A DNA stretch of 64,000 bases from Bacilli bacterium (GTDB lineage Bacteria; Bacillota_I; Bacilli_A; RF39; UBA660). The notes under the pieces were generated by a model. That model searched no databases. It saw nothing but the letters and a program-made list of their open reading frames with translations, and was not told the DNA's origin. Of this stretch, positions 1 to 64,000 are shown in pieces. The stretch's first letter is position 1. Each line of letters starts with the position of its first letter. Location of the stretch: the NCBI GenBank assembly GCA_017459965.1, contig JAFUBW010000002.1, forward strand, positions 748 to 64,747. Reading direction: 5' to 3'. A program made the translations under genes and the position numbers.

Positions 1-33
1 AGTAGCTTCTAATCTATCTATCATTTTATCACC

Positions 34-507
34 TTATTCTTCTAATTCATCTTCATCCATAATTGTTAAATCTTTTAAATCATCTTCTGTAGTATCATTA
101 TCTATATCGTCATCTGAATAATCATCTTCTAAATCTTCTTCTATATCGTTATCCTCATCGTCGTCCATTTCTTCTTCATCTTCATCTTCTTCTAAATCAT
201 CTGACATGTCTTCTTCTCCATCGTCTACAACCACTTTAACAACATGATTTTCTTTTAAATCCCAATTAACGCTATCAATGAAAATAAATCTTTTATCTGT
301 TGAAAGTGTTGTAAAAAAATCTCCTATTTTAGCTTCAAATTCTTCTTCTGATAAATTTAATAATTTACATACTTCTTTAAATAAGTTTGGTGTATTATAT
401 TTCTTTTTATCTTCTTTAATTATTTCATAAGCTATATCCGAATAACTCATTAATTCTAAATCTAAAATATCTTTTTTTCTTATACTCATATTTTTAATTC
501 CTTTCAT
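34..507 (-). CDS. rpoE: RNA polymerase delta subunit
   Basis: The N-terminal half (MKGIKNMS...DIAYEII...FFTTLSTDKRF) resembles Bacillus RpoE and is followed by a long Asp/Glu tail. An alternative ATG at 489 has the better SD (AAAGGA). Confidence 0.8.
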   Translation of the reverse strand: MKGIKNMSIRKKDILDLELMSYSDIAYEIIKEDKKKYNTPNLFKEVCKLLNLSEEEFEAKIGDFFTTLSTDKRFIFIDSVNWDLKENHVVKVVVDDGEEDMSDDLEEDEDEEEMDDDEDNDIEEDLEDDYSDDDIDNDTTEDDLKDLTIMDEDELEE

Positions 508-532
508 TACTATGTATATTATATTTAATATT

Positions 533-2242
533 TTACATTTTATTAGGCATTTGTATACCTAAAAGATTCATACCTACTTTAAGAACATTACCTACAATAT
601 TAATAAGATATATTCTTGCATTTCTTTCATCTATATCATCTGATAATACTTTATTGTTTGAATAAAATGATGAATAAGCCCTAGCTAAGTCTATTAAATA
701 TCTTGATAATATATAAGGTTCACTCTTTTTAGTTGATAATATTATTGTATCTGTAAAATTATATAGTAATTTAACAATATTATATGTAAGCTCGTCATTA
801 AGTTTACTATAATCTATTTCATTAATCAATACTTTTTTATCATATTTTTCTATTATAGAATTAATTCTAACATACATATATTGGATATATGGACATGTTT
901 CTCCTTGAAAATTAAGCATTTCCTTTAAATCAAATACTTCATCTTTTATTCTAGAATTATATAAATCATTAAATATAACTGCGCCTATACCAACCTTTTG
1001 TGCAACTTCATCTATGTTTTCAAGTTCTTCTCTTTTTTCTTTTATTATTTCTTTAGCATGATTTATTGAATCATTTAATAAATCTTCTAATTTTACTATA
1101 TTACCTTTTCTTGTGGATAACTTTCCTTCTGGAAGTCTAACCATACCAAAAGGTACATGTTCAAGACCATTTATATACTTTTCATCTAAATCTAAATATT
1201 TAGCAACTTCAAATACTTGTTTAAAATGAAGTATTTGATCAGAACCAGTTACATATATGTTTTTATAATAATCATAAGTTCTAGCTCTATAAAGAATAGC
1301 TGCAAGATCCCTTGTTGCATATATACTTGAACCATTTGATTTTTGAATTATACATGGAGTATCTATACCTGCATCTGTTAAATCTACTACTCTTGCACCT
1401 TCAGATTCAGTTAATTTATTATTCTTTTCAAGTATTTGAATTACTTCTGGCATTTTGTCTATATAAAATGCTTCTCCGTTTAAACTATCAAATTTACTAC
1501 CTAGTAAATCATAAGTTCTATTAAATTCCTTCAAACTTAATTCTTTAAACTTATTCCATAATTCAACACAGTATGGATCTTTTTCTTCTAGTAACTTAAA
1601 ATTATTTCTACATCTTTCTAGTACTTCTTCATCTTCTTCACATAAGTTATTTATTCTTACATATATCTTAGTTAATTCATCTATTGGATTTTCTTCGATA
1701 TTATATTCATCATGCCATAATTTATATCCTTCAATTAATTTACCAAATTGAGTACCATAATCACCTAAATGATTAATACCTACTACATTATAACCTAAGA
1801 ATTTATATAAATTATAAAGTGCGCCTCCAATAATAGTACTTCTCATATGACCTATATGAAAAGGTTTTGCGATATTAGGTGATGAATAATCTATTAAAAT
1901 TGTTTTTCCTTCACCTATATTAGATGAACCATATTTATCTTTTAATTTATCAAATTCATTAAATACTTCTTTTATAAGTAATTCTTTGTTTATATAAAAG
2001 TTTAAATATCCATTAACACTTTCAATTTTTTCTATTATTTCATTTGTTTTTATACTATTTTTTAATTCATCTGATATTTGATTAGGAGATTTTTTTAATA
2101 TTTTTGATAATACGAAACAAGGAAATGTATAATCACCCTTATTTTTTTCTTTTATCTCAGTTATATTATTTAATATTGTTTCTTCATCTATAGCTATATT
2201 ATTTTTTAATATATTTAATATTTCATTTTTTATATTTATCAT
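533..2242 (-). CDS. argS: Arginyl-tRNA synthetase
   Basis: 569 aa with the class I HIGH motif (PFHIGHMRS). Length and overall layout are typical of ArgRS, and it lies downstream of a DUF1934 gene as in Bacillus ywiB-argS. Confidence 0.9.
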   Translation of the reverse strand: MINIKNEILNILKNNIAIDEETILNNITEIKEKNKGDYTFPCFVLSKILKKSPNQISDELKNSIKTNEIIEKIESVNGYLNFYINKELLIKEVFNEFDKLKDKYGSSNIGEGKTILIDYSSPNIAKPFHIGHMRSTIIGGALYNLYKFLGYNVVGINHLGDYGTQFGKLIEGYKLWHDEYNIEENPIDELTKIYVRINNLCEEDEEVLERCRNNFKLLEEKDPYCVELWNKFKELSLKEFNRTYDLLGSKFDSLNGEAFYIDKMPEVIQILEKNNKLTESEGARVVDLTDAGIDTPCIIQKSNGSSIYATRDLAAILYRARTYDYYKNIYVTGSDQILHFKQVFEVAKYLDLDEKYINGLEHVPFGMVRLPEGKLSTRKGNIVKLEDLLNDSINHAKEIIKEKREELENIDEVAQKVGIGAVIFNDLYNSRIKDEVFDLKEMLNFQGETCPYIQYMYVRINSIIEKYDKKVLINEIDYSKLNDELTYNIVKLLYNFTDTIILSTKKSEPYILSRYLIDLARAYSSFYSNNKVLSDDIDERNARIYLINIVGNVLKVGMNLLGIQMPNKM

Positions 2243-2244
2243 TA

Positions 2245-2625
2245 TTACATCTCCTTTATAATTATTTCATATTTAAATTTACCCATATATTCATCTTGAA
2301 TCCATAGTTCATATTCTATATTTATATAATTTTCTTTTATAATTAATTCATTTGTTAATATTTCTCCATCTAAATAAGAATCAAACATTTTTATATAATA
2401 TTCTAATTCGTTTTTTTTATTTTTTATAAAATTAAAAGTAATTTCTGAATCTGTATTATCTTTAATCATTATTATATTATCCTTGTTTATGATTAATTCC
2501 ATACTGTCATTATCATCTATATATGATATTTTATTATTTATTTTTTTTGATATTATATCTTTCTTTATAATATTTTCATCGTTATTAATGATTTTATAAT
2601 CTATTAAACATTTCAAATTAATCAC
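2245..2625 (-). CDS. DUF1934 (YwiB-like) beta-barrel protein
   Basis: 126 aa, 3 nt upstream of argS, which is the conserved ywiB position. The start is GTG or TTG with a weak SD. The assignment rests on synteny and size more than on motifs. Confidence 0.5.
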   Translation of the reverse strand: MINLKCLIDYKIINNDENIIKKDIISKKINNKISYIDDNDSMELIINKDNIIMIKDNTDSEITFNFIKNKKNELEYYIKMFDSYLDGEILTNELIIKENYINIEYELWIQDEYMGKFKYEIIIKEM

Positions 2626-2726
2626 CAGACTTTTTCATGGAAGATTATATCATATATATTTTAAAAATGCACTTATATTTTAATATTTTTTTGTTAATAA
2701 TAAAAATAGAATTTTGGTGATTTGTT

Positions 2727-4655
2727 ATGAAATATAAAAAAATACTATTATATATATTTATTTTTTTTAGTTTTTTTATATGTATATTATTTACCTTTAT
2801 ACATTTTTTTATTATACTTTCTCCTAAAATAGATTTAAAGAAAACTAATAATATTATTATGTATGATAAAAATGATAATATATTTTTTAAAGGAAATGGA
2901 TCTAAGGAATGGGTTAATTTAGATGATATAAATAAGAATTTAATTAATGCGACTATTTCCATTGAAGATAAAAGATTTTATAAACATAATGGATTTGATT
3001 ATATTAGAATTATTAAATCTTTTTTTAATAATATTAAGGAAAAAGATATAGTTGAAGGTGCCTCTACCATATCACAACAATATGCAAGAAATTTATATCT
3101 AAATTTTGATAGAAATTTTGAAAGAAAAATAAAAGAAGCTTGGCTTGCATTAAAGCTTGAAACTACATATTCTAAGGATGAAATATTAGAAGGTTATTTA
3201 AATACTATAAACTATGGTAATGGAGTATATGGTATAGAAAATGCTTCCCATTATTATTTTAATAAAGATGCTAAAGATTTAACTCTTTCTGAAAGTTCTA
3301 TTTTGGCAAGTATACCTGCAAACCCACAAAATTATTCTCCTATTAATAATTATAAACTTTCTAAAAAAAGACAAAAAATTATACTAAAATCAATGGTTAA
3401 AGATGGATATATAAGTGAAAATGAAGCAAAAAATGCATATAAAACTAAATTAACTTTTTATGGAAAAAAAGATACTCTAAATTTATCTACTTTAATGTAT
3501 TATAAAGATGCTGCTATGAATGAATTAAATAAACTGAATATTATTCCTAATGATTATTTAAATTCTAATAGTATTAAAATATATACTAATTTAGATATTA
3601 ATGCGCAAGAAGCATTAGAAAATTCTATTAAAAATGATATTACTAATAATGAAGAATTAGAATCATCTAGTGTTATGATTGAAAATAAAACTGGTAAAAT
3701 AATTGCTCTTACTGGTGGTCGAAATTATGAAAAAAGTCAATTTAATAGAGCAACTATGTCAAAAAGACAAGTTGGATCAACTATGAAACCTTTTTTATAT
3801 TATGCTGCTTTAAAAAATGGATTTACTGCATCTTCTTTGTTTTCTTCTGAACCGACTACCTTTTCTTTAGAAAATAATAATACTTATAGTCCATCTAATT
3901 ATGGTAACATATATCCAAATCATGATATTCCTATGATACTTGCAATTGCATATTCAGATAATATTTATGCTATTAAAACTCATTTATTTTTAGGTGAGGA
4001 TGAAATAATTAATGTAGCAAAGGATGCAGGTATAACTACTAATTTACCCAAGAATGTATCATTACCTCTTGGTACAACAGAACTAAATATTATAGAATTT
4101 ACATCAGCTTATTCAACAATTGCTAATGAAGGAGTTAAAAATGACTCATACATAATTAGAAAAATTAAAACAGATGAGGGAAAAACTATTTATAAATATA
4201 ATAATTATCCTAAGCAAGTACTTGATAGTAATTATACTTATTTATTAAGTAATTTACTTAGTAATTGTTATGATAATACTTTGAGTGATTATAGTGTCCC
4301 AACATGCCTTAATATTAGACCAAAACTTACAAAAACTTATGCAATTAAAACAGGTACTACTAATACAGATTCTTGGACTATTGGATACAATAAAGATTAT
4401 ACTTTAAGTGTATGGGTTGGATATGATAATAATAAAAAAATAAGAAATAGTGATAGTAAATATGCAAAAAATATATGGGCTGATACTATGGAAAATTATT
4501 TAAGAGATAAAAAAGATTCTTGGTATGAGAAACCTAAAGATGTTGTTAGTGTAATTGTAAATCCACTTAATGGATATTTAGCTACTAATAATTCTTCAAA
4601 AAAGAAAATAATATATTATTTAAAAGGTACAGAACCAACTATATTTGACAAATAA
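2727..4655 (+). CDS. Bifunctional class A penicillin-binding protein (GT51 transglycosylase + transpeptidase)
   Basis: N-terminal TM segment, GT51 motifs (EDKRFYKHNGFD, GASTISQQ), transpeptidase SxxK (STMKP). SD GGTGA precedes the ATG. Confidence 0.9.
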   Translation: MKYKKILLYIFIFFSFFICILFTFIHFFIILSPKIDLKKTNNIIMYDKNDNIFFKGNGSKEWVNLDDINKNLINATISIEDKRFYKHNGFDYIRIIKSFFNNIKEKDIVEGASTISQQYARNLYLNFDRNFERKIKEAWLALKLETTYSKDEILEGYLNTINYGNGVYGIENASHYYFNKDAKDLTLSESSILASIPANPQNYSPINNYKLSKKRQKIILKSMVKDGYISENEAKNAYKTKLTFYGKKDTLNLSTLMYYKDAAMNELNKLNIIPNDYLNSNSIKIYTNLDINAQEALENSIKNDITNNEELESSSVMIENKTGKIIALTGGRNYEKSQFNRATMSKRQVGSTMKPFLYYAALKNGFTASSLFSSEPTTFSLENNNTYSPSNYGNIYPNHDIPMILAIAYSDNIYAIKTHLFLGEDEIINVAKDAGITTNLPKNVSLPLGTTELNIIEFTSAYSTIANEGVKNDSYIIRKIKTDEGKTIYKYNNYPKQVLDSNYTYLLSNLLSNCYDNTLSDYSVPTCLNIRPKLTKTYAIKTGTTNTDSWTIGYNKDYTLSVWVGYDNNKKIRNSDSKYAKNIWADTMENYLRDKKDSWYEKPKDVVSVIVNPLNGYLATNNSSKKKIIYYLKGTEPTIFDK

Positions 4656-4658
4656 AAA

Positions 4659-4679
4659 AAAGAGATTAATTATCTCTTT
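4659..4679. terminator. Hairpin between convergent PBP and noc genes
   Basis: AAAGAGAT/ATCTCTTT 8-bp stem with a 5-nt loop overlapping the noc stop codon. An A-run on the plus strand gives a T-run for the minus-strand transcript. Confidence 0.5.
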
Positions 4680-5601
4680 CTACTTTAATTACAAATTGAT
4701 ACAATCCATCAAAATCATATTTTTCAAGTGTTGCATCAAATCCTAAATCATTTATTTCTTTTAATACTTTTTCTATTTTATTAATAACATCATTAAAATC
4801 AGGTCTTAAATTTGATAAATCCTCATCCATTACTTCAATTTCCTCATCTTTAGGAACAACAATATTATCTATACTAATAGTATTATTTAATAAATTATCA
4901 AGTTCCTTCATATCATTATCTGCTTTTGATAAATCAATCATTTCTGGAAAATCAAATGTTTTAGATGTTAAATTTGATACTGGTATAAATTTATCATTAT
5001 TTAATTTTTCACTTATTAAATTTTCTGTATCCCTTACATTTAATCTATTATTTAATATTTCATGTAATACTTCTTTTTGTATATTTTTATCATCTAATCT
5101 AAGTAAGCTTCTAGCATGTCTTTCTGATATTTTATTATTTAAAAGAGCTTCTTGTACTTCATCATCTAGATTTAAAAGTCTTAATTTATTTGATATAGTA
5201 GCTTGTGTTTTACCCATTCTACCTGCTAGTTGATCTTGTGTTAAATAACCTCTATCAAGTAATTTTTTATAAGATTTAGCTTCTTCTATTGGGGATAAAT
5301 CTTTTCTTTGTATATTTTCAACAATAGCTACTTCGGCTGATTCATTATCATTTAAATTTATAACAACAGCTGGTACTTCAGATAAACCAGCAATATAAGA
5401 TGCTTTATATCTTCTTTCCCCTGCGATTATTTCGTATTTATCACCTATTTTACGTAGTACAAGTGGTTGAATTATTCCATGTTGTCTAATAGATTCTGCA
5501 AGTTCATTTAATCCTTGTTCATCAAAAGAAAGTCTTGGTTGAAATCTATTTGGAATTATGTCATCTAATGATACTTGTATTATTTCTTTTTCTTTATCCA
5601 T
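4666..5601 (-). CDS. noc: ParB-family protein, Noc-type (nucleoid-occlusion-like), N-terminally short
   Basis: ParB boxes are present: IPNRFQPR, GERRYKA, ENIQRKDLSPIEEA. The HTH region GKTQATISNKLRLL...ISERHARSL aligns without gaps to B. subtilis Noc ([14 protein letters not shown]...ITERHARAL). It sits directly downstream of rsmG as noc does. ATG 5601 is preferred (SD AGGGTGA); GTG 5610 is the alternative. Confidence 0.75.
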   Translation of the reverse strand: MDKEKEIIQVSLDDIIPNRFQPRLSFDEQGLNELAESIRQHGIIQPLVLRKIGDKYEIIAGERRYKASYIAGLSEVPAVVINLNDNESAEVAIVENIQRKDLSPIEEAKSYKKLLDRGYLTQDQLAGRMGKTQATISNKLRLLNLDDEVQEALLNNKISERHARSLLRLDDKNIQKEVLHEILNNRLNVRDTENLISEKLNNDKFIPVSNLTSKTFDFPEMIDLSKADNDMKELDNLLNNTISIDNIVVPKDEEIEVMDEDLSNLRPDFNDVINKIEKVLKEINDLGFDATLEKYDFDGLYQFVIKVERDN

Positions 5602-5631
5602 ACTACTCACCCTTTTATTCTATATAAATAG

Positions 5632-5666
5632 TATAAAATAAAAATCCATTTTTTACAATGGATTTT
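5632..5666 (-). terminator. rsmG intrinsic terminator
   Basis: AAAATCCATT/AATGGATTTT 10-bp stem overlapping the rsmG stop codon, followed on the minus strand by TTTTTATTTTAT. Confidence 0.65.
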
Positions 5667-6357
5667 TCTTAATTTTATCAAAGTTTCTAGGATATTTATC
5701 ACTTGTTTTACTATTTTTATTAATTACAATTAAATTTCTAATAGAGTTTTCTTTAGGTAAATTAAAAGTAATTATTTTTTCTAAAGTACTATTTAATACT
5801 TTAAGTGAATTTTGTGATTTTTTTAATTCCTCTTCTATATTAGCTTTCATAGGAATAAAATATCCATTTATTTTAAGTATTGGTATACTAAGTTCATTTA
5901 AAATATTTAGTTTTGCAACTGCACGCGATGTCACTAAATCAAATTCTTCTATATGTTTTTTAGCAAAAGTTTCTGCTCTTTCATGTATTGCATGTATTTT
6001 ATCAAGTTTTAATTCATCTATTACTATATTTAAAAAATTAATTCTTTTGTTTAATGCATCTACTAATGTAATATCAATATTATCAAAGAATATTTTTAAA
6101 ACTATTCCTGGAAAACCTGCACCTGTACCTATATCACATACTTTTATATTATTATTTAAATCATATGCTTTTATAAGTGTTAAACTATCATAAAAATGTT
6201 TTAAATAAACTTCTTCTTTATCTGTAATGGCTGTTAAATTAATTTTTTCATTCCACTCAACTAGGAGTTCATAATACCTATTTAACTTATTTAATTTATC
6301 TTGAGTTACCTTTATTCCTAATTTTTCTACTTCACTAATAAATAATTCTTTATTCAT
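5653..6357 (-). CDS. rsmG: 16S rRNA (guanine527-N7)-methyltransferase
   Basis: GidB family layout with the SAM motif DIGTGAGFPG. It overlaps the mnmG stop by 8 nt, as in the conserved mnmG-rsmG pair. Confidence 0.9.
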   Translation of the reverse strand: MNKELFISEVEKLGIKVTQDKLNKLNRYYELLVEWNEKINLTAITDKEEVYLKHFYDSLTLIKAYDLNNNIKVCDIGTGAGFPGIVLKIFFDNIDITLVDALNKRINFLNIVIDELKLDKIHAIHERAETFAKKHIEEFDLVTSRAVAKLNILNELSIPILKINGYFIPMKANIEEELKKSQNSLKVLNSTLEKIITFNLPKENSIRNLIVINKNSKTSDKYPRNFDKIKKNPL

Positions 6358-8167
6358 TAAAATACCTCTTCATATATACTGAAAGAATTGAAATATCTGA
6401 TGGATTTACACCACTTATTCTAATTGCTTGTCCAAAAGATTCTGGTTTTACTTCTTTTAATTTAATTCTAGCCTCACTTGCTAAATTAGGAACTTTATCA
6501 TAATCTATATCTTTTGGTATTTTTTTATTTTCCATTTTTCTCATTTTTTCTGCTTCTTTTTTGGCTTTTTTGATATATCCTTCATATTTAATTTGTATTT
6601 CTGCTTGTTCTAGTTCTAATTCATTATATTCTTTTGATAGTTTATCTTTAACATCATTTATAGATACTTCTGTTCTTTTTACATAATCATATAGTGATAT
6701 TTTAGCTGGTATATTTATATAATTATTTTTAAGTTCATTAATGATTGATTCAATATTATTTTCTTTCTGTATTAATCTATCATATTGTTCTTTATTAATT
6801 AAACCTACTTCATAACCATATTTTCTAAGTCTTAAATCGGCATTATCACTTCTAAGAAGTAAACGATATTCTGCTCTTGATGTAAGTAATCTATATGGAT
6901 CTCTTACTCCTTTAGTAACTAAATCATCTATTAAAACACCTATATATGCTTCATCTCTTTTAAGTATTAATGGTTCTTTTCCTTCTAATTTTAAAGATGC
7001 ATTTATACCTGCCATTAAACCTTGACAAGCTGCTTCTTCATATCCACTTGTACCATTTATTTGTCCAGCAGTATATAAGTTTTCTATTATTTTAGTTTCA
7101 AGTGTTGGATATAAATCTTTTGAATCTATTGCATCATATTCAATAGCATATGCATATCTAAGTATTTTAGCATTTTCAAGTCCAGGTAAAGAATGAACCA
7201 TTAATTCTTGTACATCATGTGGCATACTTGTTGAAAAACCTTGTACATATATATCATCAAAATATTTACTTTCTGGTTCTAAGAATAATTGATGTCTTTC
7301 TTTATCAGCAAATCTAACTACTTTATCTTCAATAGATGGACAATATCTAGGACCTGTTCCTAATTTTTCATCTATCGCACCATACATACTTGATTTATTT
7401 AAGTTTTCTCTTATAATTTCATGTGTTTTACTTGTTGTATATGTTAAATAACAAGGCATTTGATTTTCTATTTTATATTGTGGTTTTATATCATATGAAA
7501 ATGTATAAAGTTTATCATCACCAGGTTCTAATTTAGTTTTAGAAAAATCTATTGTATCTCTTTGTATTCTTGGAGGTGTTCCCGTTTTAAGTCTAAGTAA
7601 TTTAAAACCTAACTTTTCTAAATTTTCACTTAAATATAATGAAGGTCTTGTGTTAGATGGACCGCTTCTTGTTCTTTCACTTCCAACTAAAATATCAGCT
7701 TTCATATAAGTACCAGTTGTAAGTATTACTATATCTGATAATATTTCAGTACCTGCAGAAAGTTTTACACCTTTTATTTTATTATTTTCTATTATTAAAT
7801 CTTCAACCATATCTTCAATTATATCTATATTTTGATGTTCTTTTAAAAGTCTTTGCATTTCTTTAGGGTAAGTTACTTTATCTGCTTGTGCACGAAGGGA
7901 TCTTACAGCAGGTCCTTTTGAATAATTAAGCATTTTCATTTGAAGATGAGTTATGTCTGCAACTTTGCCCATATAACCACCAAGTGCATCTATTTCTCTT
8001 ACTACTATTCCCTTAGCAGATCCTCCTATGTGGGGATTACAAGGCATCATTGCTATTTTATCTATACTTCCAGTAATTAGTAATGTTTTATGTCCTTTAT
8101 TAGCACACGAAAAACATGCTTCACATCCAGCATGTCCACCACCTACTACTATTACTTCATACTTCAT
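6350..8167 (-). CDS. mnmG: tRNA uridine 5-carboxymethylaminomethyl modification enzyme
   Basis: FAD motif VIVVGGGHAGCEA right after MKYE. The true start is ATG 8167, preceded by GAGGTGA. The tracked ORF start at 8206 adds 13 unsupported residues. Confidence 0.92.
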   Translation of the reverse strand: MKYEVIVVGGGHAGCEACFSCANKGHKTLLITGSIDKIAMMPCNPHIGGSAKGIVVREIDALGGYMGKVADITHLQMKMLNYSKGPAVRSLRAQADKVTYPKEMQRLLKEHQNIDIIEDMVEDLIIENNKIKGVKLSAGTEILSDIVILTTGTYMKADILVGSERTRSGPSNTRPSLYLSENLEKLGFKLLRLKTGTPPRIQRDTIDFSKTKLEPGDDKLYTFSYDIKPQYKIENQMPCYLTYTTSKTHEIIRENLNKSSMYGAIDEKLGTGPRYCPSIEDKVVRFADKERHQLFLEPESKYFDDIYVQGFSTSMPHDVQELMVHSLPGLENAKILRYAYAIEYDAIDSKDLYPTLETKIIENLYTAGQINGTSGYEEAACQGLMAGINASLKLEGKEPLILKRDEAYIGVLIDDLVTKGVRDPYRLLTSRAEYRLLLRSDNADLRLRKYGYEVGLINKEQYDRLIQKENNIESIINELKNNYINIPAKISLYDYVKRTEVSINDVKDKLSKEYNELELEQAEIQIKYEGYIKKAKKEAEKMRKMENKKIPKDIDYDKVPNLASEARIKLKEVKPESFGQAIRISGVNPSDISILSVYMKRYFNE

Positions 8168-8232
8168 ATAACTCACCTCGGTTTTTAAAGCAAATATATT
8201 ATACAATAAAATTAAAATAAAATAAAGATAAT

Positions 8233-8267
8233 AAAAAATGACATTTAATCAATTATCTTAAATGTCA
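8233..8267 (-). terminator. gpsA intrinsic terminator
   Basis: TGACATTTAA/TTAAATGTCA perfect 10-bp stem followed by a T-run on the minus strand. Confidence 0.7.
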
Positions 8268-8294
8268 AACTAATATATTTAATTATTTGTAAAG

Positions 8295-9224
8295 TTATAT
8301 AATACTGTGGATATCTTTATTATTATATATTATTTCATATAAATTAGTTATAAGTGGACAATCTAAATTATATTTATCAATTAAATAATGTGCGTTATTT
8401 AAAGCATCTAATCCTTCAATAGTCATTCCTATTTCTTTTTGTATTTCATCTATATTTTTTCCTTTAGATAATAATAATCCAAATCTTTTATTTCTACTAT
8501 CAAGACTAAGAGTAGTTGTTAAAAGGTCACCTAATGAACATAAATCATAAAAAGTTTCTTCTTTAGCACCCATTTTAATACCTATATTTTTTATTTCTTT
8601 TAATCCTTTTGTTATTAAATAGGACATTGTATTAGTTTCATAATTAAGTCCTTCTGCAATACCACATATAATTGCTATTACATTTTTAAGTGCAGCTCCT
8701 ATTTGCATACCTATATAATCATTATTATATATTAAATGAAAATTATCAGTTTCAAATAATTCTTTTATGTTTTCCTTACCATAATAATTAATATAAGTTG
8801 GTATATCTTTTATTATTTGTTCTGCATGTGAAGGTCCTGATATTATAGATACATCTTTATTTAATTCATCTTTAATTACATCAGATAATAAATAATCTTT
8901 ACCTGATAATCCTTTAGTTGCTAATATAATTGTTTGATTTTTTATAAATGGTTTTATATTAATACATGTTTGAATTATAGCATTTCTTGGAACAACAAGT
9001 ATTATATATTCACTTTCATTTATTGCTTCTTCATAAGATGTATAACATTTTATAGAGTCAGTTAAAATTAAATTATCTAAAAACTTACATTTATGTTCAT
9101 TATTTATTAAATTAGTTTCTTCTTTTGTATAAGACCATATTTTAATATTATGATTATTCTTACTTAATATATAACTAAGAGCACATCCAAAAGATCCACT
9201 ACCTATTATTGTAATATTCTTCAT
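8295..9224 (-). CDS. gpsA: NAD(P)H-dependent glycerol-3-phosphate dehydrogenase
   Basis: Rossmann motif MKNITIIGSGSFGCAL and the GpsA-type C-terminal half (GLKEI..LGDLLTT..S.NKRFG). ATG 9224 lies 6 nt after the mnmE stop codon. Confidence 0.85.
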   Translation of the reverse strand: MKNITIIGSGSFGCALSYILSKNNHNIKIWSYTKEETNLINNEHKCKFLDNLILTDSIKCYTSYEEAINESEYIILVVPRNAIIQTCINIKPFIKNQTIILATKGLSGKDYLLSDVIKDELNKDVSIISGPSHAEQIIKDIPTYINYYGKENIKELFETDNFHLIYNNDYIGMQIGAALKNVIAIICGIAEGLNYETNTMSYLITKGLKEIKNIGIKMGAKEETFYDLCSLGDLLTTTLSLDSRNKRFGLLLSKGKNIDEIQKEIGMTIEGLDALNNAHYLIDKYNLDCPLITNLYEIIYNNKDIHSII

Positions 9225-9229
9225 ATATC

Positions 9230-10576
9230 CTACTTTCCTAAGCAAAAGTTTGAAAATAATGTATCTATTAATTTATCATCATAACTTTCACCTATTATTT
9301 CACCTAATATTTCACATATTTCTTTAATATCTATTTCAAGCATGTCTATTGGAACATTATTTTTTAATGATTCATTTAGATTTTTACTTACTTCAATTGC
9401 TTTTTTTACAAGTGATATTTCCCTTGAATTAGAAAGGTAAGTAAAATCTTTATTATTTAATTCTTCTAAATTATATATATTACTTATTTTTTCTTTTAAT
9501 TCATCAACATTATCTAAGGCTGATAATTTTATTACTTCTTCATCTTTAAATATATTTAAATCTAGTTTATTATCTAAATCTATTTTATTAATTACTATTA
9601 TTCTCTTTTTATTATGTGTTTTTTCAAGTAATTTTATGTCTTCATCTGTTATTTTTTCATTATTATTAAATACAAGTATTACTAAATCTGATTCATTAAT
9701 TAAATTAATACTTTTTTCAACACCTATTCTTTCAACTTTATCTTGTGTATCTCTTATACCCGCGGTATCAATTAGGTTTAATAATATACCATTTATTCTT
9801 ATTTGACCTTCAACTATATCTCTAGTTGTACCTGCGATATCAGTAACTATTGCTTTTTCTTCATTTATTAGTTTATTTAATATTGAACTTTTTCCTACAT
9901 TTGGTTTTCCTAATATTATAGTATTAATACCTTCTTTTATTATTTTTCCATTTTCAGATTCAGAAAGTAATTTAGATAATTCTTTTTCTATATATTCTGA
10001 TATTTCTTTTATTTTATCTTTTGTTACTACTTCTATATCTTCATATTCTGGATAATCTATATTTACTTCTATATTTGCATTTATCCCTACTAATTTATCA
10101 ATAATATCTTTAATTAATTTTGATATATTTCCATTTATACCATTAATAGCAAGTTTTCTTTGATTATCAGTTTTAGCTTCAATTAAATCCATTATAGATT
10201 CTGCTTCTACAAGGTCTATTCTACCATTTAAGAATGCTCTTTTAGTAAATTCACCAGGTTCTGCTAATCTTGCACCATTATTTAATAAAAGTTCTAATAT
10301 TTTATTAGTAGTAGCAATACTACCATGTGAATTTATTTCTATTATATCTTCTCTTGTAAAAGTTTTAGGGGCCTTCATTAATGTTACCATTACTTCATCT
10401 ATTATTTCATTATTTTCTATAATATGGCCATAATTAATTGTATGAGAAGGTTGTTTTGTTAAATCTTTATCAAATATTTTATTAACAATATTTATTGAAT
10501 CTTCTCCACTAACCCTAATTATTGATATAGCACCCACTCCAACCGCAGTTGATATAGCACATATAGTATCATTCAT
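9230..10576 (-). CDS. mnmE: tRNA modification GTPase
   Basis: TrmE layout with G-domain motifs GKPNVGKSS, DTAGIR and NKID. It ends in the C-terminal CLGK tetrapeptide characteristic of MnmE. Confidence 0.93.
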   Translation of the reverse strand: MNDTICAISTAVGVGAISIIRVSGEDSINIVNKIFDKDLTKQPSHTINYGHIIENNEIIDEVMVTLMKAPKTFTREDIIEINSHGSIATTNKILELLLNNGARLAEPGEFTKRAFLNGRIDLVEAESIMDLIEAKTDNQRKLAINGINGNISKLIKDIIDKLVGINANIEVNIDYPEYEDIEVVTKDKIKEISEYIEKELSKLLSESENGKIIKEGINTIILGKPNVGKSSILNKLINEEKAIVTDIAGTTRDIVEGQIRINGILLNLIDTAGIRDTQDKVERIGVEKSINLINESDLVILVFNNNEKITDEDIKLLEKTHNKKRIIVINKIDLDNKLDLNIFKDEEVIKLSALDNVDELKEKISNIYNLEELNNKDFTYLSNSREISLVKKAIEVSKNLNESLKNNVPIDMLEIDIKEICEILGEIIGESYDDKLIDTLFSNFCLGK

Positions 10577-10588
10577 ATAATCACTTCC

Positions 10589-10987
10589 TTATTTTTTTAA
10601 TTTATTTATTTTTATATCATTTTCTATTTCCAATTGTTTTTCTTTTAATATTCCTTTTTCTACAAGTTCATCCATTGCTTTATTATATTCTATAATTACT
10701 TTATTTAAAAATGAAAAACCTTTTTTACTTTCATAAAAAGGAGTATATGGTTGACAAAAACTATCATCTAAAACAATAATATTATCAAAATCATCAAAAT
10801 TAAATGTTTCATCATTATTAACACTAATTTCAATATGTAATTCTATATCATCAATTAATCTTTTATAATAATAATATTTTGGAGATGGTATTTCTTTAAT
10901 AAATCCACCTTCTTTAAAATTATTCTTTTTTAATTTATTTATTGTCAAATTATCATTTAATATATATTTTTTTATTTCTGGTTTCAT
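10589..10987 (-). CDS. Hypothetical protein (132 aa), no family recognised
   Basis: Clean ORF with its own extended -10 promoter (TGATATAAT, 11019-11027 minus strand) and an SD (TTGGAG). It sits between the jag terminator and mnmE. Confidence 0.55.
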   Translation of the reverse strand: MKPEIKKYILNDNLTINKLKKNNFKEGGFIKEIPSPKYYYYKRLIDDIELHIEISVNNDETFNFDDFDNIIVLDDSFCQPYTPFYESKKGFSFLNKVIIEYNKAMDELVEKGILKEKQLEIENDIKINKLKK

Positions 10988-11033
10988 AAAAAAGCTCCAA
11001 TCAATTTAATTTTTTAATATTATATCATATAAA

Positions 11034-11057
11034 TAAAAAAAAGAGTCATTTGACTCT
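11034..11057 (-). terminator. jag intrinsic terminator
   Basis: AGAGTCA/TGACTCT stem overlapping the jag stop codon, followed by a T8 run on the minus strand. Confidence 0.65.
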
Positions 11058-11664
11058 AATCTATTGATTTAATAACTACAGATCTATTAGGTTCTTCCCC
11101 TTCACTTTCTGTCTTAATACCTTTAAAATCTTTTAATATTTCATGTACTAATCTTCTTTCATAAGAATTCATTGAATCCATTTTAACATCCATTTTTGTT
11201 TTTTGAACTTCTCTTGCTAATTTTTTTGCTAAAAATTCAATATTTCTATGTTGTTTTTCTTTATAATTTTCAACATCTAATATTATATTTACATATATAC
11301 CAGTTTTAGCATATATTGCTTGTCTTACTAATGTCTGAATTGATGAAAGTGTTCTTCCATTTTTCCCTATTATAATACCATTATTATCTGTATGAACTTT
11401 AATTTGTAAATTATTTGCTGTTCTTCTAGTTTCTAAATTAACAGTTAATCCCATACCTTCAATAATATCTTTAATATATTTTTTAGCAAATTCTAATATA
11501 TCTGATTTTAAAACTACTTCCATAATATATTTTTTCTTTTTTAAAAGACCTGATGTTTCTTCTTTCATTGTATAAAGAAGTTCATCTTCTTTAACATTAA
11601 GTTCATTTAATGCATTTAATATTACTTCTTCTTCTGTTTTTGCTTCGTATATATATTTTTCCAT
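11056..11664 (-). CDS. jag: Jag/KhpB RNA-binding protein (KH + R3H)
   Basis: The KH-like region IIGKNGRTLSSIQ and the R3H region SYERRLVHEIL are present. It lies downstream of yidC as in spoIIIJ-jag. Confidence 0.88.
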   Translation of the reverse strand: MEKYIYEAKTEEEVILNALNELNVKEDELLYTMKEETSGLLKKKKYIMEVVLKSDILEFAKKYIKDIIEGMGLTVNLETRRTANNLQIKVHTDNNGIIIGKNGRTLSSIQTLVRQAIYAKTGIYVNIILDVENYKEKQHRNIEFLAKKLAREVQKTKMDVKMDSMNSYERRLVHEILKDFKGIKTESEGEEPNRSVVIKSID

Positions 11665-11681
11665 AATACTTACCTCCCTAC

Positions 11682-12626
11682 TTATGCTTTCTTTTCAGCT
11701 TTTTTCTTAACAATTAAATTTTGAACTATTGTAAATAATGTAGATGCAATCCAATATAAACTGATTGCTACTGAAAAGTTAAGTGACATAAATACAATCA
11801 TAACAAGCATCATATTAAGCATTGTATTTGGATTAATATCATTAGATGCTGGTGTTGGTGCTGTTTTATTAAGTTTTTGAGATATAAATGTTGTAAGACC
11901 TATTAATATAACTATTAAAGCATATTGATAATGACCTGATGTTATAGCCTTCATTGGTGTTGTACCTAATACTAAACCAAATAAATTTTCTTCAAATATT
12001 ACTGGTACTCTATTTATTGCTTCTAAAAATCCAAACAATAATGGTATTTGAATAAATGCAAATAAACAAGATGAAAATGGATTTATTTTATATTTTTTAT
12101 AAAGAGCCATTGTTTCCATTGATTTAGCTTGAAGTGATTCTTGATCATTTTTATTTTCATATTTTTTATTAATTCTATCTATTTCAGGTTGCATTTGTTT
12201 CATTTTTTCTGATTGTTCTGCTGTTCCTTTTGTAAATGGTGCTAGTATTAATCTAATAATTATAGAAAGTATAATTAAAGCTATACCATAATATTTTACA
12301 AGACTACCTAATTTAATTGTAATCCAAGCAAGTGGTTTTACAACTATAGATTCCCATAAATTATTATAATTTCCATCACTTACTTTAAATTCAGTACATT
12401 CTGGAAGTTTATTAATATTTATTTGTTTTTTATATTTATTATATTTTTTAATAACTCCTTCATTTGTTGGTTTACATAATATATTTTGGTTTAATGTTAT
12501 TTTTAAATTTTTATCTTCATATGTTACTGCTTTTTTAGTTTTTGGATCTTTTAATACAGTTGTACATCCTGTTACCATAAAAATTAAAAATAAAAATACT
12601 AGTAATTTTTTTATCTGATTTTTCAT
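11682..12626 (-). CDS. yidC: YidC/SpoIIIJ/OxaA membrane protein insertase (lipoprotein)
   Basis: Lipobox MVTGC, multi-pass 60-kDa-IMP-type core and a basic C-terminal tail KKKAEKKA. The rnpA-yidC synteny is kept. Confidence 0.9.
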   Translation of the reverse strand: MKNQIKKLLVFLFLIFMVTGCTTVLKDPKTKKAVTYEDKNLKITLNQNILCKPTNEGVIKKYNKYKKQININKLPECTEFKVSDGNYNNLWESIVVKPLAWITIKLGSLVKYYGIALIILSIIIRLILAPFTKGTAEQSEKMKQMQPEIDRINKKYENKNDQESLQAKSMETMALYKKYKINPFSSCLFAFIQIPLLFGFLEAINRVPVIFEENLFGLVLGTTPMKAITSGHYQYALIVILIGLTTFISQKLNKTAPTPASNDINPNTMLNMMLVMIVFMSLNFSVAISLYWIASTLFTIVQNLIVKKKAEKKA

Positions 12627-12636
12627 ATTTTATCTC

Positions 12637-12966
12637 CTAATCTAATACTTTTGAAATTAAATTTATTAAATTTTCTTTTATTTCTTTATAATTTAAGTTA
12701 TTAATTTCATTCCTTATAATTATAACATAATCATTATTAGTTTTAAATACTAAATTACTTTTATCTAATATATCTTTTATTTGTCTTTTTATTTTATTTC
12801 TAGTCACTGCATTACCTATTTTTTTAGATACACATATAGCAAATCTATAATTATTAATACTATTATTATCCTTATATATATAGAAATATTTATTTTTTAT
12901 CATATTTCTTTTATTGATAATATTATTAATATCATAATTTTTCTTTATTATATTAATTTTCTTCAT
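12637..12966 (-). CDS. rnpA: RNase P protein component
   Basis: 109 aa with the RNR-type motif KKIGNAVTRNKIKRQIK, lying downstream of rpmH. Confidence 0.9.
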   Translation of the reverse strand: MKKINIIKKNYDINNIINKRNMIKNKYFYIYKDNNSINNYRFAICVSKKIGNAVTRNKIKRQIKDILDKSNLVFKTNNDYVIIIRNEINNLNYKEIKENLINLISKVLD

Positions 12967-12982
12967 ACTTTCACCTATTTAC

Positions 12983-13008
12983 AAAAAAAACCACTATAAA
13001 ATAAGTGG
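12983..13008 (-). terminator. Hairpin + T-run between rpmH and rnpA (partial terminator/attenuator)
   Basis: On the minus strand CCACTTATTTTATAGTGG is followed by TTTTTTTT, located between the rpmH stop and the rnpA SD. Confidence 0.5.
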
Positions 13009-13013
13009 AATTA

Positions 13014-13136
13014 TTATTTTGATAAAGTTTTTCTTCCTTTTTTTCTTCTATTATTTAATACTTTACCTTTTACTCTAGAAAAAAATCCATGTTTTTTTGC
13101 TTTTTTTCTATTATTTGGTTGAAATGTTCTTTTCAT
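13014..13136 (-). CDS. rpmH: 50S ribosomal protein L34
   Basis: This gene is absent from the ORF track because it is shorter than 60 aa. Hand translation gives [40 protein letters not shown], with GGAGGTG immediately upstream. Confidence 0.9.
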
Positions 13137-13167
13137 TTTTGCACCTCCAGATTCGTAAAACATTTAA

Positions 13168-13195
13168 ATTATACCATTTTTTCTATAAAAGTCAA
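13168..13195 (-). promoter_or_regulatory. rpmH promoter (sigma-A type)
   Basis: On the minus strand: TTGACT, 16-nt spacer, TATAAT. Confidence 0.55.
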
Positions 13196-13319
13196 TCATT
13201 TTTAATTTATTTTACATTAATATATACAATATTTAAGTATATAATTAATAAACTAAAAAATTTTTATGTATAGTAATTATATTTTTTTAATGATATAATA
13301 TTAAAAGCAGGGTGGTTAT

Positions 13320-14156
13320 ATGAAAATAGCATTTATTTCTGATATACATTCTAATTTACATGCTTTAGATTTAGTTTTAGATGATATATCAAATAGAAAT
13401 ATAGATAAAATTATTTGTTTAGGTGATATTTTAGTTAAATATTTATATCCAAAAGAGGTATTAAAATTAGTTCAAGATAATTGTCAAATTGTAATAAAAG
13501 GTAATTGTGATGAATTAGTTGCAACAAATGAAATATATAAATTTGCTAGAAATCAGATTGGAATTGATGGAATAGAATATTTAAATAATTTACCAGTAAC
13601 ATATCAAGTAAAAATTAATAAAATATTATTGAATTTATATCATTCTAATCCTAAAGATTTAGAATCTGTTTTTAATCCTTTATTTATTGACAATAAACCA
13701 AGTAAACATAAACAAATAATAAAAGATTATAATGAAATGTTTATAAATAATAAATCACAAGTAGTAATTGTAGGGCATACACATCAAGATTTTATTGCTA
13801 AAGTTATTAATAATAAATTAGAAATAATAAATAATAATATAATTAAATTAAATAATAATGATAAATATATCATAAATGTTGGTAGTGTAGGGGAACATGA
13901 TCATATGATTAATAATAATTTAAAATATAGATCACTTTTAGACGATTATATAACATATATGATATTTGATAGTGATAATAATACTTCACAAATAATTAAA
14001 ATACCATATAAAGAAAAATTACTTGAAGTATATTTTGATTTTAAAAATAAACAAAATGACGATAATATACCAAATACGCCTAATTATTTAAGAAGAATAG
14101 AAGATTCCTTAATTGATATGGGTTATGATAAAAAAGATTTAATATTAAAAAAATAA
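13320..14156 (+). CDS. Calcineurin-like metallophosphoesterase (YfcE/MJ0936-like)
   Basis: Metallophosphoesterase motifs DIHSN, GD, GNCD and GHTH are present in order. The SD is GGGTGG. Confidence 0.75.
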   Translation: MKIAFISDIHSNLHALDLVLDDISNRNIDKIICLGDILVKYLYPKEVLKLVQDNCQIVIKGNCDELVATNEIYKFARNQIGIDGIEYLNNLPVTYQVKINKILLNLYHSNPKDLESVFNPLFIDNKPSKHKQIIKDYNEMFINNKSQVVIVGHTHQDFIAKVINNKLEIINNNIIKLNNNDKYIINVGSVGEHDHMINNNLKYRSLLDDYITYMIFDSDNNTSQIIKIPYKEKLLEVYFDFKNKQNDDNIPNTPNYLRRIEDSLIDMGYDKKDLILKK

Positions 14157-14169
14157 GAGGGTAATTATA

Positions 14170-15375
14170 ATGAAAATTTATGAAAAATTAAAATTTTATA
14201 ATCAAGAACATTTATTAAATTTTTATAAAGAACTTAATTTTATAGAAAAAATACTATTAAAAAAACAAATTAATAAAATTGATTTTGAAAAAATTAATAA
14301 TTTATATAAAAATTCTTTTTATGATGAAGAACTAGATATAAATAAAATATCTAATTTAAATTGTATATATAAATTAAAAAATAATGAAATTAAAAAATAT
14401 AATAAAATAGGGGAAGAATTAATTAAAAATAAAAAATATGGTATTGTAATAATGGCTGGTGGTAATGCATCTAGATTAGATTTAGATATACCTAAAGGAT
14501 GTTTAAAATTAAATATAAATAATAAAAAAATTTCTATTTTTGAAATTTATATAAATCAATTAAAAAATATTTATGAAAAATATAATGTATATATACCTTT
14601 ATATATAATGACTAGTTCATATAATTATAAAAATACAAAAAAATTTTTTAAGGATAATAATTATTTTAAATATCCTAAAGATAAAATTGTTTTTTTTAAA
14701 CAAAATAATTTACCAATATTAGATATAAATGGAAAAATATTATTAAAAAATAAATATAATATTTTATTTGGACCTAATGGAAATGGTGACGTATTTAATT
14801 CTTTAAAATATAATAATTTAATTAAAAAAATGAAAAAAAATAATTTAGAATATATTTTATTTTCAACTATTGATAATGTATTAACTAATTTAATTGATTT
14901 TAAATTTATTGGTTCCACAATATATAATAATTATAATTTAGCTACTAAAACTATTTTAAAAAATGATGAAAATGATAAAAACTGGGTATTTTGTAAATAT
15001 GACAATAAACCATACATGATTCCATCTAGATATCTCAATAATGATATAAATAATAAAAAAGATAATAATAATAATTTTGTTTATAGAGATAAAAATATAA
15101 CATATCATTTAATAAATATAAATGAAATAATTAAATATTCTAATATTAAATTGAAATATCATAGGGCATTTAAGAAAAATAATTATATGAATAATAATGG
15201 TGAATTTATAATTGCAGATAAACAAAATACTTTCAAATTTGAAAAATTTATATTTGATGCATTTGAATATTCTAATGATATGCTTTTGTATAGAATAGAT
15301 GAAAAAGAGTTTTGCACAATAAAAAATAAAGAAGATATTAAAAAAGCTGAAAATATTTTAAATAAAGTGAAATAA
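14170..15375 (+). CDS. UDPGP-type (UAP1-like) UDP-sugar pyrophosphorylase family protein
   Basis: MAGGNASRL..PKG and GPNGNGDVF resemble the LAGGQGTRLG and P(D/N)GNGG motifs of UTP--hexose-1-phosphate uridylyltransferases. The glycine of RLG is replaced. Confidence 0.6.
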   Translation: MKIYEKLKFYNQEHLLNFYKELNFIEKILLKKQINKIDFEKINNLYKNSFYDEELDINKISNLNCIYKLKNNEIKKYNKIGEELIKNKKYGIVIMAGGNASRLDLDIPKGCLKLNINNKKISIFEIYINQLKNIYEKYNVYIPLYIMTSSYNYKNTKKFFKDNNYFKYPKDKIVFFKQNNLPILDINGKILLKNKYNILFGPNGNGDVFNSLKYNNLIKKMKKNNLEYILFSTIDNVLTNLIDFKFIGSTIYNNYNLATKTILKNDENDKNWVFCKYDNKPYMIPSRYLNNDINNKKDNNNNFVYRDKNITYHLININEIIKYSNIKLKYHRAFKKNNYMNNNGEFIIADKQNTFKFEKFIFDAFEYSNDMLLYRIDEKEFCTIKNKEDIKKAENILNKVK

Positions 15376-15386
15376 TTCACTTTTTT

Positions 15387-15587
15387 TGTGGAAAAAAATG
15401 TAATTTTTTATTATAATATATAGAAAAAATTAGTTATGAACATTTTAAACAATATTGTTTATAAATTATGAATGTTTAAAAAAATAATAAACATACTAAA
15501 ATTTGTGGAAAATGTTGAAAACATATTTTTTTCTTTTAAATAAAATAATATTTATAAACATTTATTGTGGATAAGTATTGTGGACTA
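15387..15587. other. oriC part 1: DnaA-box cluster upstream of dnaA
   Basis: One perfect box TGTGGATAA (15566-15574). One-mismatch boxes TGTGGAAAA lie at 15387 and 15504. Two-mismatch boxes are at 15513 (TGTTGAAAA), 15579 (TGTGGACTA), 15434, 15456 and 15552. An A/T tract lies at 15600-15616. Confidence 0.7.
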
Positions 15588-15660
15588 TAATTTTATATTG
15601 AAATAAAAAAAAAATAGGTTATAATTAAATTACATAAAACAATTCAGGGGAGATGAAAAT

Positions 15661-17034
15661 ATGAATATAGATAATATTTGGAATAAATTTTTAAATTCTA
15701 TTAAATCAAGATTATCTTCGCTTTCATATAATACTTGGTTTTCATCTTCTAAATTAGTAGAATTAAATGAGGAAGCAGCAATTATTGTAGTACCAACAAT
15801 AGCTCATAAAAAACATCTATCAGAATCATATATAGATATTATCGAAGAAATATTTAATAATATTACAGGTACTAATTTTAATATTGAATTTTTACTTGAA
15901 AATGAATATGAACAATTAAAAAAAGATAATAAACCTATTATTGAAGAAGAAATTGAAGAAATAGGTGTTCCTCATAATAGTATAGAAAAGGCTAATTTAA
16001 ATCCTGATTATACTTTTGAAAATTTTATAGTAGGGGAAAGTAATAGATTTGCACAAGCTACTGCACTTGCTGTTGCTGAAAATCCTGGTAAAATGTATAA
16101 TCCTTTATTTATATATGGTAATAGTGGTTTAGGTAAAACACATTTAATGCAAGCAATTGGTAATTATATAGTAAAAAATACATCAAAAAGAGTACTTTAT
16201 GTTACATCTGATCAATTTATTAATGATTTTTTAGGTATAAATAAAAGAGATAAAGATGGATCTAATCTTGATTATATAGATTTATTTAAAGATAAATACA
16301 GAAATATTGATGTTCTTATTATAGATGATATACAATTTTTAGGAAATGCTCCTAAAACTCAAAATGAATTTTTCCACACATTTAATAATCTATATGACGA
16401 TAAAAAACAAATAATAATATCTTCTGATTCATCTCCTGATGATTTAAAACATTTAGAAGATAGACTTAGAACTAGATTTAATTGGGGATTAAAAGTAAAT
16501 ATTTTTCCACCAGATAATGAACTTAGAAAAGAAATACTTAGAAAAAAAATGGCAAATATGGAGTTTTCTAAACATATATCTGAAGATGCAATTGAATATA
16601 TAGCTAATATGTGTTCATCTGATGTTAGAAGTTTAGAAGGGGCTTTAACTAGAGTTTGTGCTTATTCTACAATATTTTTTGAAGAAGATATAACACTTGA
16701 ACTTGCTGTTGAGGCATTAAAAGGAACAATAACACCTACAACTAACTTTAAAAATGATATACAAAAAATACAAAGAGTTGTTGCAGAACATTACAATGTA
16801 ACTGTTGATGATTTAAAATCAAAGAAAAGAGTAGCAACTATAGCTTTTCCAAGACAAATTGCTATATATTTATCTAGACAATTAACTGATGAATCATTTC
16901 CTAGAATAGGTATGGAATTTGGTGGAAGAGATCATTCAACAGTAATACATTCAGTTGATAAAATTCAAAAAGAAATTAAAAATAATAAACAACTTGAAAA
17001 TATTATTAATGAAATAAAAGAAAAATTAAAGTAA
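15661..17034 (+). CDS. dnaA: Chromosomal replication initiator protein
   Basis: Walker A GNSGLGKTHL, IDDIQF, box VII SDVRSLEGAL, and the domain IV HTH (FGGRDHSTVIH). Confidence 0.97.
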   Translation: MNIDNIWNKFLNSIKSRLSSLSYNTWFSSSKLVELNEEAAIIVVPTIAHKKHLSESYIDIIEEIFNNITGTNFNIEFLLENEYEQLKKDNKPIIEEEIEEIGVPHNSIEKANLNPDYTFENFIVGESNRFAQATALAVAENPGKMYNPLFIYGNSGLGKTHLMQAIGNYIVKNTSKRVLYVTSDQFINDFLGINKRDKDGSNLDYIDLFKDKYRNIDVLIIDDIQFLGNAPKTQNEFFHTFNNLYDDKKQIIISSDSSPDDLKHLEDRLRTRFNWGLKVNIFPPDNELRKEILRKKMANMEFSKHISEDAIEYIANMCSSDVRSLEGALTRVCAYSTIFFEEDITLELAVEALKGTITPTTNFKNDIQKIQRVVAEHYNVTVDDLKSKKRVATIAFPRQIAIYLSRQLTDESFPRIGMEFGGRDHSTVIHSVDKIQKEIKNNKQLENIINEIKEKLK

Positions 17035-17208
17035 TGTTGAAAAAATAAAATAATAAACATAAAAATTAAACATTTTTAAACAATTAAAAACAATAAAATA
17101 CCTTATAAAATAAGTAAAAATAAACTTTTAAACATTTTCAACAGTAATAATAAAAATAAAATTCAAATAAAAAAATATATATGGTATAATTAGCATAGGA
17201 GGGTTAAA
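17035..17208. other. oriC part 2: AT-rich dnaA-dnaN spacer with degenerate boxes and the dnaN promoter
   Basis: A TGTTGAAAA box at 17035 and its inverse TTTTCAACA near 17136 flank an extremely A/T-rich stretch. TGGTATAAT is the extended -10 element before dnaN. Confidence 0.5.
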
Positions 17209-18330
17209 ATGAAATTTAGCATAAAAAAAGAAATATTATTAGAAAACTTAAATAATGTATCTAAAGCAGTATCTACAAAAAATGTAATACCTGTTCTTGG
17301 AGGTATTAAATTTAATTTAACAAACGAAGGATTATTTTTAACAGCTACCAATAATGATATAGATATAGAAAGTTTTATTGATAAAAAATATATAGATAAT
17401 ATAGAATCAACAGGTAGTATTATTATTCAAGGTAAATATCTACTTGAAATAATTAGAAAATTACCAGATGGTATTATTAATATAGAAGTAATTGATGGAC
17501 TTAAAATATTAATTTATACTGAAAATTCAAATTTTAATTTAAATGGTATAGATTCAGGTGAATTTCCTAATATAAGTTTAGATATATCTACAAATCCTAT
17601 TATTTTAAGTAAGAAGGTTATAAAAAATATAGTTAATCAAACTTTATTTGCAACAAGTACTCAAGAATCAAGACCAATACTTACTGGTATTAATTTTAAA
17701 ATAGAAAATAATAAAATGGAATGTGTTGCAACTGATTCATATAGACTTGCTAAAAAAATAATAGATTTAGAAAATAATGTGGATAATTTAATTAATATAG
17801 TTGTTCCAGGTAAGAATATAGGAGAACTTGCTAAAATATTAAATGATGAAGATGAAAATGTAGAAATACATATTTTCTCAAATAAAATATTATTTAAATT
17901 TGATAATATTTTATTTCAATCAAGACTTTTAAATGGAACATTTCCAGATACATCAAGATTAATTCCACAAGAATTTGAATTAGAAGTAAAGGCTGATTTA
18001 AATGATTTTTACAATGTTATAGATAGAGCAGCTCTTCTTACAACAGAAAAAGAAAAAAATGTTATTAAATTTGAAACAAATGGTAATGAAGTAATAGTTT
18101 CATCAAATACACCAGAAATAGGTAAAGTTGAAGAAAAATTGTCAATTACTAAAAATAATGATAAAGAAATTAAAATAGCATTTTCATCTAAATTTATGAT
18201 GGAAGCTCTTAGAACAATTAATAGTAAAGATATTAGAATTTTATTAAATTCTGATGTAAAACCTATTATATTAAAAACTGACGAAGATGAAAATTTAATA
18301 CAATTATTATTACCAATAAAAACATATTAA
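17209..18330 (+). CDS. dnaN: DNA polymerase III beta sliding clamp
   Basis: 373 aa with the three-domain clamp pattern (ATDSYRLA, RLLNGTFPD), lying immediately after dnaA. Confidence 0.95.
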   Translation: MKFSIKKEILLENLNNVSKAVSTKNVIPVLGGIKFNLTNEGLFLTATNNDIDIESFIDKKYIDNIESTGSIIIQGKYLLEIIRKLPDGIINIEVIDGLKILIYTENSNFNLNGIDSGEFPNISLDISTNPIILSKKVIKNIVNQTLFATSTQESRPILTGINFKIENNKMECVATDSYRLAKKIIDLENNVDNLINIVVPGKNIGELAKILNDEDENVEIHIFSNKILFKFDNILFQSRLLNGTFPDTSRLIPQEFELEVKADLNDFYNVIDRAALLTTEKEKNVIKFETNGNEVIVSSNTPEIGKVEEKLSITKNNDKEIKIAFSSKFMMEALRTINSKDIRILLNSDVKPIILKTDEDENLIQLLLPIKTY

Positions 18331-18358
18331 AAGAAAATATTACTTTTTCTTTTTTTTT
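18331..18358 (+). terminator. dnaN terminator
   Basis: AAGAAAA/TTTTCTT stem with a 7-nt loop and a T8 run. Confidence 0.5.
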
Positions 18359-18433
18359 ACTATTTTTGATAAATTTCGACATATATAATATGGTTTAATA
18401 AATAATTGTAAATTTTTAAAGGGGGAAATTTTT

Positions 18434-18877
18434 ATGAATAATTATATTATTAATTCAAATACAGTTGCACTTATTCCAATTAAAAATAAAATAACACGTG
18501 TTATTGAATTAGAATCATCATTTTTAGTAAATGAAAATTCCATGAAAATTATTGAAAATAGTTGTGAATATTTTGGAAGTTCTTATTTAGGTAGACATAA
18601 AGGTACTAAAAATTTAACTGGTATTAATTATAAATCTCCTATAATAATTGAAGAAACTAAAAATATTATATTTTTTCCAACAAATTCTCCAAGAGATAAT
18701 AATTGTAGTTGGATATCTTTAAATTATATAAATAAATATATTAATAAAAATGGAAAAATAGAAGTAATTTTTGAAAATGGTGATAAATATGTTTTTGATA
18801 TATCATTTGGATCATTTGATAATCAATATTTACGTGCAACTAAGCTTGAATCAATACTTAGAAAAAGAAAAATATAA
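18434..18877 (+). CDS. comK: ComK-family competence transcription factor
   Basis: It aligns along its length with B. subtilis ComK as recalled: SCEYFGSSYLGRHKGT vs SCRFFGSSYAGRKAGT, SPIIIEETKNIIFFPT..CSWIS vs PPIMVDPSNQIFLFPT..CGWIS, and ISFGSFDNQYLRA vs ISYNSFENQVYRTA. The SD is AAAGGGGG. Confidence 0.85.
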   Translation: MNNYIINSNTVALIPIKNKITRVIELESSFLVNENSMKIIENSCEYFGSSYLGRHKGTKNLTGINYKSPIIIEETKNIIFFPTNSPRDNNCSWISLNYINKYINKNGKIEVIFENGDKYVFDISFGSFDNQYLRATKLESILRKRKI

Positions 18878-19001
18878 TTTTTTCTTTTTTTTATACAAAA
18901 AGCCACAAAAATACCTTATTTTGTGATATAATATATTTGTGTGTATAGGAGCATTATAAATAGTTAAAAGGTGAAAATATGGGTAAAAAAATAGGTTTAA
19001 A

Positions 19002-20102
19002 TTGTTTTTAAGTGAAATAAATTTACAAAATTTTAGAAATTATTCTAAATTAAAACTTAAATTTAAAAAAAATATCAATATTTTCATAGGAAATAATGCT
19101 CAAGGTAAAACAAATATATTAGAAAGTATTTATTTTTTATCTATAACTAAGTCACATAGAACAACTAAAGAAAACTTTCTTATTAAAGATAATGAAGTTA
19201 TGACAAAAGTAACAGGTAAAGTAAAAAATGAATCAATATCTAAAAAATATGAAGTAATGTTAAATACTAATGGAAAAAGAGTTAGTATAAATGATAATCC
19301 TATTAAAAAAATAAGTGATTATTTATCAAATATTAATGTAGTTATGTTTTGTCCAGATGATTTAGAAATTATTAAAGGTACACCACATAATAGAAGATAT
19401 TTTTTAAATATTGAAATTGGTCAACTATATAATGATTATTTAAAGCATATTTATAATTATAATAAAATATTAAAATCAAGAAATGATTATTTAAAAAATA
19501 ATAATTATTTTGATAAAGTATATTTTGATGTACTTACAGAATCATTAATAAAAGAAAATATTAAAATTATAAAGTATAGATATAATTATATAGAACTAAT
19601 AAATAAATATATAACTAATATATATAAAGATTTAACTAAAAAAGATAATATTTATCTTAAATATGAAACATTTATAGATGTTGATGAAGAAGATATTATG
19701 TATAAAAAAATAAAAGAAAAATATAATAAGTCATTTGAAAATGAGTTATTTCAAAAAGTAACATTATATGGTGCACACAAAGATGATTTTTCAGTATATA
19801 TTGATGATATTAAAATAAATAATTATGGTTCACAAGGTCAACATAGAATAGCAATTTTATCTATAAAATTAGCTGAAGTTGAAATATTTAAAAATATAAA
19901 AGAAGTAAAACCAATACTTTTACTTGATGATATATTTAGTGAACTTGATAAGAATAAAAAAAATAATATTATCAAATATATAAATAATGATTTACAAGTA
20001 TTTATAACTTCTACTGATTTAAAAAATGTTAGTAGAAAATTATTAAAAAATGCAGATATTTATAAAGTAGAAACAGCAAAAGTAGTAAGGGAGGCAAAAT
20101 AA
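19002..20102 (+). CDS. recF: DNA replication/repair protein RecF
   Basis: A TTG start gives [14 protein letters not shown], the same 14-residue spacing as Bacillus MYIQNLELTSYRNY. Walker [10 protein letters not shown] is present, and a signature motif plus LLLDD lie near the C-terminus. Confidence 0.9.
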
Positions 20103-20103
20103 A

Positions 20104-22029
20104 ATGAATGAAAATTATGACGCTTCTGCAATACAAGTATTAGAGGGACTTGAAGCAGTAAGAAAAAGACCAGGTATGTATATAGGTACAACAGATGTTA
20201 AAGGACTTCATCATTTAGTATGGGAAATTGTAGATAATTCAATTGATGAAGCACTTGCTGGTTTTTGTAATAATATTGAAATTATTATTAATAAAGATAA
20301 TTCAATAACAGTAAAAGATGATGGAAGAGGTATACCAGTAGGTATTCATAAAAAAACAGGAATATCTACAGTAGAAACAGTTTATACAGTACTTCATGCA
20401 GGTGGTAAATTTGGTGGAGGAGGCTATAAAGTTTCTGGTGGTCTTCATGGTGTAGGTGCTTCTGTAGTAAATGCATTATCATCTTGGGTAAATGTTAAAG
20501 TATATAAAGATGGAAAAATATATGAAGCTAAATTTCATAATGGTGGAAAAACTAAGCAACCACTTACTATAATTGGTGATTGTGATAAAAATAGAACTGG
20601 TACAACTGTAACATTTAAGCCAGATCCTGACATATTTGATACAGATATATATGATTATAATACTTTAAGAGTAAGAACAAGAGAACTTGCTTTCTTAAAT
20701 AAAGGTCTTAAACTTACTTTAAGAGATGATAGAGATGATGAAGATACAACAGGTGAAAGTTTCCATTATGAAGGTGGTATTAGTGAATATGTTAAGTATT
20801 TAAATAAAAATAAAACACCAATACATGAAGAAATAATTCATTTAGATGGAGAAGCTGATGGTGTTATGTTTGAAGTAGCTATGCAATATAATTCAGGATA
20901 TTCTGATAGTATTTATTCATTTGTTAATAATATTAATACTCATGATGGTGGTACACATGAAGAGGGTGTAAGAAGAGCCTTAACAAGAGTTATTAATAAT
21001 TATGCTAAAAAGAATAATATTTTAAAAGAAAAAGATGAATCTTTAACAGGTGATGATGTCAAAGAAGGTCTTACAATGATTATATCTTGTAAACATCCAA
21101 ATCCACAATTTGAAGGACAAACAAAAGGGAGATTAGGTAATTCAGAAGTAAGAAAACTAGCTGATAATGTATTTTCACAAGGTTTTGAAAGATTTTTACT
21201 TGAAAATCCAGATGCCGCAAGAATTATTGTGGAAAAGGCAATGACAGCATCTAGAGCTAGAGTTGCAGCTAAAAAAGCAAGAGAACTTACTAGAAGAAAA
21301 AGTGATTTAGATGTAGTAAATTTTGGTGGAAAATTAGAAGATTGTAAGGAAAAAGATCCTTCAGTATGTGAAATATTTATAGTCGAAGGAGATTCAGCTG
21401 GAGGATCTGCTGTTAAGGGTAGAGATTCAATGCATCAAGCAATACTTCCACTAAGAGGTAAAATATTAAATGTAGAAAAAGCCAGAATGGATAGAGCTTT
21501 ATCAAATGAAGAAATTAGAACAATTATAACTGCATTTGGAACAGGAATTGGTCAAGAATTTGATTTAAGTAAACTTAGATATAATAAAATTATTATAATG
21601 ACTGATGCGGATGTAGATGGCTCACATATTAGAGTATTATTATTAACATTATTCTATAGATTCTTTAGACCAATAGTAGAAGCAGGACATGTATATGCAG
21701 CTCAACCTCCTTTATTTAGTATAAAACATGGAAAAACAATTAAATATGTATTAAATGAAGAAGAAAGGGATAAATATGTCGCAATTTTAAAACAAAAAAA
21801 TCCAGTACCTAAATATGAAATTAAACGAATGAAAGGTTTAGGTGAAATGGATGATGATGAACTATTTGATACAACAATGGATATTAATAATAGAGTACTT
21901 AGAAAAATAACTGTTGAAGATGCAATTGAAGCAGATGCAGCATTCTCTAAATTAATGGGTGAAGATGTTGAACCAAGAAGAGAATTTATTGAACAAAATG
22001 CTGTATATGCAACTAATTTGGATGTATAG
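20104..22029 (+). CDS. gyrB: DNA gyrase subunit B
   Basis: GHKL ATPase ([24 protein letters not shown]), Toprim (EGDSAGG) and the [12 protein letters not shown] motif. Confidence 0.97.
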
Positions 22030-22041
22030 GAGGGTTAAAAA

Positions 22042-24492
22042 ATGGATCATAGTAGAGATAGATTAGAAGAAAATAACATAGTTAATGAAATAGAAACATC
22101 ATTTCTAGAGTATTCAATGAGTGTAATTGTAGCCCGTGCACTTCCAGATTTAAGAGATGGATTAAAACCAGTTCATAGAAGAATTTTATGGTCAATGTAT
22201 GAATCAGGATATATGCCTGATAAACCTCATAGAAAATCGGCAAGAATTGTCGGTGATGTAATGGGTAAATATCATCCACATGGAGATTCTTCAATATATG
22301 AAGCAATGGTTAGAATGGCACAAGATTTCTCATATAGAAACATGCTTGTAGATGGACATGGTAACTTTGGTAATATAGCAGGTAGTGGTGCAGCTGCAAT
22401 GCGTTATACAGAATCTAGACTTTCTAAGATTTCTCTTGAATTATTAAGAGATATAAATAAAGAAACAGTTGATTTTGTTGATAACTTTGATGAAACAGAA
22501 CATGAACCAACAATTTTACCATCTAGATTTCCTAATATATTGGTAAATGGAACTATGGGTATTGCTGTTGGTATGGCAACAAATATACCTCCTCATAATT
22601 TAGGTGAAGTTATTGATGGTTGTATTGCATATATAGATAATCCTGATATTGATACAGATGGTCTTATGAAATATGTTAAAGGACCAGATTTTCCAACAGG
22701 AGGGGTAATACTAGGTAATAGTGGAATTAAGAAAGCATATGAAACTGGTAGAGGTACAATTACTATTAGAAGTAGAGCTAGTATTGAAGAAAATAATGGA
22801 AAACATCAAATAATAGTAACTGAAGTTCCATATGGAGTAAATGTATCGGATTTAAAAAATAAAGTTGCTGAACTTGTCCACAATAAAACTATTGATGGAA
22901 TAGCAGATTATCACACAGATTTAAAAAATGGTGTAAAAATAACTATAACACTAAAAAAAGATGCGAATGCACAAGTTGTTTTAAATAATTTATATAAACA
23001 TACAGCTTTTCAAACAAATTATGGAATAATATTTTTAATGCTTGATCAAGGTGTACCAAAAACATTAGGTCTAAAAGATATTATTTCTAAATATATTGAT
23101 TATCAAAAAGAAATTATTATTAGAAGATGTAAATTTGAACTTGATAAAGCAGAAAAAAGAGTACATATTTTAGAAGGTTTAAAGATTGCACTTGATCATT
23201 TAGATGAAGTAATAAAATTAATTCGTGCTTCTAAGACTGATGAAGAAGCTAAAAATGGATTAATGAGTAAATTTGGTTTAACTGATATACAGGCAGATGC
23301 AATTCTTGAAATGAAGTTAAGAAGACTTACAGGATTAGAAAGAGAAAAAGTAGAAAATGAATTAAAAGAATTACTTGCAAGAATAGCAGAATTAAAAGCA
23401 ATACTTGCTTCTGAAGAAAGAATTCTTGGAATAATTAAAACAGAACTTCAAGAAATTAAAGATAAATATTCAGATGAAAGAAGAACTAGTATTGATATGA
23501 CAGCTATTGATTATATAGAAGATGAATCATTAATACCAGTTGAAGATATAATAATAACATTAACAAATAAAGGATATATTAAGAGACTTACTACAGACAC
23601 ATATAGAGTTCAAAATAAAGGTGGAGTAGGAGTTAAAGGAATGTCTACAAATGAAGAGGATTTTGTTGAAAAAATGGTAACAGTAAAAACTCATGATTAT
23701 ATTCTATTCTTCTCAAACAGAGGAAAAGTATATAGAATTAAAGGTTATGAAATACCAGAATTTTCAAGACAGGCAAAAGGACTTCCAATTATTAATTTAC
23801 TTCCACTTGAAAAAGAAGAAAAAATTAACTCTATTTTAAGTATTTCAAAAGATGATGAGGATAAATTTATTACATTTGTTACTAAAAATGGTTTAGTAAA
23901 AAGAACAAATGCAGAAGAATTTGATAGTATTAGAAAAAGTGGTAAGATAGCAATTACATTAAAAGAAAATGATGAATTATTATTTGTTACAAAAACAAAT
24001 GGAAATAATGAAATAGTAATAGGTGCATCTAACGGAAGACTAGTTAGATTTAATGAAGCTGAAATAAGAATAATGGGAAGAACTGCAAGTGGTGTTAAAG
24101 GTATTGATATACCAGAAGATATAATATGTGTTAGTTCAGAAAAAGTTGATGAAAATAGTGATATATTAATTATTACAGAAAATGGTTATGGGAAAAGAAC
24201 ATCTATTGATGAATATAGATTGACTCATAGAGGTAGTAAAGGTGTTAAAGCACTTAATATAACAGAAAAAAATGGTAATTTAGTGGCTATTAAAAATGTT
24301 AGAGATGAAGATGATTTAATGATTATAACTGATAGTGGTATAATTATTAAAATACCTATGAGTCAAGTATCTAAAATGAGTAGAGTTACACAAGGTATAA
24401 GATTAATTCATTTAAAAGATGATCAAAAAGTAACAACAATTGCAACTTCTGAAAAAGAAGATGAAGTTATAGAAGAAGTTATTGAAGAATAA
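22042..24492 (+). CDS. gyrA: DNA gyrase subunit A
   Basis: The active-site region AAMRYTE and the [17 protein letters not shown] are present. C-terminal beta-pinwheel repeats and an acidic tail follow. Confidence 0.97.
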
Positions 24493-24507
24493 TTCAATAA
24501 CTTTTTT
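24478..24507 (+). terminator. gyrA terminator 1
   Basis: GTTATTGAA/TTCAATAAC perfect 9-bp stem spanning the gyrA stop codon, followed by TTTTTT. Confidence 0.7.
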
Positions 24508-24533
24508 ATTAAATATAAATACGAACAAAATAC

Positions 24534-24574
24534 GAACAAAATATTTCCCGGGAAATAATTTGTTCACTTTTTTA
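24534..24574 (+). terminator. gyrA terminator 2 (32-bp near-perfect palindrome + T-run) carrying the NBS
   Basis: GAACAAAATATTTCCC|GGGAAATAATTTGTTC has one mismatch and is followed by ACTTTTTT. Confidence 0.65.
24543..24556. promoter_or_regulatory. Noc-binding site (NBS), perfect consensus
   Basis: ATTTCCCGGGAAAT matches exactly the 14-bp palindromic NBS consensus described for B. subtilis Noc. It is the only CCCGGG in the window. Confidence 0.7.
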
Positions 24575-24637
24575 TAAAAAATAACATTTTTATAAAGAAT
24601 TTTATTATATTATAATAATATAAAATAAATTAATTAA

Positions 24638-24653
24638 TGTTTCACGTGAAACA
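24638..24653. promoter_or_regulatory. parS site 1 (perfect symmetric consensus)
   Basis: TGTTTCACGTGAAACA. The palindrome extends to 20 bp (AATG...CATT). It lies 11 bp upstream of the ffs -35 element. Confidence 0.85.
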
Positions 24654-24664
24654 TTGAATAAAAT

Positions 24665-24693
24665 TGACTTATTTAAAAATAAATAGTATATTA
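24665..24693 (+). promoter_or_regulatory. ffs promoter
   Basis: TTGACT, 17-nt spacer, TATATT. The predicted transcription start is about 24699, at the first base of the SRP RNA terminal stem. Confidence 0.6.
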
Positions 24694-24698
24694 TAAAT

Positions 24699-24774
24699 GC
24701 ACAACGGAAATATTGGAACCAGGTCAGGATAGAAATATAGCAGCCTTAACAATTAATTTTCGTGTGTGCTTTTT
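24699..24774 (+). ncRNA. ffs: Small (4.5S-type) SRP RNA
   Basis: CCAGGUCAGGAUA-GAAA-UAUAGCAGCC reproduces the helix 8 motif of E. coli 4.5S RNA (CCAGGUCAGGUCC-GGAA-GGAAGCAGCC), with a GNRA tetraloop and the CAGG/AGCA loop. The terminal stem pairs GCACA..CGGAAA with UUUUCG..UGUGC, followed by a U-run. Confidence 0.85.
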
Positions 24775-24792
24775 CTTTTTTTGGAGGGTAAA

Positions 24793-25200
24793 ATGAATAT
24801 AGATTCGATTGAAAAAGAATTAAATAAATTAATTAATAAAGCTATTAAACATGATGAAGTTCCAGTTGCAGCTTTAATTATAAAAGATAATAAAATAATA
24901 TCTAAATCTTATAATAAAGTGAATAAAACAAATAATATTTTAGATCATGCAGAAATAATTTCAATAATAAAAGCGCAAAAAAAATTAAATAATTGGAGAT
25001 TAAATAATTGTGATTTATATGTTACATTAGAACCTTGTTCAATGTGCAAAGAAATTATTAAAAAATCAAGAATTAATAATGTTTATTATTTTATAAAACA
25101 AAATAATAATAGAACTGAATTAGATGTAAATTATAAATATTTATTTAAAAATGATAATTTTTCAAATAAATTAACAAATTTTTTTAAAAATAAAAGATAG
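24793..25200 (+). CDS. tadA: tRNA-specific adenosine(34) deaminase
   Basis: Zinc motifs HAE (LDHAEII) and PCxxC (EPCSMCKE). The start is ATG 24793 after GGAGGG. The tracked start at 24766 would overlap the SRP RNA. Confidence 0.88.
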   Translation: MNIDSIEKELNKLINKAIKHDEVPVAALIIKDNKIISKSYNKVNKTNNILDHAEIISIIKAQKKLNNWRLNNCDLYVTLEPCSMCKEIIKKSRINNVYYFIKQNNNRTELDVNYKYLFKNDNFSNKLTNFFKNKR

Positions 25201-25205
25201 TTGAA

Positions 25206-25221
25206 TGTTTCACGTGAAACA
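25206..25221. promoter_or_regulatory. parS site 2
   Basis: TGTTTCACGTGAAACA inside the 26-bp perfect palindrome TTGAATG...CATTCAA (25201-25226), which begins 1 nt after the tadA stop codon. Confidence 0.85.
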
Positions 25222-25271
25222 TTCAATTAAAAAATAAAAAAACATATGTTATTTTATTAAAAATCTATCAA

Positions 25272-25287
25272 TGTTTCACGTGAAACA
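25272..25287. promoter_or_regulatory. parS site 3
   Basis: TGTTTCACGTGAAACA inside the 28-bp perfect palindrome TATCAATG...CATTGATA (25266-25293). Confidence 0.85.
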
Positions 25288-25319
25288 TTGATAATAAAAT
25301 ATGATGAAATAAAAAGTAA

Positions 25320-25335
25320 TGTTTCACGTGAAACA
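25320..25335. promoter_or_regulatory. parS site 4
   Basis: TGTTTCACGTGAAACA inside the 28-bp perfect palindrome AAGTAATG...CATTACTT (25314-25341), followed by ATTTTTT. Confidence 0.85.
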
Positions 25336-25356
25336 TTACTTATTTTTTATTATTTA

Positions 25357-25365
25357 TGATATAAT
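25357..25365 (+). promoter_or_regulatory. dnaX extended -10 promoter element
   Basis: TGATATAAT lies 17 nt upstream of the dnaX ATG region. The -35 position falls in the right arm of the parS-4 palindrome. Confidence 0.5.
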
Positions 25366-25381
25366 TAATTCGGAGGTCAAT

Positions 25382-27016
25382 ATGGAATATCAAGCATTAT
25401 ATAGAAAATATAGACCAAAAACATTTGATGATGTATATGGTCAAAAAATAATAGTACAAACATTAAAAAATATTATAAAAAATAATAAATTAACGCATGC
25501 TTACTTATTTATTGGACCTCGTGGTACAGGTAAAACAAGCATAGCTAAAATTTTTGCTAAAACAATTAATTGTCTTAATTCAAATGATGGAATATCATGT
25601 GAAAAATGTGATATTTGTACTAATATAAATAATAATGAAAATATAGACATAATTGAAATGGATGCGGCATCAAATAATGGTGTCGATGAAATTCGTGAAA
25701 TTAAAAATCATGTTACTTTATTACCAACTGTATCTAAATATAAAGTATATATTATCGACGAAGTACATATGCTTACAACAGGTGCTTTTAATGCACTTCT
25801 TAAAACATTAGAAGAACCACCTAAGCATGTAATATTTATTTTGGCAACAACAGAACCACATAAAATACCCTTAACAATAATATCTAGATGTCAATCTTTT
25901 GAATTTAAACCAATACCTAAAAACATAATAAAAGAAAGATTAAATTATATTTGTAAAAAAGAAAAAATTAAAATTGATGATAAATCATTAGATTTAATTG
26001 CAATCGATTCAAATGGTGGTTTAAGAGATGCAATTAGTATGTTGGATCAATTAAATGCTTATTCAAATGGTAATATTCAATTTGAAAATGTATTATTATT
26101 AAATGGAAGAGTTTCCGATGATGACTTATTAGAAATAATTAATAATATATATGATTGTAATTTAAATGATGTATTTAAAATAATTGATAAAATAGATAAT
26201 GATGGTAAAAATTTTGTTTATATATCAGAAGATATGATAAAAATATTACGAAATGAATTATTAAATTATCAATTAAATAATTCATCAAAATTAATAAAAA
26301 AAATAACAAAAGAAAAAATACTGGATATAATTTTATTAATAAATAGGTCAATAAATGATATGAAAAATTCAAATGATAAAAGAATTTTCTTTGATATACT
26401 TATTTTAAAAATATATGAAATCATAAATAATAACAACAAACAAACAAATGTTCTATTAAAAAATGAAATATCTACTGGAAATAAAGATGATATAACAAAA
26501 AAAATACCTGTTGATAACTTAAAAAATGATAAAAAAGAAAATAATATAGATTTTTCTTTATATGATGATTTAATGAATATAAGATTAAATAATATATTAG
26601 CAACTGCAAGTAAGAAAGATTTAGTTGATTATAAAGAAAAATTAAATTCTATTGATATGGAAATTATTAATTTAGATCAGTTAAGAATAGCTAATATATT
26701 AAATGATTTTGATATAAAAGCAGCTTCTTCATCAGGTATAGTTTTAACTACTTCATCTGATAATTTAATTCATGATATTTATAATGAATTAATTAATGTT
26801 GATAAATACATAACTGATATATTAAAAAGAGATATTAAAGTTTGTGTTATATTAATAGATGAATGGAATAAAAAAAGAGAAGTATATATTAAAAAAATAA
26901 AGAATAAAGAAAAAATAGAAATATTAGAAGAAAAAGAAATTTTAGATAAAATAATAAATAAATTTAGTAATAAATCTAATGAATTTGATGATTTATTAGA
27001 AATAGGAGGAGAATAA
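25382..27016 (+). CDS. dnaX: DNA polymerase III subunit gamma/tau
   Basis: The start MEYQALYRKYRPKTF follows GGAGGT. Walker A GPRGTGKTS, the zinc module CxxC..C, and SRCQ are present. The tracked start at 25319 (MFHVKH) is simply the translation of parS-4. Confidence 0.93.
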   Translation: MEYQALYRKYRPKTFDDVYGQKIIVQTLKNIIKNNKLTHAYLFIGPRGTGKTSIAKIFAKTINCLNSNDGISCEKCDICTNINNNENIDIIEMDAASNNGVDEIREIKNHVTLLPTVSKYKVYIIDEVHMLTTGAFNALLKTLEEPPKHVIFILATTEPHKIPLTIISRCQSFEFKPIPKNIIKERLNYICKKEKIKIDDKSLDLIAIDSNGGLRDAISMLDQLNAYSNGNIQFENVLLLNGRVSDDDLLEIINNIYDCNLNDVFKIIDKIDNDGKNFVYISEDMIKILRNELLNYQLNNSSKLIKKITKEKILDIILLINRSINDMKNSNDKRIFFDILILKIYEIINNNNKQTNVLLKNEISTGNKDDITKKIPVDNLKNDKKENNIDFSLYDDLMNIRLNNILATASKKDLVDYKEKLNSIDMEIINLDQLRIANILNDFDIKAASSSGIVLTTSSDNLIHDIYNELINVDKYITDILKRDIKVCVILIDEWNKKREVYIKKIKNKEKIEILEEKEILDKIINKFSNKSNEFDDLLEIGGE

Positions 27017-27018
27017 TT

Positions 27019-27312
27019 ATGAATATGCAAATGTTAATGAAACAAGCACAAAAAATGCAAAAAGATATGGAAAAATCAAAAGAAGAAGTTGCAAAAATGA
27101 CTTTTATAGGTAAGCAACCTCTTGTAGAAGTTACTGTTAATGGAAATAAAGAAGTCACAAATATAAAAATAAATGAGGAAATTTCATCAGATGATATTGA
27201 AGTATTACAAGACATGATTTTATTAGCTACTAATGATGCCTTAAAACAAGCATCAAAAGCAATGGAAGATAAAATGGGTAATTTATCTTCAGGACTTGCA
27301 GGATTATTTTAA
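27019..27312 (+). CDS. ybaB: YbaB/EbfC nucleoid-associated protein
   Basis: 97 aa starting MNMQMLMKQAQKMQKDM, with the conserved position between dnaX and recR. Confidence 0.9.
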   Translation: MNMQMLMKQAQKMQKDMEKSKEEVAKMTFIGKQPLVEVTVNGNKEVTNIKINEEISSDDIEVLQDMILLATNDALKQASKAMEDKMGNLSSGLAGLF

Positions 27313-27911
27313 TGAAATATCCAAATAGTTTACAAAATTTAATTGAATGCTATAAAAGTTTACCAGGTATAGGTGAAAAAAATGCAGAAAGATTAGCATT
27401 CGCAACATTAAAATTTGATCAAGAACAAACAGAAATATTTTCTAAATCTATTAAAGAAGTAAAAGAAAAAATAAAAAAATGTAATATTTGTAATAATTTA
27501 ACAGAAGATGATATTTGTGATATATGTAAAGATAATAACAGAAATAAAGAAATAATATGTGTTGTAGAAAATACTAAAAATTTAATACTTTTTGAAAAAG
27601 CAAATATATTTAATGGAAAATATCATGTTCTTGAGGGATTAATATCGCCTCTTGAAGGAATAAATCCAGAAGATATAAAAATCAATAGCTTGATTAATAG
27701 AATAAAAGAAGAAAAAATAAAAGAAGTTATACTTGCTTTAACACCAAGTATAGAAGGTGAAACAACAAGTGCATACATATTAAAATTACTTGAAGGATTA
27801 GATGTAAATGTTACAAAAATAGCATCAGGTATACCTGTTGGTGCTGACATGGAATACTTAGATCCATTAACAATTGCACGCGCTATGGAAGGAAGAAATA
27901 AAATATCATAA
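27312..27911 (+). CDS. recR: Recombination protein RecR
   Basis: HhH region LPGIGEKNAERLAF, a C4 zinc finger (CNICNN..CDIC) and a Toprim domain. Confidence 0.93.
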   Translation: MKYPNSLQNLIECYKSLPGIGEKNAERLAFATLKFDQEQTEIFSKSIKEVKEKIKKCNICNNLTEDDICDICKDNNRNKEIICVVENTKNLILFEKANIFNGKYHVLEGLISPLEGINPEDIKINSLINRIKEEKIKEVILALTPSIEGETTSAYILKLLEGLDVNVTKIASGIPVGADMEYLDPLTIARAMEGRNKIS

Positions 27912-27954
27912 AATATATACTTGTTCATAAAATATATCAGAAAGGTGGACAAGT

Positions 27955-28146
27955 ATGATAAAGAAAATAATTAAAATAATAAAAAAAATAATAATAAGTA
28001 TTTTAGTTTTATATGGTTATAATTTAGCTACACAATCTTTTAATTTAAACATACCAATAAATATTTATACTGTTTTAATAATAACTTTTTTTGATGGGTG
28101 TGGATTTTTAGGATTGGTAGCATTTTATCTATTGAATTTTAGATAG
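27955..28146 (+). CDS. bofA: BofA-like sigma-K processing inhibitor (small membrane protein)
   Basis: 63 aa with two TM segments. LNIPINIYTVLIITFFDGCGFLGLVAF resembles B. subtilis BofA LHIPINLVTAAISGFLGIPGIAAL (recalled). It follows recR as in Bacillus. Confidence 0.65.
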   Translation: MIKKIIKIIKKIIISILVLYGYNLATQSFNLNIPINIYTVLIITFFDGCGFLGLVAFYLLNFR

Positions 28147-28159
28147 AGAGGTGATAAAT

Positions 28160-29077
28160 ATGCTTGATAAATATCTTGATAGTCAAGATGTTGTTACAAA
28201 TTTACTTTTAAACAGCATAAAAAATAACAAATTATCTCAAGCATATTTATTTGTTTGTGATGATATAGATTATATATATGAATATGCAAAAGATTTCATA
28301 AAAGAAATTATAAAAATGTCATTATTAGATGATGAAAAATTAAATAATATTTTTAAAAGAATTGATAAAAATGAATATACAGAATTAAAAGTTGTTGAAT
28401 CCTTTGGTCAATTTATAAAAAAAGATCAATTACTGGATTTACAAAATAGTGTATTAAATAAACCAGTAGAATCTAATAAAATGTTTTATATAATTAAAAA
28501 TGCGGATAAATTAAATGCATATTCAGCAAATTCAATATTAAAATTTTTAGAAGAACCTGCGGATGATATAATCGCAATTCTTTTAACAAACAACCTTAAT
28601 ATGATAATACCTACAATAAAATCTAGGTGTCAAGTATTAAATTTTAAAAATATAAAGAATAATTTTAATAATAATATATATAACTTTATAGAATCAAAAA
28701 TAACTGATGAAGAAAAAGAAATATTAATCAATTCATCATTAGAAATAGTAAATTCATTAGAAAAAAAGAAAATTAATTCGTATATATATTTTAAAAAATT
28801 ATTTACAGATCAATTTGATTCACATGATAATATGCTTCTTTTATTTAATTTTTTAACATATTTATATGTAAATTGTTTATATAAAAAGACAAATAAAAAA
28901 ATTGAAAATATAGAAAATTATGAAGAAATAATAGAATATATAAATAAAAATAATGAAATAAGTGATATAATAACAAAAATAAATTTATTTGAATCTTTAA
29001 AAAATGATTTAAAAAATAATGTTAATTCTAAATTAATTTTTGATAGATTGATTATAGAATTTAATGAGGTGAAATAA
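28160..29077 (+). CDS. holB: DNA polymerase III delta-prime subunit
   Basis: LSQAYLF, LKFLEEP and SRCQVLNF are clamp-loader motifs, while the Walker A is degenerate as usual for delta-prime. ATG 28160 follows AGAGAGG. Confidence 0.85.
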   Translation: MLDKYLDSQDVVTNLLLNSIKNNKLSQAYLFVCDDIDYIYEYAKDFIKEIIKMSLLDDEKLNNIFKRIDKNEYTELKVVESFGQFIKKDQLLDLQNSVLNKPVESNKMFYIIKNADKLNAYSANSILKFLEEPADDIIAILLTNNLNMIIPTIKSRCQVLNFKNIKNNFNNNIYNFIESKITDEEKEILINSSLEIVNSLEKKKINSYIYFKKLFTDQFDSHDNMLLLFNFLTYLYVNCLYKKTNKKIENIENYEEIIEYINKNNEISDIITKINLFESLKNDLKNNVNSKLIFDRLIIEFNEVK

Positions 29078-29871
29078 TGGATACAATAAATGTAGTAGGA
29101 GTAATATTTAAAAAATATGGGAAAAAATATTATTTTGACGCCCATGAACTAAAATTAAAAAAAAATATTACTGTTATTGTTGAAACAGAAAGAGGTCTAC
29201 AATTTGGTACAGTAGTAACTGATATAATAAAAATGGAAAAAGATAAAATACATTTTCCATTAAAAAAAGTTATAAGAATTTCCACAAAAAAAGATTATAC
29301 TAATCATTTAAATAATTTAAAAGATGAAAAATCAGCTTTTAATAAATGTAGTGAATTAATAAAAAAATATAAATTAGATATGAAATTAGTAGATGTAAGT
29401 TATACATTCGAAAGAACTCAAATGTTTTTTACATATATTTCAAATGATAGAGTAGATTTTAGAGATTTAGCTAAAGAACTTGCTAAATTATATAAAACAA
29501 GAATAGAACTTAGACAAATAGGCCCAAGGGATAAGGCAAAAGAAATTGGAGGTCTAGGTCCTTGTGGGATGCCACTTTGTTGTTCAAATTATTTATATAC
29601 TTTTGATAATATAACTATTAATATGGCAAAAAATCAAAATATTGCATTAAATCCCACTAAAATTAATGGTGCATGTAATAGATTATTATGTTGTTTATCA
29701 TATGAAGATGAAGTTTATACAAAATTAAAAAAAGATTTACCATCAATAGGACAAATAATAAAAAAGGATGGGAAAGAGGGAAAGGTAATATCAGTAGATG
29801 TATTTAAAAAATCATATAAAATTGAAACTGAAGATAAGGAATTAATAGAAATATTTGAACCATGGAAATAA
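29077..29871 (+). CDS. ricT: PSP1-domain protein YaaT/RicT
   Basis: PSP1 C-terminal domain with a Cys cluster (GPCGMPLCCSNYL...CNRLLCCLSYE), lying immediately after holB as in Bacillus. Confidence 0.88.
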   Translation: MDTINVVGVIFKKYGKKYYFDAHELKLKKNITVIVETERGLQFGTVVTDIIKMEKDKIHFPLKKVIRISTKKDYTNHLNNLKDEKSAFNKCSELIKKYKLDMKLVDVSYTFERTQMFFTYISNDRVDFRDLAKELAKLYKTRIELRQIGPRDKAKEIGGLGPCGMPLCCSNYLYTFDNITINMAKNQNIALNPTKINGACNRLLCCLSYEDEVYTKLKKDLPSIGQIIKKDGKEGKVISVDVFKKSYKIETEDKELIEIFEPWK

Positions 29872-30581
29872 TAAATAGATTACTTAATTATAAAAATTTA
29901 AAAATAGTTCAAAATACTGATTGGTTTGCTTTTTCCCTTGATTCAGTATTACTTGCTAATTTTGTAACTATAAATAAAAATACAAAAAATATTTTAGATT
30001 TATGTACTGGTAATGCGCCAATACCACTTATTTTAAGTACAAAAACTAATGCTTCTATTACAGGTGTAGAACTTCAAAAAGAAGTATATGATTTAGCTAA
30101 AAAATCAATAGAAATTAATAATTTACAAAATAAAATAGATTTATTAAATATGAATATTAATGATTTAACTAATAAATATGAAACTGATACATTTGATGTA
30201 ATAACATGTAATCCACCTTATTTTAAGACAAACAAGAAATCTAATTTAAATGATAACAAAATAAAGACAATTGCAAGGCATGAATTAGAGATGACTTTAG
30301 AAGATGTTTTTACTATTTCTAGAAAAATACTTAAAAATAATGGTATTATTTCAATAGTTCATAGACCAGAAAGATTAGTTGAAATAATTGAATGCATGAA
30401 AAAAAATAATATAGAACCAAAAAAAATAAGATTTATATATCCTAAAAAAAATAGTGAATGTAATACAATTTTAATTGAAGGATCAAAAAATGGTAATCCA
30501 GGTTTGAAAATATTACCACCATTGTATGTTCATGATGAATATGGTAATTATTTAGAAGAAATAGAAGATATGTTTCAATAA
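29862..30581 (+). CDS. tRNA (adenine-N6)-methyltransferase, YabB/TrmN6-like
   Basis: SAM motif LDLCTGNAP and catalytic NPPYF. It overlaps the ricT 3' end by 10 nt. Confidence 0.8.
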   Translation: MEIINRLLNYKNLKIVQNTDWFAFSLDSVLLANFVTINKNTKNILDLCTGNAPIPLILSTKTNASITGVELQKEVYDLAKKSIEINNLQNKIDLLNMNINDLTNKYETDTFDVITCNPPYFKTNKKSNLNDNKIKTIARHELEMTLEDVFTISRKILKNNGIISIVHRPERLVEIIECMKKNNIEPKKIRFIYPKKNSECNTILIEGSKNGNPGLKILPPLYVHDEYGNYLEEIEDMFQ

Positions 30582-30635
30582 TATTGAAACATATTTTTTT
30601 ATATGTTATTATTTTATTAGAAAGGATAGATAAAA

Positions 30636-30965
30636 TTGAAAAAAATAATAAAAAAAGTATCATTATTCACTTTGATAGTATTTTCTATTGTTTGTTTATG
30701 TGCCTGTGGTAATTCAAAATCAATTGTAGGAACTTGGGAATATGAAAATAATGAAGCAACATATTACATATTTAATAAAGATAATACAGGTAGTTATACA
30801 TATGCAGGTGAAACAGATAAATTTACTTATGAAGATAGAGGTACTAAAGTAGTAATAACTTATGTAGATACATTAAAATCTGATGAAATTGATTATTCTA
30901 TAAGTAAAAACAAATTAACTATAAAATCTAGTACAGGGTCAGATATAGTATTTAAAAGAAAATAG
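30636..30965 (+). CDS. Small lipoprotein (lipocalin-like DUF5640-type repeat, tentative)
   Basis: TTG start after AAAGGA and a signal peptide ending in the lipobox-like LCAC|G. VGTWEYENNEATYYIFNKDNTGSY is typical of small Firmicute lipoproteins. Confidence 0.6.
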   Translation: MKKIIKKVSLFTLIVFSIVCLCACGNSKSIVGTWEYENNEATYYIFNKDNTGSYTYAGETDKFTYEDRGTKVVITYVDTLKSDEIDYSISKNKLTIKSSTGSDIVFKRK

Positions 30966-30988
30966 ACATAGTAATATGTCTTTTTTTA
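30964..30988 (+). terminator. Terminator after lipoprotein gene
   Basis: AGACATA/TATGTCT stem with a 4-nt loop and a T7 run. It overlaps the stop codon. Confidence 0.65.
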
Positions 30989-31070
30989 TTTTTATGATAT
31001 AATTATTTAGAAGTATTTACTTATTTAGTAAATATTTTTGGTGGTTGTAAAGAGTGTGAGGTGGAAATAT

Positions 31071-31910
31071 ATGAGTCAAAAGAGTTATGATAATAAGCCA
31101 ACTTTATATTTAATACCAACTCCAATTGGAAATATGGAAGATATAACAATTAGAAGTATAAATACTTTAAAAGAAGTAGATGTTGTATTTTCAGAAGATA
31201 CAAGAGAAACATTAAAACTATTAAATTATTTAGATATAAATAAAAAACTTATATCATGTCATAAATTTAATGAGGATAAAGTATATTTAAAAGTATTAGA
31301 ATATTTAGAAAAAGGTAGTAATGTAGGTTTAGTAACTGATAGAGGGACACCTATAATAAGTGATCCTGGTTATGTATCTGCATATAATGTTATAAAACAT
31401 GGATATAATGTAGTTGGTTTACCGGGTGCTACTGCATTTGTTCCAGCACTTATATCATCAGGTATTAACCCAAATAAATTTTTATTTTATGGTTTTTTAG
31501 ATAGTAAAAAATCTCATAAGAAAAAGGAACTAGAAGAACTCAAAAAAAATAAATATACAATGATATTTTATGAATCTCCATTTAGAGTTAAAGAAACTAT
31601 AGAATTAATTAATGATATAATGGGTGAAAGAAATATAAGTATTTCAAGGGAAATAAGTAAAAAATATGAAGAAATATATAGAGGAACACCAGAGAAAGTT
31701 TTAAGTGAATTGACTGATCCTAAAGGAGAATTTGTAATAGTAGTTGAAGGATGTAAAGAAGAAATTAATTATGATAATATTGATATAAAAGATCATGTAA
31801 AAGAATTAATAAATAATGGTAAAAGTGAAAAAGATGCAATAAAAGAAGTCGCAAAACTTCATAAATTAAATAAAAATGATGTATATATGAAAGTAAAAGG
31901 TGGTAAATAA
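31071..31910 (+). CDS. rsmI: 16S rRNA (cytidine1402-2'-O)-methyltransferase
   Basis: LYLIPTPIGNMEDITIRS..FSEDTR (tetrapyrrole-methylase-fold RsmI signature). ATG 31071 follows GAGGTGG. Confidence 0.9.
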   Translation: MSQKSYDNKPTLYLIPTPIGNMEDITIRSINTLKEVDVVFSEDTRETLKLLNYLDINKKLISCHKFNEDKVYLKVLEYLEKGSNVGLVTDRGTPIISDPGYVSAYNVIKHGYNVVGLPGATAFVPALISSGINPNKFLFYGFLDSKKSHKKKELEELKKNKYTMIFYESPFRVKETIELINDIMGERNISISREISKKYEEIYRGTPEKVLSELTDPKGEFVIVVEGCKEEINYDNIDIKDHVKELINNGKSEKDAIKEVAKLHKLNKNDVYMKVKGGK

Positions 31911-32464
31911 TGAAACTAATTGTAGGATTGGGAAATCCAGGCAAAGAATATGAAAATACAAGGCATAATGTTGGTTTTGAAATAGTAGATAAATACCTAA
32001 AAAAATATAATTTAGATGCAAATAAATCAAAATTTGATGGATTATATGTAGATACAATTATACATGATGAAAAGGTCATATTCTTAAAACCACAAAAATA
32101 TATGAATTTATCAGGCGAAGTAGTAAAAAAATATATTGATTATTTTAAAATAAATATAGATGATATGCTTATTATACATGATGATTTAGACCAAGAATTA
32201 GGAAAGATAAAATTAAAAGAAAATTCATCATCAGGTGGACATAATGGCATAAAAGATATTGAAAAGAATATTGGGACAAAAAATTATAAAAGACTTAAAA
32301 TAGGTATATCAAATAATAAAAAAATTGATACTAAAGATTATGTTTTAGGTCATTTTTCGAAAGAAGATAGAAAAATAATGGATAATTCTATAGATACTTG
32401 TCAAAATATTATAGATGATTTCTTTATTCTTAATTTTGATAGACTTATGGGCAAATATAATTAG
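31910..32464 (+). CDS. pth: Peptidyl-tRNA hydrolase
   Basis: MKLIVGLGNPG..Y..TRHNVGF, a canonical Pth N-terminus. Confidence 0.95.
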   Translation: MKLIVGLGNPGKEYENTRHNVGFEIVDKYLKKYNLDANKSKFDGLYVDTIIHDEKVIFLKPQKYMNLSGEVVKKYIDYFKINIDDMLIIHDDLDQELGKIKLKENSSSGGHNGIKDIEKNIGTKNYKRLKIGISNNKKIDTKDYVLGHFSKEDRKIMDNSIDTCQNIIDDFFILNFDRLMGKYN

Positions 32465-32472
32465 GTGATAAA

Positions 32473-35400
32473 ATGAATTTTTTAAATGAAATACTTGATA
32501 TTAAGAATATTAATAATGTTTCTATAAGTGGACTTACTAATCAGTTAGTCTCTTTTCTAGTGGATAAAATATCAAAAGATAATAAAAGAGATATCCTTAT
32601 AGTAACAGACTCATTATATGAAGCAAATAGATATTATTCAGCAATATCTAAAATAAATAACAGCTGTTATTTATTTGGTATGGATGATTTTTTAACTAGT
32701 GAGGCACTTGCGTCATCACCCGAACTTAAATCAATAAGAATAAATACATTAAATGAAATATCAAAATCAAAAAATAATATAGTTATAACAAATCTAATGG
32801 GATATTTAAGATATTTACCAAGTAAAGAATTATGGAAAAAGAGTAATATTAAAATAAAGAAAAATAATGATATTTCAAAAAATCAATTATTAAAAAATTT
32901 AATTTCAATTGGGTATGAAACTACAAGTATTGTAAATAAAACTGGTGAAGTAGCTTCTCGTGGTTACATAATTGATGTATTTCCAATTAATAATGATAAT
33001 CCTATTAGAATAGAATTTTGGGGAGATACAATTGATTCTATAAGAGAATTTAATATTGATACTCAAATATCTAATAAAGAAATTGATGAGATAATAATAA
33101 GCCCATATTCAGAATTTATTAATGAAAAACAAATAGAAGATATAGATCAAAAGCAAAAATATCTTCCTTTTGTTGTGGATAAAATTTCTTCTATTAAAGA
33201 TTACTTAGATAATCCAATAATAATATACAAAGATTATAGTATATTAACTAATTCTTATCTAAAATTAAGAAACGAAATACATGAATATGATTCCGAAAAA
33301 GAAAATAACTTAAATACTGATTATATGCATGATTTTTATGATTTAGAACAAAAAGAAAATAATATATATCTTTTAACGATAGATAATATATTAAAAAAAG
33401 TAAAAATAAATCATCAATATAATTATTCATCTAAAATATTAGATAAATTTAATTCTAATTTTAATTATTTAAATGAATATTTAGAAAAATGTATTTTTAA
33501 TAATAAAAAAGTAATAATATGTTTATCAGATGATCATAAATTAAAAAATATAAATAAATATGTAAAAATACCTACTATTTTAACTGATTTTAAAAATATA
33601 TATAATGATAAAATTAATATAATAAATTATGATATAGACGAAGGTTTTGAAATAAATAATTATATAGTTCTTTGTGAAAATGAATTATATAAATCAAGAA
33701 ATAAGGAAATAAATTATAAAAATAAGTTTAAATATGGTACAAAAATAACAGATATTAATAATTTAAAACCAGGTGATTATGTTGTTCATTTAAGCCATGG
33801 TATTGGAATATATTCTGGATTAAAAACATTAACAAAAAATGGTAATAAAAAAGATTATCTTGAAGTACAATATAAAGATGGAGATAAACTGTATATTCCT
33901 GTTGAAAAAATAGATTTAATTAGTAAATACTCATCAAATGAAGGCTTTATTCCTAAAATTAATAAACTTGGATCTACAGAATGGCAAAAAACAAAGATAA
34001 GAATTAGAAATAAAGTGAAGGATATAGCTGATAAATTACTAAAAATTCAAGCAGAAAGAAAATTACAAAAAGGATTTGCTTTTAAGAGAGATGAAGAAGA
34101 AGAAAATGAATTTGCATCTGATTTTAAATATGAACCAACAGTAGATCAATTTATTGCGATTGATAAAATAAAAACATCAATGGAAAGCGAAAATCCTATG
34201 GATATGCTTTTATGTGGTGATGTTGGATATGGTAAAACTGAGGTTGCATTTCGTGCAATGTTTAAAGCAGTTAATTCTGGCAAACAAGTTGCCTATCTTT
34301 GTCCTACAACAATTCTTTCTACACAACAATATAAGGCAGCCTTAGATAGATTTTCTAACTTTGGAGTAACAATTGCACTACTTAATAGATTTACAACTAT
34401 GAAAGAACAAAAAGAAATAAAAGAAAAACTATTAAATGGAAAAATAGATATTATAATAGGAACACATAAACTACTAAATAATTCAATAAAATATAAAGAT
34501 TTAGGTTTATTAATTATAGATGAGGAACAAAGATTTGGTGTTACTCATAAAGAAAAAATAAAAGAATATAAATCTACAGTAGACGTATTAACTTTAAGTG
34601 CAACTCCGATACCAAGAACTCTTCAAATGTCGCTTGTAGGAATTAGACAACTTGCTTTAATAGAAACACCACCTGTAGATAGATATCCTGTTCAAACATA
34701 TGTGATAGAAGAAAGTAATGCTATTATAAGAGAAGCAATATATAAAGAAATGTCTAGAGGCGGACAAATATTTATTCTTTATAATAGTGTTGAACATATT
34801 GAAGAGAAGAAATTAGAAATACAAAAGATAGTTCCAGAAGCTAAAATAAGAGTTGCACATGGACGAATGAATAAAGAAGAAATAGAAGATACAATGATAA
34901 GCTTTATTAATAATGAATTTGATATATTACTATGTACAACTATTATAGAAACAGGTATAGATATACCAAATGTTAATACACTAATTATATATGAAGCAGA
35001 TAGATTTGGTCTTTCACAACTATATCAAATAAGAGGTAGAGTAGGAAGAAGCAATAAAATTGCATATGCATATCTTATGCATTCTAAAAATAAAGTTTTA
35101 AATGAAAATGCAGTTAAAAGATTAAATGCTATAAAAGAATTTACAAAACTAGGTAGTGGTTTTCAAATAGCTATGAGAGATTTATCAATTAGAGGAGCGG
35201 GAGATATATTAGGAAGTGAACAAGCTGGTTTTATAGATTCAGTAGGTTATGAATTATATATAAAGATATTAAATGATGAGGTAGATAAATTAAAAGGATT
35301 GAAAATAAAAGAAGAAGAAAAGGAAGAAGAAAAACCACTAATTGATGTAGAAGATCATATAAAAGATGAATATATAGATGATGAGTCATTAAAAATTGAA

Positions 35401-35781
35401 ATACATAAAAAAATTAGTGAAATTGATAATTATAAAAAATTAAAAGATATTAAAAAAGAAATAGAAGATAGATTTGGAAAAATTGATGAAGAACTAAATA
35501 TTTACATGTATACAAAATTATTTGAAAATAGAGCTAAAAATCTTGAATTAATTAATATTAAACAAACAAATTTATATGTTGAAATAACAATGGATAAAGA
35601 ATTTATAGATAAGTTAAATGTAGATGAGTTATTTATGAATATAAGTTCTATATCAACAAATTTTAAATTTGATTTTAAAAATGATTTACTTCATATTAAA
35701 CTATTATTTCATAGTTTAGATAAACATTTTATTTATTACTTAAATGAATTTTTAGATGAAATAGAAAAATTATTGGTATAA
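32473..35781 (+). CDS. mfd: Transcription-repair coupling factor
   Basis: 1102 aa with a UvrB-like N-terminus, the CarD-like RID (GDYVVHLSHGIG), an SF2 helicase (GDVGYGKTEVA, DEEQRFG) and a TRG/D7 C-terminus. Confidence 0.95.
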   Translation: MNFLNEILDIKNINNVSISGLTNQLVSFLVDKISKDNKRDILIVTDSLYEANRYYSAISKINNSCYLFGMDDFLTSEALASSPELKSIRINTLNEISKSKNNIVITNLMGYLRYLPSKELWKKSNIKIKKNNDISKNQLLKNLISIGYETTSIVNKTGEVASRGYIIDVFPINNDNPIRIEFWGDTIDSIREFNIDTQISNKEIDEIIISPYSEFINEKQIEDIDQKQKYLPFVVDKISSIKDYLDNPIIIYKDYSILTNSYLKLRNEIHEYDSEKENNLNTDYMHDFYDLEQKENNIYLLTIDNILKKVKINHQYNYSSKILDKFNSNFNYLNEYLEKCIFNNKKVIICLSDDHKLKNINKYVKIPTILTDFKNIYNDKINIINYDIDEGFEINNYIVLCENELYKSRNKEINYKNKFKYGTKITDINNLKPGDYVVHLSHGIGIYSGLKTLTKNGNKKDYLEVQYKDGDKLYIPVEKIDLISKYSSNEGFIPKINKLGSTEWQKTKIRIRNKVKDIADKLLKIQAERKLQKGFAFKRDEEEENEFASDFKYEPTVDQFIAIDKIKTSMESENPMDMLLCGDVGYGKTEVAFRAMFKAVNSGKQVAYLCPTTILSTQQYKAALDRFSNFGVTIALLNRFTTMKEQKEIKEKLLNGKIDIIIGTHKLLNNSIKYKDLGLLIIDEEQRFGVTHKEKIKEYKSTVDVLTLSATPIPRTLQMSLVGIRQLALIETPPVDRYPVQTYVIEESNAIIREAIYKEMSRGGQIFILYNSVEHIEEKKLEIQKIVPEAKIRVAHGRMNKEEIEDTMISFINNEFDILLCTTIIETGIDIPNVNTLIIYEADRFGLSQLYQIRGRVGRSNKIAYAYLMHSKNKVLNENAVKRLNAIKEFTKLGSGFQIAMRDLSIRGAGDILGSEQAGFIDSVGYELYIKILNDEVDKLKGLKIKEEEKEEEKPLIDVEDHIKDEYIDDESLKIEIHKKISEIDNYKKLKDIKKEIEDRFGKIDEELNIYMYTKLFENRAKNLELINIKQTNLYVEITMDKEFIDKLNVDELFMNISSISTNFKFDFKNDLLHIKLLFHSLDKHFIYYLNEFLDEIEKLLV

Positions 35782-35822
35782 ATAATTATAAGTTTTCCAC
35801 AATATAATTGTAGGAGGTACTT

Positions 35823-36341
35823 ATGAAATCAACTGGAATTACAAGAAGAATTGATGATTTAGGAAGAATAGTTATACCAAAAGAAATAAGAAAAAACTTA
35901 AAAATAAAAGAAAATGAAATACTTGAGGTTTTCGTTGAAAACGAAAATATAATATTAAAAAAATTCTCTTCTTTTGATGATATGGATAAAACTTTTACTA
36001 GATTTATTGAAGTTCTTGAAAATATTACATTTAATAGCGTTTTAATTACAAATAGAGATAAGATATTAAATACATCTATAAATAAAAAATATGACTACTT
36101 AAATAAGGAAATAGGTAGGGATATTATTAATTGCATTTCAAATAAAGAAGATTTATTAAATAAAGGTCTAGTAGAATTAATTGTAAATAAACAAATAGAT
36201 ACTAATTGTTATATTAAACCCATTATTAATAATGGCGATACACTAGGATCTATTGTAATATTTGGTAATAAAAATATTGAGGAAAAAGATATATTGGCAG
36301 TAGAGATTATTTCAAAATTAATAATTAATTATATAGACTAA
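35823..36341 (+). CDS. spoVT: Stage V sporulation protein T (AbrB-type N-domain + GAF-like C-domain)
   Basis: MKSTGITRRIDDLGRIVIPKEIRKNL swapped-hairpin domain. The 172-aa length and the position after mfd match spoVT. Confidence 0.85.
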   Translation: MKSTGITRRIDDLGRIVIPKEIRKNLKIKENEILEVFVENENIILKKFSSFDDMDKTFTRFIEVLENITFNSVLITNRDKILNTSINKKYDYLNKEIGRDIINCISNKEDLLNKGLVELIVNKQIDTNCYIKPIINNGDTLGSIVIFGNKNIEEKDILAVEIISKLIINYID

Positions 36342-36411
36342 CCCTTTAAAAAAATTCTAACTTGTATTATAATATGGTTAGAGTTTTTTTGTTGGAGGTA
36401 TAAATTAATAT

Positions 36412-36882
36412 ATGAGAAAATTTGAAGTAATAAGTAAAAAAGAATTTGAAAAAGTATTAAAAGAAAAATGTAAATATGAAGATATACAATTACCAGTAAG
36501 ATCAACAAAACATTCTGCTGGATATGATTTTATAAGTCCATTTGCATTTGAACTAAACCCCGGTGAAACTATTAAAGTACCATCTGGAATAAAAGTATCA
36601 ATGAATGAAGATGAATTTTTAGCTTTACTTGTTAGAAGTAGTATGGGATTTAAATATAATATAAGATTGTGTAATCAAGTTGGAATAGTAGATTCTGATT
36701 ATTATAATAATCCTGATAATGAAGGACATATGTTTATTGCTTTAAAAAATGAAGGAGATAAAGTTTTTACAGTTAATAAAGGTGATAAATATGCACAAGG
36801 TATTTTCCAAAAATATCTTTTAACAGATGATGATGAAGCAGATGGTGAAAGATTAGGTGGCTTTGGATCAACTAATAAATAG
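36412..36882 (+). CDS. dut: dUTP diphosphatase (trimeric dUTPase family)
   Basis: AGYD, VRSS, GIVDSDYY and the C-terminal ERLGGFGST motifs are present. Confidence 0.82.
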   Translation: MRKFEVISKKEFEKVLKEKCKYEDIQLPVRSTKHSAGYDFISPFAFELNPGETIKVPSGIKVSMNEDEFLALLVRSSMGFKYNIRLCNQVGIVDSDYYNNPDNEGHMFIALKNEGDKVFTVNKGDKYAQGIFQKYLLTDDDEADGERLGGFGSTNK

Positions 36883-36895
36883 GAAGGTGAGATAA

Positions 36896-38473
36896 ATGAA
36901 AGATACATTTTATATAACAACTCCAATATATTATCCGAGTGGTAAATTCCATATAGGAACTGCTTATTGTGAAGTTTTAACTGAAGCAATTAAAAAATAT
37001 AAAGAATCAAGAGGTTATGATTGCTTTATGCTTACAGGTCTTGATGAACATGGACAAAAAATACAAACTGTTGCAGAAAATAATGGTTTAACTCCAAAAG
37101 AACATGTTGATAAGATGGCAGAAGCTGCTTTAAAACTATGGGATCAAATGGATATTAAATATGATAAATTTATCAGAACAACTGATGATTATCATGTAAA
37201 AGCAGTTGGGAAGATAGTTGAAAAATTCTTAGAACAAGGAGACATTTATAAAGGAACTTATGAAGGTTGGTACTGTATGAGTGATGAAAATTATTTTACA
37301 GATACTCAACTAATAGATGGTAAATGTCCAGATTGTGGAAGAGAAGTTAAAAAGATGAGTGAAGATGCATATTTCTTTAATATGAAAAAATATGAAGGAT
37401 GGCTTAAAGATTTTTATAAAGAAAATCCAGACTTTTTAGTTCCTGAATCAAGAAAGAATGAAATATTTAAAAACTTTATAGAACCAGGTTTAGAAGATTT
37501 ATGTATTAGTAGAAATACATTTGATTGGGGTATACCAATGCCAAATGATCCTAAACATGTACTTTATGTATGGCTTGATGCACTTACAAACTATATAACT
37601 GCTTTAGGTTATATGGGAAATGATGATTCATTATTTAAAAAATACTGGCCATGTGATTTACATGTAGTTGGTAAAGAAATAATTAGATTTCATGGTATTT
37701 ATTGGCCAATATTCTTACATGCGTTAGGTCTTGAACTTCCTAAAAAGATTTTTGCTCATAGTTGGATTGTAATGAAAGATGGAAAAATGAGTAAATCAGT
37801 AGGTAATGTTATATATCCAGAACCACTTATAGAAAGATATGGACTTGATGCTACTAAATATTATTTACTTAGAATGATGAGTTTTGAAAAAGATTCAATA
37901 TTTACACCTGAAGATTTTGTTGAAAGATATAATTACGATCTTGCAAACGATTTAGGTAATTTACTTAATAGAACAATTGGTATGATGAATAAATATGTTG
38001 GTGGAATTATACCAACTACAAACATAGAAAAAACTGATTTTGATGATAATTTAACTAATTTTATTGAAAGACATATAAAAGAAGTAGAAAATAATATGGA
38101 TACTTATCATGTAAGTAATGCTCTTTCTGAAATATGGTCTATAATTGCAAGAACAAATAAATATATAGATGAAACCGCTCCATGGACTTTATTTAAATCA
38201 GAAGAAGAACTTGATAAACAAAGATTAAATTCAGTTATGTTTAATTTAGCTGAAAGTCTTCGTAAAATAGCAATTATACTTCATCCATTTATGGAAACAA
38301 CATCAAAAGAAATATTAAATCAATTAAGTATAGATAATAGTAATATGTCTTGGGATACTATATATTCAAATAAAATAGATGATAGTACTAAAGTAACAGA
38401 GCAAGGTAAACCGATATTCGCAAGGCTTGATGCAGAATCAGAAATAGAATATATAAAAGGATTAATGAAATAA
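36896..38473 (+). CDS. metG: Methionyl-tRNA synthetase (short form, no C-terminal tRNA-binding domain)
   Basis: TTPIYYPSGKFHIGTAY, a CPDC zinc knuckle and KMSKS. Confidence 0.93.
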   Translation: MKDTFYITTPIYYPSGKFHIGTAYCEVLTEAIKKYKESRGYDCFMLTGLDEHGQKIQTVAENNGLTPKEHVDKMAEAALKLWDQMDIKYDKFIRTTDDYHVKAVGKIVEKFLEQGDIYKGTYEGWYCMSDENYFTDTQLIDGKCPDCGREVKKMSEDAYFFNMKKYEGWLKDFYKENPDFLVPESRKNEIFKNFIEPGLEDLCISRNTFDWGIPMPNDPKHVLYVWLDALTNYITALGYMGNDDSLFKKYWPCDLHVVGKEIIRFHGIYWPIFLHALGLELPKKIFAHSWIVMKDGKMSKSVGNVIYPEPLIERYGLDATKYYLLRMMSFEKDSIFTPEDFVERYNYDLANDLGNLLNRTIGMMNKYVGGIIPTTNIEKTDFDDNLTNFIERHIKEVENNMDTYHVSNALSEIWSIIARTNKYIDETAPWTLFKSEEELDKQRLNSVMFNLAESLRKIAIILHPFMETTSKEILNQLSIDNSNMSWDTIYSNKIDDSTKVTEQGKPIFARLDAESEIEYIKGLMK

Positions 38474-38484
38474 TCCTTTTTTTA
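38456..38484 (+). terminator. metG terminator
   Basis: AAAGGATTA/TAATCCTTT 9-bp stem enclosing the stop codon, followed by a T-run. Confidence 0.7.
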
Positions 38485-38501
38485 TTAAATAAATAAAAAA
38501 T

Positions 38502-38530
38502 TTGACAAATTAATAACTTTATAATAAAAT
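38502..38530 (+). promoter_or_regulatory. Promoter of TetR-family gene
   Basis: TTGACA, 17-nt spacer, TAAAAT. Confidence 0.55.
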
Positions 38531-38563
38531 AACACCCATTATTTAATTTTGGGGGTTATTTTT

Positions 38564-39094
38564 ATGGCAAGAAAAGCTATATTTAAAAAAGATTTTATTA
38601 TAAATAAAAGTGTTGATTTTATAAAGGAAAATGGTATTGATAAATTAAGTGCGAGAGAACTTACTAAATATATTGGATGTTCTACTCAGCCAATATTTAG
38701 ACTTTATAATAATATGGATATATATAAAAGAGACTTAAAGAAAGAATTAAATAAAGAATATAATGATTTTACAGAGAAATTTATAGATAAAGATAATTAT
38801 TTTTTAAGTATAAATTGTGCATATGCAATGTATGCTAAAAAAGAAAATAGTTTATTTAAAGCATTATTTATAAGTGATTTATCTGATAAAAAAGATAAAA
38901 ATAAAAAAGAATTAATAGAAATTTTAAAAGAAGAATACAATATAAGTGATGCAAAAGCTGAGTCTGTATATAGAGATGTTAGTTTATATACAAAGGGACT
39001 TGCTACTAATTTATGTTTAAAAAGTATGAATATATCTGATAAAGATCTATTATTCTTAATTAATAATTGTATAAAAAGGAATATAAAGGGATAG
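38564..39094 (+). CDS. TetR/AcrR-family transcriptional regulator
   Basis: N-terminal HTH (GIDKLSARELTKYIGCSTQPIFRLY) and a helical C-terminal domain. ATG 38564 follows TGGGGGT. Confidence 0.75.
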   Translation: MARKAIFKKDFIINKSVDFIKENGIDKLSARELTKYIGCSTQPIFRLYNNMDIYKRDLKKELNKEYNDFTEKFIDKDNYFLSINCAYAMYAKKENSLFKALFISDLSDKKDKNKKELIEILKEEYNISDAKAESVYRDVSLYTKGLATNLCLKSMNISDKDLLFLINNCIKRNIKG

Positions 39095-39096
39095 AT

Positions 39097-39128
39097 GAAG
39101 AAAAGTACAAATAAGTGTACTTTTTTTC
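39097..39128. terminator. Bidirectional terminator between convergent TetR and XRE genes
   Basis: AAAAGTACA/TGTACTTTT 9-bp stem flanked by A- and T-runs. Confidence 0.65.
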
Positions 39129-39129
39129 T

Positions 39130-39366
39130 TTATACTATATCATCAAATAATTGTCTTATATCTATTTCAAGTGCATCAGCAAATTTACCAATAGTTTCAA
39201 GTGTGGGAGTTTTATCTATAGTTAAACATTCTAAATCTCTAACATATCCATGAGTTAAACCGGTAAGATCAGCAAGTTCTTGCATTGTATAACCTCTAAT
39301 TAATCTATATTTACGAATATTTTTTCTAACTTGTAGTGATAATATTTCTTTAGAATATCGTCCCAT
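39130..39366 (-). CDS. XRE-family helix-turn-helix protein (78 aa)
   Basis: IRKYRLIRGYTMQELADLTGLTHGYVRDLE is a Cro/C1-type HTH. This is the only minus-strand gene right of oriC. Confidence 0.75.
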   Translation of the reverse strand: MGRYSKEILSLQVRKNIRKYRLIRGYTMQELADLTGLTHGYVRDLECLTIDKTPTLETIGKFADALEIDIRQLFDDIV

Positions 39367-39472
39367 AGAAGTATCCTACCTTTCTTTTTTATAATTATTT
39401 CATAAAAATTACAAAAAATATGTCGTCTGTCAGAAGTTTTTATGATATACTTATGATAGAAAGGAGAAGAAT

Positions 39473-40024
39473 ATGGATAATAAGGATTTAAAACAATGTA
39501 AAAAATGTAAGGAGCAGATTAATAAAAAAGCAAAAAAATGTCCACACTGTGGAGCAAAACAAGGAATGCCAGTTTGGTTAATAGTTATTATTGTTATAGT
39601 AGTAATTGGAGTATTTGCAAGTTTAGGAAATAAGTCTAATAATTCAAGTAATGCCGATAATGGAAGTATTCAACCACAAACTCAATCTCAAGAACCTATT
39701 GAATACATAAGTTTATCAGTAGATGATTTAGAAAATGCGTTAGAAAATAATGCAGCTGCTGCAAAAGATACATATAACAATAAGTATATTCAAATATCAG
39801 GAAGACTAGGAACAATTGACTCAGATTTAAAATATATTTCTTTACTATCTCCAACAGATGACTGGGATATACTTGGTATACATTGTACACTTAAAACAGA
39901 TGCTCAAAGAGAAGCTGTAAAAACTTTATCAAAAGATCAATCAATAACAGTTAAAGGAAAAATAACTGATGTTGGTGAAGTATTAGGTTATTATTTAGAT
40001 GTAACTGAAATATATGGTAATTAA
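39473..40024 (+). CDS. Zinc-ribbon / single-TM / OB-fold (tRNA_anti-like) membrane protein
   Basis: CKKC..CPHC ribbon, the TM segment WLIVIIVIVVIGVFA, a low-complexity linker, and an extracytoplasmic domain with the AAAAKDTYNNKYIQISGRLGTI pattern of tRNA_anti-like OB domains. Confidence 0.6.
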   Translation: MDNKDLKQCKKCKEQINKKAKKCPHCGAKQGMPVWLIVIIVIVVIGVFASLGNKSNNSSNADNGSIQPQTQSQEPIEYISLSVDDLENALENNAAAAKDTYNNKYIQISGRLGTIDSDLKYISLLSPTDDWDILGIHCTLKTDAQREAVKTLSKDQSITVKGKITDVGEVLGYYLDVTEIYGN

Positions 40025-40033
40025 AATAAATTA

Positions 40034-40065
40034 AAAGATTATACTAAATATGGTATAATCTTTTT
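40034..40065 (+). terminator. Terminator after the zinc-ribbon/OB gene, with the tatD promoter -10 inside its right arm
   Basis: AAAGATTATAC/GTATAATCTTT 11-bp stem followed by a T-run. The right arm contains TGGTATAAT. Confidence 0.65.
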
Positions 40066-40080
40066 AAGTGGTGAGAAATT

Positions 40081-40836
40081 ATGATTATAGATACACATTG
40101 TCATATATATAATAGTGAAATAGAAAATGCAGAAGATATAATTAGAGAATGTGCTAAAAATAATATATATATGATTTTAAATGGAATAGATCCTAAAAGT
40201 AATAAAGAAGTATTAGAATTATCTTCTAAATATGATAATGTATATGCTGCTATTGGCTATGATCATTCTGTAGTAGATAAAATAACAGATGATGATATTA
40301 AATTACTAGATGAACAACTTAATAATCAAAAAGTAGTGGCTGTTGGTGAAATAGGACTGGATTATTATTGGGTAAAAGACAATAAAGATACACAAAAAGA
40401 GTTATTTGAGAAAATGTTAAATCTAGCCGAAAAACATAATCTTCCAGTAATAGTTCATGCTAGAGAAGCTATTCAAGATACATATGACATATTAAAAAGA
40501 CATAATGTTATTGGTTCTATGCACTGCTATCAAGGTTCTAAGGAAATGGCAAAAGAATTAATTAAATTAGGTTTTTATATTGGAATAGATGGACCTATTA
40601 CTTTTAAAAATAATAGAAAACAAAAAGAAATGATAAAAGAAATAGATATAAATCATATATTAGTAGAAACAGACTCACCATATTTATCACCTGAACCATT
40701 TAGAGGTAAAAAGAATACTTCACTCAATTTAATATATATAATTAGAAAAATAGGAGAAGAATTAAATTTGTCAGAAGAAGAAACGATTAAAATAACTACT
40801 AATAATGCAAGGAGATTATATGAAAGAATTAATTAA
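40081..40836 (+). CDS. tatD: TatD-family metal-dependent DNase/hydrolase (YabD)
   Basis: The IIDTHCH start, GEIGLDY and ETDSPYL motifs are present. Confidence 0.9.
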   Translation: MIIDTHCHIYNSEIENAEDIIRECAKNNIYMILNGIDPKSNKEVLELSSKYDNVYAAIGYDHSVVDKITDDDIKLLDEQLNNQKVVAVGEIGLDYYWVKDNKDTQKELFEKMLNLAEKHNLPVIVHAREAIQDTYDILKRHNVIGSMHCYQGSKEMAKELIKLGFYIGIDGPITFKNNRKQKEMIKEIDINHILVETDSPYLSPEPFRGKKNTSLNLIYIIRKIGEELNLSEEETIKITTNNARRLYERIN

Positions 40837-41626
40837 TAAATATGATTTTAAATTTAAAAAGAAATTTGGGCAAAACTTTTTAAAGGATAATAATATACTT
40901 TCAAATATTGTAACTAAAAGTGAAGTTGATAAAGATACACTAGTTATAGAAATAGGTGTAGGTGCGGCATCCCTTACAACACTTTTAAGTGTGTCAAGTA
41001 AGAATGTACTTGCATATGAAATAGATAAAGAGTTAAAACCAATTATTGATGAGACACTTAAGGACAAAAATAATGTAGAAGTTAAATATCAAGATTTCTT
41101 AGATTCAAATCCTAAAGAAGATATTAAAAAATATAATTATAAAAAATTATATGTAGTTGCGAACCTTCCATATTACATTACAACACCAATAATTGAAAAG
41201 ATTATAAACGATAAATTAGGTGTTGATAAAATAGTAATTATGGTTCAAAAAGAAGTTGGCGATAGATTTAATGCCAAAGTAGGTTCTAAAGAATATAATT
41301 CATTAACTATATTTTTAAATTATTATTTTGAGATTAATAAACTTATGAATGTATCAAGAAATTCATTTATACCCGCACCTAATGTAGATAGTGTAGTTGT
41401 AGAAATGAAAAAAAGAAATAAATCATATAATGTTAATAATGAAGAGTTATTTTTTAAATTAGTTAGAGATTCATTTCAGTATAAGAGAAAAAATTTAAGA
41501 AATAATTTAAAAAATTATAATCTAGAAAACATAGAAAAAATCCTAAAAAAAATAGGTAAAGACTTAACTGTTAGAGCAGAATCTCTTACGATAGAAGATT
41601 TTGTAGAAATAAGTAATTCTTTATGA
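40820..41626 (+). CDS. rsmA: 16S rRNA (adenine1518/1519-N6)-dimethyltransferase
   Basis: FGQNFL, EIGVGAASLT and NLPYYITTPI are present. ATG 40820 follows AGGAG. Confidence 0.92.
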   Translation: MKELINKYDFKFKKKFGQNFLKDNNILSNIVTKSEVDKDTLVIEIGVGAASLTTLLSVSSKNVLAYEIDKELKPIIDETLKDKNNVEVKYQDFLDSNPKEDIKKYNYKKLYVVANLPYYITTPIIEKIINDKLGVDKIVIMVQKEVGDRFNAKVGSKEYNSLTIFLNYYFEINKLMNVSRNSFIPAPNVDSVVVEMKKRNKSYNVNNEELFFKLVRDSFQYKRKNLRNNLKNYNLENIEKILKKIGKDLTVRAESLTIEDFVEISNSL

Positions 41627-41652
41627 TATAATTAAAAAAAGGAGGAAGTAAA

Positions 41653-42303
41653 ATGGATTATTCAGAGTTAAATGAAATATTAAAAAGTACTAGTACAAAT
41701 AGTGATGCAGAAGCAGCTTTGGCAGTTTTAGGAGTATTTATTGTATTTATTTTAGGAATAGTTCTTATAGCAGCTATATTTAAAATAATATCTAGATGGA
41801 TATTCTTTAAAAAATGTGGTGAAGAAGGATGGAAATCATTAATTCCAATTTATACTGATTTAACTTTACTAAATGTAGCAAAATTAAATTGGTGGTGGAT
41901 ATTTATATTATTAGCTGGCTCAATATTATCAATGTTTCAATCATCAATTAACATTTCTACAGCAACAGATTCATCAGTTCAGTTAGGGGTAGCTGCAGTT
42001 TTAGTAAGATTTCTTAGTATATTTGCATCTTTAGCCGCTATTTTCGCTAGAATTAATATTAGCTATAATATTTCTAAGAAATTTAATAAAAATGGCGGAT
42101 ATGCAGTATTAATTTTCTTATTTGAACCAATTATGTTTTTAGTACTTGGTTTATCTAAAAATGATAAATATGATGAAGCAGTAGAAGTATCACCAAATGG
42201 AATTTTTGGGATAAGTACAAGTAAACAATCAGTATATTGTCCAGATTGTGGTACAGAAGTAAAACAAGATTTTTGTCCAAATTGTGGTAAGAAAGTAAGG
42301 TAG
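41653..42303 (+). CDS. DUF5684-like membrane protein with C-terminal zinc ribbon
   Basis: FKKCGEEGWKSLIPIYT..LL..AKLNWWW is a DUF5684-type motif. There are several TM segments, and the protein ends with CPDCG..CPNCG. Confidence 0.6.
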   Translation: MDYSELNEILKSTSTNSDAEAALAVLGVFIVFILGIVLIAAIFKIISRWIFFKKCGEEGWKSLIPIYTDLTLLNVAKLNWWWIFILLAGSILSMFQSSINISTATDSSVQLGVAAVLVRFLSIFASLAAIFARINISYNISKKFNKNGGYAVLIFLFEPIMFLVLGLSKNDKYDEAVEVSPNGIFGISTSKQSVYCPDCGTEVKQDFCPNCGKKVR

Positions 42304-42345
42304 TAACCTTACTTTTTTATTTTCATATAATATATTGGTGATGAT

Positions 42346-43122
42346 ATGATAACGATAGGGGATATTGTATCTAGAAACAAATATAATAATGATATGCTTT
42401 TTAAAGTAGAAAAAATAGAAAATGGAATATATTATTTATGTGGTTTAGAAATAAGATTATGTGCTGACAGTGATTTATCTGATTTAAAAAAAGAAGAAAT
42501 ACAAACTATAGAAAATGATGATGAAAGAATACTTGAATTACTAAATGATACACTAGAAGATACTAGAGATGACTTTTTTTATATACCGGGTAGGATATTA
42601 CATATTGATGGTGATAAAGAATATTTAAGTAGATGTTTAAAATTTTATAAAAGTGCTGGTTTAAATGCTTATGGATTATATGAAAGAGAAGATAATTTGT
42701 ATAAAAATATGCCTAAATATTTAGAAGATATAAAACCAGATATTCTCATAATTACTGGACATGATGCATATTATAAACAGAAAGGTATGGATCATAAAGC
42801 ATACAAAAATAGTGATAATTTTGCTAAGGCAGTAAAAGTTGCTAGAAATTATGAAAAATCTTATGATAAACTTAAAATAATTGCAGGTGCATGTCAATCA
42901 AATTATGAAGAACTAATTAATTCAGGTGCAAATTTTGCATCTAGTCCAAAAAGAGTAAATATTCATGCACTTGATCCAGCAATAATTGCTATTTCAATTG
43001 CAAAAACAGAAAATACTAAGGAACTAAATTTAATAGAACTTTTGAATAAAACAAAATGTAAAAAAGAAGGAATAGGCGGAATAAGGACTTATGGAAGCAT
43101 GTATGTTGGTTATCCAAAATAG
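42346..43122 (+). CDS. yabG: Sporulation-specific protease YabG
   Basis: There is a long collinear match to recalled B. subtilis YabG: IGD.V.R..Y..D.LF, LHLDGD-type LHIDGDKEYL, ITGHDAY, AGACQS..E.LI..GANFASSP.RVNIHALDP. Confidence 0.9.
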   Translation: MITIGDIVSRNKYNNDMLFKVEKIENGIYYLCGLEIRLCADSDLSDLKKEEIQTIENDDERILELLNDTLEDTRDDFFYIPGRILHIDGDKEYLSRCLKFYKSAGLNAYGLYEREDNLYKNMPKYLEDIKPDILIITGHDAYYKQKGMDHKAYKNSDNFAKAVKVARNYEKSYDKLKIIAGACQSNYEELINSGANFASSPKRVNIHALDPAIIAISIAKTENTKELNLIELLNKTKCKKEGIGGIRTYGSMYVGYPK

Positions 43123-43129
43123 GTGATTA

Positions 43130-43339
43130 ATGTATAATGAAATAAAAAATAAATTAAATAAATTAATTAATAAAGATATTTTTATTGTAATTGATGAAGG
43201 AAGAAGTAGGAAGAGAAAGGAAAAAGCTGTTATTAAAGGGGTATATAATAGAATTTTCACTATAAAAGTTAATGATTTATTAATGTCTTTTAGTTATTCA
43301 GATTTAATTTGTAAAACAATTACATTATTAACTATGTAA
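43130..43339 (+). CDS. veg: Veg biofilm/sporulation-associated small protein
   Basis: 69 aa. IKNKL..L..K.......GRSRKRKEKAVI.GVY..IF.I......SFSYSDL matches the Veg pattern, and the yabG-veg order is as in Bacillus. Confidence 0.8.
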   Translation: MYNEIKNKLNKLINKDIFIVIDEGRSRKRKEKAVIKGVYNRIFTIKVNDLLMSFSYSDLICKTITLLTM

Positions 43340-43378
43340 TTGTTTTAATTTATGTTATAATTTATATAGGTGATAATA

Positions 43379-43753
43379 ATGAAAAAAGGATATACATTAG
43401 TAGAATTATTAATTGTAGTAGTAATAATTTCAATAATAGCTATTTTAGCACTTACAAATATAACAAAAAATACAAGTAAGGTAAAAAATATATCAAGCAA
43501 AAAGGTAGAGGAATTGATTAAATCTAGCGCAAAATCATATTTTTATAATAATAAACAATTAAGGCAAGATGTTAAAAATGGAGCCAAAGGAAAGATACCT
43601 TATAGTACATTAAAAGATAAGAGTTATCTAAATGATAATTTAATTAATGTTAAGACATATAAAAAGATAGATATTAATAACTCATGTGTATGTGTTACAT
43701 ATTCAAATTATGAATATATTTTTAATATTCAACAACCATGTGATTGTGATTAA
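43379..43753 (+). CDS. Type IV prepilin/pseudopilin-like protein (ComGC-size), orphan
   Basis: Class III signal MKKG|YTLVELLIVVVIISIIAIL, with G at -1, E at +5 and a hydrophobic helix. The 124-aa protein has four C-terminal Cys. TGTTATAAT and AGGTGA lie upstream. Confidence 0.8.
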   Translation: MKKGYTLVELLIVVVIISIIAILALTNITKNTSKVKNISSKKVEELIKSSAKSYFYNNKQLRQDVKNGAKGKIPYSTLKDKSYLNDNLINVKTYKKIDINNSCVCVTYSNYEYIFNIQQPCDCD

Positions 43754-43760
43754 AAAAAAC

Positions 43761-43789
43761 TTGCGTATTTAGTTAAATTACGATATAAT
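43761..43789 (+). promoter_or_regulatory. spoVG promoter (sigma-A-like hexamers)
   Basis: TTGCGT, 17-nt spacer, TATAAT. Confidence 0.5.
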
Positions 43790-43821
43790 TATTATAACAA
43801 TTCAAAAGGAGATGATGAGTG

Positions 43822-44094
43822 ATGAAAGTAACATCAGTAAAGGTTAAAAAAATTGAAAAAGAAAATTCTAGAATGAAGGGAATAGCTTCTATTTTATTAG
43901 ATGATATGATTGCCATTCACGATATTAGAATAATATCAGGTGATAATGGTTTATTTGTAGCAATGCCAAGTAGAAAAACTGCAACTGGAGATTATAGAGA
44001 TATAGTTCATCCAATTTCACAAGATGCAAGAGATATTGTTGAAAGTGCTATTATAGAAGAATATAATAAAGAAGAAGAACCAACAGAAGAATAG
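43822..44094 (+). CDS. spoVG: Septation/RNA-binding protein SpoVG
   Basis: MKVTSVKVKKI...GIASILLDDMIAIHDIRII.G.NGLFVAMPSRK...G.YRDIVHPI is the canonical SpoVG sequence. Confidence 0.93.
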   Translation: MKVTSVKVKKIEKENSRMKGIASILLDDMIAIHDIRIISGDNGLFVAMPSRKTATGDYRDIVHPISQDARDIVESAIIEEYNKEEEPTEE

Positions 44095-44115
44095 TTAATA
44101 ACTATTCTTTTTTTA
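44088..44115 (+). terminator. spoVG terminator
   Basis: AGAATAGTT/AACTATTCT 9-bp stem over the stop codon followed by a T7 run. Confidence 0.7.
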
Positions 44116-44162
44116 GTTCTATTTCCTTTTTGTAGGCATATTATTACATTGAGGAGGCTTTT

Positions 44163-44450
44163 ATGGAAATGATAAAGGAAATTAGTACTAACTTGAACCA
44201 TTCTTTCTCAGTATCTGAAAGAAAAAATATAATAATATCTGGTGTTGTAAAAATAGATAGCTTTGATGATGAAGAATTCTTACTTGAAACTGTACAAGGT
44301 TATATGAATATAAAAGGAGAAACCTTAGAGGTAGTCAAATTAGATACTTATCAAGGTAATGTAACAATAAAAGGTAAAATAGATTCAATTACATATATAG
44401 ATGAAAACAGTAAAAAAGAATCCTCTATGTTCACAAAATTATTTAAATGA
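44163..44450 (+). CDS. yabP: Sporulation protein YabP
   Basis: 95 aa with ISGV..I.SFDDEE..LET..G...IKGE.L.V..L, the YabP family pattern. It overlaps yabQ by 4 nt. Confidence 0.8.
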   Translation: MEMIKEISTNLNHSFSVSERKNIIISGVVKIDSFDDEEFLLETVQGYMNIKGETLEVVKLDTYQGNVTIKGKIDSITYIDENSKKESSMFTKLFK

Positions 44451-44746
44451 TATTAATATTACAAATTAAATCTTTATTTTTATCATTTATATATGGAATA
44501 TTTTTTTCTTTTACATATAAAATTAATTTTAAATATCTAAATTCTAATAATATGTTCTTTAAAATATTACTTACAATTTTATTTACTCTTGATCATATAC
44601 TTTTATATTTTATATTATTATCACTTATAAATAATGGAATACTTCATATATATTTCTTATTTGCATTTATAATTGGAATATTATTTTATATGTACATATT
44701 TGACAGTTCTTTATTAAATAAAATTGACTTAAAAAAAATGAAATGA
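44447..44746 (+). CDS. yabQ: Spore cortex protein YabQ
   Basis: A small polytopic membrane protein translationally coupled to yabP, in the conserved order yabP-yabQ-divIC. Confidence 0.7.
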   Translation: MILILQIKSLFLSFIYGIFFSFTYKINFKYLNSNNMFFKILLTILFTLDHILLYFILLSLINNGILHIYFLFAFIIGILFYMYIFDSSLLNKIDLKKMK

Positions 44747-44773
44747 TATACTCAAAAGTAAGAGGTAGGTTCT

Positions 44774-45058
44774 ATGAATAGAGGAAAGATAAAAAGGAAA
44801 ATATTTTTTATAACTATTATTTTTTTAGCAATTGGGTCTATTCTTATTAAAAGTATATTTGAAACTTCTATTCAAATACACGAAAAAAGAAAAGAAAAGA
44901 AAGAATTTACTTCTATGCTTGAAAAATTAAAAGATAAAGAAGAAGAATTAAATAATACAGTTACAAAATTATCTAATCCAGATTATGTAGCAAGATATGC
45001 TAGAGAAAAATATTTATATTCAAAAGATGGAGAAATAATTATAAGAATACCAGATTAG
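44774..45058 (+). CDS. divIC: Septum formation initiator DivIC/FtsB family
   Basis: Basic N-terminus, one TM segment, a coiled coil, and the C-terminal DYVARYAREKY motif typical of DivIC. Confidence 0.8.
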   Translation: MNRGKIKRKIFFITIIFLAIGSILIKSIFETSIQIHEKRKEKKEFTSMLEKLKDKEEELNNTVTKLSNPDYVARYAREKYLYSKDGEIIIRIPD

Positions 45059-45070
45059 TATTCTTTTTTC
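45043..45070 (+). terminator. divIC terminator
   Basis: AAGAATAC/GTATTCTT stem spanning the stop codon followed by a T-run. Confidence 0.6.
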
Positions 45071-45118
45071 TTTTAAAAAATAAAAAAATGTGTTATTATA
45101 TGGCATAAGGAGTTTTAT

Positions 45119-45499
45119 ATGGACACAGAAAGAATAAATACACTTGTGCTTGCATATTTAGGGGATAGCGTATATGAACTATTAATTAGAGATTATTTTA
45201 TTAAACAAGGTATTAACAAAGTTAATAATCTTCAAAATAAAGTAATTAATTATGTATCAGCAACCTCACAAGCAAAATATATTAATTATTTACTAGATAA
45301 TAATATTCTTAATGAGATTGAAATAGATATAGTAAAAAAAGGAAGAAATGCTAAAGTTAATTCTCATCCAAAAAATACAGATATATTAACATATAAATGG
45401 GCAACCGCACTTGAAACTTTATTTGGATATTTATATGTTAAGAATGAAAAGGATAGAATACAAGAATTAATAAGTATAATATTAGGAGAACAATTATGA
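45119..45499 (+). CDS. mrnC: Mini-ribonuclease III
   Basis: LAYLGDSVYELLIRDY is the RNase III signature. The protein is 126 aa. Confidence 0.88.
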   Translation: MDTERINTLVLAYLGDSVYELLIRDYFIKQGINKVNNLQNKVINYVSATSQAKYINYLLDNNILNEIEIDIVKKGRNAKVNSHPKNTDILTYKWATALETLFGYLYVKNEKDRIQELISIILGEQL

Positions 45500-46185
45500 T
45501 AGTATTTGGTAAAAATGTATTTAAAGAAATTATAAATAGTAATAATAAAATAAATAAAGTAATATTATCTAATAATTTTAGTGATAATGAAATTATAAAT
45601 TATTTAAAAAACAACAATATAAATACTCAATATTTAGATAAAAATATAATGGATAAAAAATATAAAGGTAATCATCAGGGAATAGTAATTGATATTCCTG
45701 ATTATAAATATTATTCAATAGAAGATGCTTATGATAGTAATTTTATTATAATGTTAGACCACTTAGAGGACCCACATAATTTTGGTGCAATTATTAGAAC
45801 TTGTGAAGCTGCAGGTGTTGATTATATAATAATACCAAAAAATAGAAGTGTAGAAATTAATTCAACTGTTATGAAAGTTTCTGCAGGCGCACTTAATAAT
45901 ATGAAAATAATAGAAGTAAATAATTTATCAAGTTCAATAGATAAATTAAAAGAAAATGGATTTTGGATATATGGAACTGACATGAATGGTGAAAACTATA
46001 CTGATATAAAATATGATACTAAAACAGTAATGATTATAGGAAATGAAGGAACTGGAATAAGTAGAATAGTAAGAGAAAAATGTGACTTTATAATAAGTAT
46101 ACCAATGATTGGTAAAGTAAATAGTTTAAATGCTTCAGTTTCTGCTGGTATAGTAATATATGAAGTAGTAAGACAAAGAAAGTAG
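45496..46185 (+). CDS. rlmB: 23S rRNA (guanosine-2'-O)-methyltransferase, SpoU/TrmH family (YacO/RlmB)
   Basis: LEDPHNFGAIIRT, IGNEGTGIS and SLNASVSAGI motifs are present. Confidence 0.85.
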   Translation: MIVFGKNVFKEIINSNNKINKVILSNNFSDNEIINYLKNNNINTQYLDKNIMDKKYKGNHQGIVIDIPDYKYYSIEDAYDSNFIIMLDHLEDPHNFGAIIRTCEAAGVDYIIIPKNRSVEINSTVMKVSAGALNNMKIIEVNNLSSSIDKLKENGFWIYGTDMNGENYTDIKYDTKTVMIIGNEGTGISRIVREKCDFIISIPMIGKVNSLNASVSAGIVIYEVVRQRK

Positions 46186-46192
46186 GGATTTC

Positions 46193-46804
46193 ATGTATAA
46201 AGATGAAAATGATTATGAATTACTTTATTTAATAAAAGAAGAAAATGAAGAAGCAAAAGAAATGTTTTATGAAAAGTATAGACCAATTGTTGAAATGAAG
46301 GCAAAAAAGTTTTTTTCACAAATTCAAAATAAGGGATATGAATTAAATGATTTAATACAAGAAGGTATGATTGGTTTATCTAATGCAATTAAAGATTATA
46401 ATGAAGATGAAAATGTGAAATTTATAACATTCGCAAATGTTTGTATTGAAAGAAATATTATTAATTTTATAAGAGAAATAAATAGACAAAAACACCAAGC
46501 TTTAAATTCATCAATATCAATTGATGAAGAAAATAAATCATCTGGTAGAAAATTACTTGAAGTATTAAATGATAATAGTTCTAATCCTGAAAATTCTTTT
46601 ATTTTTTTAGAAGAACAAGAAGAATTAAAAGAAAAAGTTAAGAAAAATTTAACTGATTTTGAAAAAGATGTATTTGATTTAAGATTTGAAGGCTTTACAT
46701 ATCAAGAGATATCTATTTTATTAAATAAGTCAATCAAATCGATAGATGGTACTATTTCCAGAATAAAACAAAAAATAATAAATAATAAAAAAAATATTGA
46801 CTAA
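46193..46804 (+). CDS. sigH: RNA polymerase sigma-H factor
   Basis: Region 2 (DLIQEGMIGLSNAIKDY..F.TFA..CI.R.I...I....RQKH) matches the SigH pattern, and there is a region 4 HTH. It lies upstream of secE-nusG as in Bacillus. Confidence 0.85.
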   Translation: MYKDENDYELLYLIKEENEEAKEMFYEKYRPIVEMKAKKFFSQIQNKGYELNDLIQEGMIGLSNAIKDYNEDENVKFITFANVCIERNIINFIREINRQKHQALNSSISIDEENKSSGRKLLEVLNDNSSNPENSFIFLEEQEELKEKVKKNLTDFEKDVFDLRFEGFTYQEISILLNKSIKSIDGTISRIKQKIINNKKNID

Positions 46805-46878
46805 AAATACTCTTTGTGTTATATTTTTAGACAGATACACGCAGAGTGTTTTTTATTTTGGAATAAAGGAAGGTATTT

Positions 46879-47091
46879 ATGAAAAGAATTAAGAAGTTTA
46901 TTTCTGATATGAAAAAAGAACTAGATAGAATAAGATGGTGTAAAGGAAAAGAATTAGTTAAGAATGCTATAGTAACAATAATATTTATTATATTTTTTGC
47001 AATATTTTTCACTTTAATTGAATATATTGTAACATTAATAATGAGAATAGATTTTAGTAATATAGTTGAAAGAATAGAAGATTTATTTTAG
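46879..47091 (+). CDS. secE: Preprotein translocase subunit SecE
   Basis: 70 aa with E..ri.W....E, one C-terminal TM segment, and a position immediately before nusG. Confidence 0.85.
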   Translation: MKRIKKFISDMKKELDRIRWCKGKELVKNAIVTIIFIIFFAIFFTLIEYIVTLIMRIDFSNIVERIEDLF

Positions 47092-47102
47092 GTGGTGAAA
47101 TT

Positions 47103-47642
47103 ATGGAAGAAAAACAATGGTATGTAGTTAATACTTATTCAGGACATGAAACAAAAGTAAAAGAAAACTTAGAAATGAGAATACAATCTATGGGAATGGA
47201 AAATTATATATTTAGAGTAATTGTTCCAGAAACAACTGAAATTGAAATAAAAGATGGTAAACAAAAAGAAAAAGTTAAAAAAATGTTCCCAGGTTATGTA
47301 CTTGTAGAAATGATTATGACTGATGAGGCTTGGTTTGTTGTTAGAAATACACCAGGTGTTACAGGGTTCCTTGGATCATCAGGTAAAGGTGCTAAACCAT
47401 TTCCACTTTTCCCACACGAAATAGAAAAAATCCTTAAAACTATGGGTATGAGTGTTAAAGAAGTTAAAGTTGATTATAAAGAAGGAGATAGAGTTAAAAT
47501 TACAGATGGTCCATTCAAATTAATGGAAGGTACTATACTTGATATTGACTTAGATAATTCTAAAGCAAATGTAAGTATAGATTTATTTGGTCAAGAAACA
47601 ACTGTAGAAGTTGAACTATCTCAAATAGAAGTTAATAAATAA
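47103..47642 (+). CDS. nusG: Transcription termination/antitermination factor NusG
   Basis: KQWYVVNTYSGHE, FPGYVLVEM and a KOW domain (GDRVKITDGPF). Confidence 0.95.
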   Translation: MEEKQWYVVNTYSGHETKVKENLEMRIQSMGMENYIFRVIVPETTEIEIKDGKQKEKVKKMFPGYVLVEMIMTDEAWFVVRNTPGVTGFLGSSGKGAKPFPLFPHEIEKILKTMGMSVKEVKVDYKEGDRVKITDGPFKLMEGTILDIDLDNSKANVSIDLFGQETTVEVELSQIEVNK

Positions 47643-47769
47643 TACTTGATTTTTCAAAATAAAAGTGTTAATATCTTATTTAGCTATGTATTTTATTATA
47701 TATAGATTTAGTTGGGAGGCAAATGTCCGTTTGACCACTCACGAAAAAAATTAATAGGAGGTGTTTTTC

Positions 47770-48195
47770 GTGGCAAAAGAAATCGTTAATAAAATTAAAC
47801 TTCAAATACCAGCAGGTAGAGCAACAGCAGCTCCACCAGTAGGTACGGCATTAGGACCAGCAGGTATTCCACTTCCAGACTTTGTTAATAGATTTAATGA
47901 AGCAACAAAGGATAAAATGGGAGATATATTACCAGTTGAGGTATATGTTTATGATGATAGATCATTTGATTTCAAGGTAAAAACTCCACCAGCAGCTTTC
48001 TTAATTAAAAAGGCAGCAGGTGTAAAAAAAGCAAGTGCTAATGGAGCAAAAGAAATTAAAGGATCAATTACAAAAGCTCAAGTTAAAGAAATTGCAGAAA
48101 CTAAATTACCTGACTTAAATGCTTATGATGTTGAATCAGCAATGAAGATAATTGAAGGTACTGCACGTAACATGGGTATTGAAATTAAAGAATAA
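47770..48195 (+). CDS. rplK: 50S ribosomal protein L11
   Basis: A GTG start after AGGAGG gives MAKEIVNKIKLQIPAGRATAAPPVGTALGP. Confidence 0.95.
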   Translation: MAKEIVNKIKLQIPAGRATAAPPVGTALGPAGIPLPDFVNRFNEATKDKMGDILPVEVYVYDDRSFDFKVKTPPAAFLIKKAAGVKKASANGAKEIKGSITKAQVKEIAETKLPDLNAYDVESAMKIIEGTARNMGIEIKE

Positions 48196-48254
48196 TTTTC
48201 AGAGGTTAACTTGTGGAAGGTTAAACCGTTAAAACCACAAAGGAGGAATTTAAA

Positions 48255-48953
48255 TTGGCTAAAAAGAGTAAAAAATATATAGAAGCTTTAAACCAAATTG
48301 AAAAGGCAAAAGCTTATACAAAAGAAGACGCAGTAGAATTAGTAAAAAAAGTTAGTACATCTAAATTTGATGGATCAGTTGAAGTTGCTATTAAGTTAAA
48401 TCTTGATACAAGAAAAGCAGATCAACAATTAAGAGGTGCTATTGTACTTCCTAATGGAACAGGTAAAACTAAGAGAGTATTAGTTTTATCAAAAACTAAT
48501 CAAGCAGAAGTTGCAAGAGAAGCAGGTGCTGATTTTGTAGGTGATGTTGATTTAGTAGAAAAAATAGAAAAAGAAAACTGGCTTGATTTTGATGTAATTA
48601 TTGCTACACCAGAAATGATGCCACTTTTAGGTAAATTAGGTAAAGTTTTAGGACCAAGAGGTTTAATGCCAAACCCTAAAACAGGAACAGTTACTACTGA
48701 TGTTAAAAAAGCAATCGATGATATTAAAAAAGGTAGAGTAGAATATAGAACAGATTCATATGGTAATGTTCATTCTATTATTGGTAAAGTATCATTTGAT
48801 TCTAAAAAATTACTTGAAAACTTAGATGCATTTGTAGATGTAATAATTAAATCTAAACCAGCTGCAGCTAAGGGTCAATACATTAAAAATATATCTATCG
48901 CACCTACAATGGGTCCAGGTATAAAAATTGATGTAACAAGTTTTGACAAATAA
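48255..48953 (+). CDS. rplA: 50S ribosomal protein L1
   Basis: A TTG start 8 nt after AGGAGG. MAKKSKKY...DQQLRG...LPNGTGK...[15 protein letters not shown] is present. Confidence 0.95.
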
Positions 48954-48976
48954 AAATAATATGATATAATAATGTT

Positions 48977-49118
48977 ATCCAAAAAGTTTGATGTACCGAA
49001 GACAGTAAGTGCTATAAGCTTAATATCTTACCGAGGGACAAATCTTAAATAGTTTATTTAAGTCTTTGTACCCTTTGTACAGAGACTTTTTTGATATAAA
49101 TTTGATAGGAGGATGAAA
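48977..49118 (+). promoter_or_regulatory. Ribosomal protein L10 leader (autoregulatory attenuator), with promoter TGATATAAT at 48962-48970
   Basis: A long 5' leader carries the paired segments ACCGAAGACAGTAAG / CTTACCGAGGGACA. A terminator follows at 49061-49092 (AGTCTTTGTAC/GTACAGAGACT, T6) just before the rplJ SD. This is the layout of the Firmicute L10 leader. Confidence 0.6.
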
Positions 49119-49613
49119 ATGGCAAATCAAAAAATAATTGAAGCAAAATCACAAATAGTTGATGAAATTGCAGATGTAGCAAAAAATAATGCTTCATTCA
49201 TTCTATTTGATTATCGTGGTCTTACTGCTGAAGAAACTTCTGAACTTAGAAAAGCATTAAGAGAAAATGATGCTAAGTATAAAGTTTGGAAAAACACTTT
49301 AACAAAAAGAGCAATGGATAGTCTAAATTTTGATCTTGACAGCTGCCTTGAAGGTCCAAGTGCAATTGCATTTTCTACAGATGCTGTCGCACCAATCAAA
49401 GCATTAAGTACTTTTGCTAAAGATCATCCAGCTTTAGAAATTAAAGGTGGAATAGTTGATGGAAAAGTAACAAGCTTAGATGAAATTAAAGCTTTATCAA
49501 CAATACCATCAAGAGAAGGATTACTTACAATGCTTGCTGGTGGCTTAATTGGTACAGTAAGAGATCTATCAATCGCTTTAAATTTATATAGCGAACAAAA
49601 AGAAGAAAATTAA
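49119..49613 (+). CDS. rplJ: 50S ribosomal protein L10
   Basis: ATG 49119 lies 6 nt after AGGAGG, whereas the tracked ATG 49113 abuts the SD. The L10 pattern FDYRGLT..E...LR is present. Confidence 0.93.
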
Positions 49614-49638
49614 TTTAGAAAATAGGAGGAAAAAGAAA

Positions 49639-50007
49639 ATGGCTAAAATAACAAGAGAAGATTTTATTGCTTCATTAAAAGAAATGACTTTATTAGAAAT
49701 TAAAGATTTAGTAGACGCTATGAAAGAAGAATTTGGTGTAGATCCAAGTGCTGTTGCAGTTGCTGCTGCTCCAGCTGCTGGTGCTGCTGAAGAAGGACCA
49801 AGCGAAGTTACAGTTACATTAACAAGTGCTGGTGCTACTAAAATACCTGTAATCAAAGTAATTAGAGATATCACTGGTTTAGGATTAAAAGAAGCTAAAG
49901 ATATCGCTGATAACGGTGGTGCAGTAAAAGAAAAAATTTCTAAAGAAGAAGCAGAAGAAATCAAAGCTAAATTAGAAGAAGCTGGAGCTTCTGTAGAAAT
50001 AGCTTAA
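49639..50007 (+). CDS. rplL: 50S ribosomal protein L7/L12
   Basis: Ala/Pro hinge [11 protein letters not shown] and the C-terminal domain [21 protein letters not shown]. Confidence 0.96.
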
Positions 50008-50010
50008 ATT

Positions 50011-50038
50011 AAAAGACTTTATTAAAAGTCTTTTTTTT
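50011..50038 (+). terminator. rplL terminator
   Basis: AAAAGACTT/AAGTCTTTT stem followed by a T8 run. Confidence 0.7.
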
Positions 50039-50062
50039 GTTATTATATATTTGGTGATATTT

Positions 50063-50659
50063 ATGAATCAGTATTTTGAAAATAATAAAGAATTAAAAAG
50101 TGAAATTAATAAGATAAATACTAAAGTAAAGGATACTAATTTTATATTTTATACAGATAATGGTGTATTTAATAAAAAAGGTTTAGATTATGGCACTAAA
50201 TTACTTTTAGAAAATATAGATTTAAATAATAAGAATACATTTTTAGATGTAGGTTGTGGATGTGGTCCAATTGGTATCTATATAGGACTTTTAAATAATA
50301 ATTATACTGTGGATATGATAGATATTAATGAAAGAGCTATTCATTTGTGTAATATGTCTAAAAAAGAAAATAAATTATCTAATATTAATATATTTAAAAG
50401 TGATATATATGAAAATGTTAATAATAAATATGATTGTGTTATTACTAATCCACCAATACATGCAGGTAAAAAGAAAGTATATGAAATAATAGAACATGCA
50501 AAAGAATATTTAAATAAAAATGGAGAAATTTGGATAGTAATTAGAAAAGATCAAGGTGCCAAAGCATTAATGAATGATTTTAAAGATATATATAATTTTG
50601 AAATAATAAAAAAAGATAAGGGCTTTTATATTATAAAAGGTTTGACTACTAATAATTAA
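50063..50659 (+). CDS. Class I SAM-dependent rRNA methyltransferase, YbxB/RsmC-small-domain type
   Basis: LDVGCGCGPIG and ITNPPIHAGK motifs. The position between rplL and rpoB matches Bacillus ybxB. Confidence 0.8.
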   Translation: MNQYFENNKELKSEINKINTKVKDTNFIFYTDNGVFNKKGLDYGTKLLLENIDLNNKNTFLDVGCGCGPIGIYIGLLNNNYTVDMIDINERAIHLCNMSKKENKLSNINIFKSDIYENVNNKYDCVITNPPIHAGKKKVYEIIEHAKEYLNKNGEIWIVIRKDQGAKALMNDFKDIYNFEIIKKDKGFYIIKGLTTNN

Positions 50660-50670
50660 AATGATATAAT
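50642..50670 (+). promoter_or_regulatory. Consensus promoter for the 84-aa ORF
   Basis: TTGACT, 17-nt spacer, TATAAT with a TG extension. It is located inside the 3' end of the methyltransferase gene. Confidence 0.6.
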
Positions 50671-50695
50671 AAAGCACATTTAGTGGGGTGAAATT

Positions 50696-50950
50696 ATGTA
50701 TAAACATCATGATTTAATAAGTATATATGCTAGTAATAAAATAGAAGCAAGAAATAAAACAACAGACTTTTTACAATGTTATAAAAAAGAAAAAATAAGA
50801 ATAATCGCAGTAGAAGGAATTAATAACCATTATGAAGTAGAGGTACAATACTTTGATAATTACAAAGAATGTGGTGTCTTTAGTTCTGATGTTTTTGTTG
50901 ATATTGAGCCTCAAAAATCTTTATTATTAGAAAATGAAAAACATTTTTAA
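50696..50950 (+). CDS. Hypothetical protein (84 aa), no family recognised
   Basis: Strong SD (GGGGTGA), its own consensus promoter and its own terminator. Confidence 0.55.
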   Translation: MYKHHDLISIYASNKIEARNKTTDFLQCYKKEKIRIIAVEGINNHYEVEVQYFDNYKECGVFSSDVFVDIEPQKSLLLENEKHF

Positions 50951-50961
50951 AATGTTTTTTT
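50938..50961 (+). terminator. Terminator of the 84-aa ORF
   Basis: AAAACATTT/AAATGTTTT stem over the stop codon followed by a T-run. Confidence 0.6.
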
Positions 50962-51093
50962 ATTTTTTAAAATTTATTTTATAAAATCCATTGACTTTTA
51001 TTAAATATTCTGATAACATTTTAAATTGGTACTATGTTTCTTTTTTAGCCTGGAAACATGTTCTTTGAATATTATTGTTAGGGGTGAAGATGC

Positions 51094-54000
51094 GTGGCTT
51101 ATAAAATCAAAAAAGTATGTAAGGATCGTGAAAGAAGAGAGTTTTCAAAAATTGAAAATTCATTGGAATTAAAAGACTTATTAGAGATCCAAAAGGCATC
51201 ATATCAGGATTTCATTCAAAATGGGATTCGTGAAGTGTTAGATGAATTATTTCCAGTAGATAATTTTTCTGGTTCATTATCTTTAGAGATTGGAGATTAT
51301 TCATTTGACGAACCTAGATTAACTATAAAAGAGTGTAAAGAAAGAAAATCAACTTATGCTGCTCCTTTAAAAGTTCAAGCTAGATTATTTAATAATGAAA
51401 CTGGTGAAGTTAAAGAACAAGAATTATTCTTTGGAGATATGCCTTTAATGACTGAAAGTGGGACTTTCATTATTAATGGTGCTGAAAGAGTTATTGTTTC
51501 TCAACTTGTTAGATCACCTAGTGCTTATTATGGTATGGAGATGGACAAAAATGGTAGAAATATATTTACATCTCAAATAATACCAAATAGAGGTACATGG
51601 CTTGAATATAAACTAAATAGTAAAGATGGAATTGATGTAAGAATCGACAGAAATAGAAAAGTAACTGCCGCTACTTTCTTACGCGCTTTTGGACTATCTA
51701 GTAATGAAGATATTATTGATCTTTATGGTGAAGATGAATATCTATTAAATACAATTGAAAAAGATTCAACAACAAATACTGATGAAGCATTAATAGAAAT
51801 ATATGAAAAATTAAAACCAGGTGAACCTGCCACTATAGATAGTGCAAAAAACCATATTATAACTAGATTCTTTGATGCATTTAGATATGATTTATCTAAA
51901 GTAGGTAGATACAAATATAATAAAAAATTAAATGTTTGTGATAGATTATTTGGACAAACACTTGCAGAAGATATAACTTCTGGTAAAAAGGTATTATTTA
52001 AAAAAGGTACAGTTATAACTAGAGAAGTATTAAATGAATTAAAACCTTTACTTAAAGATGGTTTAAATGTAAAAGAAGTTAAGATTAATACTGACTTAGA
52101 TACTTACAATAAAGTACAAATAGTAAAAGTATATGCACCTAATAATCAAGATAAGATTATTAATATAATTGGTATAGATCCTTCAATAGATGAAAAGAGA
52201 TTAACTATATCTGATATATATGCATCTATTTCATATTATTTAAATCTTATGCAAGGTATTGGTAGTATAGATGAAATAGACCATTTATCAAATAGACGTG
52301 TTAAACAGGTTGGAGAACTTATTCAAAATCAATTTAGAATTGGTGTAACACGTATGGAAAAAGTAATTAGAGAAAGAATGACTACATTAGAAGAAGCAGA
52401 AGCAACTCCAAAATCTTTAATTAATATAAGACCAATTACAGCTGTTATTAAAGAATTCTTTGGATCATCACAACTTTCTCAATTCATGGACCAAATTAAT
52501 CCAATTTCAGAACTTACTAATAAAAGACGTTTATCAGCTTTAGGACCAGGTGGTCTTTCTAGAGATAGAGCTGCTATGGAAGTTCGTGACGTTAATGAAT
52601 CTCACTATGGTAGAATTTGTCCTATTGAATCACCAGAAGGTGCTAACATAGGTTTAATCACATCACTTGCATCTTATGCAAAAATAAATGAATATGGATT
52701 TATAATGACTCCATATAGAAAAGTAGAAAATGGTGTATTACAAGATCAAATAGACTATTTAACAGCAGATGAAGAACTTGATTATGTTATTTCACAAGCT
52801 GCTGTTGAAATGGATGGTAATAAAATAGTAGCTCCTGAAGTTACAGCAAGATTTAGAAGTGAAACAATACTTGCTAAACCAGAAGAAGTTAACTATATAG
52901 ATGTATCTCCACAACAAATTATATCTGTAACAGCATCTTGTATTCCTTTCCTTGACCATGATATGGCACACCGTGCCTTAATGGGATCAAACATGCAAAG
53001 ACAAGCACTTCCTTTATTAAAGGCAGAAGCTCCATTTGTAGGTACAGGTGTTGAATATATGACTGCAAGAGATTCAGGTGCAACTGTTGTTGCAAAAGCA
53101 GATGGTGTAGTTGAATATGCAGATGGTAAAAAAATAATAGTTAAAACAAAAGGTGGACAAGATGTTTATACACTTATGAACTTTGAAGGAAGTAATGGTG
53201 GAACATGTTATCATCAAAAACCTATTGTTAAGGCTGGAGATAAAGTTAAAAGAAATATGATAATCGCAGATGGACCTTCTACTGATAAAGGTGAACTTGC
53301 TCTTGGTAAAAACTTAACTGTCGCATTCATGACATTTGAAGGTTATAACTATGAAGATGCGGTTATATTAAATGAAAGATTAGTAAAAGATGATGTATTT
53401 ACATCAGTACATATAGAAAGTTATTCAATCCAATGTAGAGATACAAAACTTGGACCTGAAGAAATAACTAGAGATATTCCAAATATAAGCGAAGATGCTA
53501 GAAAGAATCTAGATGCTGATGGTATTGTAAGAATTGGTACAGAAGTAAAAGAAAATGATATTTTAGTTGGTAAAGTAACACCTAAAGGTATGGTTGAACT
53601 TACTGCTGAAGAAAAATTATTACATGCTATATTTGGTGAAAAAACAAGAGAAGTTCGTGACACATCTCTACGTGTTCCACATGGTGGAGATGGTATTGTT
53701 CATGATATTAAAGTATACACTAAGAAAGATAATGATGAACTTGCATCTGGTGTATCTAAAGAAATAAGAGTATATATAGCTCAAAAGAGAAAAATACAAG
53801 TTGGAGATAAAGTTGCTGGTAGACACGGTAATAAAGGTGTTGTATCACTTGTACTTCCACAAGAAGATATGCCATTTATGCCAGATGGTACTCCAGTAGA
53901 TATAGTACTTAATCCACTAGGTGTTCCATCTCGTATGAACCTAGGACAAGTACTTGAACTTCATTTAGGTATGGCAGCTAAAACACTTGGTGTTTATTGC

Positions 54001-54675
54001 TCTACTCCAGTATTTGATGGAGCTTCTATGCAAGATATCGCGGATATGATGAAAGAAGCAGGATTAGATGCTGATGGTAAAACAGTTCTATATGATGGTA
54101 GAACAGGTCTTCCATTTGATAACAGAGTATCTGTTGGTGTTATGTATATGATTAAACTAGATCACATGGTAGATGATAAACTTCATGCAAGAGCAACTGG
54201 TCCATATTCACTTGTTACACAACAACCACTTGGTGGTAAAGCTCAAATGGGTGGACAAAGATTTGGAGAAATGGAAGTTTGGGCACTAGAAGCTTATGGT
54301 GCATCTAATATCTTACAAGAAATTATGACATTTAAATCAGATGATGTTATAGGAAGAGTTAAAGCATATGAGGCTATAGTTAAAGGACAAAAGGTTGAAG
54401 CAGCTGGAGTTCCAGAAAGTTTCAGAGTTTTAGTTAAAGAGCTTCAAGCTTTAGGTTTAGATTTATCATTTGTTGAAGAAGATGGTAAGTTAGTAGGTAT
54501 AACTGAACTTGAAAATGAAGATGAAGATGCTGCTACTTCAATTGATGAAATAGAAATAAAAGATGTTAAAAAAGAATCAGTTGAAGATTTAATACAAAAC
54601 GAAGAAGAAAATGAAGAAGAATACCAAGATATAAATGAACTCGATGAAGAAAAAGAAATTGGGGGTGAAGAATAA
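51094..54675 (+). CDS. rpoB: DNA-directed RNA polymerase beta subunit
   Basis: GTG start after GGGGTGAAG. The conserved blocks [20 protein letters not shown] and [11 protein letters not shown] are present, followed by an acidic C-terminal tail. Confidence 0.97.
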
Positions 54676-54676
54676 T

Positions 54677-57600
54677 ATGGATATTAGTAGATTTGAAGGA
54701 TTAAAAATATCTATCGCATCTCCTGAAAAAATTCGTGAATGGTCTTATGGTGAGGTTAAAAAACCAGAAACAATTAACTATCGTACTTTAAAACCAGAAA
54801 GAGATGGATTATTCTGTGAAAAAATATTTGGACCAACTAAAGACTATGAATGTTCATGCGGTAAATATAAAAGATTAAGATATAAAGATATTATTTGTGA
54901 TAGATGTGGTGTTGAAGTAACTAAATCTAAAGTCAGAAGAGAAAGAATGGGTCATATTGAACTAGCAACACCAGTATCACATATATGGTTCTTTAAAGGT
55001 GTACCATCTAGAATGGGACTTGTTTTAGATATGTCACCAAGAGATTTAGAAGAAGTATTATACTTTGTAAGTTATGTAGTTATTAACCCAGGTGCAGCAC
55101 CTCTTGAAAAGAAACAAACATTATCAGATAAGGAATATAGAATATATTATGAAAAATATGGTAATGATTTTGAAGTAGGTATGGGTGCAGAAGCTATAAA
55201 AAAATTATTACAAGAAGTAGATATTCAAGAAGAAATAAATAAAATACAAGAAGAATTAAAAGATGCTCAAGAACAAAAAAGAACAAGACTTCTTAAGAGA
55301 CTTGAAATACTTGATGCATTTAATGAATCAGGTAATAGACCAGAATGGATGATATTAGATTGTATTCCAGTAATACCTCCAGAACTAAGACCTATGATTC
55401 AACTTGATGGTGGAAGATTTGCTACAAGTGATTTAAATGATTTATATAGAAGAGTTATTAATAGAAATAATCGTCTTAAAAAATTATTAGAACTTGGCGC
55501 ACCATCAATAATAGTTCAAAATGAAAAACGTATGCTTCAAGAAGCAGTAGATGCATTATTTGATAATGGACGTAGAGGAAGAAATGTTACTGGTCCATCA
55601 AATAGGGCACTTAAATCTTTAAGTTCTATGCTTAAAGGTAAACAAGGTAGATTTAGACAAAACTTACTTGGTAAACGTGTTGACTATTCAGGACGTTCAG
55701 TTATCGTTGTTGGTCCATCACTTAAGATGTATCAATGTGGTATACCAAAAGAAATGGCACTTGAATTATTTAAACCACATGTTATTAGAGGACTTGTAGA
55801 AAAAGAAATAGTTCACAATATTAAATCTGCTAAAAAGATGATTGAAAATCAAGATGATAGAGTATGGGATATAGTTGAAGAAGTAATTAAAGAACATCCA
55901 GTTTTATTAAACCGTGCTCCTACTTTACATAGACTTGGTATTCAAGCATTTGAACCTAAATTAATAGATGGTAAGGCTATTAGACTTCATCCACTTGTAT
56001 GTTCTGCATTTAACGCTGACTTCGATGGAGACCAAATGGCTGTACATGTACCACTTTCTGAAGAAGCAAAAGCTGAAGCAAGAATATTAATGCTTGGTTC
56101 AAATAATATCTTAAAACCATCTGATGGAAAACCAATAGTTACACCATCACAAGATATGGTTTTAGGTAATTACTATTTAACAATGGAAAAAGTAACAGAT
56201 GATGAAGGAAGAGTATTTAAAAGTCCAGATGAAGCTTTAATGGCTTATGATAGAGGCGAAATAGATCTTCATACAAGAATTGTTATTCCTGTTAAATCAT
56301 TTAAACATAAAATATTCTTAGATTCACAAAAAGATAAATATTTAATAACTACAGTAGGTAAAATTAAATTAAATGAAGTACTTCCTGATGCTTATCAATA
56401 TATAAATGATGGATCTAAAGATAATATTAATAAAGCAACACCTAAAAAATATTTTGCTGAAAAAGGTACTAATTTTAAAGAATTCTTAAAAGATTTACCA
56501 CTTTCAGATCCAATTGATAAAGGTGGATTAAAAAATATAATTGCTCAAGTATTTAAGAGATATAAAACTAATGAAACTTCTATAATGCTTGATAAATTAA
56601 AAGACTTAGGATTTAAATATTCTACACTTTCTGGTATTACTATGAGTGCTTTTGATATAGTAACATCAAATAAGAAAGAACAAGTAATACAAGAAGGTAA
56701 AAAGAAAGTTGATCAAATTGGTAAACAATATAAACGTGGTTTAATTACTGAAAGAGAAAGATATGAAAAAGTTCTAGAAGTATGGAATAATGCTAATGAT
56801 GAAATAGTTGAAGAACTTACTAAAATATCTAAAGAAGATAAAGAAAACCCAATATTTATAATGATGGAATCAGGTGCTCGTGGTAGTATCGAACAATTTA
56901 GACAACTTGCAGGTATGATTGGTTTAGTTGCAAGACCAAATGGTCAAACAGTTGAAATACCTGTTATATCAAACTTTACTGAAGGACTTTCAGTATCTGA
57001 ATACTTCTCATCTACACATGGTTCAAGAAAAGGTAATGTTGATACTGCCTTAAAGACAGCTAACTCTGGTTACCTAACAAGAAGACTTGTAGATGTAGTT
57101 CAAGATGTAATAGTTAAAGAACATGATTGTGGAACTATTCAAGGTGTACTTGTAGAAGCATTTATAAATGAGAAAGATGGAAGTGTAATTGAATCATTAT
57201 CAGAAAGAATAACTGGTAGATATACTTCTAAGAAAGTAATTAATCCAGAAACAAAAGAAGTAATCGCAGAAAAAGATACTTATATTACAGAACAAATTGC
57301 AGATAAGATAGAAAAAGCTGGAATTAAAGCTGTTGAAATAAGAACAACACTTACATGTAAAACTGAAAATGGTGTATGTCAAATGTGTTATGGTAGAAAC
57401 CTTGCTACTAGTAATGTTGCAGAAGTTGGTGAAGCAGTTGGTATTATGGCTGCACAATCAATTGGTGAACCTGGTACACAGCTTACAATGCGTACATTCC
57501 ATACCGGTGGTGTTGCATCTGGTTCTGATATTACTCAAGGTCTTCCAAGAGTTGAAGAATTATTTGAAGCTAGAAATCCAAAAGTTAAATCTACTGTTGC

Positions 57601-58300
57601 AGAAATTGCAGGTAAGATTACTAATATAGAAAACCAAAATGGTAAATTTAAAATATCAATTACTAATGATAAAGAAACTAGAGAACAAACTACTAACTAT
57701 GGTGTTAAACTAAGAGTTGAAGTAGGAGATGAAGTTAAACCTGGTGATAGATTAAATGAAGGTGCTGTAAATCCAAAAGAATTACTAGCAGTTACTGATC
57801 CTATCACAGTTCAAAACTATATAGTACAAGAAGTACAAAAAGTTTATCGTTCTCAAGGTGTTGATATAGCTGATAAACATATTGAGATAATTGTTAGAAA
57901 AATGATTAATAGAATGAGAATTACTGATGCAGGAGATACTAATTTATTAGTAGGTAAAGTAGTTTCAATGCATAAATTTAGAGATGAAAATAAGAAGGTT
58001 ATCTTACTAGGTAAGAAACCTGCTACGGCAAGACCATTAATGCTTGGTATTACAAAAGCATCTCTAGAAACAGATTCATTCTTATCAGCAGCTTCTTTCC
58101 AAGAAACTACTAGAATATTAACTGATGCCGCTATTAAAGGTAAAACAGATAAACTAGAAGGATTAAAGGAAAATGTTATTATTGGTAAGAAAATACCAGC
58201 TGGTACTGGTGTAAGAAAGTATTCAAATGCTAAATTTACTTTAGAAAAAGAATATTTTGATTCAGAACCACTTGATGTATTAGAAGACGAATTATTATAA
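54677..58300 (+). CDS. rpoC: DNA-directed RNA polymerase beta-prime subunit
   Basis: ATG 54677 follows GGGGTGAAG. The zinc finger CxC..CxxC, the catalytic [12 protein letters not shown] and the trigger-loop region are present. The tracked start at 54635 lies inside rpoB. Confidence 0.97.
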
Positions 58301-58377
58301 AATAATTCGTTTTTTTAATTAAAACAAATATTTTTATAGTTAATGGAAATAATATTTTAAAGAAAAAGCAAAAAATC

Positions 58378-58406
58378 TTGATTTTAATTATCTGATATTG
58401 TAAAAT
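58378..58406 (+). promoter_or_regulatory. Promoter A (orphan) downstream of rpoC
   Basis: TTGATT, 17-nt spacer, TAAAAT. The spacer and downstream bases are near-identical to promoter B at 58552. Confidence 0.45.
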
Positions 58407-58412
58407 TGAAAT

Positions 58413-58481
58413 GTATAAATCTTTAGGTGCAAATTGTAAGTAATATAAGTACTTTTCTTAAAAATGAAAAGTGCTTTTTTA
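58413..58481 (+). ncRNA. Candidate ~70-nt small transcript (promoter A to terminator)
   Basis: It is bounded by promoter A and the terminator hairpin AAGTACTTTTC/GAAAAGTGCTT + T6 (58448-58481). There is no SD-led ORF inside. The same hairpin may simply be the rpoC terminator. Confidence 0.3.
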
Positions 58482-58551
58482 TTCTTTAAATAAATACATA
58501 TATATACAAAAAATGTCAATAATATTTATGAATATATTTTTTATAAAATCA

Positions 58552-58580
58552 TTGACTTAAAATGTCGAATATTGTAAAAT
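58552..58580 (+). promoter_or_regulatory. Promoter B of the large surface-protein gene
   Basis: TTGACT, 17-nt spacer, TAAAAT. Confidence 0.55.
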
Positions 58581-58624
58581 TATAATGTATGATAATAGAA
58601 TGGGGAAAATAGGTGGTGATGAAT

Positions 58625-61600
58625 ATGCGTGATAAACAAAAAAAATTTATGGCAATTTTATCATTTATTTTAATAATGCTTACTACATATGCATATTCTG
58701 CACTAGCTACTAATCTTTCTATTACTGGTGAAGCTGTATTTAGAACACCTGCAGATATTAGAGTAACCAATATATCGATTAATAATGCAAATGGTGCTAC
58801 AAGTGAATATGCTAATTTTAGAAAAGATACAATAACAAATGGATTTGTACTTAATAGTTCATCATCAACAATGTCGTATGATGTTACAATAACAAATAGT
58901 GGATTAAGAGATCAAGCAATATATAATTTAATAACACAGAGTTCGAACAACTCTGGTTTAAACATTTTAATAGATGGACAACCTATAAATGAAATATTAC
59001 CTATTATAATACCTTATGGTACTTCAAAAACAATAACAATAACTTATTCTTCATCTACACCAGGTAGAGTAGATGTAGTAAATAAATTTGATTTTAGAAA
59101 AGTTTACTATATTTCTTATAATACAAAAGGCGGATCATCAATTGCAACTCAAACAAAATACGAAAATGTAGATTTAGTATTAACAAGGGATGAACCAACA
59201 TTATCAGGAAGAAGATTCTTAGGATGGACAGATGAACAAAATGGTACAATAGTTAAATTTTCTCCTGGTGATACATATACAATAGATGGTGATAATAAGA
59301 TACTATATGCTATATATTCTGAAGATCAATATACAATAACATTTGATTATAATGATGGTTCAACACCTTCAACTACAAAAGATGTTTCTACTGGAGATCC
59401 AGTAGGTACTCTTCCAACACCAACAAGAGAAGGTTATACATTAGAAGGATGGTTTACTGAGTCAACTGGTGGTACACAAATTTCAGCAGCTACAGTACCA
59501 AATGAAGATACAACATATTATGCACATTGGACTGCTAATGAACTTACATTTGAAGATCAAACTTTAAATAATGGAACTTATGGAACAGCTTATACATCAA
59601 ATGCATTTACAGCTCCAACAAATGGTACAGGTAATTATACATATACAATTAAAAGTGGAGCACCTACAGGTGCAACAATAAATAATACAAATAGAACTTT
59701 ATCACTTCCTGATACAACACCAGCGGGTACTTATAATATAGTTGTAACAGCAACTGATGATGATTCAGGAGCAACAAAAGATGTAACAATGACAATTGTT
59801 ATAAATAAAGCAACACCAGTAATAACATTATCATCATCATCAGGAACATTAAATGCAGGTGAAGTTATTTCAATAACAACTACTGTTAAGTCAGGTGGTG
59901 GATCTATATCAGGAACACTAACAGCTTCCTCAACTAACACAGATATAGCGTCAGTAGCACCAACATCAACAACAATAACAAATGCTAATAATTCTACTGG
60001 TATAGAAACTTCACATATGATAACAGGAGTAGCAGGTGGTACTGCTAATATAACATTTAATTTTACACCAACAGATACAACAAATTATAATAGTGCAGTT
60101 GTAAAAATATATACTGTGACAGTTAAAAACACAATTGCAGTAACTATAAATAAAGATAGTTCAGCTTATAATGATAGTGGAATGAAAGTAGCTCTTTATT
60201 TAAATTCTATGGAAATGAAATCTACAATTGTATCATCGGGGAACACGGCACAATTCAGCAATATATTACCAGGTACATATAATATATATGCTGGCAAAAG
60301 TGGAAATAGCCCAGTAACATTAGCTGATACAGGTAATACTATAACAATAACTCGTACAGATGGAATAATTAATAATGCTACTTCTATAGTTAATTATTAT
60401 ACATTAACTTTGAATAACAGTCCACATGTAACAGTATTATTAGGAGGAGGTATTTACTTATCAGGTCAATCAGCAAATATTGGTGCCAGTGGTTTTACTA
60501 CTGATTATTCATTTGATAAATGGATTGTTCAATCGGGTAATACGCCAGCAAATGTAAATAGTGCATCAACAACTGTGGTAATAACGCAACAAACATCATT
60601 AACAGCAACTGCACATCCAAGTAATGTATCAGTAACATTTGATGCTAATGGTGGTACAGGAACAATGTCTAATCAAACAATATCTTATAATACCGCTACA
60701 GCATTAAATCCTAATACATATACAAAAACAGGTTATAAATTTATGGGATGGTCAACATCATCTACTGGTGAAGTAGAATATGAAGATGAAGAACAAATTA
60801 CTTTAACAGAAGATGATACATTATATGCTATATGGCAAAGAGTAAGAGCAGTAGATTTATATTATGATAATACACAAACTGGTATGACTTGTGAAACTGC
60901 ACAATGTGCACTTGATAATATATCAAGATTACTTACAAGAGCAGGTGCAAGAAGTGAAGGTAGCGATTATCTATGTAAGAGAGCTACACCTTCACAACTT
61001 CATACTGAGACATGTACTCAAACTGCTTATAATAATGGATCTAATTGTTATTCTTATGGATATTATGAAGGTGGAAGTAAGGGTACATCAACAATAACAT
61101 ATGGGCAATCAGGTACTGAAGGAACACTTTCAACAGGAGATGCATTTATATGCGATGTTAATGGAGACGGAACATATAATCCAACTAATGAAATGTTCTA
61201 TTATATAAGTGATTATTATAATACATCGACTCAAACTACTAATAGTGATTATGCAACACTTGTATATTATAATAATGTATCAGCTGGTTCACCAAGTAAT
61301 ACAACTTCATATACATATGATTCATCAAATGAAAATTGGCACGGACCAAGAACAGCTATGCTTCAACTTCCAGATACTACATTATGGCAAGATATAGGTT
61401 TATATAAAAATAAAAGACAGATTCTTTCTGTAAATCTAAATACTTATGAAATGCTAACATCAACATCTAGTGGAAATTTACCATCGGACTTTAGTTATAA
61501 AGGGTATTCAGCGAGATTAATTACATATAAAGAGGATCTTAGTGATGCTATTTTCTTGTATGAAAACACACAATTCTCATCACCAGAATTAGGTAGTAGG

Positions 61601-62365
61601 GGATTTTGGAGTGAAACTCCTGCATCGTCAGCTAATTCAATATATGGTATAGATTCTAGATATGCTAAATTCTACATAAATCCAGGCTATGAAAATTTAT
61701 TTGGTGTTCGTCCAGTTATAGATGTTAAAAAATCTGATATTAATTTGAATTTTACAACTAAATATGATGTTAATTTTAATAAAAATGGTGGTACAGGAAC
61801 AATGTCAAGTTTAACAGTTATACCTGGTGATTCAGTTACATTAACTACAAATACATTTACAAGAACAAATTATACATTTACAGGATGGAATACAAAAGAA
61901 GATGGAAGTGGAACATCATACGCAAATGGTGCAACAATAACACCAGATTCAAGTATTACATTATATGCTATGTGGGAATATATTCCATATAAGTATTATT
62001 ATCCAAATATTTCAGGGACAACAACATTAAATTCATCTTGGAAATTTTATGTAAGAGAAAGTACATCAAATGGAGTTAAACAAGTATGTGGTGTCAATTC
62101 TAATAAAACAGTATGCTTTAATGAAAGTAATGTAGATTTTTCAGATGATCAAATTAATGTTAATGGAACAAAAACAAAAGCATTAAAAACGCAATTAGAA
62201 GGTTTGTTAGGTTCAGGTACTTGTGATCTAACATCTGATTCGTTAAATTGTTATAATAGTTCAACTACTCAAACATGTTCTGTCTGGTATTATGGAGCTA
62301 TGACTTGTGGATATAATGGATATACATGTAGCCTATCTACATCTGGAGTAATAAGTTGTTATTAA
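58625..62365 (+). CDS. Large secreted/cell-surface multi-domain protein with Listeria-Bacteroides (Flg_new) repeats, Ig-like modules and two Cys-rich modules
   Basis: The N-terminal signal/anchor is MRDKQKKFMAILSFILIMLTTYAYSALA. Four repeats have the pattern v.F..NGG......v.yg.......P.r.GY.F.GW........y......i....tLYA.W. The middle module ends in FWSETP...GVRPVIDV (DUF6273-like). There is no LPXTG motif. ATG 58625 is preferred; 58613-58619 are also possible starts. Confidence 0.8.
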   Translation: MRDKQKKFMAILSFILIMLTTYAYSALATNLSITGEAVFRTPADIRVTNISINNANGATSEYANFRKDTITNGFVLNSSSSTMSYDVTITNSGLRDQAIYNLITQSSNNSGLNILIDGQPINEILPIIIPYGTSKTITITYSSSTPGRVDVVNKFDFRKVYYISYNTKGGSSIATQTKYENVDLVLTRDEPTLSGRRFLGWTDEQNGTIVKFSPGDTYTIDGDNKILYAIYSEDQYTITFDYNDGSTPSTTKDVSTGDPVGTLPTPTREGYTLEGWFTESTGGTQISAATVPNEDTTYYAHWTANELTFEDQTLNNGTYGTAYTSNAFTAPTNGTGNYTYTIKSGAPTGATINNTNRTLSLPDTTPAGTYNIVVTATDDDSGATKDVTMTIVINKATPVITLSSSSGTLNAGEVISITTTVKSGGGSISGTLTASSTNTDIASVAPTSTTITNANNSTGIETSHMITGVAGGTANITFNFTPTDTTNYNSAVVKIYTVTVKNTIAVTINKDSSAYNDSGMKVALYLNSMEMKSTIVSSGNTAQFSNILPGTYNIYAGKSGNSPVTLADTGNTITITRTDGIINNATSIVNYYTLTLNNSPHVTVLLGGGIYLSGQSANIGASGFTTDYSFDKWIVQSGNTPANVNSASTTVVITQQTSLTATAHPSNVSVTFDANGGTGTMSNQTISYNTATALNPNTYTKTGYKFMGWSTSSTGEVEYEDEEQITLTEDDTLYAIWQRVRAVDLYYDNTQTGMTCETAQCALDNISRLLTRAGARSEGSDYLCKRATPSQLHTETCTQTAYNNGSNCYSYGYYEGGSKGTSTITYGQSGTEGTLSTGDAFICDVNGDGTYNPTNEMFYYISDYYNTSTQTTNSDYATLVYYNNVSAGSPSNTTSYTYDSSNENWHGPRTAMLQLPDTTLWQDIGLYKNKRQILSVNLNTYEMLTSTSSGNLPSDFSYKGYSARLITYKEDLSDAIFLYENTQFSSPELGSRGFWSETPASSANSIYGIDSRYAKFYINPGYENLFGVRPVIDVKKSDINLNFTTKYDVNFNKNGGTGTMSSLTVIPGDSVTLTTNTFTRTNYTFTGWNTKEDGSGTSYANGATITPDSSITLYAMWEYIPYKYYYPNISGTTTLNSSWKFYVRESTSNGVKQVCGVNSNKTVCFNESNVDFSDDQINVNGTKTKALKTQLEGLLGSGTCDLTSDSLNCYNSSTTQTCSVWYYGAMTCGYNGYTCSLSTSGVISCY

Positions 62366-62378
62366 CAATATATAAAGA

Positions 62379-62405
62379 AAAGTTTCAATTTTGAAACTTT
62401 TTTTA
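62379..62405 (+). terminator. Terminator of the large surface-protein gene
   Basis: AAAGTTTCAA/TTGAAACTTT 10-bp stem followed by a T-run. Confidence 0.7.
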
Positions 62406-62454
62406 ATTTTTTAGGGGAATTTTATTATTTTTTAACGAATATATAAAGTAGGAG

Positions 62455-63350
62455 GTGATTAATATAAATTATTATGATGAAATTAAAAATAAATTAATAG
62501 ATGATGAAATATATGGAAAAGTAAAGGATTATTCAAAAGAAAGGCATAGAGTAATAACATATTTTGAAGTAGGTAAAATATTAAGTGAAGCAGGTAAACA
62601 TTATGGAGAAAATATTGTTGGTAAATATTCAGAAAAATTAATGATAGATGTAGGTAAGAAATATAATAAAAGAACACTATTTAGAATGAAACAATTTTAT
62701 GAGGTCTTTAATAATGAAAAAGTGTCACCAGTGATGACACAATTAACATGGACTCATTATTTAGTACTTTTATCAATAAAAAATAAAAATGCAATTTATT
62801 ATTATATTGATTAAACATCAAAAAGAAATTTATCAAAAAGGCAATTAGAGGAAATAATTAAGAATAAAGAATATGAAAGATTACCAAATTCTACAAAAGA
62901 TAAACTAGTTAATCAAGAACAAGATAAAATAGAAGATTTAATAAAAAATCCAATAATTATAAATAATAAAAATAATTATGAAAAAATTAATGAAAAAATA
63001 TTACAAGGATTAATACTTGAAGATATACCATCATTTTTAAAAGAACTAGGAAGTGGTTTTACTTTTATAGATAATGAATATAAAATAAAAATAGGTAATA
63101 GATATAATTATATTGATCTTCTTTTATATAATATTAAATATAGATGTTATGTAGTAATAGAATTAAAAGTAACTGAGTTAAAAAAACATATTGGTCAAAT
63201 ACATACATATATGAATTATATAAATAAAAATATAAAAACAATAAATGAAGATAAAACAATAGGAATAATAATATGTAAAAAAGATAATAAATTTATAATG
63301 AATATTGTTCTGATAAAAGAATATTATCTAAAGAATATGAAATTATTTAA
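62455..63350 (+). pseudogene. DUF1016/YhcG-like PD-(D/E)xK nuclease gene, inactivated
   Basis: There is an in-frame TAA at 62812-62814, after which the same frame continues with family-typical sequence (SKRQLEEIIKNKEYERL ... YIDLLLYNIKYRCYVVIELK). A 1-nt frameshift near 63298-63300 separates ..KDNKFIM from the expected ending EYCSDKRILSKEYEII*. No ATG start is available. Confidence 0.7.
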
Positions 63351-63416
63351 AATAGATTATATCTATTTTTTTATTTTATGATATAATATTTGTGTTTGAG
63401 AAATGAGGTGATTTAT

Positions 63417-64000
63417 ATGAAAGATACTATTAATTTTTTAGATAATTATTTAAAAGATAATATTACTATAGTATGTGCTATTTCAGGTGGTGTAGATTCT
63501 ATGTGTTTACTTGATATAGTTAAAAGATATAATGTTAATATAGTATGTGCTCATGTAAATCACAATTTAAGGGAAGAATCTTTTGAAGAATATGAATTTG
63601 TTAAGAAATATTGTGAGGATAATAATATAGTATTTGAAGGTATTGTACTTGATAAAATAACTGAAGGTAATTTAGAATCTGAATTTAGAAAAAGAAGATA
63701 TAGTTTTTTTGAAAACATAATTAATAAGTATAATGCTAAATATTTATTAACCGCACATCATGGTGATGATTTAATGGAAACTATTTTAATGAGAATAGTA
63801 AGAGGATCATCAATAAATGGATATTCTGGTTTTGAAAAAGTAAGTATTAGAGATAGTTATAGTATATTAAGACCTTTAATATATTTAACTAAAGATGAAT
63901 TATATAAATATGCTTATGATAATAATATAGAATATAGAGAAGATAAAACTAACGAAAGTGATAAATATACTAGAAATAGATACAGAAAATATATATTACC
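63417..64000 (+). CDS. tilS: tRNA(Ile)-lysidine synthetase (5' part, runs off the window)
   Basis: The ORF is open to the window edge and so is absent from the ORF track. The PP-loop SGGVDSM is present in MKDTINFLDNYLKDNITIVCAISGGVDSMCLL. TGATATAAT (63379-63387) and GAGGTGA lie upstream. Confidence 0.85.
   Translation, partial: MKDTINFLDNYLKDNITIVCAISGGVDSMCLLDIVKRYNVNIVCAHVNHNLREESFEEYEFVKKYCEDNNIVFEGIVLDKITEGNLESEFRKRRYSFFENIINKYNAKYLLTAHHGDDLMETILMRIVRGSSINGYSGFEKVSIRDSYSILRPLIYLTKDELYKYAYDNNIEYREDKTNESDKYTRNRYRKYIL

Follow-up and report, generated by a model that had tools for sequence, protein, structure and literature searches.

Our data point to a composite locus, close to the replication origin, at which ParB-family proteins would be loaded onto DNA. 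In the 64-kb stretch analysed here (hereafter the window), four parS sites and a Noc-binding site (NBS) lie together between gyrA and dnaX; the parS sites would be served by a canonical ParB encoded elsewhere, and the palindromic arms around them would be under selection. We assign this explanation as a whole a probability of roughly 0.7. ParB and Noc are textbook diverged paralogs whose sites differ at two positions per half-site: ParB acts in segregation and SMC loading, Noc in membrane-tethered nucleoid occlusion. In this lineage both site types are found at one fixed origin-proximal address, strictly distinct and helix-phased, and the Noc-type protein has no membrane helix. An earlier note on this DNA had dealt with parS alone, an incomplete account that overlooked the adjacent NBS and the composite parS/NBS layout.

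The exact parS 16-mer TGTTTCACGTGAAACA occurs four times in the window, at 24638-24653, 25206-25221, 25272-25287 and 25320-25335, all four being exact matches to the fully symmetric form of the parS consensus TGTTNCACGTGAAACA. Chance would give 0.01-0.31 matches in 64 kb, and a scan allowing up to three mismatches found no fifth copy, in agreement with the earlier count of four perfect sites and no others. The description of all copies as intergenic, with one just 5' of the ffs -35 element and three in the tadA-dnaX spacer, is likewise borne out (4 of 4 overlap no gene). Copy 1 (20-bp palindrome at 24636-24655) ends 10 nt before the ffs -35-like element TTGACT (24664-24669), and its orthologue also abuts the ffs promoter in loci L094 and L096. 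The ffs gene for the small SRP RNA (24692-24779, plus strand; Rfam match, 56.8 bits) thus lies inside the array, as it does in many relatives, and tadA, encoding a tRNA adenosine deaminase (24793-25200, plus strand), separates copy 1 from copies 2-4. These three share the 181 bp that separate the tadA stop (25200) from the dnaX ATG (25382), their centres 66 and 48 bp apart. Copy 2 (25201-25226), which begins 1 nt past the tadA stop codon, is a 26-bp perfect palindrome with a hairpin of -9.0 kcal/mol as DNA and -15.4 as RNA. Copy 3 (25266-25293) is a 28-bp perfect palindrome; the single SNP in 921 bp among same-species contigs is a G>T change in its core, in contig L007. Copy 4 (25314-25348, plus strand) combines a 28-bp palindrome (25314-25341) with ATTTTTT behind it, and its right arm occupies the would-be -35 position of the dnaX extended -10 element TGATATAAT (25357-25365).

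The perfect palindromes, given before as 20-28 bp and measuring 20, 26, 28 and 28 bp at copies 1-4, extend the core by 2, 5, 6 and 6 bp, against background probabilities of 0.003 for at least 5 bp and 0.001 for at least 6 bp. The accompanying statement that the arms differ from copy to copy is right for copies 2-4 and not for copy 1, whose extension is just AA/TT, a flank conserved across the clade. The GC-skew minimum lies near 13 kb and dnaA at 15661-17034, placing the array about 7.6-9.7 kb from dnaA. As to its being unusually tight, the array is indeed tight and origin-proximal, but close pairs of perfect parS per se are also present in 61 IMG/VR contigs.

The same address is used throughout the clade. 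Every related genome recovered holds 2-9 parS in its gyrA-ffs-tadA-dnaX spacers, tadA being placed in relatives from Pfam-annotated gene calls. When only loci retrieved without a site pattern are counted, 63 parS lie in gyrA-dnaX spacers, 5 within dnaX and none in the remaining 382 kb of DNA near the origin, in keeping with the earlier view that the motif is not a generic repeat. Arrays were found in all nearest GTDB relatives versus none of about 70 other Firmicutes, and also in closer relatives whose DnaX is 60-75% identical. A metagenome search by parS-NBS adjacency, using sequence only, yielded at least 120 loci with a median GC of 0.264 among the matches listed; among the 120 listed, 86 match GyrA and 73 match DnaX. 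Sites within the clade arrays are spaced by 37-250 bp, and some arrays are true tandem repeats with units of 37, 44, 62, 125 or 167 bp. The array consistently stops just 5' of the start of dnaX (DNA polymerase III gamma/tau; 25382-27016, plus strand, in the window), save that some clade arrays continue in frame into the gene, reaching the dnaX linker region in L011 and L015. Among 136 arrays, no third conserved motif was detected, ffs k-mers being the only ones enriched besides the sites, and DnaA boxes were unremarkable. The comparison supports the view that the window sites are genuine sites of the parS type and form a tight array near the origin, one that an uncultured low-GC lineage of Bacilli has conserved.

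The NBS of the window, TATTTCCCGGGAAATA (24542-24557, plus strand), matches the NBS consensus ATTTCCCGGGAAAT both as a perfect 14-mer and as a perfect 16-mer and is the sole perfect NBS in the 64 kb. It is embedded in an imperfect palindrome (GAACAAA.../...TTTGTTC) followed by TTTTTT (24568-24573), the whole hairpin (24534-24573) scoring -11 kcal/mol; an NBS directly past gyrA is kept in L094-L098. Arrays of the clade usually contain NBS as well as parS, with up to 11 NBS interleaved in relatives, and NBS density across the clade is 0.73/kb in the gyrA-dnaX spacer versus 0.02/kb elsewhere, an approximately 35-fold concentration. A census of the clade loci gave 352 pure parS and 332 pure NBS, with just one chimera. 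With duplicates collapsed to 107 clusters, parS-NBS distances showed helical phasing (R=0.36-0.42, phase about 5 bp) with Rayleigh p-values of about 1e-13 to 4e-8, which overstate independence because the loci are phylogenetically related and their spacing is partly inherited. The phasing persists at distances above 54 bp, which were not selected by the search pattern, and parS-parS spacing shows no helical phasing. Across these loci, parS and NBS form composite arrays but remain strictly distinct from each other, and the centre-to-centre distances between them favour half-integer multiples of the helical turn. In the window the NBS-parS distance of 96 bp is off the preferred phase and there is one NBS only, so the composite, phased layout describes the clade and shows only weakly in this genome. 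A literature search on composite parS/NBS arrays returned nothing relevant.

A candidate reader of the NBS is encoded in the window itself. Its sole ParB-family gene (4666-5601, minus strand) adjoins rsmG and encodes a 311-aa protein with the Noc-type (Q-K-N-R) specificity residues Q173, K179, N184 and R201, intact CTP motifs (GERRxRA and ENxQR) and best matches to Noc (PDB 7nfu, 7ng0 and 7ol9). The protein scores 288.4 bits with the NCBIfam Noc model (TIGR04285, nucleoid_noc), below the cut-off of 315, matching profile positions 1-199 of 255. Its homologues carry the same combination in 119 of 120 cases and QKSR in the remaining one, N184 replacing in 119 of the 120 the near-invariant K184 of Noc. 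The alignment starts at Noc residue 23 (7nfu, G. thermoleovorans) or 27 (7ol9, B. subtilis), and in 120 of 120 members 17-19 residues precede the NxxQPR motif; the N-terminal membrane-targeting segment is absent. This segment corresponds to Noc residues 1-10, an amphipathic membrane-targeting helix that Noc requires (PMC8429893). A GTG start at 5610 was considered and rejected: the exact-protein look-up gave no match and gene callers use the ATG at 5601. According to the published rule (PMC7383237), NBS specificity calls for Q173 and R201 plus a permissive K, which may stand at 179 or at 184; the window protein has Q173, R201 and K179. QKNR, QKAR and QKSR do not occur in the supplement of that paper, so the specificity prediction draws on its stated rules and on elimination among 15 PtoN variants. 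On these grounds the window protein is predicted to bind NBS and not parS.

Two of the hairpins have the layout of intrinsic terminators, with a stem-loop and a U-tract past a co-oriented gene: copy 4 and the NBS hairpin, and these only. Copy 4, whose likeness to a tadA terminator had been pointed out before, was scored terminator-like here (-16.1 kcal/mol as RNA, then ATTTTTT at 25342-25348), and a T-run behind the last copy is kept in L011, L015, L039, L094 and L095, 46-67 bp upstream of the dnaX ATG; no plus-strand T-run follows copies 1-3. Judged by this layout, copy 4 is likely an intrinsic terminator for tadA read-through and the NBS hairpin is likely the gyrA terminator.

The arms around the parS cores form a second layer of the array. 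Arm extensions of at least 5 bp are found at 50% of 48 perfect parS versus 2.4% in a mismatched-partner control, and 0 of 20,000 permutations matched the observed long-arm count. Long arms belong mostly to copies with unique flanks (median 5 bp vs 1 bp, p=4e-6), and arms do not exceed 2 bp at about one third of the perfect sites. An A...T flank, mostly AA...TT, is conserved at parS clade-wide and belongs to the site, not to the co-varying arm; with this flank the site becomes the 18-mer ATGTTTCACGTGAAACAT. On alignment of related genomes, the outer arms stay palindromic while their sequence shifts, as the earlier note had anticipated; the last copy, for instance, has changed in a compensatory manner between orthologues (gtaa/ttac, ataa/ttat, tgaa/ttca). 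We rejected the possibility that the arms reflect symmetric contacts of ParB outside the core: consensus is present only at positions +-1 and +-2, and such contacts would yield consensus, not site-specific covariation.

While selection is our preferred explanation of the arms, two others have to be weighed. The long arms could be the neutral footprint of quasipalindrome template switching during replication, in which one arm is copied onto the other; any perfect palindrome that persists long enough would then grow and stay symmetric without hairpins being selected, leaving an ordinary parS with functionless arms. This mechanism is well documented and, like the present case, involves perfect inverted-repeat extension and apparent compensatory changes (PMC7202029); symmetrisation predicts the changes at the orthologous last copy equally well. 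Pairing is strictly Watson-Crick without wobble tolerance (G.U at the first interrupting pair in 3 of 37, no excess over the 10.8% expected), arm length is unrelated to T-runs save at the last copy, and tandem-duplicated, presumably younger copies are short-armed, all of which would suit it. However, a generic process should hit NBS and parS alike, and NBS in the same arrays, although perfect palindromes of at least 16 bp, show no arm excess over control at unique-flank copies (0% vs 2.7%) or at shared-flank copies (5.1% vs 4.2%); nor do 190 perfect parS in unrelated contigs (1.1% vs 1.1%). Template switching would therefore have to be both parS- and lineage-specific, and we consider it a rather unlikely source of the arms. 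A lower probability still attaches to the proposal that the palindromes act as RNA, each parS hairpin being a terminator, a pause site or a stabilising stem-loop, given that just 17% of long-arm sites are followed by 8 nt with at least 6 T, that G.U-compatible interruptions are not enriched on the transcribed strand and that co-varying arms are missing from the NBS of these transcribed spacers. In such a scheme, the hairpins might insulate ffs, tadA and dnaX or shield ParB loading sites from read-through, or the parS core might be reused as a GC-containing terminator stem in a genome of about 22-24% GC. All arrays do occupy spacers within a run of co-oriented genes, parS RNA hairpins are stable (-14 to -16 kcal/mol), T-runs follow the last copy in at least six species and U6 follows the NBS hairpin past gyrA; T content after the palindrome is also slightly higher for long arms (3.6 vs 2.4 of 8, p=0.02), and no arm excess is seen at the five parS that a stop-to-stop ORF scan placed inside ORFs. 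Termination or promoter occlusion, which the earlier note had extended to the sites generally, fits one copy per array. The arm symmetry is a property of the DNA and is specific to parS and to this clade. In our reading, selection has favoured the capacity of parS to form a stem-loop or cruciform, which may aid or gate clamp loading or, in this very AT-rich DNA, affect SMC loading. Because ParB binds parS as a duplex, which a cruciform would split, a positive loading role for extrusion is not obvious. We found nothing relevant in the literature on cruciform or hairpin parS.

A further alternative concerns the protein that reads parS. A cognate ParB had been assumed; between about -23 and +51 kb relative to oriC, the Noc-type gene is the sole member of the ParB family, so a parS-binding ParB is not encoded in the examined sequence. 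A second paralog or a Soj-Spo0J pair was sought by tblastn in the window and all fetched loci, and no canonical ParB (R173/G201) appeared in the window, in the 10 kb to the left of it or in about 1.1 Mb from around the origins of relatives; neither here nor in relatives with 78% and 67% identical orthologues does soj/spo0J adjoin the Noc-type gene. We infer that parS is bound by a canonical ParB, of the R173/G201 type, encoded outside the examined sequence. A lineage devoid of canonical ParB, in which the QKNR protein reads both sites or an unrelated factor reads parS, possibly as a hairpin, would agree with this single gene without adjacent soj/spo0J, with the tight and regular coupling of NBS and parS, and with a family that has exchanged K184 for N184 and lost its membrane-targeting segment. 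We nevertheless consider it very improbable: in deep mutational scanning (PMC7383237) R173 is invariant in parS-specific variants and dual-specificity variants mostly have T or S at 201, whereas the family has Q173 and R201. The near absence of hybrid sites also fits two discrete specificities, the search covered only about 75 kb of this genome, and a parB gene that has no parA beside it is known from S. pneumoniae, with its orphan parB (PMC7022226).

We propose that, in uncultured spore-forming Bacilli of roughly 18-31% GC, a ParB-type CTP clamp loads at the array to which the four parS belong. The address of the array is fixed in the gyrA-(ffs)-(tadA)-dnaX spacers, about 8-10 kb from dnaA, while copy number (2-9) and spacing turn over quickly. 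The NBS would be read by the Noc-type, membrane-helix-less paralog encoded beside rsmG, and two different ParB-family clamps may load side by side from opposite DNA faces. Each non-tandem parS sits in a longer perfect palindrome with idiosyncratic arms, and two hairpins, the NBS after gyrA and the last parS before dnaX, would double as intrinsic terminators. Protein occupancy at the parS and NBS sites and termination at the hairpins are what we infer from these features. It is tempting to go further and to see a bipartite centromere with two half-turn-phased clamps, in which the Noc-type clamp, anchorless and repurposed, would have shifted from nucleoid occlusion to origin organisation and parS would need DNA stem-loop potential; this is possible but doubtful, and its extreme version would have no canonical ParB at all and the Noc-type protein as sole partition protein. 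If both clamps load, nature would here provide an example of two CTP-switch clamps that cooperate or gate each other, and Noc-type specificity would be usable beyond occlusion. The clade- and parS-specific arms, for their part, provide a clear and testable example of a centromere at which the potential for DNA secondary structure is under selection.

Among known systems, the locus resembles Spo0J(ParB)-parS of B. subtilis, with which it shares the 16-bp site, the origin-proximal position, the dnaA-dnaN-recF-gyrB-gyrA synteny and the presumed nucleation of CTP-dependent ParB clamps and SMC loading. The parS of B. subtilis are dispersed over a large domain, mostly within genes, whereas those present here over at least 64 kb crowd into about 700 bp, in intergenic DNA and at a single conserved address; they have co-varying arms, and noc and rsmG have no soj-spo0J operon beside them. 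B. subtilis has 10 parS sites (PMC7022226). Several parS near oriC are also found in P. aeruginosa (parS1-4) and in S. pneumoniae (four parS with an orphan parB), but those clusters span kilobases, against spacings of 37-250 bp in the present arrays, some of them tandem and some running into dnaX. To our knowledge, neither NBS nor variable palindromic arms have been reported for the P. aeruginosa and S. pneumoniae clusters.

The Noc-NBS system of B. subtilis is matched here by a perfect 16-bp NBS and an rsmG-adjacent paralog with Q173, K179, R201 and intact CTP-binding motifs; unlike B. subtilis Noc, the window protein falls below the NCBIfam Noc cut-off and has N184, and unlike B. subtilis NBS, which are scattered, those of this clade are concentrated about 35-fold at the parS locus and helically phased with parS. 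A last parallel is sopC of the F plasmid, built of tandem 43-bp units that each contain a SopB-binding inverted repeat. The likeness lies in the tandem arrays of ParB-family sites with unit lengths near whole helical turns; in contrast to sopC, the array here belongs to the chromosome, is built on the universal parS sequence and has two site types in alternation.

The parS sequence TGTTTCACGTGAAACA is present in exactly four copies in the window, at 24638, 25206, 25272 and 25320, with no further match there even at three mismatches (chance expectation 0.3; window GC ~22-24%). Near 13 kb the GC skew switches sign, with rnpA-yidC-jag-mnmE-gpsA-mnmG-rsmG (minus strand) and dnaA-dnaN-comK-recF-gyrB-gyrA (plus strand) as flanking genes; the window is therefore the replication origin region of a Firmicute. 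Its source is an uncultured metagenomic bacterium, "Bacilli bacterium" in NCBI, which has SpoIIR, SpoIID, SpoIIID and ComK. The ComK-family gene (18434-18877, plus strand) sits between dnaN and recF, where it interrupts the otherwise universal dnaA-dnaN-recF-gyrB block, a placement kept in relatives L094-L098; upstream of rplJ there is an ordinary ribosomal protein L10 leader (48978-49101, plus strand; Rfam RF00557, 86.5 bits). parS copy 1 precedes by 10 nt a promoter-like site, TTGACT/TATATT, for ffs (24692-24779, Rfam), and copies 2-4 lie in the 181 bp that separate the tadA stop codon (25200) from the dnaX ATG (25382). Past the core the palindromes extend by 2, 5, 6 and 6 bp in copies 1-4, all perfect, an extension of at least 5 bp having a probability of 0.003 at random window positions; the four perfect sites in longer palindromes described in the earlier note are thus correct as written. 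Four same-species contigs differ at a single one of 921 aligned bases, the second position of parS copy 3, where contig L007 has G>T (18794 in L007, window 25273).

A DnaX-based scan with one genome per GTDB species yielded 80 Firmicute loci. The nine nearest (L010, L011, L012, L014, L015, L028, L032, L034 and L039; ~37-45% DnaX identity) each contain 2-9 parS at one mismatch or fewer, mostly within ~1.5 kb upstream of dnaX, and L055 contains two at 2 mismatches. Among the ~70 loci from Bacillus, Lactobacillus, Streptococcus, Clostridia and others, parS is present in the corresponding spacer in only two, the more distant Erysipelotrichia relatives L068 and L078, and none has an array; these two have one or two sites, in the gyrA-dnaX interval at 7327 (94 bp past the gyrA 3' end) and 9272 (~1.8 kb past it), respectively. 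Given these sites in array-less loci, parS near gyrA may be ancestral and the arrays a later expansion. At 60-75% DnaX identity the plan is that of the window: one NBS after gyrA, parS often abutting the ffs promoter and 3-6 parS between tadA and dnaX. From the end of the last parS copy to the dnaX ATG there are 46-67 bp in the window, L011, L015 and L094-L097 and 103 bp in L098, and in most of these loci a T-run follows the copy. The array is not universal even among fairly close relatives, since L041, at 73% GyrA identity, carries neither an intact parS nor an intact NBS in its gyrA-dnaX spacer (5322-6169), the nearest thing being TGTTTCCTGTGAAACA, with 2 mismatches.

In 426 kb of loci retrieved without any site pattern, parS (at most one mismatch) occurs 63 times in gyrA-dnaX spacers, five times inside dnaX and not once in the other 382 kb. 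Because the sites are confined in this way, the parS reading survives the test proposed in the earlier note, namely whether the motif is a generic repeat. Sites inside the dnaX ORF (11062 and 11131 in L011; 11101, 11146 and 11191 in L015) are in frame, ~45-69 bp apart, and are translated as N/D-V-S/P-R-E-T-L repeats within the variable linker of DnaX; in these two relatives the centromere array thus reaches into coding sequence.

The flanks were analysed in 48 perfect parS sites of the clade. Position ±1 is A...T in 48/48 and 47/48 sites, and A...T also prevails at ±2, which makes the conserved element in effect a palindrome of 18-20 bp. Past ±2 the flanks are different from copy to copy and matching within each copy: the extension reaches at least 5 bp in 50% of the sites, vs 2.4% when left and right flanks are paired across different sites, and none of 20,000 permutations attained the observed count. 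At the orthologous last copy the arms are gtaa/ttac in the window, L094 and L095, ataa/ttat in L096 and tgaa/ttca in L097, differences that are compensatory. The outer arms are palindromic yet variable in related genomes, as the earlier note expected of arms that co-vary.

A generic template-switch origin of the arms (mechanism, PMC7202029) is weakened by comparison with other sites. When only copies with unique flanks are counted, 37.5% of parS stay paired for 3 bp or more past the conserved flank, vs 2.6% in the control, but 0% of NBS of the same arrays do, vs 2.7%, though NBS are perfect palindromes too; likewise, 190 perfect parS from 61 unrelated IMG/VR contigs with tight parS pairs show no arm excess (1.1% vs 1.1%). 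The alternative that the arms generally serve as RNA terminators draws on the ends of the locus. Copy 4 (25314-25341, followed by ATTTTTT) is terminator-like as claimed, with an RNA fold of -16 kcal/mol and a match to the terminator pattern, and a T-run behind the last parS recurs in L011, L015, L039, L094 and L095. The NBS after gyrA is part of a 32-nt hairpin (24534-24565, -11 kcal/mol) that is imperfect and has U6 behind it; its L094 counterpart is a perfect palindrome of 36 bp. The outer two elements of the locus thus plausibly double as gyrA and tadA terminators. As a general explanation, however, this is weakened: the first interrupting pair shows no G.U enrichment on the transcribed strand (3/37 vs 10.8% expected), and only 17% of long-armed sites have at least 6 T in the next 8 nt. 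The earlier interpretation is supported in part: real parS sites and co-varying arms stand, and a general terminator role loses ground.

Arms are also longer in unique-flank copies (median 5 bp) than in copies from tandem duplication (median 1 bp, p=4e-6). Together with the above controls, this means that the arm symmetry is Watson-Crick, DNA-level, parS-specific and clade-specific, and general neither to ParB sites nor to protein-bound palindromes in these genomes. With both rival readings weakened, the best-supported one left is selection, specific to parS, for the potential to form DNA stem-loops or cruciforms. Folded as single strands of DNA, the copies with long arms (2-4) reach -9 to -11 kcal/mol, and copy 1, whose stem exceeds the core by only 2 bp, about -5 to -6. 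The right arm of copy 4 does occupy the -35 position of an extended -10, TGATATAAT (25357-25365), upstream of dnaX, as had been noticed; TTACTT makes a poor -35, though, and no promoter was called there in the scan, so promoter occlusion is a possibility.

The single perfect NBS of the 64-kb window, the 16-bp TATTTCCCGGGAAATA (24542-24557), lies ~80 bp before parS copy 1. Two copies of ATACGAACAAA stand immediately upstream (24518-24541), and such a flanking short repeat is conserved at 60-75% DnaX identity: ACGAACAAAA flanks the NBS on both sides as a direct repeat in L095-L098, and in the window and L094 the repeat on the right is inverted, TTTGTTC(GT). Elsewhere in the clade the two sites form composite arrays, with parS and NBS in alternation, six of each, in 125-bp units (L014), 62-bp units with one parS and one NBS in most (L012), or parS-NBS-parS triplets (L032 and L055). 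A metagenome scan by sequence alone, for a parS core 10-40 nt from an NBS core, found at least 120 such loci; among the 120 matches listed (median GC 0.264), 86 match the window GyrA and 73 the window DnaX, so most of those listed (at least 86/120) are demonstrably in the same gyrA-dnaX spacer and lineage. Our literature search for composite parS/NBS arrays found no description of them.

A census of 1.12 Mb of clade DNA gives 352 pure parS, 332 pure NBS and 12 other combinations, with a single parS-half/NBS-half chimera, a ratio that argues for two discrete specificities. Neighbouring parS-NBS centre distances peak at ~26, 36, 46, 58, 68, 78 and 89 bp (Rayleigh at 10.5 bp, R=0.40, n=367). Periodicity persists after redundancy reduction from 136 arrays to 107 clusters with each distinct distance counted once (R=0.36, n=233, p ~1e-13, phase 5.1 bp), at cluster level (R=0.42, n=95, p ~4e-8) and for distances >54 bp, beyond selection by the search pattern (R=0.35, n=85, p ~3e-5), all p-values that overstate independence because the loci share ancestry. 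No helical phasing is seen in parS-parS distances. With this ~5-bp phase, parS and NBS tend to lie on opposite helix faces; in the window itself the two are 96 bp apart, which is out of phase, and its sub-clade has just one NBS per locus.

The only ParB-family gene of the window (4666-5601, minus strand) lies directly after rsmG, the position that noc has in B. subtilis, and neither ParA nor Soj is encoded next to it. In the PDB it matches Noc best (214 bits for G. thermoleovorans Noc vs 172 for B. subtilis Spo0J), and it retains the GERRxRA and ENxQR motifs. At the four specificity-setting positions defined by Jalal et al. (PMC7383237) it has Q173, K179, N184 and R201, and 120/120 of its closest homologs (66-100% identity) have QKNR or QKSR. 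R173 is invariant in parS-specific variants, Q173 and R201 read NBS adenine 1 and cytosine 6, given K at 179 or 184, and dual-specificity variants mostly have T or S at 201 (PMC7383237). The protein is thus predicted to be an NBS reader and would not be expected to read parS. Since only 17-19 residues precede the NxxQPR motif and the alignment to Noc begins at residue 23 (7nfu) or 27 (7ol9), it lacks the amphipathic helix of 10 residues on which membrane binding and nucleoid occlusion by Noc depend. Its score is also under the cut-off of the NCBIfam Noc model, whose C-terminal part is unmatched; with its Noc-type residues and missing helix, we file it as Noc-like in DNA recognition but outside the functional Noc family. 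Members are 305-339 aa long; their C-terminal half comprises a long, variable, acidic linker (e.g. EEIEVMDED) and then a conserved C-terminal LEKYDFDxLYQFVIKVE motif, and the C-terminal part is unaligned to that model. Searches for an R173-type ParB came back negative for the window, the adjoining 10 kb to its left, the surroundings of noc in two relatives and ~1.1 Mb of clade DNA, and an orphan parB elsewhere in the genome, for which S. pneumoniae offers a precedent (PMC7022226), would be the simplest expectation.

Multiple origin-proximal parS, clustered parS and orphan ParB are already known (PMC7022226), and tight perfect parS pairs are found in 61 IMG/VR contigs; in itself, then, a parS array is nothing out of the ordinary. 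These viral or mobile-element contigs (L099-L159) have pairs 20-50 bp apart at GC 0.25 to 0.63, and some are regular tandem arrays (L101, 2833-2938, with a 30-bp period); such elements may use the host chromosomal ParB. What is new is (i), the constant location between gyrA and dnaX throughout a large uncultured lineage, with rapid turnover of copies that even continue in frame into the dnaX linker, (ii), co-varying DNA palindromes that are parS-specific and clade-specific, (iii), the coupling of parS to NBS with discrete identities and helical phasing and, (iv), an origin-proximal region whose only ParB-family gene encodes a Noc-type paralog without membrane anchor.
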